Of a stretch of 32,000 bases of DNA, positions 1 through 32,000 are shown piece after piece. The stretch is taken from positions 30,001 to 62,000 of the forward strand of contig JBAZYG010000001.1 of the NCBI GenBank assembly GCA_041659445.1, given 5' to 3'. The number at the start of each line of letters is the position of its first letter. Position 1 is the stretch's first letter. The translations under genes and the position numbers were made by a program. The notes beneath the pieces are model-generated. The model worked only from the letters and a program-made list of their open reading frames with translations, searched no databases and had not been told where the DNA came from. The DNA comes from Candidatus Saccharimonadota bacterium (GTDB taxonomy: Archaea > Nanobdellota > Nanobdellia > Pacearchaeales > GW2011-AR1).

Positions 1-2373
1 GAAAATAAAATTCATTCAGAATTTCCTTTAATGCCTGTTGATGTTAAAACAACTTATAATGACTGGAAAAAAATATTTGATAAGTTTGAAATTAATGATG
101 AAAGTATTTTAATTGGTCATAGTAGGGGCACTGCTTTTTTGGTAAAATGGTTGGGAGAAACTAAAAAGAAAGTTAAAAAATTAATTCTTGTTGCTCCTTG
201 GAAATTTGCAGATAAAAAACATAAAGAAACTTTTTATGATTTTAAAATTGATAATGAAATTAAAAATAGAATTAATGAAATAATAATTTTTACTTCAAAC
301 GATGAAGAAAAAGATGGAAAAAACAGTGTAAAAATTTTTTATGATTCTTTAGGCGGAAAAAAAATTGAATTAAAAAATCACGGACATTTTACTTTAGAAG
401 ATATGAAAACTGAAGAATTTCCTGAATTATTGAATGAAATTATAAAAAATCAGAAATGGCCAATTTTTACAACTCGTCCTGATACTATTTTTGGAGTTAC
501 TTTTTTAGTTATTTCAGCACAGCATCCTAGACTTTTTGAAATTGTTACTAAAGAACAAAAAAAAGAAGTTGAGAATTTTTTGAAAAAATTAAAATCTGTT
601 AGTGAAAAAGAGTTGCATCGAATCGAAGTCTCAGGAACAGAGTTCCTGGACTCGTCCTCGGAAGACCGAGAACGAAAGGAAGGGGTTTTCACAGGAAGTT
701 ATGCAATTAATCCTATTAATAATGAAAAAGTTCCAGTTTATGCTGGAAATTTTGTCGTCGCTGATTATGGCTGTGGAATGGTTATGGCTGTTCCTGCTCA
801 TGATCAAAGAGATTTTGAATTTGCAAAAAAATATAATTTAAAAATAAATCCTGTGATAATTCCTAGGCAAGATTATATAGATAGTTCTATTTTTAAATAC
901 TCTAAGTTTATTCCAAAATATTCTAATAAGCATTTTAGATTACCTTTTATTACAAATGAAGAAGAAAGAGAGGCTTGGGATTTTTTAAATGATCTTACAA
1001 AGAAGATTAAGAAAGGAGAAATTTGTTATACTGATGAAGAAGGTATATTAATCAATTCCGATAAATTTAATAATATATTTCAAGACCCTGCGATTGTAGA
1101 AATTCCTTTGTTTTTACAAAAAAAAGGTTTGGCAAAACATAATGTTTGTCAATATAAATTAAGAGATTGGTTAATTTCGCGTCAGAGATATTGGGGAACA
1201 CCCATACCTATTGTTTATTGTGATAAATGTGGAATTGTTCCAGTTTTGGAAAAAGACTTGCCTGTTAAATTACCTAAAGAGGTAAAGTTTGGAAAAGGAA
1301 ATCCTTTAGAGACAAATGAAAAATGGATAAATACAAAGTGTCCTAAATGTAAAGGAAAGGCAAGAAGAGAAACAGATACAATGGATACTTTTGTAAATTC
1401 TTCTTGGTATTTTTTAAGATATTGTGATTTTAATAATTCTAAAAAAATATTCGACGAGAAAAAAGTGAAATATTGGATGCCTATTGATTTGTATATTGGT
1501 GGAGCAGAACATGCTTGTATGCATTTAATTTATTGCAGATTTTATACTAAATTTTTGAGAGACTTGGGTTTATTGAATTTTGATGAACCTGCTAAAAAAT
1601 TATTTCATCAGGGAATGTTGCACGGAGAAGATGGAGAAAAAATGAGTAAGTCAAGTGGAAATACTGTTGATCCTATTGATGTTATTAAAAAATATTCTGC
1701 TGATTCTTTGAGGTTAGCTCTTATGAGTTTTGCTTCTCCAGATTCAGATACTAATTGGGATGAAAATGTTTTAATTGGAAATTACAAATTTTTGAATAAA
1801 GTTTATAGTAAGTTTGAAAACATTAAATTTGAAAAATCAGACGCAAAAACAGAAAGCAAATTAAATCAAACAATAAAAAAAGTTTCAGAAAATATTGAAA
1901 ATTTAAAATATAATCTAGCAATAATTTCTCTTCGTTCTTTTTTTGAAGGTTTGCCTGAAAAAACAAGCAAAGATGTTATTGAGAAGTTCTTGAAACTTTT
2001 AAGCCCTTTTTGTCCACATGTTTCAGAAGAATTATGGGAAAAAATTGGAAATAAGGGTTTTGTTTCTTTGGAAAAATGGCCAGAAGTTGATGAAAAAAAG
2101 ATAAATGAAAATTTCAATAAAGCAGAAGAAATGATTGAAAAATTATCTAATGATATAAATAATGTAATAAAAATTCTTGATAAAAAATCAAACAAGGTTT
2201 TTGTCTATTGTTTACCTAATGAATTAAATTTGTATAAAGAAGAATTAAATTTGATTAAAAAGAAAACAAATTTAAATGTTGAGATTTATGCTGTTAATGA
2301 TGTAAAGAAGCATGATCCAGAAAATAAATCCAAAAAAGCAAAGCCTGGTAAGCCTGCAATTTATTTAGAATAA
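1..2373 (+). CDS. leuS: 5'-partial fusion ORF: YdeN/RBBP9-like alpha/beta serine hydrolase domain (nt 1-450) joined in frame to bacterial-type leucyl-tRNA synthetase running from the CP1 editing domain to the C-terminus (nt 451-2373)
   Basis: The frame is open from nt 1, with no stop before the ATG at 31. The N-part has the GHSRG nucleophile elbow, FTSNDE, NHGHF and a TEEFPELL tail typical of the YdeN serine-hydrolase family. From aa 141 the LeuRS motifs are IFTTRPDTIFGVTF, AVPAHDQRD, RDWLISRQRYWGTPIP, GGAEHACMHLIYCRF and KMSKS. No HIGH motif is present in the visible part. Confidence 0.85.
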   Translation, partial: ENKIHSEFPLMPVDVKTTYNDWKKIFDKFEINDESILIGHSRGTAFLVKWLGETKKKVKKLILVAPWKFADKKHKETFYDFKIDNEIKNRINEIIIFTSNDEEKDGKNSVKIFYDSLGGKKIELKNHGHFTLEDMKTEEFPELLNEIIKNQKWPIFTTRPDTIFGVTFLVISAQHPRLFEIVTKEQKKEVENFLKKLKSVSEKELHRIEVSGTEFLDSSSEDRERKEGVFTGSYAINPINNEKVPVYAGNFVVADYGCGMVMAVPAHDQRDFEFAKKYNLKINPVIIPRQDYIDSSIFKYSKFIPKYSNKHFRLPFITNEEEREAWDFLNDLTKKIKKGEICYTDEEGILINSDKFNNIFQDPAIVEIPLFLQKKGLAKHNVCQYKLRDWLISRQRYWGTPIPIVYCDKCGIVPVLEKDLPVKLPKEVKFGKGNPLETNEKWINTKCPKCKGKARRETDTMDTFVNSSWYFLRYCDFNNSKKIFDEKKVKYWMPIDLYIGGAEHACMHLIYCRFYTKFLRDLGLLNFDEPAKKLFHQGMLHGEDGEKMSKSSGNTVDPIDVIKKYSADSLRLALMSFASPDSDTNWDENVLIGNYKFLNKVYSKFENIKFEKSDAKTESKLNQTIKKVSENIENLKYNLAIISLRSFFEGLPEKTSKDVIEKFLKLLSPFCPHVSEELWEKIGNKGFVSLEKWPEVDEKKINENFNKAEEMIEKLSNDINNVIKILDKKSNKVFVYCLPNELNLYKEELNLIKKKTNLNVEIYAVNDVKKHDPENKSKKAKPGKPAIYLE
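628..675 (+). other. Two adjacent GC-rich hairpins (628-651 and 652-675) occupying exactly 16 in-frame codons inside the leuS CP1 region
   Basis: Hairpin 1 is gtc-t-caggaac / aga / gttcctg-gac, 10 bp with a 1-nt bulge. Hairpin 2 is tcgt-c-ctcgg / aaga / ccgag-a-acga, 9 bp with one mismatch. Codons used here (cga, ctg, tcg, gac, gag, ttc) are atypical for this AT-rich genome. Confidence 0.6.
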
Positions 2374-2843
2374 TGGAAAAAAACAACTTGTTAAAAGATT
2401 TTGAAAGAGAATTTGAAAAATTTAAAAAAGAATATAAATTCAAGGCAAGTTTTGAAGAACTTGAAAAAGAATTTTCAATTAAAGACTTTGTTCTTGAAGA
2501 AGGATTTGTAAGAGAAGATTTTTCTATTTCGATTTGTTTAAGAATTGTTGATCATTTTAGAAATTGGGCAGGTTATTTGAATAATTTGCTTTTACCAAAT
2601 CCAAGTTTTATGGTTAGTTCTACAGAAGCAAAATTATTCAATTCTGAAAAAGATAGAAAAGAAATTTGGGAAGTTATTAAGAAATGTATGTATTTTTCAA
2701 GTAAGCATTCTTTAATTACGTTGAATAAGGACGATAAAATTCAAGCAGAATTTATTGATGAAGCTTTGAATTCTTGGAAAAATTATGTCAAGCCTTTTGT
2801 TAAAAAAACAATGCAAAGAATTTTTGATGCTTGGAAAGAATAG
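2373..2843 (+). CDS. hypothetical protein (156 aa), start overlaps the leuS stop (TAATG)
   Basis: Long ORF with native AT-rich codon usage. It is translationally coupled to leuS through a 1-nt overlap. I recognise no motif. Confidence 0.6.
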   Translation: MEKNNLLKDFEREFEKFKKEYKFKASFEELEKEFSIKDFVLEEGFVREDFSISICLRIVDHFRNWAGYLNNLLLPNPSFMVSSTEAKLFNSEKDRKEIWEVIKKCMYFSSKHSLITLNKDDKIQAEFIDEALNSWKNYVKPFVKKTMQRIFDAWKE

Positions 2844-2883
2844 TTTTAATTAATTATTTTGTAGTAATTTTTTAAAAGTAACA

Positions 2884-2891
2884 TTTATAAA
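2884..2891 (+). promoter_or_regulatory. TATA box (tttataaa) placed to start transcription at or next to the ATG at 2913 (leaderless mRNA)
   Basis: The tttataaa centre lies about 26 nt upstream of the ATG. The same spacing is seen at 18315-18322 and 22883-22890. Confidence 0.45.
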
Positions 2892-2912
2892 CAATAATTA
2901 TTAATAAAAATT

Positions 2913-3650
2913 ATGACAAATGCACAACCAAGAATTGAAAGAGCAACAATAAAATTGTGGGTTCCACATAATGATAAAGAAATTGCATTCATTTATCCTG
3001 CAGTTGGACCAAACACTTATTTAAATGTTGGAAAAGTAATATTAGGAAAAGGAATGAATGTTCCAACAGGAGATGAAACAGCTTCTTTGCTTTATTCTGC
3101 ATATTGTTCTGAATTGACAAATGAATCTGAATTTCAAGATGTAAAAAACATAATGGAAAAGAATTGGCTTTGGGTTTATAATCAAGATTTATGGACTGAT
3201 AAAGGTGTTTTTGTTGTAAAAGATTTAAAATCACTTGGAATAAGTCCATTTTTAAATGTTAATGAACTAGAAAAAAAGATATTAAAAGAAAATAATGCAA
3301 GAGAAATAAAAGGAATAAAATTCAGTGAAGATGGTTTAGTTAGATTTGCTCCTAAAGGAAGTTATACTCTCAGGAAAGTGTCTTCAGAAGATTTTGTAAA
3401 AAATGGATTTATAATTGCAAGTTGTGGAGAAAAAGGAGCAGAAAAACTTGGAGAAGTTTCTACTAAATTTAAAAATAAGCCTTATATTTATGGGTTAAAC
3501 ATTGAAGAAGGAAAATCACATGAACAAAGAATCTCTGCTGTCAGCGAGAGTGGTGATGGGTTCAACTTCAGTGGCTACGGTTGTGGTGGCGACTACAGGT
3601 GCCGTGCTTTGGGGTATGCGCAGACTAATTACTCACTCATTCAACAATAG
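2913..3650 (+). CDS. hypothetical protein (245 aa) with a compositionally aberrant Gly/Cys/Tyr-rich C-terminal tail
   Basis: Long ORF. The last ~35 codons (about 3540-3630) switch to GC-rich codons (ggc, tac, gac, tgc, cgt, gcg, cag). The ORF overlaps the convergent alaS 3' end by 14 nt. Confidence 0.55.
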   Translation: MTNAQPRIERATIKLWVPHNDKEIAFIYPAVGPNTYLNVGKVILGKGMNVPTGDETASLLYSAYCSELTNESEFQDVKNIMEKNWLWVYNQDLWTDKGVFVVKDLKSLGISPFLNVNELEKKILKENNAREIKGIKFSEDGLVRFAPKGSYTLRKVSSEDFVKNGFIIASCGEKGAEKLGEVSTKFKNKPYIYGLNIEEGKSHEQRISAVSESGDGFNFSGYGCGGDYRCRALGYAQTNYSLIQQ

Positions 3651-5361
3651 CCTTAATTCTTCTAACACCAGAAGAACTACTTTCTTCTTTAATTATTTTA
3701 AATTTTCCGATTTCTGAAGTATTTTTGACATGCGGACCTGTGCAAATTTCTTTTGAAAATTTTCCTATTGTATAAACAGAAACTTTGTTTCCATATTTGC
3801 TTTCAAATATTCCTTCTGCATGAGATTTTCTTGCTTGTTCCAATGACATTTCTTCTCGAATAACTGGAATTTTATTTTTTATTTGTTCATTTACCAAATT
3901 TTCAACATCTTGGATTTCTTTTTCTGTAAGTTTTCTTGAAAATGAAAAATCCAATCTTAATCTTTCTGGAGTTATATTTGAACCTTTTTGAATAATTTCT
4001 GAATTGTTTAAAACTTTTTTTAAAGATGCCAAAAGAAGATGTGCTGCAGTGTGTAATTTTGTTGTTTGTTCGCTGTGGTCTGCTAATCCTGATTTAAAAA
4101 CTCCTGCACTTGCTGTTTTTGATAATTCTTGATGTTTTTCTACTAAAGCTCCTGAGGCTGTTAAATCAAATGACAAATTTTTTTCTTTTGCTAATTCTTT
4201 TGTCATTTCAATTGGAAATCCGTAAGATTGATGTAATAAAAATCCGTCTTTTCCAGAAAGTTCTTTTTTATTTTGAGTCATTTTTTCAAAAATTTTCAAA
4301 CCATTTTCAAGAGTTAAATTAAATTTATCTTCTTCCTTTTGCAATTCGTTTAGTATTTTATCTTTGTTAAATTTGTAATCTTTGTAAATTTCAAAAACAG
4401 ATTCTGCAATTTTTGTTGTAAAATTTGTTAAATTTAATTTTCTTCCATAAATTATTGCTCTTCTTATTAATCTTCTTAAAATATATCCTTGTTCTTTATT
4501 TGAAGGAATTATCCCGTCGTGTATTAAAAAAACAGAAGCCTTTATGTGATCTGCAATTATTCTCATTATTTTTGTTTCTTCTTTATTTTTTCCATATTTT
4601 TTTTCAGATAATTTTTCTATTTTTTCAATTATTGGTTTCCACATATCTGCTAAATAATTGTCTTTTAATCCAGATAGAATCGCAACAGTTCTTTCAACCC
4701 CCATTCCTGTATCTACATTTTTTTGTTTTAATTCAGAGATTATCCATTTTTCACTTCCTTTTTTATCTATTTCTCTTTTTTCTAAATTCCATTCCATAAA
4801 AACATCATTCCAAATTTCGACATTATTCACAAACATTTCTGTATCTGGTCCACAAGGACCTATTTCTCCAGCAGGGCCCCACCAATTATCTTTTCCAGAT
4901 AAGAATTTAATTTTTTTTATTCCTAAAGATTTCCAAGTATTTGCTGATTCATCGTCTTTATTTGATTTAAAAAATTTCCCATTACCATTAAAGCAGGTTA
5001 CTGCTAATTTTTCTTTTGGAATATTAAGAAATTTTGTCAAGAATTCAAAACTATATTCAATTGCCTGTTTTTTCCCATAATCTCCCAAAGACCAGTTTCC
5101 AAGCATTTCAAAAAACGTGTGATGAATTTCATCTCCGACTTCATCAATATCTTTAGTTCTTATACATTTTTGTAATCCGACTAGTCTTTTTCCTTGAGGG
5201 TGTTTTTGCCCTAATAAAAATGGAACTAACGGATGCATTCCAGCTGTTGTAAATAATACTGTTGGGTCGTTTTCTGGAATCAATGAATGATTTTCAATTA
5301 TTTCATGATCTTTCTTTTTAAAAAATTCAAGATATTTTTGTATTAATTCTGTTCTTTTCAT
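3637..5361 (-). CDS. alaS: alanyl-tRNA synthetase, short bacterial-like form (catalytic, tRNA-recognition and editing domains; no C-Ala domain)
   Basis: Core motifs are FTTAGMHP, GPCGPDTEMF and WNDVFMEWN. Editing motifs are HxxxH (HTAAHLL) and CxxxH (CTGPHV). The protein is 574 aa and ends shortly after the editing domain. Confidence 0.9.
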   Translation of the reverse strand: MKRTELIQKYLEFFKKKDHEIIENHSLIPENDPTVLFTTAGMHPLVPFLLGQKHPQGKRLVGLQKCIRTKDIDEVGDEIHHTFFEMLGNWSLGDYGKKQAIEYSFEFLTKFLNIPKEKLAVTCFNGNGKFFKSNKDDESANTWKSLGIKKIKFLSGKDNWWGPAGEIGPCGPDTEMFVNNVEIWNDVFMEWNLEKREIDKKGSEKWIISELKQKNVDTGMGVERTVAILSGLKDNYLADMWKPIIEKIEKLSEKKYGKNKEETKIMRIIADHIKASVFLIHDGIIPSNKEQGYILRRLIRRAIIYGRKLNLTNFTTKIAESVFEIYKDYKFNKDKILNELQKEEDKFNLTLENGLKIFEKMTQNKKELSGKDGFLLHQSYGFPIEMTKELAKEKNLSFDLTASGALVEKHQELSKTASAGVFKSGLADHSEQTTKLHTAAHLLLASLKKVLNNSEIIQKGSNITPERLRLDFSFSRKLTEKEIQDVENLVNEQIKNKIPVIREEMSLEQARKSHAEGIFESKYGNKVSVYTIGKFSKEICTGPHVKNTSEIGKFKIIKEESSSSGVRRIKAIVE

Positions 5362-5383
5362 TATAAGAATAAAATAATGTTTA

Positions 5384-5392
5384 TTTTAAATA
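5384..5392 (-). promoter_or_regulatory. TATA-like element about 26 nt upstream of the alaS ATG (leaderless arrangement)
   Basis: ttttaaata on the plus strand is centred ~27 nt from the alaS start codon at 5361. Confidence 0.35.
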
Positions 5393-5409
5393 TTTTTATA
5401 AACAAGAAT

Positions 5410-5787
5410 TTACAATTTTTCATCAAGTTTTTTTAGTCTTTCTTGAATTTCTTCTAATTCTTGTTCTAAACTACTTTTTTGTGGTTTTTTTTCTATGGAT
5501 TTTTTAAGTTCTTTTAATTGAGAATTTTCTTTTGATGACTTTTTTAAGAATTTTGGTTTTTCTATTTCTGGAAGCAATTTATCTAATTTTCCCAAATTAG
5601 CATTAATAATTTTTATTTTAGAATTCATTTTTATTTTATTTTTTAATTCAAGAGATCTTAATTTTTGAAATTCTTTTATTTTTACAATTAACTTGATTAA
5701 TTCTGATTGCATTAGTAAAAGGTCTTTTTTGGCCAAAATTGCTTCATTATTTTCAAATTTTAAGTGAATCAATTTTTCTGATTCCAT
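5410..5787 (-). CDS. coiled-coil hypothetical protein (125 aa)
   Basis: K/E/L-rich heptad-like sequence. Its start lies 2 nt after the stop of the upstream gene (5790-6386). Confidence 0.55.
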   Translation of the reverse strand: MESEKLIHLKFENNEAILAKKDLLLMQSELIKLIVKIKEFQKLRSLELKNKIKMNSKIKIINANLGKLDKLLPEIEKPKFLKKSSKENSQLKELKKSIEKKPQKSSLEQELEEIQERLKKLDEKL

Positions 5788-5789
5788 GT

Positions 5790-6386
5790 TTAGATTTTAG
5801 AAAAGATATCTCTATCTACTTTTTCAATTCTGTTTTTAATATTTTGTAATTCTGTTTCCCATTCTTGTATAGTTTTTTCTTCTTTTTGTTTAATGTCTTT
5901 TGTTTCTTCAAGTAGGTTTGAAATTTCTCTTAAATTTTCTTTTGTTTCTTTAAAGATTGTTTGAGCTTCTTCAAATTTATCTAACCTTACAAATATTGGG
6001 CCTTTTTCTGTAGGCATTATTTTTGAGTTTTTTGAAAATTCAGAAGATTTATATTCGTAATTATCATCAATTTCTCGAGTAACTCTTTTATTTTTATCAT
6101 TTAAATTCCAATTTTGTTGTAGTGGATTTTGCATCATTAAATTTTTAGGATAATTTAACTCATCTGCTGAATCCTCTATTTCCTCTTCTTCACCCATTAC
6201 AGCTTCTTTTATAGTATCTCTTGAGAATTTATTACCATAAGAGTTTCTTGGAAAACTTGGTAATTTAGAAATTTCTTCGTCTGATTCAAAGTCTTTAATG
6301 TCTGGAAGTTCAGGAAGTTCCGGTAATAAAGGGAGTTCAGGTAAACTTGGAACCTCTTTTTTTTCTTTTTTGTTGAATAGTGGCAT
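5790..6386 (-). CDS. hypothetical protein (198 aa) with N-terminal PELP repeats, an acidic middle and a C-terminal coiled coil
   Basis: The N-terminus reads PSLPELPLLPELPELPD. The C-terminus reads GPIFVRLDKFEEA...IEKVDRDIFSKI. It is tightly coupled to the downstream coiled-coil ORF. Confidence 0.6.
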   Translation of the reverse strand: MPLFNKKEKKEVPSLPELPLLPELPELPDIKDFESDEEISKLPSFPRNSYGNKFSRDTIKEAVMGEEEEIEDSADELNYPKNLMMQNPLQQNWNLNDKNKRVTREIDDNYEYKSSEFSKNSKIMPTEKGPIFVRLDKFEEAQTIFKETKENLREISNLLEETKDIKQKEEKTIQEWETELQNIKNRIEKVDRDIFSKI

Positions 6387-6492
6387 TTTGTATATACTCT
6401 AATATATATAAGATAACATATAGGTTTAAAAATCTTTTTTATTTAAAGTATTAAACCGAAAGGTATTTATTTAAAGTAAATCTATTAAAAAA

Positions 6493-7272
6493 ATGTTAGA
6501 CAAATTATTAAAGGAAGTAGTTACTCTTACCGTCGGAAAACAAGCAGAAGGAGTTGCAGATTTATTAAATTCTAAAATTTACATTAATGAATTTGTAATT
6601 GCCAAAAAACTAAATTTAACAATTAACCAAGCCCGAAATATTTTATATAAAATCTCAGATGAGGGGTTGGTTTCATCTGTTAGAAAAAAAGATAAGAAAA
6701 AAGGTTGGTACACTTATTATTGGAAATTTGAAATTATAAAAGCATTAGAATTTCTTAAAAATCATTTGTTAAAAGATATGGAAGGTTTAAAGCAAAAAAT
6801 AAAAGAAAGAGAACATACTGTTTATTACATTTGTAAAAGATGCAATATTGAAGTTAATGAAGAACAAGCATTGACTTTGGATTTTGGTTGTCCTGAATGT
6901 GGAAGTGTTTTTGAAATAAAAGACAATTCTGCTTTGATTAAAGAGATTAATAAAGAATTGCTTAAACTTGAAGAAAAAATGAAAATTGTTGACGAAGAAA
7001 TTGGAAAAGAAAGAGGTCAATTGGAAAAGAAAAAAATGAAAGAACTTAAAGTAGTTGAAAAAGAAAAACAAGAAAGAAAAGCATTGGCTGTTGCAAAAAG
7101 AAAAAAAACAAGAATGGAAACATTAAAAAAATCTATGCCAAAAAAAGGTAAGAAAATTGTAAAAAAAGAAAAACCTAAAACCAATAAAAAAAGAATAATT
7201 TCTCATAAATCTAAAATTTCTAAGTCAAAGACAAAATCTAAGAAACCTGTTAAAAAAATAAAAAAGAAATGA
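6493..7272 (+). CDS. tfe: transcription factor E (TFE-alpha/TFIIE-alpha homolog) with a long Lys-rich C-terminal extension
   Basis: N-terminal winged-helix region followed by a zinc ribbon (CKRC...CPECG). After that come ~100 aa of coiled-coil and K-rich tail. Confidence 0.8.
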   Translation: MLDKLLKEVVTLTVGKQAEGVADLLNSKIYINEFVIAKKLNLTINQARNILYKISDEGLVSSVRKKDKKKGWYTYYWKFEIIKALEFLKNHLLKDMEGLKQKIKEREHTVYYICKRCNIEVNEEQALTLDFGCPECGSVFEIKDNSALIKEINKELLKLEEKMKIVDEEIGKERGQLEKKKMKELKVVEKEKQERKALAVAKRKKTRMETLKKSMPKKGKKIVKKEKPKTNKKRIISHKSKISKSKTKSKKPVKKIKKK

Positions 7273-7279
7273 GGATTCT

Positions 7280-7948
7280 ATGAATAACATTTATGAAATT
7301 TCGCCTAAAAAGAGAAGAATTAATCTTAATTTTAGTTTGAATATTTGGTTAATAATTATAAATGTTTTAGTTTTTATTGTTTTTAGTATTCTTATTTCAA
7401 AAGAAATTTTGCCGTTGGATTATATTGCATTAAATCCTTCAAATATTTTTTTAGGCAAATATTTGTGGACTTTTCTTTCTAGTATGTTTATGCATGCAGG
7501 ATTTTTGCATTTGTTTGTAAATATGCTTTCCTTAATTTTCATTGGTTCTTTAGTTGAAAAATTAATTGGTAAAAGAAGATATTTTTGGTTTTATATTATC
7601 TCAGGAATATTTGCAGGTTTATTCTTTTTGGCTTCTTCTTTAGTTTTTACTAAAGATATTGCAACTTATGCAGTTGGAGCTTCTGGTGCTTTGTTTGGTT
7701 TAATTGGACTTTTGATTTTTTTGACCCCAAATTTACCAGTTTATGTTATGTTTATTCCAATTCCAATAAAAATGAAATATGCTGCACCAGGAATGTTAAT
7801 TTTATTATGGATTGTTTCTGCAGTTGGAAATATTGGGATCGGTAATTTTGCACATTTGGGAGGATTGATTTGTGGAATGGCTTATGGACTTTTTTTAAGA
7901 AAAAAATTTCCAAAAAGAGTTAAATACATCCAAAGGAGTTTTAGTTAA
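7280..7948 (+). CDS. rhomboid family intramembrane serine protease
   Basis: Multiple TM helices, with MHAGFLHLFVNM, GASGALFGL (catalytic Ser) and AHLGG (catalytic His). Confidence 0.85.
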   Translation: MNNIYEISPKKRRINLNFSLNIWLIIINVLVFIVFSILISKEILPLDYIALNPSNIFLGKYLWTFLSSMFMHAGFLHLFVNMLSLIFIGSLVEKLIGKRRYFWFYIISGIFAGLFFLASSLVFTKDIATYAVGASGALFGLIGLLIFLTPNLPVYVMFIPIPIKMKYAAPGMLILLWIVSAVGNIGIGNFAHLGGLICGMAYGLFLRKKFPKRVKYIQRSFS

Positions 7949-8533
7949 ATGGGAAAAAATAAATTCTTAAAATATTATAAAGAATCTTTTAAATATTTAG
8001 GTTCTTGTTACAAACAAATTTTATTTATTTTTGGTATTTTTGTTTTATTTGGACTTGCAGGATTTTTTATTCCAGTTCCAGAATATCTTTCTAATCAAAT
8101 TTTAGAATATATTAAACAGTTATTAGAAAAAACAGAAAATTTTGGTTTTTTTGGAATGTTTAAATTTATTTTTTTAAATAACCTTAAAAGTAGTTTTTTT
8201 GGTTGGATTTTTGGATTACCATTTGGAATATTTTCTGTATTCACGTCGTTGTTTAATGGTTATATTTTAGGATTTGTTGCATCAGAAAGTGTTGTTGAAA
8301 ATGGGTTTGTTTTTTTATGGAGAATTTTACCCCATGGAATTTTTGAACTTCCTGCAGTTTTTATTTCTCTTGGAATGGGTTTAAAACTTGGAAGCTTTTT
8401 TTTAAAGAAAAATAAAAAAGAGTTTTTGAGTGATAATTTGAAGAAATCTTTTATTACGTTTCTTTTGATAGTTATTCCGCTTTTGATTATTGCAGCAATT
8501 ATAGAAAGTGCATTGATTGTTTTTGGAGCGTAA
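7949..8533 (+). CDS. SpoIIM-like (stage II sporulation protein M family) membrane protein
   Basis: Polytopic membrane protein with the ILPHGIFELPAVFIS signature. Its start directly follows the rhomboid stop. Confidence 0.75.
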   Translation: MGKNKFLKYYKESFKYLGSCYKQILFIFGIFVLFGLAGFFIPVPEYLSNQILEYIKQLLEKTENFGFFGMFKFIFLNNLKSSFFGWIFGLPFGIFSVFTSLFNGYILGFVASESVVENGFVFLWRILPHGIFELPAVFISLGMGLKLGSFFLKKNKKEFLSDNLKKSFITFLLIVIPLLIIAAIIESALIVFGA

Positions 8534-8565
8534 TAAAGATTAAAGAGTATTATTAATTTTATAGT

Positions 8566-8757
8566 TTAATCCTTTAAATCATTTATTCCTAAAACAATTA
8601 AGATTATTCCAATTAACAGCACTAAAATTATTATTCCACCTTTTATTAAATTTAATGTTGCTATTCCCCAACTATGCATTATACTTCCTGGAAAAATCAA
8701 ATATAACGGAATTACAACTAAAATCAATCCTATTAATATTTTTAAAAGTTTATTCAT
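8566..8757 (-). CDS. small two-TM membrane protein (63 aa)
   Basis: Hydrophobic ORF with an ATG start and no competing gene. Confidence 0.45.
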   Translation of the reverse strand: MNKLLKILIGLILVVIPLYLIFPGSIMHSWGIATLNLIKGGIIILVLLIGIILIVLGINDLKD

Positions 8758-8851
8758 TTTATTTTTATGGTTTTTTATTTTAAAAAGATTGTTGTTGTAA
8801 GATATCTATTAAAATAGTAAGAATTAAAAACACTAATTGAATTTTATTTTT

Positions 8852-9796
8852 ATGGATAAAGAAAAAGATATTGTTAGAGACTTGAAAATTAATGGGAAAA
8901 CTACCCTTAATGAATTGTTGAATCAAATGAAAAAAATGGGTGGTTTTACTTCAAAAAAATTAGCTGTTGCTTCAGATATTCTAGATGAAATGACTGAAAA
9001 ATGTGATTTGAGAATTTTAAGTTTTCCTTCATGTATAGTTTCAACTGGTACAAGGGGAATAATTAAAGAACTTGTAAAGCAAAAAAAAGTTGATGCAATA
9101 ATAACTACTGTTGGAACTCCAGATCATGATTTAGCAAGAACATGGAAAGATTATTATGCAGGAGATTTTGAAGAAGACGATGTAAAACTGAGAAAAAAAG
9201 GGGTTAATAGAGAAGGAAATGTTTTAGTTCCTAATGAGGCTTATTGGCATTTAGAAGATAATATGAAAATAATTCTTGAAGAATGTTATAAAGAGAAAAA
9301 AATCTGGGCTCCTCATGAAATAATTTGGAAATGTGGTGAATTTTTAGATAAGAAAAATTTTCCAAAAAAAGAAGAATCAATAATTTATTGGTGTTGGAAA
9401 AATAAAATTCCAATGTTTATTCCAGGTGCATTAGATGGAGCATGGGGTTATCAAATTTGGCTTTTTTGGCAATACAAACATGAAGACTTGAATTTGAGTC
9501 TTTTTTTAGATGATCAAAAACTTTCTGATTTAATTTATAATTCTAAAAAATCATCTGCATTAATGATTGGAGGTGGAATTTCAAAACATCATACAATTTG
9601 GTGGCAACAGTTTAGAAATGGGTTGGATTATGCAATTTACATAACAACAGCTGTTGAATGGGACGGTTCTTTAAGTGGAGCTAGATTAAGAGAAGCTATT
9701 TCTTGGGGAAAAGTTAAACCAAGTGCTAAGCAAATTACTGTTGAAGGAGACGCTACTGTTTTATTGCCTTTACTTGCATCTAAAATTTTGAATTAA
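8852..9796 (+). CDS. dys: deoxyhypusine synthase
   Basis: DHS-family sequence throughout, including GGGISKHH and ISWGKV. I prefer the ATG at 8852 to the TTG at 8837 used in the ORF track. Confidence 0.9.
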   Translation: MDKEKDIVRDLKINGKTTLNELLNQMKKMGGFTSKKLAVASDILDEMTEKCDLRILSFPSCIVSTGTRGIIKELVKQKKVDAIITTVGTPDHDLARTWKDYYAGDFEEDDVKLRKKGVNREGNVLVPNEAYWHLEDNMKIILEECYKEKKIWAPHEIIWKCGEFLDKKNFPKKEESIIYWCWKNKIPMFIPGALDGAWGYQIWLFWQYKHEDLNLSLFLDDQKLSDLIYNSKKSSALMIGGGISKHHTIWWQQFRNGLDYAIYITTAVEWDGSLSGARLREAISWGKVKPSAKQITVEGDATVLLPLLASKILN

Positions 9797-9807
9797 ATTA
9801 AAATAAT

Positions 9808-10557
9808 ATGAAATTATATTTTGTTCCAGGAATAAATGGCCTTGGTAAAACTAGCGGTGTTGAAAAAAATGATTTATTCTTTAAAAATTTTGAATTTGAA
9901 AAATTAAAATTAAATAACGAGGATATTAATAAACAATTTAAAGAAATTTATTCTTTTTTTGGAAAATCTTTAATGAAAAATTTTTTTGTTTTGGGAGGAG
10001 ACCATTCTATTTCTTATCCTATTTTTAAATCGTTTTTTGAAAAATACAAGCAAGATGCAAAATTGCTTATTTTTGATGCACATTTTGATTTAGTTAAACC
10101 TATGCCTGAACCAACTCATGAAGAATGGTTAAGGGCAATTATTGAATTGGGTTTTAATCCGAAAAATATTTTGTTGGTGGGGATAAGGAGAAAAAGTAAG
10201 AACATAGATATTAAAGAGATTAATTATGCCTTTGAAAAAAAAATTAACATTGTTTATTGCGATGAATTTAAAGAAAAATTGAATGAAATTTTGAATTTTG
10301 CTTCTAATGGAAAAACTTATGTTTCTTTTGATATAGATGCTTTTGATTCTTCAATTATATCTTGCACGAGTTATCCTGAAAAACAAGGGTTATTTGAAGA
10401 AGATGTTTTTAGTTTATTGAATAAATTGTGTAAGTTAAAAAGTGTTTATGCTTTTGATTTAGTCGAAATAAATTTTAATAAATGTTCTAAAAAAGATAAA
10501 GAAAAGACTTTGAAAGTCGCAAAAAAATTTTTAAAAATATTTTTAAATAAAATTTAG
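9808..10557 (+). CDS. speB: agmatinase/arginase (ureohydrolase) family protein, short form
   Basis: Metal-ligand motifs GGDHSISYP, FDAHFD and SFDIDAFD are present. The gene lies 11 nt downstream of dys. Confidence 0.7.
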   Translation: MKLYFVPGINGLGKTSGVEKNDLFFKNFEFEKLKLNNEDINKQFKEIYSFFGKSLMKNFFVLGGDHSISYPIFKSFFEKYKQDAKLLIFDAHFDLVKPMPEPTHEEWLRAIIELGFNPKNILLVGIRRKSKNIDIKEINYAFEKKINIVYCDEFKEKLNEILNFASNGKTYVSFDIDAFDSSIISCTSYPEKQGLFEEDVFSLLNKLCKLKSVYAFDLVEINFNKCSKKDKEKTLKVAKKFLKIFLNKI

Positions 10558-10631
10558 ATTTTTTGCTTTCTTATAAATATTATTTTCTATACTCTCTAAA
10601 TCTTTATATATTCTTGATATTCTTTTATATC

Positions 10632-11753
10632 ATGGAAAATAATTCAGAAGATATTTCAGAGAATAATGGTTCTGAAATTAAAGAACTTTTTATTCCGAAA
10701 ACTGAGAACGAAATGGTTATTGAAAAAGAGAAGGATTTTGAAGATATTCTTAAAATGTTTGCTCCAGGAACTTCTATGAGGACGGCTTTAGATGATTTAT
10801 TAAGAGCAAGAATGGGTGCTTTAATTGTCTTTGATAATGGATATGTTTCTAATTTTATTGAAAAAGGTTTTAAAATAGGTTGTAAATTTACACCTCAGAG
10901 ATTGGTTGAATTAGCAAAAATGGATGGGGCAATCATTTTATCAAGAGACGGTAAAAAAATTTTATCTGCAAATGCTCTTTTAAATCCAAGTGTTGAAATT
11001 TCGACTCGTGAAACAGGAACAAGACATAAGGCTGCTGAGAGAACTGCAAAACAATCTAAGACAATTGTAATTGCTGTTTCAGAAAGAAAAAATAAAATAT
11101 CTCTTTTTTATGGAGATTTGCGTTATAGACTAGAAAGTAGTTCTGAAATTTTGAGAAGGGCAACAGAGACTTTAAACATGTTGGAAAAGCAAAAAGAAAT
11201 TTTCAGCGAATTATTAGATAATTTAAATTTATTAGAATTAAGAAAAATAGTTTCAGTTAACGACGTTAGTTTAGTGTTACAGAGATTAGAAATAATGAAA
11301 AGAATTTCTGAAATTGTTAAAGGATATTTAGTTGAATTAGGTCAAGAAGGACTTATTGTAAAAATGAGATTAAAAGAACTTATGGGAAATACAAAAAAAG
11401 AACAAGAATTAATTCTTAGAGATTATTTTGGAAATAGTTCTGCTTATGCTTTGGAAATTCTTGAAAAAATGAGTTTTGATTTTTTATTAGAACCTTTAAA
11501 TATTTCTAGGATGTTATTTGAAGAACTTCATGACAAATATATTTCTCCTAAAGGAATTAGAATTTTATCAAAAACAAATTTATTAGAGAGATATGTTGAT
11601 TCTTTAATTTCTAAATTTGGTAATTTAAATAATATTTTAAGATCTAACGACGACGGACTTTTAGAAATTCTTGAAACAGAACCAATGGTTGATTTTTTTA
11701 GAGAAGAAATATATAATTTAAAGGAAAAAGTTGGTATAGGAAAAAGAATTTAA
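10632..11753 (+). CDS. disA: DisA-type diadenylate cyclase (DAC domain, helical linker, C-terminal HhH-like region)
   Basis: DAC-domain sequence LRARMGALIVF, MDGAIIL and ETGTRHKAAERTA. The overall length fits DisA. I prefer the ATG at 10632 to the TTG at 10563. Confidence 0.85.
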   Translation: MENNSEDISENNGSEIKELFIPKTENEMVIEKEKDFEDILKMFAPGTSMRTALDDLLRARMGALIVFDNGYVSNFIEKGFKIGCKFTPQRLVELAKMDGAIILSRDGKKILSANALLNPSVEISTRETGTRHKAAERTAKQSKTIVIAVSERKNKISLFYGDLRYRLESSSEILRRATETLNMLEKQKEIFSELLDNLNLLELRKIVSVNDVSLVLQRLEIMKRISEIVKGYLVELGQEGLIVKMRLKELMGNTKKEQELILRDYFGNSSAYALEILEKMSFDFLLEPLNISRMLFEELHDKYISPKGIRILSKTNLLERYVDSLISKFGNLNNILRSNDDGLLEILETEPMVDFFREEIYNLKEKVGIGKRI

Positions 11754-11754
11754 G

Positions 11755-12792
11755 ATGCTGACAAAAAAGCAAATATCTGAAATTAAAGTTTTATTAGAAA
11801 AATCACAAAATCCTTTGTTCTTTTTTGACAATGATCAAGATGGATTTTGTGCTTTTTTAATTTTAAGAAGAGCTTTGGAAAGAGGAAAAGGCATTGCTGT
11901 TAAAAATACTCCGATGGGAAAAGAATATTTTAGAAGAGTTGATGAATTCTATCCTGATTTAATTGTAATTTTGGATCAGCCAGAAGTTTCGCTTGAATTT
12001 TTTCAAGAAGTTGAAAAGGTAAATGTACCTGTTCTTTTTATTGATCATCATGAAATTGATAATAAAAAAATTCCAGATTTTGTAAATTATTATAATCCTG
12101 TTTTTAACAGAAAAAAATCAAATGAGCCGACGACTTTTTTATGTTCTTCAATTTTTAAGAGAAAAGATGATGAATGGCTTGAAGTAGTAGGATGTATTTC
12201 AGATAGATTTTTGCCTAAATCTTATAAAAATTTTTATAAACAATATCCTGAATTAGGAATTAAATCAAATGATGTTTATGATATCTTTTATAGATCTGAA
12301 ATTGGAAAGATTTCTCAAATTCTTGGTGCAGGACTTAAAGATAAAACTACAAATGTTGTAAACATGATAAAATTTTTAATAAAATGCAAATCTCCAACTG
12401 ATGTTCTCAACGAGAATAAAGAAAGTTTGTCGTTTCACAAAAGATTCAATGAAATTAATTCTAAATATGAAAAATTAATTAGAAAAGCTCAGGAGTTTAA
12501 TAATTTAGATAAAATTTTATTTTTTAAATATTCGGGAGATATAAGTATGAGTTCAGATTTGGCTAATGGGCTTTATTATAAATTTCCAAATAAAGTTATT
12601 GTTGTTTGCTATGTCAATGGCGAGAGAGTAAATGGTTCTGCAAGAGGAAAAAAAATTAAAGAAAAATTTATAGAAATTTTTAAAAAAATTGAAAACTCTT
12701 CGGGTGGAGGGCATGAAGATGCTGTTGGTTTTAGAATGAGTTTAAATGATGTAGATTTCTTTTTTGAAGAGTTAAAAAAAGTTGTATCTTAA
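11755..12792 (+). CDS. DHH/DHHA1 family phosphoesterase (NrnA-like or archaeal RecJ-like), copy 1
   Basis: Motifs are DNDQDG, ILDQ, IDHHE and GGGHEDAVGF. Its start lies 1 nt after the disA stop. Confidence 0.8.
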   Translation: MLTKKQISEIKVLLEKSQNPLFFFDNDQDGFCAFLILRRALERGKGIAVKNTPMGKEYFRRVDEFYPDLIVILDQPEVSLEFFQEVEKVNVPVLFIDHHEIDNKKIPDFVNYYNPVFNRKKSNEPTTFLCSSIFKRKDDEWLEVVGCISDRFLPKSYKNFYKQYPELGIKSNDVYDIFYRSEIGKISQILGAGLKDKTTNVVNMIKFLIKCKSPTDVLNENKESLSFHKRFNEINSKYEKLIRKAQEFNNLDKILFFKYSGDISMSSDLANGLYYKFPNKVIVVCYVNGERVNGSARGKKIKEKFIEIFKKIENSSGGGHEDAVGFRMSLNDVDFFFEELKKVVS

Positions 12793-12803
12793 AATAAAAA
12801 GCC

Positions 12804-12811
12804 TTAAATAT
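12804..12811 (+). promoter_or_regulatory. TATA-like box (ttaaatat) in the long intergenic region, ~26 nt upstream of nt 12832
   Basis: It has the same TATA-to-start spacing as the leaderless genes in this window. Confidence 0.35.
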
Positions 12812-12831
12812 ATGTATTTCTTGTAAAAAAT

Positions 12832-12915
12832 ATGGAAGCAAAACTAAATTCAACTAGAAATTATAATTTTAAGTTTGATTTAGTGGCAACTTCTATTATT
12901 AAAAAAATTGCCTAA
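12832..12915 (+). CDS. possible 27-aa micro-ORF (MEAKLNSTRNYNFKFDLVATSIIKKIA), or the 5' part of a noncoding transcript
   Basis: An ATG sits at the position predicted by the upstream TATA. There is no other support. Confidence 0.2.
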   Translation: MEAKLNSTRNYNFKFDLVATSIIKKIA

Positions 12916-12930
12916 TTCGATTCGATTTCC

Positions 12931-13003
12931 TTCTTAGGTCTCGAATTGAATGGGAAACATTTCTTAAACAATTTAGAGGCTAAAGAAGGTTCGAATCTAA
13001 GAA
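12931..13003 (+). ncRNA. candidate structured RNA / long imperfect inverted repeat
   Basis: ttcttaggtctcgaatt (12931-12947) pairs with ggttcgaatctaagaa (12988-13003), about 16 bp with one bulge. An inner ttctt/aagaa pairing is also possible. The segment is locally GC-enriched in a 387-nt noncoding gap. Confidence 0.25.
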
Positions 13004-13005
13004 CC

Positions 13006-13122
13006 ATGAAAAACAAAGAAAAAATGGAGAAAAAAGAAGTAGAGAAAGAATTGAGTTTTTTATTAGAGAAAACTTTCAAAATGGAAGATGAACTTAATTC
13101 TTTGCTAAAAATAGACGATTAG
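13006..13122 (+). CDS. possible 38-aa K/E-rich small protein
   Basis: ATG-to-TAG ORF below the ORF-track cutoff. It has native codon usage but no motif support. Confidence 0.25.
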   Translation: MKNKEKMEKKEVEKELSFLLEKTFKMEDELNSLLKIDD

Positions 13123-13179
13123 CATGAAACTGAATTTTCTTTTGGATTTTATTATTTGTTAATGTTTAAAATAACTTTT

Positions 13180-14631
13180 TTAATAACTTTTTGCAAAATA
13201 AATTCTTACTTTTACAGGTTTTCCGCAAATAGGGCAATTTCCAGAAATTTTTTGATTTTCATATCCTAATGGAATGCATCGTCCTGTTGCATTTGTTTTT
13301 TCTTTTATTTTTTCTTCACATTCAGTAGTATTACACCAATTTATGAAAATAATTTTTTTATTTTTTATTGCTTTCTCAAATTCATTTAAGTTTTTTACTT
13401 CTACAATACTTTCATAAAGATTTTTTTGAGCTTTTTCAAAAATCTCTGATTGCATTTTTTCAAGGATTTTGGGTATTTCTTTTTTTAAATCTTTTATTTT
13501 TATTGCAGTTTTTTCAAAATTGTTTCTTTTAACTACAATTACTTGATTTTTTTCTAAATCTTTTGGGCCAATTTCAATTCTTAATGGAATTCCTTTTAAT
13601 TCATATTCTGAAAATTTGTATCCTGGAGTAAATTCTTCAGAATCATCTAAAATTGGATTTAATTTTTCAAGAGATTTTTTTATTTCTCTAGAAAGTTTTA
13701 AGATTTTTTCTTTTGTTTTATCAAATAATATTGGAATTATCACAACTTTGTTTTCTGCGATTTTTGGAGGCAAAATTAATCCTTTATCATCTGAATGAGT
13801 CATTACCATTCCCCCAATTAATCTGGTTGATATTCCCCAAGAATTTTGCCATGGAAGATGTTTTTTTTCATCTTTTCCTAAGAATGAAATTCCAAATGCT
13901 TTTGCAAAACCTTGTCCTAAATTGTGTGATGTTCCACATTGCAATGCTTTTCCGTCGGACATAAATGCCTCTATTGTGTAAGTATTCAATGCGCCTGCAA
14001 ATTTTTCTTTTTCTGTTTTTTTACCAATTAAAACAGGCATTGCTAAAAGTTCTTCACAAAGTTTTTTATATTTTTTAATAACTTCTAAGGTGTCTTTTTC
14101 ACATTCCTTTTCTGTTTCATAAACACAATGTCCTTCTTGCCATAAAAATTCTCTTGACCTTAAAAATAATTTTGTAGTGTTTGTTTCCCATCGAACAATA
14201 TTACACCATTGATTTATTTTTAATGGTAAATCTCGATAAGAACGAATCCATCTTGAATAAGAATCATACATTATTGTTTCAGATGTTGGACGAATTGCTA
14301 ACCTTTCTCCATCTTTTGTTAATTCCTTATCAATCCATGCAACTTCTGGCGAGAAACCTTTTGCATGTTCTGCTTCTTTTTTGAAAAATGATTCAGGTAT
14401 GAAAATTGGAAAATATGCATTTTTCACACCTAGGGGTTTGTTAATTTTTTCATTAAAATATTCTTGAATTTTTTCCCAGATAGAATATCCTAAGGGTTTT
14501 ATAACCATACAACCTTTTACTGTTGCAAATTCAACTAATCCTGATTTCAGGCAAACTTGTTCATACCACTCAGAAATATTTTCTTCTTTTTTAACAGTTA
14601 TTCCTTTGTCTTTTGAATTGTTTGAATTCAT
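13180..14631 (-). CDS. proS: prolyl-tRNA synthetase, archaeal/eukaryotic type
   Basis: Class II core with an archaeal-type C-terminal zinc domain (CNTTECE...CPICG). The protein ends with a terminal Tyr (AKSY). Confidence 0.92.
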   Translation of the reverse strand: MNSNNSKDKGITVKKEENISEWYEQVCLKSGLVEFATVKGCMVIKPLGYSIWEKIQEYFNEKINKPLGVKNAYFPIFIPESFFKKEAEHAKGFSPEVAWIDKELTKDGERLAIRPTSETIMYDSYSRWIRSYRDLPLKINQWCNIVRWETNTTKLFLRSREFLWQEGHCVYETEKECEKDTLEVIKKYKKLCEELLAMPVLIGKKTEKEKFAGALNTYTIEAFMSDGKALQCGTSHNLGQGFAKAFGISFLGKDEKKHLPWQNSWGISTRLIGGMVMTHSDDKGLILPPKIAENKVVIIPILFDKTKEKILKLSREIKKSLEKLNPILDDSEEFTPGYKFSEYELKGIPLRIEIGPKDLEKNQVIVVKRNNFEKTAIKIKDLKKEIPKILEKMQSEIFEKAQKNLYESIVEVKNLNEFEKAIKNKKIIFINWCNTTECEEKIKEKTNATGRCIPLGYENQKISGNCPICGKPVKVRIYFAKSY

Positions 14632-14652
14632 AAATATTAAAGTAAAATAGGG

Positions 14653-14660
14653 TTTAAATT
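14653..14660 (-). promoter_or_regulatory. TATA-like element ~26 nt upstream of the proS ATG
   Basis: tttaaatt is centred ~26 nt from the start codon at 14631. Confidence 0.35.
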
Positions 14661-14720
14661 ATTTTGTAGTAAGTTAAAAATATATAAAATAAAGAAATTC
14701 AAACTATTAAAATTTTTTGT

Positions 14721-14999
14721 ATGATCTTTTATCATAACAATTTTTATAAAGGAGATGAATCCTATAATTTTATGGTAGATGTAGATTATGGAGATCATGA
14801 ATCAATGAAATGTATGAGGGCTTATCACAAAGTTTTTTGTCTAGTTATTGAAAGAAGATCTTTAGAAGATTTGAAAAAAGATTTGGAAGATATTAAATCT
14901 ATTCCTAAACAATTTTATGAGAAAGATTTTGCAACTAAAGAAATTATTGAAGGAGTTATTTCTAGAATAGAGAAAAAAATAAAGAATCTTGAAGATTAA
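14721..14999 (+). CDS. hypothetical protein (92 aa)
   Basis: ORF with native codon usage and no overlapping gene. I recognise no motif. Confidence 0.45.
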   Translation: MIFYHNNFYKGDESYNFMVDVDYGDHESMKCMRAYHKVFCLVIERRSLEDLKKDLEDIKSIPKQFYEKDFATKEIIEGVISRIEKKIKNLED

Positions 15000-15031
15000 T
15001 GAATTTTTGAATAATTTTGCATTTTGTTAAA

Positions 15032-15039
15032 TTATATAA
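15032..15039 (+). promoter_or_regulatory. TATA box (ttatataa) of the tRNA-Arg gene, centred ~26 nt upstream of tRNA position +1
   Basis: There are 22 nt between the box and A1 of the tRNA (15062). The tRNA-Asn gene has the same geometry. Confidence 0.5.
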
Positions 15040-15061
15040 ACCCATTAATTCTCTAAATTTT

Positions 15062-15199
15062 AGGCCTGTCGTTCAACGGATAGGATCTCAGGTTTCGGTC
15101 GTGGGGAACCAAGTTTCCCCGAACGGTCTCCCCTCCTTTTTTTGGGAAGATAGAAACGGAAGAACCCTGATGATGGGGGTTCGATTCCCTCCAGGCCTG
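15062..15199 (+). tRNA. tRNA-Arg(UCG) with a 66-nt intron at the canonical 37/38 position
   Basis: The acceptor stem is AGGCCTG/CAGGCCT (7 bp) and the T arm is GGGGG-TTCGATT-CCCTC. The anticodon stem is TCAGG (15088-92) with CCTGA (15166-70), and the loop is TT-TCG-G|intron|C. The discriminator is G, no CCA is encoded, and a T6 run follows. The D stem is weak (two G-U pairs). Confidence 0.75.
15099..15164 (+). other. tRNA intron bounded by an hBHBh' splicing motif
   Basis: A 4-bp central helix (15093-96 tttc with 15159-62 gaag) is flanked by 3-nt bulges (15097-99 ggt and 15163-65 aac). An outer helix pairs 15100-02 with 15156-58. The interior holds the ggggaa/ttcccc hairpin (15103-15120) and a T7 run (15137-15143). 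Confidence 0.65.
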
Positions 15200-15205
15200 T
15201 TTTTT
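15200..15205 (+). terminator. oligo-T (T6) terminator after tRNA-Arg
   Basis: The T6 run starts immediately after the discriminator base. Confidence 0.5.
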
Positions 15206-15242
15206 AGCAAATATTTTTAACTAAAGTTTTTCTTATTTATTT

Positions 15243-16505
15243 ATGAAGTTTGAAGCAAAACCTGGAGATTTAGTTGAAATAAATTTTATTAAAAAAAGTT
15301 ATAAAGGAATTTTCTTAGAAAGTCCAGAACCAGGAATTTTCTTATTAAAGACAGATTCAGGGTATAATCTTGGTTTTAATAAAAAAGATATTTTAAACAT
15401 AAATGTTTTGAAAAAATTTAATCCTGAAAAAATTAAAGAAATTGAAATTACAAAAGATGAGAACAAACCGAATATAGCAATTGTAATAACTGGTGGAACT
15501 ATTGCTTCAAGTTATAATTCAAAAGTCGGAGGTGTAACTCCTTTGAAATCTTCGTCAGATTTGTTTAAATTTTATCCACAAATTTTTCAAAAAGCAAATG
15601 TCACAAAAATTGAAGTTCCATTTATGAAAGATTCTTCTGAATTAAATTTTAGTGATTGGAAAAAAGTTGCAAAAATTGTCGAGAAACTAGTAAATGATTC
15701 AAATATTTCTGGAGTTATAATTGCTCATGGTACAGATACTTTGCATTATGCTTCTTCATGTTTGTCTTTTTTCTTGAGAAATTTGCCAAAACCTGTTGTG
15801 TTGACTTATTCTCAAAGGAGTATTGATAGGGCTTCAAGTGATGCAACTTTAAATTTAGAATGCTCTGCTTTAGCTGCAATTTCAGATATTGCTGAGGTAA
15901 TGGTTGTTGGGCATGCTTCATCAAATGACGATTTTTGTTATGCTATTCCTGGAACAAAAGTTAGAAAAATGCATTCTTCAAAAAGAGATGCTTTTAAATC
16001 AATAAATAAAAAACCTTTTGCAAAAATTTATACAGATAGAATTGAAATTTTGTCAGAATATTCTAAAAGAGAGAAAATTAAATGTAAATTAGATTTAAAT
16101 TTTGAAGAAAAAATTGCTTTGATTAAATTTTATCCTGGACAAGATGCAAATATTTTAGATTATTATTTAAAAAATAAATACAAGGGAATTGTTTTGGAAA
16201 TGTTTGGTTTAGGTCAGATTTCAAAGAAATGGTTGGTGAAATTAAAAGAAGTTCAAAAAAAAGGTTTGATAATTTGTGCAACTAGTCAAACTATTTATGG
16301 AAGAGTTAATCCTTTAGTTTATTCAATTGGAAGAGAATTTTTGAATACAGGAGTTATTTATTTAGAAGATATGCTCTCTGAAACAGCACTTGTTAAATTA
16401 GGTTGGGTTTTAGGACATAAGGAATGGATAAAAAACAAAAATGCAATTAAAGAAAAAATGCTCGAGAATTTTTCTAGAGAAATTAATGATAGATTAGAAG
16501 AATAA
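15243..16505 (+). CDS. gatD: Glu-tRNA(Gln) amidotransferase subunit D
   Basis: N-terminal GatD-specific domain plus an asparaginase-like domain (VITGGTIAS, AHGTDT). Confidence 0.9.
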   Translation: MKFEAKPGDLVEINFIKKSYKGIFLESPEPGIFLLKTDSGYNLGFNKKDILNINVLKKFNPEKIKEIEITKDENKPNIAIVITGGTIASSYNSKVGGVTPLKSSSDLFKFYPQIFQKANVTKIEVPFMKDSSELNFSDWKKVAKIVEKLVNDSNISGVIIAHGTDTLHYASSCLSFFLRNLPKPVVLTYSQRSIDRASSDATLNLECSALAAISDIAEVMVVGHASSNDDFCYAIPGTKVRKMHSSKRDAFKSINKKPFAKIYTDRIEILSEYSKREKIKCKLDLNFEEKIALIKFYPGQDANILDYYLKNKYKGIVLEMFGLGQISKKWLVKLKEVQKKGLIICATSQTIYGRVNPLVYSIGREFLNTGVIYLEDMLSETALVKLGWVLGHKEWIKNKNAIKEKMLENFSREINDRLEE

Positions 16506-16558
16506 ATGTTTCTTTATAATGCAATAATAAATTTAAAGTATAAATAATTGAATTAGTC

Positions 16559-16828
16559 ATGACAAAAAAATATTTTCTGTCTTTAAATGAGATTACTAAA
16601 GAAATTTATTTAGATAAAGGGGTTTTTGATAGAAATAGAACTAGTTTAGGAAATCCTAAAAATTTAGAATCTTTTGTAAAATCTTTAAAAAAAGGTTTAG
16701 ATCTTCATAGGTCTTTTGAAATTTATGCTAGTTCTAATTTTTCTGAAGATTATCAAAATGCATTAAGAGAACTTACTGGAAAAACCCAAGTAAAGGTTTA
16801 TTTTAAAAAAGATTTAAGGCAAGTTTAA
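16559..16828 (+). CDS. hypothetical protein (89 aa) between gatD and gatE
   Basis: ORF with native codon usage. I recognise no motif. Confidence 0.45.
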   Translation: MTKKYFLSLNEITKEIYLDKGVFDRNRTSLGNPKNLESFVKSLKKGLDLHRSFEIYASSNFSEDYQNALRELTGKTQVKVYFKKDLRQV

Positions 16829-16853
16829 TAAATAAATAGTTTTTTAATATATT

Positions 16854-18299
16854 ATGGAAGATGACGATTATGAAGAATTTGGTTTTAAATCAGGTTTGGA
16901 AATTCATCAGCAATTAGACACGCGAAAATTATTTTGTAATTGTCCAAGTATTTTAAGAGTAGATGAACCAGATTTTGAAATAAAAAGAAAATTGCATGCT
17001 GTTGCAGGAGAAGCAGGAGAAGTAGATATTGCTGCAAAACACGAAGCTGAACAATTGAAAGAATTTATTTATCAAGGTTATGAAAAAAGTACTTGCTTGG
17101 TTGAATTGGATGAAGAGCCACCACATGAAATAAATAAAGAAGCATTGAAAATTGCAATTTCTATTGCTTTACTTTTAAATTGTGATGTTTTACCAATATC
17201 TCAAATTATGAGAAAAACAGTTATCGACGGTAGTAATACTAGTGGTTTTCAAAGAACTGTCATGATTGCTCAAAATGGATTTATTGAAACTTCTTTAGGA
17301 AAAGTTGGAATTGATGGAATTTATTTAGAAGAAGATTCTGCAAGAATTATTGGAAAAGAATTAGATAAATATATTTATAGAATTGATAGATTGGGAATTC
17401 CTTTAGTTGAAATTGCTACAAAACCTGATTTAAAAAATGCAAGACATGTTAAAGAAACTGCTTTGAAAATTGGAGAGCTTTTGAGAAGTTGCAAAGTTAA
17501 ACGAGGTATTGGAACAATAAGACAAGATGTAAATATTTCTATTAAAGGAAGCAATAGAGTTGAAATTAAAGGTTTTCAAGATCCGAAAATAATGGAGAAA
17601 TGTATTGAACTGGAAGTTTTGAGACAACAAAATTTTCTTGATAAAAAACAAAAAAACCCGTCGGAGGTTAGAAATTGTTTGCCTGATGGAACAACAGAAT
17701 TTTTGAGACCAATGCCTGGAAAATCAAGGATGTATCCTGAAACAGATGTACCTTTGTTAAAAATTTCTCGAAGTTTTATCGATGATGTTAAAAAAGTTCT
17801 TCCTAAATTAAGAGATGAAATTAAAGAAGAATTACAAGCAAAGGGATTGAATGAAGAAATGATTAAACTTCTTTTGAAAGAAAGAAAAGTTGATGAGTTC
17901 AAAGAATTATTGAAAATAATTGATAATCCAAAATTAATTGTGAAAGTTTTGCTTCTTTTTCCAAAAGAAATTGCAACAAAAGAAAATAAGAAAATTGAGA
18001 AAATAGAAAAAATTTTAGAAGACAATTACAACACTGTGCTTGAACTTTTTGCGAAAAACAAGATTCTTGAATCAGATATAAAAGAATGTTTAACTAGAAT
18101 TGTTAGAAATGAAAAAATTGATGACTTGTTGATTTCTAAAAGAGTTGAAGACAATAATCTTGAAGAAAAAATTATGAATTTGATTAAGGAAAAACCAGGA
18201 CTTTCTGAAAATGCTTATATGGGTTTGATAATGCGAGATTTCAAAGGACAAATCAATGCAAAAAATGTCATGGATTTAATTAAAAAATATTTGAAATGA
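16854..18299 (+). CDS. gatE: Glu-tRNA(Gln) amidotransferase subunit E, compact form lacking the AspRS-like insertion domain
   Basis: Motifs are GLEIHQQLDTRKLFCNC, LGIPLVEI, RMYPETD and a YqeY-like tail (AYMGLIMRDFKGQ). It is 481 aa, against roughly 620 aa recalled for characterised GatE. Confidence 0.85.
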   Translation: MEDDDYEEFGFKSGLEIHQQLDTRKLFCNCPSILRVDEPDFEIKRKLHAVAGEAGEVDIAAKHEAEQLKEFIYQGYEKSTCLVELDEEPPHEINKEALKIAISIALLLNCDVLPISQIMRKTVIDGSNTSGFQRTVMIAQNGFIETSLGKVGIDGIYLEEDSARIIGKELDKYIYRIDRLGIPLVEIATKPDLKNARHVKETALKIGELLRSCKVKRGIGTIRQDVNISIKGSNRVEIKGFQDPKIMEKCIELEVLRQQNFLDKKQKNPSEVRNCLPDGTTEFLRPMPGKSRMYPETDVPLLKISRSFIDDVKKVLPKLRDEIKEELQAKGLNEEMIKLLLKERKVDEFKELLKIIDNPKLIVKVLLLFPKEIATKENKKIEKIEKILEDNYNTVLELFAKNKILESDIKECLTRIVRNEKIDDLLISKRVEDNNLEEKIMNLIKEKPGLSENAYMGLIMRDFKGQINAKNVMDLIKKYLK

Positions 18300-18314
18300 T
18301 TTATTACAATAATC

Positions 18315-18322
18315 TTTATAAA
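18315..18322 (+). promoter_or_regulatory. TATA box inside a 15-nt motif (aataatctttataaa), 21 nt before the ATG at 18344
   Basis: An identical 15-mer recurs at 22876-22890 with the same spacing to the next ATG. Confidence 0.45.
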
Positions 18323-18343
18323 TAAGAAATTTCTGGAATTTTT

Positions 18344-18628
18344 ATGCGATTAGAAAATATTAAATGTGATAATGAAGAAGCAAGAAAAGCTTTGGATAAT
18401 TTACCCAGAGGTGTTGTGAAGAATGAAATAACTGGGTTTGCAGAATATAATAAAAAAGGTATTCTAAATAAAAAAGTTCCTGCTCTTCAGATTTTTATTA
18501 AATCTGGTTTATCTTCTCTAAATGCCCCAAAAGGTTCTAAGGAATTTAGCGCTACTCTTAATGGCTTTCCTCCTTATGCTTCTTTTGTTTACAAAGACAT
18601 TCAATATATTTTTATAAATAATGAGTAA
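18344..18628 (+). CDS. hypothetical protein (94 aa) between gatE and aspS
   Basis: ORF preceded by a well-placed TATA box. I recognise no motif. Confidence 0.5.
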   Translation: MRLENIKCDNEEARKALDNLPRGVVKNEITGFAEYNKKGILNKKVPALQIFIKSGLSSLNAPKGSKEFSATLNGFPPYASFVYKDIQYIFINNE

Positions 18629-18676
18629 TTTTTATCTCATAGAAACTATTAAAAATATTCTTTATTTTGATTAATC

Positions 18677-19954
18677 ATGGAAAGAACTTTAATTGAGGAA
18701 ATTAAAACAGGAAAAGAAGTTCTATTAAATGGTTGGGTTTATGAAATAAGAAATTTAGCAAAATTAGGTTTTATATTGTTAAGAGATATTTCTGGAATTG
18801 TTCAATGTGTTGTTAAGGACGCAAAAATTTTGAAAATGCTTTCTGAATTAAGTTTAGAAAGTGTTGTTGAAATTAAAGGAAAAGTAAACGAAGCCAAAGT
18901 CAAAGCAGAGCTTGCTAGGAAAGACATTGAAGTTGAAGTTAAGAGCATGAAAATTTTGAGTAAAGCAGAAACCTTGCCAATTCATGTAAATGAAAAAGGA
19001 GAAATCACAACAACAATGCAAAATCGTTTTGATTTTAGATTTTTAGATTTTCACAAACCAAAAGTTCAGGCAATTTTTAAAATTCAAAATGTAATTGAGA
19101 ATTCTTTTAGAGAATATTTTTATAAAAATAATTTTATTGAAATGCAACCACCTTGTATTATTTCTGCTGCTAGCGAAGGAGGAACAGAACTTTTTCCTGT
19201 TCAATATTTTGAGAAAAAAGCATTCTTGGCTCAATCACCTCAATTATATAAACAAATGTTAGCATGTTCAATGGAAAAAACTTTTACTATCACGCCTGTT
19301 TGGAGAGCTGAAAAACATAATACTCCGAGGCATATTAATGAAATAAGACAAATGGATATTGAATGTGCTTTTTATAATCAAATGGAAGTTATGAAAGAAT
19401 TAGAAGAAGTTGTTAAATTTATTGTGAAAAAAGTTTTGGAAAATTGCAAAAATGAATTAGAATTATTGAATGTTAAAAATTTGAAAATTCCAAAAGGAGT
19501 TTATTTGAATTATGAAGATGCAATTAAAAAAGCTGGGGGAAAAGTTGGAGAGGATTTTACACCAGAACAAGAAAGAAAATTATGTGATTTTTATCCTGGA
19601 GATATTGTTTTTACTCATTCTTGGCCTTCTTCAATAAAACCTTTTTACATTATGCCTAAAGACGAGAAAAAAGATTCCAAAATCAGCGAGGGTTTTGATG
19701 CACTTTATGGTGGAATTGAAATTTCTTCAGGAGGACAAAGAATTCATATTCCTGAATTATTAATTGAAAGATTAAAAAATAAAAAATTAAATCCAGATAA
19801 TTTTAAATCTTACATTGATAGTTTTAGATATGGTGCTCCGCCTCATGCTGGTTGGAGTATTGGATTAGAAAGATTAACGCAAATTATTTGTGGTTTAGAT
19901 AATGTTAAAGAAGCAACTATGTTTCCACGTGATAGAGACAGACTTACTCCATAG
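18677..19954 (+). CDS. aspS: aspartyl-tRNA synthetase, archaeal type
   Basis: OB-fold N-domain, QSPQLYKQ, WRAEKHNTPRHINE, GLERL and a C-terminal FPRDRDRLTP. Confidence 0.92.
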   Translation: MERTLIEEIKTGKEVLLNGWVYEIRNLAKLGFILLRDISGIVQCVVKDAKILKMLSELSLESVVEIKGKVNEAKVKAELARKDIEVEVKSMKILSKAETLPIHVNEKGEITTTMQNRFDFRFLDFHKPKVQAIFKIQNVIENSFREYFYKNNFIEMQPPCIISAASEGGTELFPVQYFEKKAFLAQSPQLYKQMLACSMEKTFTITPVWRAEKHNTPRHINEIRQMDIECAFYNQMEVMKELEEVVKFIVKKVLENCKNELELLNVKNLKIPKGVYLNYEDAIKKAGGKVGEDFTPEQERKLCDFYPGDIVFTHSWPSSIKPFYIMPKDEKKDSKISEGFDALYGGIEISSGGQRIHIPELLIERLKNKKLNPDNFKSYIDSFRYGAPPHAGWSIGLERLTQIICGLDNVKEATMFPRDRDRLTP

Positions 19955-20002
19955 TTGCTCTATTGTCCTCGTTTCACTGCGGATTCAAAGTAAACTTTAA
20001 AT

Positions 20003-20044
20003 AAAGAAGCAACTATGTTTCTAAGAGATAGATTGATGCCTTAA
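20003..20044 (+). pseudogene. relic duplicate of the last 13-15 codons of aspS (KEATMFLRDRLMP*)
   Basis: A 20-nt exact repeat, taaagaagcaactatgtttc, occurs at 19906-19925 and 20002-20021. The offset is 96 nt, so the frame is kept. A diverged tail with its own TAA follows the second copy. Confidence 0.7.
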
Positions 20045-20052
20045 AATAAAAA

Positions 20053-20352
20053 ATGAATAAAGAAAAAGAAATTTTAGAATTAAAGAAATCTTTTATAGTA
20101 GAAACTTTAAAGTATGAGAATATGATTTTTTTAGCAATTTTTACTTTTGGAGTAGGATATGTAACTAAGAGTTTTATTGTTAAAGATTTCAATAATTTTT
20201 GGATACTTTTATTAATTATTGGAATTATGATACTTCTTGAATTTGTACTTGAAAATTGGAGAATTAAGAAATTTAATGAATTGAAAAAAGAAATAGAGGA
20301 AAATAAAATTCATGAAGAAATAAAACTGAGAGTTAAAAGAGATAAAAAATGA
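20053..20352 (+). CDS. small two-TM membrane protein (99 aa), 4-nt ATGA overlap with asnS
   Basis: Two hydrophobic helices and a K/E-rich tail. Its stop overlaps the asnS start. Confidence 0.55.
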   Translation: MNKEKEILELKKSFIVETLKYENMIFLAIFTFGVGYVTKSFIVKDFNNFWILLLIIGIMILLEFVLENWRIKKFNELKKEIEENKIHEEIKLRVKRDKK

Positions 20353-21647
20353 CAAAATTTATTCCAATAAAATCAGCAATGAAACAAGGAAAGGGAAAAG
20401 TAGCTGTGCGAGGATGGATTTATCGTGAAAGAGGAAGTAACAAAATGAAATTTCTTGTTCTTCGTGATAGTTCAGATATTATTCAATGTGTTTTAAATAG
20501 AGAAAATTTTGAAAAGCAGTGGGATGAAATTGATAAACTAAAAATTGAATCAAGTGTTGAAATTGAAGGAACTATTAAAGAAGACAAACGAGCTCCAACT
20601 GGTTTTGAAATTAATGTTGAAAAAATAAATATTATTCACATTGCAGAAGATTATCCAATTAACAAAGATTTGAATGAAGAATTACTTGGAGATAGACGAC
20701 ATTTATGGTTGCGTTCAAGAAAAATGATTGCAATTATGAAAATAAGAAGCACTGTTTTTGGAGCAATTCACGAATATTTTAGAGAAAATGATTTTTATGA
20801 ATATCAATCTCCAATATTTCAAGCTGTTCAATGTGAAGGCGGAAGTAGTTTATTTAACGTCGATTATTTTGGAAAGAAAGGAGTTTTTTTAGCGCAAACT
20901 TGGCAATTATATGCAGAGCCTGCAATTTTTGCTTTGGAAAAAATTTATACAATTGCTCCTTCATTTAGAGCGGAAGAAAGCAAAACTTCAAGACATTTAA
21001 CAGAATATTGGCATGCTGAGATGGAAGTTGCTTGGGCTAGTTTTAAAGATATTCAAGATTATGGCGAAGGATTAATTAAGCACATTATGAAAAAAGTTTT
21101 GGAAAAAAATAAAGAAGAATTAGAAATTTTAGAGAGAGACATTAAAAAATTAGAACCTGTTTTAAAAAAGAAATTTCCTAGAATTACTTATGATGATGCT
21201 TTGAAAATTTTAAAAGACAAAGCAAAAATAAAAATTCCTTGGGGTAAGGATTTGAGAACAATTGAAGAAGATGTGCTTTCAAAATTATATGACACTCCAG
21301 TAATTGTTACAAATTATCCTAAAGAAGTCAAGGCATTTTATATGAAAGAAACAGAAGGAAATCCGAAAGTTGTTAATGGTTGTGATTTTATTGCACCTGA
21401 AGGTTATGGTGAAATTATTGGTGGAAGCGAAAGAGAAGCAGATATTAACAAAATTAAAAAAAGATTAATTGAAATGAAAGAAAATCCTGAACAATATTCT
21501 TTTTATTTAGATACTCGACGATATGGAAGCGTTCCTCACGGAGGATTTGGAATGGGTGTTGAAAGAATTATCTCATGGATTTGTGGTTTGACAACAATAA
21601 AAGATGCAATTCCTTTTCCAAGAACAATGACTAGGTGGACTCCTTAA
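20349..21647 (+). CDS. asnS: asparaginyl-tRNA synthetase
   Basis: Class IIb protein with an OB-fold N-domain, FRAEESKTSRHLTEYWHAEME, YGSVPHGGFGMGVERI and a C-terminal FPRTMTRWTP. Confidence 0.9.
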   Translation: MTKFIPIKSAMKQGKGKVAVRGWIYRERGSNKMKFLVLRDSSDIIQCVLNRENFEKQWDEIDKLKIESSVEIEGTIKEDKRAPTGFEINVEKINIIHIAEDYPINKDLNEELLGDRRHLWLRSRKMIAIMKIRSTVFGAIHEYFRENDFYEYQSPIFQAVQCEGGSSLFNVDYFGKKGVFLAQTWQLYAEPAIFALEKIYTIAPSFRAEESKTSRHLTEYWHAEMEVAWASFKDIQDYGEGLIKHIMKKVLEKNKEELEILERDIKKLEPVLKKKFPRITYDDALKILKDKAKIKIPWGKDLRTIEEDVLSKLYDTPVIVTNYPKEVKAFYMKETEGNPKVVNGCDFIAPEGYGEIIGGSEREADINKIKKRLIEMKENPEQYSFYLDTRRYGSVPHGGFGMGVERIISWICGLTTIKDAIPFPRTMTRWTP

Positions 21648-21655
21648 TTTTTTTT
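21648..21655 (+). terminator. oligo-T (T8) run immediately after the asnS stop
   Basis: The T8 run starts directly after the TAA. Archaeal terminators are oligo-T tracts. Confidence 0.5.
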
Positions 21656-21692
21656 GCTAATATAGAAACACTTGTTTGATTAAGAAATAATT

Positions 21693-21941
21693 TTATCTTT
21701 CTCTAGGGTTTCCAATTGCACAATCAGAACATAGAACTTTCATTGTTTTTGTATCTGGGTCTTGAATATATTTTGAAAAATTAAGGTTTAATTCTCTTCC
21801 ACATTTGGCACATTTTCTATTTTGTCTTGCTAAAGCTTGTTGTCTACTTGAAGGAACTAATTCTACGTTTTTGTCTTTTCCTTTGTCTTTCATATCTTTC
21901 ATTACTTTCATATAGTTTGATAAATCATTATTCATTGCCAT
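21693..21941 (-). CDS. small zinc-ribbon protein (82 aa)
   Basis: Has a CAKCG...CSDC pair and a basic N-half. Confidence 0.55.
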   Translation of the reverse strand: MAMNNDLSNYMKVMKDMKDKGKDKNVELVPSSRQQALARQNRKCAKCGRELNLNFSKYIQDPDTKTMKVLCSDCAIGNPRER

Positions 21942-22043
21942 TTTTCTTAAAATTTAAATGAATTCTTCTTTTATAAATTTGATTGTTTTGGAAAATATAA
22001 ATTAATTTGAAAGGTTTTTAAATAAAAAAGGGTTTTATTGAGT

Positions 22044-22880
22044 ATGAGAATTTTGGTAATTGGAGATTTTCATGGGAAATTTCCGAAAAAATTAAAAGAG
22101 AGAATTTTAAAAGAAAAAGTAGATTTAATTTTTTCTGTTGGAGACCATCCAGATACAAGCGTCTTTAGAAATTTGGAGTTTAAATATTGGAAAAATTTAG
22201 ATACCCTCTCTCTTGAAGAAATTATAGGAAAAAAGAAATTTTCTGATTTGTTAAGAAGACAGTCCAATTCTCAATTAAATATTCTTAAAGAATTAAAATC
22301 CTTTAACAAACCTTTATTTTTGATTTATGGAAATTCAGATTTATTAGATAAGGAGGCTAAGAAATATTCTATTCAAGGTTTGGAATCTCATTGTAAAAAT
22401 TTGAAGCTGAAGTTTTTGAAAAATAATAAAAAAGTTTTTTCAGATTTTACTATTTTGGCTTTTTCAGGTTATCGAGGTGCAATGTCAAAAAAAATGGGGA
22501 AGTTTAAGAAATCAGATTTAAAGAGTATAAGAAAATTTAATTCAAAATGGGATAAACGATTAAATCTTTTATTTAAAAATTTTAATTCTTCAGAATTAAC
22601 AATTTTCTTGGCTCATGACTCACTTAGAGGTTATTTTGATTTAGTAAAATATAAAAAAAGTCCACTTTTTAATAAGCATGTTGGAGATGAATATTTTCTT
22701 AAATATGTTAAAAAGTATGAACCTAAATTTTTTATTGCTGGACATATGCATGAATATCAAGGTATTAAAAAATTTGGAAAAACTTTTGTAATTAGCACTG
22801 GTGCTGCACAAGACGGAAAAGCAGTAATTTTAGATTTAAATGAAAATAACAAGAAAGTCAAGATAAACTTTATTAAATAA
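22044..22880 (+). CDS. calcineurin-like metallophosphoesterase
   Basis: Motifs are VIGDFHG, GDH, GNSD and GHMH. I prefer the ATG at 22044 to the TTG at 22038. Confidence 0.8.
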   Translation: MRILVIGDFHGKFPKKLKERILKEKVDLIFSVGDHPDTSVFRNLEFKYWKNLDTLSLEEIIGKKKFSDLLRRQSNSQLNILKELKSFNKPLFLIYGNSDLLDKEAKKYSIQGLESHCKNLKLKFLKNNKKVFSDFTILAFSGYRGAMSKKMGKFKKSDLKSIRKFNSKWDKRLNLLFKNFNSSELTIFLAHDSLRGYFDLVKYKKSPLFNKHVGDEYFLKYVKKYEPKFFIAGHMHEYQGIKKFGKTFVISTGAAQDGKAVILDLNENNKKVKINFIK

Positions 22881-22882
22881 TC

Positions 22883-22890
22883 TTTATAAA
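22883..22890 (+). promoter_or_regulatory. TATA box inside the second copy of aataatctttataaa, 22 nt before the ATG at 22913
   Basis: Identical 15-mer to 18308-18322. The stop codon of the upstream gene lies inside the motif. Confidence 0.45.
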
Positions 22891-22912
22891 CCGTCATTTT
22901 CTTCTTAAAATA

Positions 22913-23578
22913 ATGAAAATAGGGGAAGTTGAGATTAAATGGCTTGGTCATTCTGGCTTTTTAATTGAAAATTCAGCTGTAATCTATATTGATCCTTATC
23001 AAATAAAAGAAGGATTACCAAAAGCAGATTATATTTTTTTGACACACGAGCATTATGACCATTGCAGTGTTCCAGATTTGCAAAAAATTGTTAAAGAAGG
23101 AACAAAAATGGTTATGGTTGCAAATTGTCAGAGCAAAATTGCAAGATTTGATGTGCATATTCAAATGGAAATTATTGAGTCTGGACAAGAAATAACTTTA
23201 GGAAGTTTAAAAGTGACTGCATTTCCTGCTTATAATTTAGATAAATCTTTTCATCCAAAGCAAGACGGTTTAGTTGGTTATTTAATTAAAATGAACAATG
23301 TTTTAATTTATCATGCAGGTGATACTGATTTAATTCCTGAAATGCAAAGGTTAACAGGTTATAATTCTAAATCTAAAAATTTCGTTGCTTTACTTCCTGT
23401 TGGTGGGAGATTTACAATGACTGCTGAAGAAGCTGCTGAGGCTGCAAAATTAATTAAACCAACTATTGCAATTCCAATGCATTGGGGAAGTATTGTTGGT
23501 TCTAAAGAAGATGCTGAAGAATTCAAAGAGCTTTGCGAAGAAAAAGGAATTAAAGTTGAAATTTTAGAAAAGGAATAA
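22913..23578 (+). CDS. MBL-fold metal-dependent hydrolase (UPF0173-like)
   Basis: WLGHSGFLIE, IYIDPY and THEHYDH. Confidence 0.85.
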   Translation: MKIGEVEIKWLGHSGFLIENSAVIYIDPYQIKEGLPKADYIFLTHEHYDHCSVPDLQKIVKEGTKMVMVANCQSKIARFDVHIQMEIIESGQEITLGSLKVTAFPAYNLDKSFHPKQDGLVGYLIKMNNVLIYHAGDTDLIPEMQRLTGYNSKSKNFVALLPVGGRFTMTAEEAAEAAKLIKPTIAIPMHWGSIVGSKEDAEEFKELCEEKGIKVEILEKE

Positions 23579-23583
23579 TCAAA

Positions 23584-24636
23584 ATGAAATATCTTTTAGG
23601 TTCCGAAAAAGAATTTTTTGAATTTGTGAATTCAATTTCTAAAAAAGATAAAATTGGTTTAATTAGTCATACTGATTTAGACGGAATTGCCTCTGCAGTT
23701 TTTTTACAAAAAATTTTAGAATCAAAAGATTTAAAATTAAATTTTATAAAATTTTTAGAATATGGTTCAGAAGTTTTAAAACCAATTTTAAATGAAAAAA
23801 TTGATGTTTTATTTTTCACAGATTGGAATGCAGATAATTTTCCAAAAGATTTAGATTTATTAAGAAAAAAATTTAGGGTTTTAGTTTTTGATCATCATCC
23901 GTTGAATCCAGAATTGAAAGATGAAAAAGGAATAATAAAAACAGAAAGAATTTATTGTTCTAGCCATGCACTTTTTGATTTGATTAAGGAGAAAAATTAT
24001 TTTGATACCCAAAAAATGACTTGGCTTGTTTGTGCAGCAATAATTTCAGATTATACTTGGGATAAATCTGATGAAGCATTTGAATTAATTAAAAAATTTT
24101 ATCCAAATGTAAAAAAAGATTCAAGTATTTGGAATTCTGAGCCAGGTTTGATTGGAAAAAAAATTTCAGGAGCTTTGATTTACTATAATCCAAATTTTAA
24201 GAAAGTTTATGAAAAGATTTTAAAAAATGATTTAAATTCATTAGAAAAAGTAGATAAAATAGTTCAAAAAGAAATTGAAAAATATCTTCATGAATTCGAA
24301 GAAAAAGCAGAGCACTTTTCTAAAGAGAAATTATATTTTTATTATAACAATCCAAAATTTCAGATTGCTTCTAGTATTTCGAGTATAATTTCTGATAGAT
24401 ATTTTCGAGATTCTACAGTTATTTTTGTTACAGATATTAAAAATAGAAAAGGTTTTGTTAAGGTTAGTGCGAGAAATCAAACAATGCAAGTTAATCTTGG
24501 AAATTTACTAAAAAATTGCATTGAAGGATTTGAAAATTCTTCTGGTGGTGGGCATATTCAAGCAGCTTCTGCAATTTTTCCTAAAAAATATTTAAATAAA
24601 TTTAAGGAAAATTTGTTGAAAGAATTGAAAAATTAA
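23584..24636 (+). CDS. DHH/DHHA1 family phosphoesterase, copy 2 (paralog of 11755-12792)
   Basis: HTDLDG, FTDWN, FDHHP and ENSSGGGH. Copy 1 has the same ENSSGGGH block. Confidence 0.8.
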   Translation: MKYLLGSEKEFFEFVNSISKKDKIGLISHTDLDGIASAVFLQKILESKDLKLNFIKFLEYGSEVLKPILNEKIDVLFFTDWNADNFPKDLDLLRKKFRVLVFDHHPLNPELKDEKGIIKTERIYCSSHALFDLIKEKNYFDTQKMTWLVCAAIISDYTWDKSDEAFELIKKFYPNVKKDSSIWNSEPGLIGKKISGALIYYNPNFKKVYEKILKNDLNSLEKVDKIVQKEIEKYLHEFEEKAEHFSKEKLYFYYNNPKFQIASSISSIISDRYFRDSTVIFVTDIKNRKGFVKVSARNQTMQVNLGNLLKNCIEGFENSSGGGHIQAASAIFPKKYLNKFKENLLKELKN

Positions 24637-24637
24637 A

Positions 24638-25309
24638 ATGTCAACAAACATTTTTGAGAAACGTAAAAAAGATATTCTAGAAAAAAAGGACAAATCTTCA
24701 AAAGGAAAATGGGATGAAAAAATTATTTCTCTTTGTGAAAAAATAAATTCAAAAAAAGAATTTTACACAACTTCTTCTTGTTCTGGAAGGGTTTTAGCAT
24801 TAATTGATTTTGATAAAAAAGTTTCAAACTTGTTTTTGTATGTAAGTCATGATAAAATTGAATTTGATGAATTTAAAAAAGAATTAATAAATTTATGCAC
24901 TTCTAAAATCCCACCAACCAATCCCCCGACCACCCACCCTAAATCATCTAATCTTAAAACATTTAAATTATTACAAATGGTGAATAATAATTCAGTGAGT
25001 AAAAATCCAAACAAAACAATTATCTTTAAACAAGAACCTTGTGGATTACATGTTGCGTGTCAAACATTGGAAAAAGCTCAGGAATTACTAACAAAGGCAA
25101 AACTTTCAGGTTGGAAAAAATCAGGAATTATTTCGAGTGAAAAAAGATTTATTGTTGAAATGTTTGGAACAGGAAAATTAGAATTTCCAATAATAAAAAA
25201 TGGGAAACTTCTTGTTGATGATGGTTTTTTAAAAATTGTCTTAAAAAAAGCAAATGAAAATTTAGAAAAATCTTGGAAAATTATTGAAAAACTGAAAAAT
25301 AAAATTTAA
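24638..25309 (+). CDS. taw3: tRNA wyosine-derivative methyltransferase Taw3/TYW3 family, with an internal low-complexity insertion
   Basis: Has the FYTTSSCSGR signature and the later EPCGLHVAC block. Its start lies 1 nt after the stop of the preceding gene. Confidence 0.75.
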   Translation: MSTNIFEKRKKDILEKKDKSSKGKWDEKIISLCEKINSKKEFYTTSSCSGRVLALIDFDKKVSNLFLYVSHDKIEFDEFKKELINLCTSKIPPTNPPTTHPKSSNLKTFKLLQMVNNNSVSKNPNKTIIFKQEPCGLHVACQTLEKAQELLTKAKLSGWKKSGIISSEKRFIVEMFGTGKLEFPIIKNGKLLVDDGFLKIVLKKANENLEKSWKIIEKLKNKI

Positions 25310-25330
25310 GAATAAAAAATGAAAGGAGAA

Positions 25331-25858
25331 TTAATCTTTTTGTTTTTGATATTTCTCTTCAACCGGTTTTCCTATTTTGTAAGATCTTTTTAGTTTTTTG
25401 TATGATTCAAAGTATATTGGATAAATTTCATTTATCTCTTTTCTTTTTGATTTAAAAAATTCAATGCTTGAAAGTTCTTTTGGGTTGTACTCCCCATAAG
25501 CAATTTCAATTCCTCTAAAGCAATCAGCTTGCAAAGCATTTTCATCAGGATTTGGTAAACCAAAAACTAATAAAAAGCACCTTGCCATTTTATTCCAAGC
25601 CATGTATGCGCATACAAACAAATCTCTAACCTCTTTTTGAGATAATCCTTCGTCTCTAATTGAAGGTAATGTAAAATCATAAACTGAATCATGTTCATAA
25701 GCCCAGCCTTTTCCAGTTATGAATTTATTTTTATGTTCTTCAATTGTTTCTTTTGATAAGTCTTTTTCAAAATATTTGATTATATCTGTTTCTTCAATTT
25801 GTTGAGCTTCTTTTTTTCTTTCTTGTTTCTCTCTAAATTTTGTTATTAAGTTTTTCAT
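25331..25858 (-). CDS. hypothetical protein (175 aa)
   Basis: Long ORF with native codon usage. I recognise no motif. Confidence 0.55.
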   Translation of the reverse strand: MKNLITKFREKQERKKEAQQIEETDIIKYFEKDLSKETIEEHKNKFITGKGWAYEHDSVYDFTLPSIRDEGLSQKEVRDLFVCAYMAWNKMARCFLLVFGLPNPDENALQADCFRGIEIAYGEYNPKELSSIEFFKSKRKEINEIYPIYFESYKKLKRSYKIGKPVEEKYQKQKD

Positions 25859-25975
25859 TTTCTTTTTTTTGTTTTCATTTCATAATCGTTTTAGATAATA
25901 ATATTATATCTAATTTTTACCTGATATATTAGGGTTTATGCTAAGATTTTTAAAGATTAAATAATTAATTTAATT

Positions 25976-26620
25976 ATGTGGATAGCAAAATTCAAAAATT
26001 TTCACAAAACATGTATTATTGCTCCTTTGTGTAAAAAACATAATGTGATAGATTATGTTTATCTTTTAAATTCATGGGCAAAAGGAAATAAATTTTATTA
26101 CACTGAACTACATTTTTTAGAAGGTGAAGAAAAAAATAAAAATAAATTCATAAATGATTTTAGAAAAATTTCAAAAACTTTAAAATGTGAAGTAAAAGGA
26201 AGTCAAATTTTTACTTTTAATTATTTAACTTCAAAAAACCTAAAAAAGTTTTTTGCAGTTTTTAATCCCGAATTAATCTATGTTAAACCTGTTGTTCAGA
26301 GAGCAGACGGTTATGAAGATTGGGAATTAGCTTGTTGGGATAAAAAACCTTTAATGGAAATAATGAAGATTCCTGATTTTGATATGAAATTAATTTCTAT
26401 CGAATGGAAAAAGGGATTTGATATATTCCTTCCAAGAATTCAATCAAAAATCCCTGAAAAACAGAAGCAAGCAATGAACTTAGCAATAAAAAATGGTTAT
26501 TATAATTATCCAAGAAAAATTAATTTAGATGAACTTGCAAGAATTACAAAAGTTTCAAAGCAAACTTTTCAAGAAAATTTAAGAAAAGCTGAAAATAAAA
26601 TAATTCCTTATTTGGTTTAA
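25976..26620 (+). CDS. HTH_10 (Bat-like) DNA-binding transcriptional regulator
   Basis: The C-terminal PRKINLDELARITKVSKQTFQENLRKAENKI matches the archaeal HTH_10 helix-turn-helix pattern. Confidence 0.7.
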   Translation: MWIAKFKNFHKTCIIAPLCKKHNVIDYVYLLNSWAKGNKFYYTELHFLEGEEKNKNKFINDFRKISKTLKCEVKGSQIFTFNYLTSKNLKKFFAVFNPELIYVKPVVQRADGYEDWELACWDKKPLMEIMKIPDFDMKLISIEWKKGFDIFLPRIQSKIPEKQKQAMNLAIKNGYYNYPRKINLDELARITKVSKQTFQENLRKAENKIIPYLV

Positions 26621-26666
26621 ATTAAAAACATTTTTAATTCCTTTTTTCTTTTATATTTTGAAAAAG

Positions 26667-27890
26667 ATGGCAGATAAAGAAATAGTTGATTTTGTGAAAA
26701 AGAGAACAAAAGAAGGTTTTTCTTTTAGTGAAATAAAACAAACTCTTCTTTCGCAGGGATATTCTGATTATGAAATTGATGAAGTTATAAATGAATTTCG
26801 AGGAAAGAAAAAATTAGATTCTGAAAAAGAAATAAAACCTATAAAAAGAAGAGGATTAAAAACTTTTTTTGGAATTTTGTTTGTATTAATTTTAGTTGGA
26901 ATTTTTTTATATTTCTTAATAACTTCTCCTTTGAATTTTAGAACAAAAGTATCTATTTCATACGATAAAATAGAAGAAGGTGTTAATTTAGAACTTGTTA
27001 AGGGTTCAATAATAAATTTTGAAACACAAGATGAAAGTTATTTTTTTAAAATTAATTCTATAAATGAAAATTCTTTAAGTATCTCTGGAAATTTGTCTGA
27101 AAATATTCCAATTAATTCTTTTAAAGAATTTGATTTAAATCAAGATGGAATAAATGATTTTTTAATCGAGTATTCTTTTTATCAAAAAGGAAAAGGATTT
27201 ATTTATTTAAAAGGTTCAAGTAACGAAGAAGTTTGTACTGAATCATGGATTTGCACAGAATTTGGTCCTTGTATAAATTCACTTAAAAATAAAGTTTGCG
27301 TCGATGAAAATTTTTGTGGAACAGAATTTTCAAAACCTAATTTTTCAGAATTTTGTATGTCTGAAAATAATTCTAATTCAAGTTTTGTTGTTCCTGAAAA
27401 TTATTTTGATTGTGGTATTGAAGAAGTTAATTATGTTAATGATTGTTTTCTTGAATCAGCTTTAAATTGTAGTTCTGCTCAAATTATTAGTAATACTTCT
27501 TTTGAAGATTCTGGAGTTTTTATATTTACAAATGATTTAATGAGAATAAGTTCAAATTCTGAAACTAAATGCAAACTTTATCAAGAAACTTTAAATTATT
27601 CTATAAAATATAGCGAAAGTTATCGTCAAGAATTATTAAATTCAGGTATGACTTCTGAAGAAATTGATTCTCAAGAATTAAATGAAAATGAATTAGCTCA
27701 AGGTTTAGTTGGAATATGGTTTGAATGTGATTTTGATAAATCTGATCTTTATGATGTTTTAAGTGAATGGAAACAAGGAATATTTAATGGTGGTTTTTCA
27801 TGTGATTGGGATGATTCAAATAATTTTAATTGTTATTTTAATTGGGGAGATAAAGGAATTATAAGTGAAAATTGTGAGAGTAGTTTATAG
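26667..27890 (+). CDS. membrane-anchored Cys-rich extracellular protein
   Basis: Cytoplasmic N-domain (GFSFSEIKQTLLSQGYSDYEI), one TM helix, then an exported part with a WICTEFGPC...CVDENFCG module and further Cys pairs. I prefer the ATG at 26667 to the TTG at 26658. Confidence 0.65.
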   Translation: MADKEIVDFVKKRTKEGFSFSEIKQTLLSQGYSDYEIDEVINEFRGKKKLDSEKEIKPIKRRGLKTFFGILFVLILVGIFLYFLITSPLNFRTKVSISYDKIEEGVNLELVKGSIINFETQDESYFFKINSINENSLSISGNLSENIPINSFKEFDLNQDGINDFLIEYSFYQKGKGFIYLKGSSNEEVCTESWICTEFGPCINSLKNKVCVDENFCGTEFSKPNFSEFCMSENNSNSSFVVPENYFDCGIEEVNYVNDCFLESALNCSSAQIISNTSFEDSGVFIFTNDLMRISSNSETKCKLYQETLNYSIKYSESYRQELLNSGMTSEEIDSQELNENELAQGLVGIWFECDFDKSDLYDVLSEWKQGIFNGGFSCDWDDSNNFNCYFNWGDKGIISENCESSL

Positions 27891-27944
27891 TATTCTTCTA
27901 TTTTACAAACTAAATTTATTTAAATAGTAAAATATTCTATTTTA

Positions 27945-27963
27945 ACGTAGGGAAATTCTACGT
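27945..27963 (+). promoter_or_regulatory. hairpin acgtag-ggaaatt-ctacgt at the predicted 5' end of the ftsZ leader
   Basis: 6-bp stem. A third copy of cgtag at 27964-27968 allows alternative pairing. Confidence 0.35.
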
Positions 27964-27990
27964 CGTAGAGTTTAGAAATCATTGAGATTC

Positions 27991-28011
27991 AAAATCAAAG
28001 ATTTTGATTTT
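27991..28011 (+). promoter_or_regulatory. perfect 9-bp inverted repeat aaaatcaaa-gat-tttgatttt upstream of ftsZ (operator or leader hairpin)
   Basis: Palindrome read directly from the sequence. A third aaaatcaaa copy lies at 28038-28046, between the purine tract and the start codon. Confidence 0.4.
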
Positions 28012-28030
28012 CAAAGAGCATACAATTGAA

Positions 28031-28036
28031 AGGAGG
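28031..28036 (+). promoter_or_regulatory. Shine-Dalgarno-like aggagg tract, 24 nt from the ftsZ ATG (unusually far)
   Basis: aggagg was read directly. No in-frame upstream start is possible because a TAA lies at 28052-28054. Confidence 0.3.
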
Positions 28037-28060
28037 AAAAATCAAAAGAGTTAAAATAAT

Positions 28061-29143
28061 ATGGTATTAGATTTTGCAAAAGAAGCAATTCAAAATTCTC
28101 AAACTCATAGCATTAACTTTGACGAATTGAAAGCTGGTAAAGCTAACATTAAAGTTGTTGGTGCTGGAGGTTGCGGTTGTAACATGGTTACATGGCTTTT
28201 CAACAAAGGTATAAATGGAGCTACTGTTTATGGAATTAACACAGATGCTTTACACTTAAGTGTTACAAAAGCTGATGAAAAGATTTTGATTGGTAAAGAA
28301 TTAACAAGAGGTCTTGGAGCAGGTGGTGTGCCTAGAAAAGGTAGAGAAGCTGCTAAAGAAACTTTAGTTGAATTGAAAAAAGCTGTAGGTAATGCAGATA
28401 TGGTTTTTGTATTAGCTGGTGAAGGTGGAGGAACTGGAACTGGTGCTGCTCCTGTAGTTGCTCAATTAGCTAAAGAAACAGGATCCATTGTAATTGGTGT
28501 TGTAACAATGCCTTTTGAATCTGAAAAAGCTAGAATTGATAAAGCAGAATTTGGATTGCAAGAATTAAGAGAAGTTACAAATACTTGTATTGTGTTGGAT
28601 AATAATAGACTTGTAGATATTGCAGGTCAATTGCCTTTAGAACAAGCTTTTGCTGTTGCTAACGAACTTGTTAGTACTATGGTTAAAGGTATTGTTGAAA
28701 CAATTACTCTTCCAAGTTTGATTAATCTAGACTACGCAGATGTTTCTTCAATTATGAATACTGGTGGAATGTCTGTTATTGGTATTGGTGAATCAGATGC
28801 TACAGATCGTGTACATGAATCAGTTAAGCAAGCTCTTACACATCCTCTACTTGACGTGGATTACAAGGGCGCTACTGGTGCGTTGATACACATTACTTGT
28901 GGACCTGATTTAAAACTAGAAGAATTTGATGTTATTGGTAGAACTGTTTCAGAAAACTTAAACGCAGAAGCAAACGTTATTATTGGGGCAAGAATTTCAA
29001 AGGACTTTATTGGAAAGATTAGAGTTATCACTATTATGACAGGAGTTAAATCTCCTTATGTAATGGGAAGAGACTTTGAACAAGAAAGAGGTCCTGTAAT
29101 GAACAGAGAATTATCTGACTTAGGTATTGACATCATTTACTAA
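28061..29143 (+). CDS. ftsZ: cell division GTPase FtsZ
   Basis: GAGGCGCN, the tubulin signature GGGTGTGAAPV and NTDALHL. Codon usage is visibly GC-richer and biased, as expected for a highly expressed gene. Confidence 0.95.
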   Translation: MVLDFAKEAIQNSQTHSINFDELKAGKANIKVVGAGGCGCNMVTWLFNKGINGATVYGINTDALHLSVTKADEKILIGKELTRGLGAGGVPRKGREAAKETLVELKKAVGNADMVFVLAGEGGGTGTGAAPVVAQLAKETGSIVIGVVTMPFESEKARIDKAEFGLQELREVTNTCIVLDNNRLVDIAGQLPLEQAFAVANELVSTMVKGIVETITLPSLINLDYADVSSIMNTGGMSVIGIGESDATDRVHESVKQALTHPLLDVDYKGATGALIHITCGPDLKLEEFDVIGRTVSENLNAEANVIIGARISKDFIGKIRVITIMTGVKSPYVMGRDFEQERGPVMNRELSDLGIDIIY

Positions 29144-29178
29144 ATTTATTATTTAGTATTTTTTATTTTCCTTGTTTT

Positions 29179-29198
29179 CCCCTCGAGAAATCGGGGGG
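29179..29198. terminator. GC-rich hairpin cccctcga-gaaa-tcgggggg between convergent genes
   Basis: 8-bp stem (one G-U) with a GAAA tetraloop, flanked by T-rich sequence downstream of ftsZ. Confidence 0.35.
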
Positions 29199-29217
29199 AT
29201 TTAAGATTTTTAAAGTT

Positions 29218-29586
29218 TTAATCAAAAAATATTTTTACGTTTTGTAAATTATCGTAACTTATTATTTCTTTATTTATAGAATAAGCAATTATCTTTTTTC
29301 CAATTAAATCTTTTTGACTTTTGATAATTTTTTCTTTTATCAATTTTTCTATCTTTGATTGAGAAATTATAAATCTTGCTCCCCTCTTTTCATTAAAATA
29401 TCTTGCTTCTACCTTTATCGTTAAATCATCATATTTTCCATCACAATCGAAATCTTCTGAATCCTCAAATGAAAAGACTGATTCAATTACTCCGTTTTTT
29501 TTATTCCATTTTTTTGGATTTTCTTGAACTAATTTTTCTAGTTCATTTATGCTTGGGCTGTTATAAACTATTAATTCTTTTGTCAT
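29218..29586 (-). CDS. hypothetical protein (122 aa)
   Basis: ORF with native codon usage. I recognise no motif. Confidence 0.5.
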   Translation of the reverse strand: MTKELIVYNSPSINELEKLVQENPKKWNKKNGVIESVFSFEDSEDFDCDGKYDDLTIKVEARYFNEKRGARFIISQSKIEKLIKEKIIKSQKDLIGKKIIAYSINKEIISYDNLQNVKIFFD

Positions 29587-29607
29587 TTTTTGTTTTTATA
29601 TCAGAAT

Positions 29608-29838
29608 TTAATAATAAACATTATATTCTGCAGTTGTTTTTATTTTCTTGCTTAATCCAAAAAAAGTTATAATTGCTTCAGAATAAAATTTGATATGACT
29701 TCTATTGTTCAATTTTTCCCTGAGATAATTTTCATTTTGTTCAATAATTCTATGGGCATCTTCAGTTAAATTTGAATCCCATTTTGTAGAGATTGATTCT
29801 TTTATATGTAATATATCTGTTAATCCCATTGAAAACAT
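29608..29838 (-). CDS. hypothetical protein (76 aa)
   Basis: ORF in tandem with 29218-29586. I recognise no motif. Confidence 0.4.
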   Translation of the reverse strand: MFSMGLTDILHIKESISTKWDSNLTEDAHRIIEQNENYLREKLNNRSHIKFYSEAIITFFGLSKKIKTTAEYNVYY

Positions 29839-29892
29839 AAATTTATTTTCTTTTGTAAGTTTAAAAAGATTATTGTGATTTAAGATATAAAA

Positions 29893-30468
29893 TTAATACC
29901 CCTCAGGATATCTTCCTTCTGGTTTTTTGATTTCTTTCATTCTTTTATTTTCGAATTCATTAAAGTAAAGAAAATTATTCAAATCCCGAGTATTTCTTTT
30001 TTTTGGTTTTTCATTTGAATATCCTATTGGAAAGATTGCTTCGATATTGGAATTTTCTGGAATTTTTAAAAGTGTTTTTATTTTTTCTTCATCAAAATAT
30101 CCTATCCAGCATGTTGAAAGTTCAAATTCAGTTAGCTTTAATAAAAAATTTTGGATTGCAGCACCTGATTGTTGATGTGAAAATTTTTTTCCTGTTTTTT
30201 CTCCATAAGCATTAATTGTTCTTGAAGGGTTTGATAAAAACACAACGCAGTATTCTGATTGTGCAATAAAATCTTGCGAAGAATAATCTGCTATTTTTGA
30301 AATTTTTTCTTTGTCATCTATTAACATAAAATTTAATGTAAAAATATTTCCAGCCATTGGAGCATATCTTGTAGAATCAATTGCTTCAATTATTTTTTTC
30401 CAACTTGGAGATTTTTTCTTGAATTTTCGAATGCTTCTTCTTTCTTGAATTGCTTTGTCTAATTGCAT
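29893..30468 (-). CDS. nitroreductase family protein
   Basis: N-terminal AIQERRSIRKF, and the overall length and pattern of FMN nitroreductases. Confidence 0.8.
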   Translation of the reverse strand: MQLDKAIQERRSIRKFKKKSPSWKKIIEAIDSTRYAPMAGNIFTLNFMLIDDKEKISKIADYSSQDFIAQSEYCVVFLSNPSRTINAYGEKTGKKFSHQQSGAAIQNFLLKLTEFELSTCWIGYFDEEKIKTLLKIPENSNIEAIFPIGYSNEKPKKRNTRDLNNFLYFNEFENKRMKEIKKPEGRYPEGY

Positions 30469-30509
30469 GAAAAATTAAGGAAACCAATATTTAAAAGATT
30501 AGTGGAAAA

Positions 30510-30583
30510 CGCCCCGGGAAGGACTCGAACCTTCGACCTAACGGTTAACAGCCGTTCGCTCTAACCGACTGAGCTACCAGGGC
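30510..30583 (-). tRNA. tRNA-Asn(GUU), no intron, no encoded CCA
   Basis: The reverse complement is GCCCTGG-TA-GCTC-AGTCGGTTA-GAGC-G-AACGG-CTGTTAA-CCGTT-AGGTC-GAAGG-TTCGAGT-CCTTC-CCGGGGC-G. It forms a full cloverleaf with one G-U pair in the acceptor stem. Confidence 0.92.
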
Positions 30584-30606
30584 ATAGAAATTTGAAAATA
30601 TCTTGT

Positions 30607-30614
30607 TATTTAAA
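30607..30614 (-). promoter_or_regulatory. TATA box (tttaaata on the minus strand) of tRNA-Asn, centred ~27 nt upstream of G1
   Basis: There are 23 nt between the box and tRNA position 1 (30583). Confidence 0.5.
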
Positions 30615-30632
30615 GGTTTTCTTAATTGATTT

Positions 30633-31148
30633 TTATTTTTTCTTTTTTTCTTCTTTTAATCCAAAATCAAAAACTGGCTGAATTTGATGTTTTTCTAAGA
30701 ATGAATACACATTGCTGTGTTTTGCTCCTTTTGTTAAAGAACTAATTGCTTCAATTGCATTTTTAATGCATTCAGCGTCTCCGATAATCCCAACTCTATT
30801 TTCATTTAGTTCAATATTGCATTTTGTTAATGCGCTAATTGTTTGAATTCCTCGTCCTTTTTTTCCAATAATTCTTGCTCTTACTCTGCTTAAATCCTTT
30901 GTTCTTGCATAATCTTTTATATTTAATATTTCAAATTCTTTTTCTTCTGTTTTTATAGAAATAGCAGAAGAATAAGGAAATCCAAAATTCAATGCAATAA
31001 TTACTTTTTCTCCGAAGTATTCGTCTTCTGGTTCTCCTTCAATGTTTATTTCTTTTCCACGATTTGTTATCTTTAAATTCAATTCTTTTTCAAGTTTTGT
31101 TTTATTTTTTAAAATTCTTGGTAATTTTTCAGATAGTATTGTTTTCAT
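30633..31148 (-). CDS. KH-domain RNA-binding protein (Dim2/Pno1-like)
   Basis: GXXG loop in IIGKKGRGIQ. It lies immediately downstream of aIF-1A (2-nt gap), a common archaeal arrangement. Confidence 0.75.
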   Translation of the reverse strand: MKTILSEKLPRILKNKTKLEKELNLKITNRGKEINIEGEPEDEYFGEKVIIALNFGFPYSSAISIKTEEKEFEILNIKDYARTKDLSRVRARIIGKKGRGIQTISALTKCNIELNENRVGIIGDAECIKNAIEAISSLTKGAKHSNVYSFLEKHQIQPVFDFGLKEEKKKK

Positions 31149-31150
31149 TT

Positions 31151-31477
31151 TTAGAATTCATTTGTTTCTTTTTCTAGATAACCATTTTGTTTTAACCAAG
31201 CAATTTGAGAAGGTTTGTATTTTAAGATCACATCGCCTTTTTCCTTGTCCAATTCCCAGAATTCTACAATTACAATATCTCCAGGTCTTAACCATAATTC
31301 TCTTTTTAATCTTCCTGGAACTCGGCAATTTCTTTCTTTTCCGTCGACGCAAGAGACTTTCATTTTATTTCCTCCATGTCGTTCTTCAATAATTCCAATT
31401 ATTTGATTTGCTTTTGGCAATGGTGCTCTTGATATTTGAGGTGCTTCTGAATCTTCTTCGTTTCTAAATTGTCTCAT
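31151..31477 (-). CDS. eif1a: translation initiation factor aIF-1A
   Basis: S1/OB-fold pattern: GIIEERHGGNKMKVSCVDGKERNCRVPGRLKRELWLRPGDIVIVE. Confidence 0.9.
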   Translation of the reverse strand: MRQFRNEEDSEAPQISRAPLPKANQIIGIIEERHGGNKMKVSCVDGKERNCRVPGRLKRELWLRPGDIVIVEFWELDKEKGDVILKYKPSQIAWLKQNGYLEKETNEF

Positions 31478-31516
31478 ATTATTTTAATCAAAAAAGAGTT
31501 TATAAGTTTGATGGGT

Positions 31517-31939
31517 TTATGGAAAAAGATATTTTTCTTTTAATGAAGGGTTTATTATTAAAGGGTCTAAGTTTTTACTTGCATTTATTCCAGGCTCATT
31601 GTAATAAATAATGCATAATCTATCAAAAGGCAATCTTCCTTCCATTCTGCCTCGAGTTCCAATTAAATCAGATTCTAAATTACTTTTGCTAATTTCAAGA
31701 AATTTTTCAAACCTTGAATTTTCTATTTCTATAAAAAGTTTCTCTAAACAATTTTTATTTTTTGAATAAGAAATATTTATTTCTTTTTTATTTGAATTAT
31801 TTTTTATTTTTAATTGAATTAATATTTGTTTTTCTCCAAAAGATAAGCATTCTATTATTTTTCCTTGTTGTAAATCTGGAATATCTGTTTCATATAAATT
31901 TATTCCTAAGAAATTTATTCCAGTATATTTTGCAATCAT
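31517..31939 (-). CDS. hypothetical protein (140 aa)
   Basis: ORF with native codon usage. I recognise no motif. Confidence 0.45.
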   Translation of the reverse strand: MIAKYTGINFLGINLYETDIPDLQQGKIIECLSFGEKQILIQLKIKNNSNKKEINISYSKNKNCLEKLFIEIENSRFEKFLEISKSNLESDLIGTRGRMEGRLPFDRLCIIYYNEPGINASKNLDPLIINPSLKEKYLFP

Positions 31940-32000
31940 ATTTTCAATCCTTTATTTTATGTTCCCTTCAAATTCCTCAAATGAAGAAATCTCATAAAAT

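What the first reader, a model, noticed from the sequence alone, without database searches (positions are those of the whole stretch)
1..2373. Serine-hydrolase domain fused in frame to a LeuRS that begins at the CP1 editing domain
Seen in the sequence: the frame is open from nt 1. Residues 1-140 carry YdeN-type serine-hydrolase motifs (GHSRG, NHGHF and the family's natural C-terminal EFPELL tail). With no stop or linker, residue 141 onward is LeuRS, starting at the strand that leads into CP1 (KWPIFTTRPDT).

Established knowledge: in E. coli-type LeuRS roughly 240 residues precede TTRPDT, namely the first Rossmann half with HIGH and the Zn module. None of that is visible here.

Inference: there are three possible explanations.
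(a) A hydrolase domain is inserted into LeuRS just before CP1, and the LeuRS N-half lies off-window upstream.
(b) The LeuRS is split, conceptually like the Aquifex alpha/beta enzyme but at another site, and its C-fragment has captured a hydrolase.
(c) The junction is a chimeric assembly or the gene is decaying.
Intact editing residues (TTRPDT, AHDQRD) and an intact KMSKS argue against decay. An ester hydrolase fused next to an aminoacyl-tRNA editing domain would be a new architecture.
Basis: partly seen in the sequence, partly recalled or inferred. Interest (0 to 1): 0.7.

Follow-up and report, generated by a model that had tools for sequence, protein, structure and literature searches.

The report
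Roving serine hydrolase inserted in LeuRS
The window cuts through a complete leucyl-tRNA synthetase of a tiny DPANN archaeon that carries a whole, apparently active serine hydrolase inside its proofreading domain; the same hydrolase recurs as a movable partner of this synthetase gene in ultra-small archaea and bacteria, which hints at an unknown link between the two enzymes.

Summary
The full gene is one 1065-aa ORF (100% match, Candidatus Pacearchaeota MAG). Its first 275 residues, with HIGH and the Zn module, lie upstream. A ~189-aa RBBP9/YdeN-family serine hydrolase is inserted in the first beta-hairpin of CP1, so reader option (a) holds. Split gene, chimera and decay are excluded.

All synthetic and editing motifs are intact. 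The hydrolase Ser and His are invariant in 167 cassettes, and the acidic residue is E/D in 160.

The cassette is not fixed to this site. In DPANN and CPR genomes it is mostly a free ~190-aa gene. It is also a translationally coupled neighbour of leuS, is inserted at four or more LeuRS loops, and occurs rarely in a ValRS-like synthetase, UvrB, Der and a glycosyltransferase. Its phylogeny is decoupled from the LeuRS core.

Some relatives also carry NUDIX, HAD or a second hydrolase. Function is inferred only: RBBP9 cleaves aminoacyl-X bonds that have a free alpha-amine.

I found no publication on this.

Separately, nt 628-681 is a small GC-rich in-frame element that also occurs in gyrA and rpl24 genes.

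The parts
1..2373 (+). 3' part of leuS: residues 276-1065 of a 1065-aa bacterial-type LeuRS, stop included. The first 825 nt of the gene lie upstream of the window (L001 10001-10825).
   Evidence: full protein scores 862 bits on TIGR00396 leuS_bact, cutoff 548
1..456 (+). C-terminal 152 of ~189 residues of the inserted RBBP9/YdeN-type serine hydrolase cassette (P0001 residues ~239-427). The first ~36 residues, with the HG oxyanion motif, are off-window.
   Evidence: Pfam PF06821; profile hits to YdeN 1UXO E=5e-22 and RBBP9 2QS9 E=7e-19; AF2 pLDDT about 80-93 over the insert
121..123 (+). Codon of the predicted nucleophile Ser (GHSRG; P0001 S316)
   Evidence: invariant in 167/167 cassettes
301..306 (+). 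Codons D-E of TSNDEE: the predicted acidic triad member (E, P0001 E377) and its neighbour
   Evidence: column is E or D in 160/167 cassettes and in 72/75
385..387 (+). Codon of the predicted catalytic His (NHGHF; P0001 H404)
   Evidence: invariant in 167/167 cassettes
457..486 (+). Return to LeuRS: strand WPIF followed by the T-rich editing motif TTRPDT (469-486)
   Evidence: insert-free relative reads GTEINFEINGKKWPIFTTRPDT; T, T, R, D, T invariant in 60 sequences
628..681 (+). GC-rich in-frame mini-element (VSGTEFLDSSSEDRER + KG) in a CP1 surface loop. It is a second, independent insertion.
   Evidence: GC3 0.56 vs 0.16 for the gene; same element in gyrA and rpl24 of other contigs; predicted disordered
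796..813 (+). AHDQRD editing motif, with the Asp essential for post-transfer editing
   Evidence: H, D, R, D invariant in 60 sequences; role of the Asp from PMC4005665
862..1044 (+). Site-2 region of CP1, carrying about 42 extra residues peculiar to this lineage. It is the site where relatives carry NUDIX, an unnamed ~120-aa domain, or the hydrolase itself.
   Evidence: gap HDQRD->RDW is 121 residues here against 72-80 at baseline; no significant similarity to other site-2 inserts
1219..1356 (+). Zn knuckle CDKCG ... CPKCKG of the catalytic body (site 4 of relatives lies just after the first pair)
1639..1653 (+). KMSKS catalytic loop
2373..2843 (+). 156-aa ORF whose ATG overlaps the leuS stop by 1 nt. 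Function unknown; it is not a hydrolase.

Best explanation
The gene is a complete, working bacterial-type leucyl-tRNA synthetase of a Candidatus Pacearchaeota (DPANN) archaeon. The window starts in the middle of it. A whole RBBP9/YdeN-family alpha/beta serine hydrolase of about 189 residues is inserted at the tip of the first beta-hairpin of the CP1 editing domain, six residues before the T-rich editing motif.

Shown: it is a single ORF. HIGH, KMSKS, the Zn modules and the CP1 editing residues are intact. The insert is confidently predicted as a folded alpha/beta domain with a conserved HG...GHSxG...D/E...GHF catalytic set.

Also shown: the hydrolase is a relocatable partner of leuS rather than a fixed feature. 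In DPANN and CPR genomes the same enzyme occurs in four ways: (i) as a free ~190-aa gene, (ii) as a gene whose start overlaps or abuts the leuS stop, (iii) inserted in frame at four or more different LeuRS loops, and (iv) rarely inside other housekeeping proteins. Its phylogeny is decoupled from that of the LeuRS core.

Inferred: LeuRS still charges and proofreads tRNA-Leu, and the insert works as an independent second hydrolytic site tethered to CP1. By analogy with RBBP9, it probably cleaves alpha-aminoacyl-X bonds (ester, amide or thioester) of hydrophobic amino acids that have a free alpha-amine. Selection probably keeps it with LeuRS, and once with a ValRS-like synthetase, because the two enzymes share a substrate or product: leucine released from peptides or esters, or leucyl-like esters that must be cleared.

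My probabilities: architecture about 0.97; association with leuS is selected rather than accidental about 0.7; aminoacyl-X chemistry about 0.5.
For: Single ORF with the N-half upstream. leuS_bact 862 bits against cutoff 548. Model pLDDT 84.9, pTM 0.71, best structural matches bacterial LeuRS with TM 0.73-0.81. Editing and synthetic residues invariant in 60 sequences with or without the insert. Insert is YdeN/RBBP9 family. Triad conservation. Census of 80 species-representative loci gives 58 free, 17 in LeuRS (plus L073, a LeuRS fragment), in both DPANN and CPR. Four LeuRS sites. leuS adjacency in 6 of 58 free loci with a 0-1 nt gap or overlap. I estimate about 0.6 expected by chance. Recent relocation: L010 (adjacent) and P0032 (embedded) share 77% core and 73% cassette identity, each the other's best match. 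Decoupled history: insert against any core block r about 0, core blocks r 0.41-0.66, insert halves r 0.50. Patchy presence, 16 parsimony changes in 110 taxa. RBBP9 forms acyl-enzymes with Leu/Ile, Phe, Tyr and Trp and needs a free alpha-amine (PMC8866121). It is also cited as a valacyclovir (L-valyl ester) hydrolase (reference 5 of PMC7730578).
Against: No activity was measured. The substrate is inferred from a distant relative (about 25-30% identity), and I found no conserved counterpart of RBBP9's alpha-amine anchor Glu108. Most copies of the enzyme (52 of 58 free ones) are not next to leuS. The cassette also sits in UvrB, Der and a GT2 glycosyltransferase, where no shared chemistry is apparent. 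Four different LeuRS sites argue against a need for precise geometry. LeuRS of these organisms also hosts NUDIX, HAD and other inserts, so it may simply be a permissive scaffold. The census started from a LeuRS-embedded query, so it is biased towards leuS-linked copies. I did not test whether this LeuRS is the only one in the genome.
Confidence: 0.55

Rival explanations
1. Passenger domain with no shared chemistry. The hydrolase is a compact, self-folding housekeeping enzyme that has repeatedly been captured in frame by large, constitutively expressed essential genes in tiny genomes. This could be for expression economy, by drift, or as a semi-selfish element that is hard to delete precisely. 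LeuRS is just the most permissive host.
For: Same cassette in UvrB, Der, GT2 and a ValRS-like synthetase. LeuRS relatives also carry NUDIX, HAD, a second abhydrolase and an unnamed domain. Four different LeuRS sites. Cassette history decoupled from the host. The same gene even holds a second, unrelated in-frame mini-element. Most copies are free and away from leuS.
Against: Six of 58 free copies are translationally coupled to leuS on either side, and independent insertions converge on LeuRS far more often than on any other host. The catalytic residues stay invariant in every context, so the domain is kept for its activity. No mobility machinery or terminal repeats were seen.
Confidence: 0.3
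2. A second proofreading site. The hydrolase deacylates mischarged tRNA-Leu, or clears leucyl-adenylate-like compounds, beside CP1. It would be a new alpha/beta-hydrolase type of cis/trans editing factor.
For: Sites 1-3 are all in CP1, next in sequence to the T-rich and HDQRD motifs. The family cleaves aminoacyl-X bonds with a free alpha-amine, which is the chemistry of deacylation. Hosts include LeuRS and a ValRS-like synthetase, both of which need editing of hydrophobic near-cognates. There is operon coupling with leuS.
Against: CP1's own editing residues remain invariant whether or not the cassette is present, so nothing is being replaced. Site 4 lies outside CP1. Variable sites imply no fixed path for the CCA end. 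The insert has no evident tRNA-binding feature. Most copies are free-standing and far from leuS.
Confidence: 0.15
3. Split LeuRS whose C-fragment captured a hydrolase (reader option b).
For: Only the window-edge appearance, plus two database proteins that start at the hydrolase (P0007, P0029).
Against: One continuous 1065-aa ORF in L001. The P0007 and P0029 loci hold full 1034-aa and 1141-aa ORFs with the N-half in frame.
Confidence: 0.01
4. Chimeric assembly or decaying gene (reader option c).
For: None beyond the unusual architecture.
Against: Two assemblies agree. About 70 homologues from independent samples share the junction. All catalytic motifs of both enzymes are conserved. The model is confident.
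Confidence: 0.01

Closest known systems
Bacterial-type LeuRS in archaea (Natrialba magadii NmLeuRS1/2; Fang et al. 2014, PMC4005665)
   Same: An archaeon using a LeuRS whose Rossmann fold, CP1 insertion point and helix bundle are of the bacterial type. The CP1 Asp is required for post-transfer editing.
   Different: The haloarchaeal enzymes have no foreign catalytic domain in CP1. Here a ~189-aa serine hydrolase sits in the first CP1 hairpin, and relatives add NUDIX, HAD or other modules. I did not test whether the C-terminal domain here is of the archaeal type.
RBBP9 (human; PDB 2QS9, 7OEX, 9FCR) and YdeN (B. subtilis; PDB 1UXO), Pfam PF06821
   Same: Same small alpha/beta-hydrolase family, same size (~190 aa), same Ser/Asp-or-Glu/His arrangement with a GHSxG elbow.
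   Different: Those are free-standing proteins. Here the domain is nested inside another enzyme. Identity is low (profile E values 1e-19 to 1e-22). The acid is Glu in this copy, and substrate-anchoring residues of RBBP9 are not recognisably conserved.
aaRSs with an extra catalytic domain, e.g. IleRS with a GNAT domain (NCBIfam NF040702), and eukaryotic aaRSs with appended domains (the latter from my own knowledge)
   Same: A class Ia synthetase carrying an additional enzyme-like module while keeping its core.
   Different: Here the module is inserted inside the editing domain rather than appended. It occupies several alternative sites, and it also exists as the operon neighbour of the same gene.
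Aquifex aeolicus alpha/beta split LeuRS
   Same: An unusual LeuRS gene structure with a discontinuity near CP1.
   Different: This is not a split gene. It is a single polypeptide with an insertion.
Free-standing trans-editing or detoxifying hydrolases (AlaX, YbaK/ProXp, DTD; MccF, which cleaves aminoacyl-nucleotide antibiotics). Comparison from my own knowledge.
   Same: Possible functional analogy: a separate hydrolase clearing aminoacyl esters or amides linked to an aaRS.
   Different: There is no sequence or fold relationship. No activity has been shown here.
Rickettsia palindromic elements (in-frame selfish repeats in protein genes; from my own knowledge, Ogata et al. 2000). This comparison concerns the 628-681 mini-element only.
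   Same: A short hairpin-forming element found in frame in unrelated housekeeping genes.
   Different: It is much shorter (~45-51 nt), GC-rich in an AT-rich archaeal genome, and low in copy number (one copy in 32 kb). No homology was tested.

Membership tests
Bacterial-type leucyl-tRNA synthetase (TIGR00396 leuS_bact) | Whole-protein score above the curated cutoff | tested here: met
   P0001 scores 862.3 bits against cutoff 548.4. The window fragment alone scores 517.8, below the cutoff only because it is truncated.
Bacterial-type leucyl-tRNA synthetase (TIGR00396 leuS_bact) | HIGH and KMSKS class I signatures | tested here: met
   HIGH at P0001 52-55 (off-window, L001 10154-10165). KMSKS at window nt 1639-1653.
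Bacterial-type leucyl-tRNA synthetase (TIGR00396 leuS_bact) | CP1 editing domain with the T-rich motif and the conserved Asp | tested here: met
   TTRPDT and AHDQRD present and invariant in 60 homologues. PF13603 scores 156 bits.
Bacterial-type leucyl-tRNA synthetase (TIGR00396 leuS_bact) | Fold matches solved bacterial LeuRS | tested here: met
   Foldseek best hits are T. thermophilus, N. gonorrhoeae and E. coli LeuRS, E about 1e-70, TM (target) 0.73-0.81.
Bacterial-type leucyl-tRNA synthetase (TIGR00396 leuS_bact) | Leucylation and editing activity; sole LeuRS of the cell | not testable with these tools
   This needs biochemistry and the complete genome. Only 32 kb plus 10 kb of context were read.
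RBBP9/YdeN serine hydrolase (Pfam PF06821) | Profile match above the gathering score | tested here: met
   35.5 bits against 22 for the window part. The cassette profile hits 1UXO at E=4.9e-22 and 2QS9 at E=7.2e-19.
RBBP9/YdeN serine hydrolase (Pfam PF06821) | Ser-His-acid triad with a GxSxG elbow and an HG oxyanion motif | tested here: met
   Ser 167/167, His 167/167, E/D 160/167, HG 165-167/167.
RBBP9/YdeN serine hydrolase (Pfam PF06821) | Compact alpha/beta fold | tested here: met
   The AF2 model shows an alternating strand/helix pattern over residues 247-423 with pLDDT about 80-93. I did not run a separate fold search of the insert alone.
RBBP9/YdeN serine hydrolase (Pfam PF06821) | Aminoacyl-X hydrolase or aminopeptidase activity with a free alpha-amine requirement | not testable with these tools
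   Known only for human RBBP9. The loop equivalent to the Glu108 anchor is variable here.
Split LeuRS (Aquifex alpha/beta type) | Two separate genes encoding the two parts | tested here: not met
   One ORF in L001, L002 and L003.
Intein | Cys/Ser/Thr at the first insert residue, His-Asn at its end, and a Cys/Ser/Thr +1 residue | tested here: not met
   The junctions read ...DFEI|SKENK... and ...IIKNQK|WPIF.... The +1 residue is W, F or K in relatives. No Hint or endonuclease Pfam hit.
Archaeal bulge-helix-bulge intron (considered for nt 628-675) | BHB motif at the borders; sequence not translated | tested here: not met
   No BHB was found by inspection. The peptide is in frame in every host, including the L24 tail where it is followed by the stop. 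Splicing itself cannot be tested here.

The most novel reading that the evidence does not exclude
The RBBP9/YdeN-type hydrolase is a previously unrecognised quality-control or salvage partner of class Ia synthetases in CPR bacteria and DPANN archaea. It would be an alpha/beta-hydrolase that cleaves aminoacyl esters (mischarged tRNA, aminoacyl-adenylate mimics or leucyl esters/peptides). It would have been recruited to LeuRS again and again as an operon neighbour or as an insertion in CP1, sometimes together with NUDIX and HAD modules, turning LeuRS into a multi-enzyme platform.
Probability: 0.2. Interest if true: 0.85.

Novelty: new variant of a known kind. Interest (0 to 1): 0.65.

Why it matters
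Aminoacyl-tRNA synthetases are among the best-studied enzymes, and the CP1 editing domain of LeuRS is a drug target. A second, intact hydrolytic active site nested in CP1 does not appear in the literature I could search (eight searches of about 8 million papers). It is conserved across many DPANN and CPR lineages and is interchangeable with an operon-neighbour arrangement.

If the link is functional, it points to a new proofreading, detoxifying or amino-acid-salvage activity in organisms that cannot make their own amino acids. It would also give the poorly understood YdeN/RBBP9 family a testable cellular context.

If the link is not functional, the case still documents an unusually mobile enzyme cassette, and a separate ~50-nt in-frame mini-element, colonising essential genes of ultra-small microbes. 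That bears on how proteins in reduced genomes acquire insertions.

Tried and rejected
1. **Split gene.** P0007 and P0029 seemed to start at the hydrolase. Their loci show full-length ORFs, so these are start-codon miscalls.
2. **Neighbouring free Ser_hydrolase as donor.** The gene at L001 4081-4641 is only 27% identical to the insert, so it is a different subfamily.
3. **Intein.** The junction residues do not fit.
4. **Flanking repeats or target-site duplications at the cassette borders.** Only AT-rich chance matches were found.
5. **A conserved counterpart of RBBP9's alpha-amine anchor.** The loop is variable, so this is inconclusive.
6. **The 156-aa ORF overlapping the leuS stop as a decayed hydrolase.** hhalign probability is 0.3%.
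7. **The extra ~42 aa at site 2 as a remnant of the ~120-aa domain of relatives.** There is no significant similarity.
8. **The GC-rich patch as a BHB intron or a known RNA.** No BHB was found, there is no Rfam hit at E<=1, and it is in frame in all hosts.
11. **Looking up the full protein by the window fragment** failed, as expected for a truncated sequence.
Full report
**1. The observation**

Frame 1 of the window is open from nt 1 to a stop at 2371-2373. Pfam places a Ser_hydrolase (PF06821) match at residues 31-134. It is followed directly by the LeuRS editing domain, the class I catalytic core and the anticodon-binding domain. NCBIfam's best model is bacterial-type LeuRS. The only correction is that LeuRS resumes at residue 153 (nt 457), not 141.

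**2. What lies upstream**

A search of the large protein collection returned a 100%-identical protein of 1065 aa, P0001, annotated from a Candidatus Pacearchaeota MAG with a 486-kb contig. NCBI taxonomy places Candidatus Pacearchaeota in Archaea, kingdom Nanobdellati.

- Its first 275 residues are the missing LeuRS N-half, with HIGH (52-55) and a CPSC...CERC Zn module.
- A second assembly (ENA, 18 kb; locus L001) carries the same single ORF and matches the window with 1 mismatch in 7,043 nt.
- The full protein scores 862 bits on leuS_bact, cutoff 548.
- An insert-free relative reads GTEINFEINGKKWPIFTTRPDT where P0001 has about 189 extra residues.

So the hydrolase is an internal insertion at the tip of the first beta-hairpin of CP1, which is reader option (a). 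Two database relatives that appeared to begin at the hydrolase are start-codon miscalls; their loci hold full ORFs of 1141 and 1034 aa. A split gene, a chimera and decay are all excluded.

**3. State of the two enzymes**

In an alignment of 60 homologues with and without the insert, the T-rich motif, HDxRD, KMSKS, the Zn-knuckle cysteines and much of the core are invariant.

An AlphaFold2 model of the full protein has mean pLDDT 84.9 and pTM 0.71. The insert is a confident alpha/beta domain with pLDDT about 80-93. The whole model superposes best on T. thermophilus, N. gonorrhoeae and E. coli LeuRS.

A profile of the insert hits B. subtilis YdeN (1UXO, E=5e-22) and human RBBP9 (2QS9, E=7e-19). 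Across 167 cassettes from all contexts, the nucleophile Ser and the His are invariant, the acidic position is E/D in 160, and the HG motif is essentially invariant. Both enzymes therefore look functional, and the insert adds to CP1 rather than replacing it.

**4. The cassette is not tied to this site**

- Among the 110 classifiable of the 120 best LeuRS homologues, 68 carry the hydrolase at site 1, 2 carry it at a second site after AHDQRD...KYxIxIK, and 40 carry none. Sixteen also have another insert at site 2, which is NUDIX in several.
- Presence is patchy on a core tree, with 16 parsimony changes. P0001's nearest cores lack the insert.
- Distance matrices of core blocks correlate with each other (r 0.41-0.66; CP1 0.22-0.27), and the two halves of the insert correlate (r 0.50). 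The insert against any core block gives r about 0. The cassette's history is therefore decoupled from its host's.

**5. Where else the cassette lives**

*Representative library.* A search of the window-encoded part against 1.84 billion representatives gave 578 hits.

- Many are free-standing proteins of 185-196 aa at up to 60% identity.
- Some are embedded in other hosts: a GT2 glycosyltransferase, UvrB (945 bits), Der/EngA (380 bits) and a ValRS-like synthetase (494 bits, below its 704 cutoff).

*Species-representative genomes.* A scan confirmed at least 521 loci in DPANN archaea and in CPR/Patescibacteria.

- In the best 80, 58 are free genes and 17 are inside LeuRS, plus one LeuRS fragment. 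Two are hydrolase-NUDIX fusions.
- LeuRS is colonised at four or more sites: before TTRPDT, after HDQRD, at the CP1 exit before RDW..RQRYWG, and in the Zn knuckle.
- Extreme cases: a Saccharibacteria LeuRS carries NUDIX, Ser_hydrolase and HAD together. A Woesearchaeota LeuRS carries two hydrolases in tandem plus NUDIX.

**6. Link to leuS**

In six of the 58 free loci, all DPANN, leuS lies next door on the same strand.

- In L010 the leuS stop overlaps the hydrolase ATG (GAATGAAAG).
- In L026, L077 and L024 one nucleotide separates them (TAAAATG).
- In L008 and L035 the hydrolase comes first and leuS follows at once.

For +/-4 kb windows in roughly 1-Mb genomes I estimate about 0.6 such cases by chance.

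These adjacent copies are most similar to site-1 embedded copies, at 73-75% identity. L010 (adjacent, insert-free LeuRS) and P0032 (embedded) share 77% LeuRS-core identity, each the other's best match. That documents a recent move between "next to" and "inside" leuS. L035 and L084 have both an embedded copy and an adjacent copy.

This is good evidence that the pairing with leuS is maintained by selection. Two caveats apply: the census started from a LeuRS-embedded query, and adjacency could be a by-product of relocation.

**7. Mechanism**

Shown: the architecture, intact active sites, relocation, and operon coupling.

Inferred: the chemistry. RBBP9 forms acyl-enzyme adducts with single hydrophobic amino acids (Leu/Ile, Phe, Tyr, Trp), needs a free alpha-amine, and is said to cleave amide, ester or thioester bonds to them (PMC8866121). 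It is also cited as a valacyclovir (L-valyl ester) hydrolase. An aminoacyl-X hydrolase beside LeuRS could feed leucine from peptides or esters to an auxotroph's synthetase, clear misacylated or toxic leucyl esters, or proofread tRNA.

I cannot separate these possibilities. The variable insertion sites and the other hosts argue against a geometry-dependent editing role, and I could not find a conserved counterpart of RBBP9's amine anchor. The main rival is a passenger domain with no shared chemistry.

**8. Comparison with what is known**

Bacterial-type LeuRS in archaea is known from haloarchaea (PMC4005665). Extra catalytic domains on class Ia synthetases are known, for example IleRS with GNAT (NCBIfam NF040702). 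Eight full-text searches found nothing on a serine hydrolase, NUDIX or HAD domain inside LeuRS, or on YdeN/RBBP9 linked to tRNA synthetases. The proteins are in public databases under generic names. I therefore rate it a new variant of a known kind.

**9. A second insertion in the same gene**

Nt 628-675 is a GC-rich in-frame addition of exactly 48 nt (GC3 0.56 against 0.16 for the gene), with conserved sequence running on to about nt 681. Removing those 48 nt restores the family consensus, and the loop is predicted disordered.

- Between two relatives it is 47/48 identical, against 77% for the whole gene.
- An exact-pattern scan of metagenomes found the same 27-nt block in frame in a GyrA C-terminal propeller and in the tail of archaeal ribosomal protein L24.
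- There is one copy in this window and no Rfam match.

It looks like a small insertion element that lands in coding sequence. I did not pursue it further.

Noticed in passing
window 628-681 (+); also L002 6727-6753, L084 2968-2994, L085 12553-12579, L086 2732-2758 (-), L087 1416-1442 (-): A GC-rich in-frame mini-element of ~45-51 nt (GTCTCNGGAACANAGTNCCNGGACTCG ... CGAAAG; peptide VSGT..DS...ERKG) sits in a disordered CP1 loop of LeuRS. It recurs in frame in a GyrA C-terminal domain and in the tail of archaeal ribosomal protein L24. GC3 is 0.56 against 0.16 for the gene. It resembles in-frame selfish repeats such as Rickettsia palindromic elements (comparison from my own knowledge).
   Followed up: partly
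L076 2177-6319; L050 3284-7297; P0005, P0012, P0018, P0027, P0050, P0059, P0068: LeuRS relatives carry further enzyme inserts. NUDIX with an intact Nudix box sits at site 2. One Saccharibacteria LeuRS has NUDIX + Ser_hydrolase + HAD (1381 aa). One Woesearchaeota LeuRS has two hydrolases in tandem plus NUDIX (1338 aa).
   Followed up: partly
L078 3989-4945; L083 3995-4963; P0127: Free-standing Ser_hydrolase-NUDIX fusion proteins (~320-370 aa) in CPR bacteria link the two enzyme types independently of LeuRS.
   Followed up: partly
P0128, P0162, P0226, P0271 (no window coordinates): The same hydrolase cassette (39-54% identical to the window's in P0128, P0162 and P0226; 34% for P0175, the representative of P0271's cluster) is inserted in loops of a GT2 glycosyltransferase, UvrB, the GTPase Der/EngA and a ValRS-like synthetase.
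   Followed up: partly
P0008, P0010, P0023, P0029, P0042, P0046, P0066, P0079, P0081 (site 2 of LeuRS): A ~115-145-aa insert with no Pfam match occupies site 2 of CP1 in several DPANN LeuRSs. There seem to be at least two sequence types. It is unidentified.
   Followed up: no
window 862-1044 (+): This LeuRS has about 42 extra residues at site 2, partly helical and partly disordered in the model. They show only weak similarity (E=0.1) to the equivalent segment of P0086.
   Followed up: partly
L001 4081-4641 (+), about 6 kb upstream of leuS: The same genome has a free-standing PF06821 paralogue (186 aa), only 27% identical to the insert. It lies next to a YjbQ gene and a class II aaRS gene.
   Followed up: partly
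L035 3998-4570 and 4573-7599; L084 1501-4671 and ~4670-5257: Two relatives have both a hydrolase embedded in LeuRS and a second hydrolase gene directly adjacent to leuS. The two copies are 41% identical in L035.
   Followed up: partly
L001 8999-9517 (-); L002 4621-5067 (-); L003 4684-5205 (-); L084 930-1448 (-): The tRNA-splicing endonuclease gene lies upstream of leuS and divergent from it in four related loci (directly adjacent in L084; a small ORF or an uncalled gap intervenes in the others). AlaRS lies a few kb downstream in two of them, so synteny is conserved.
   Followed up: no
window 3637-5361 (-): The AlaRS gene is only 574 aa (catalytic domain plus tRNA_SAD). That is short for an archaeal AlaRS, so it may be truncated or split.
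   Followed up: no
window 15062-15199 (+): A 138-nt tRNA match (Rfam 40.6 bits) has about 69 nt in place of the anticodon-loop centre, so it is probably an intron-containing tRNA. ARAGORN did not call it, and the anticodon was not determined.
   Followed up: no
window 2373-2843 (+): A 156-aa ORF starts 1 nt inside the leuS stop codon (TAATG). It has no Pfam match and is not related to the hydrolase.
   Followed up: partly
L002 5233-8658; L003 5272-8376: The deposited proteins P0029 (885 aa) and P0007 (791 aa) start at an internal Met in the hydrolase. The real ORFs are 1141 and 1034 aa, so the public annotation truncates the LeuRS N-half.
   Followed up: yes
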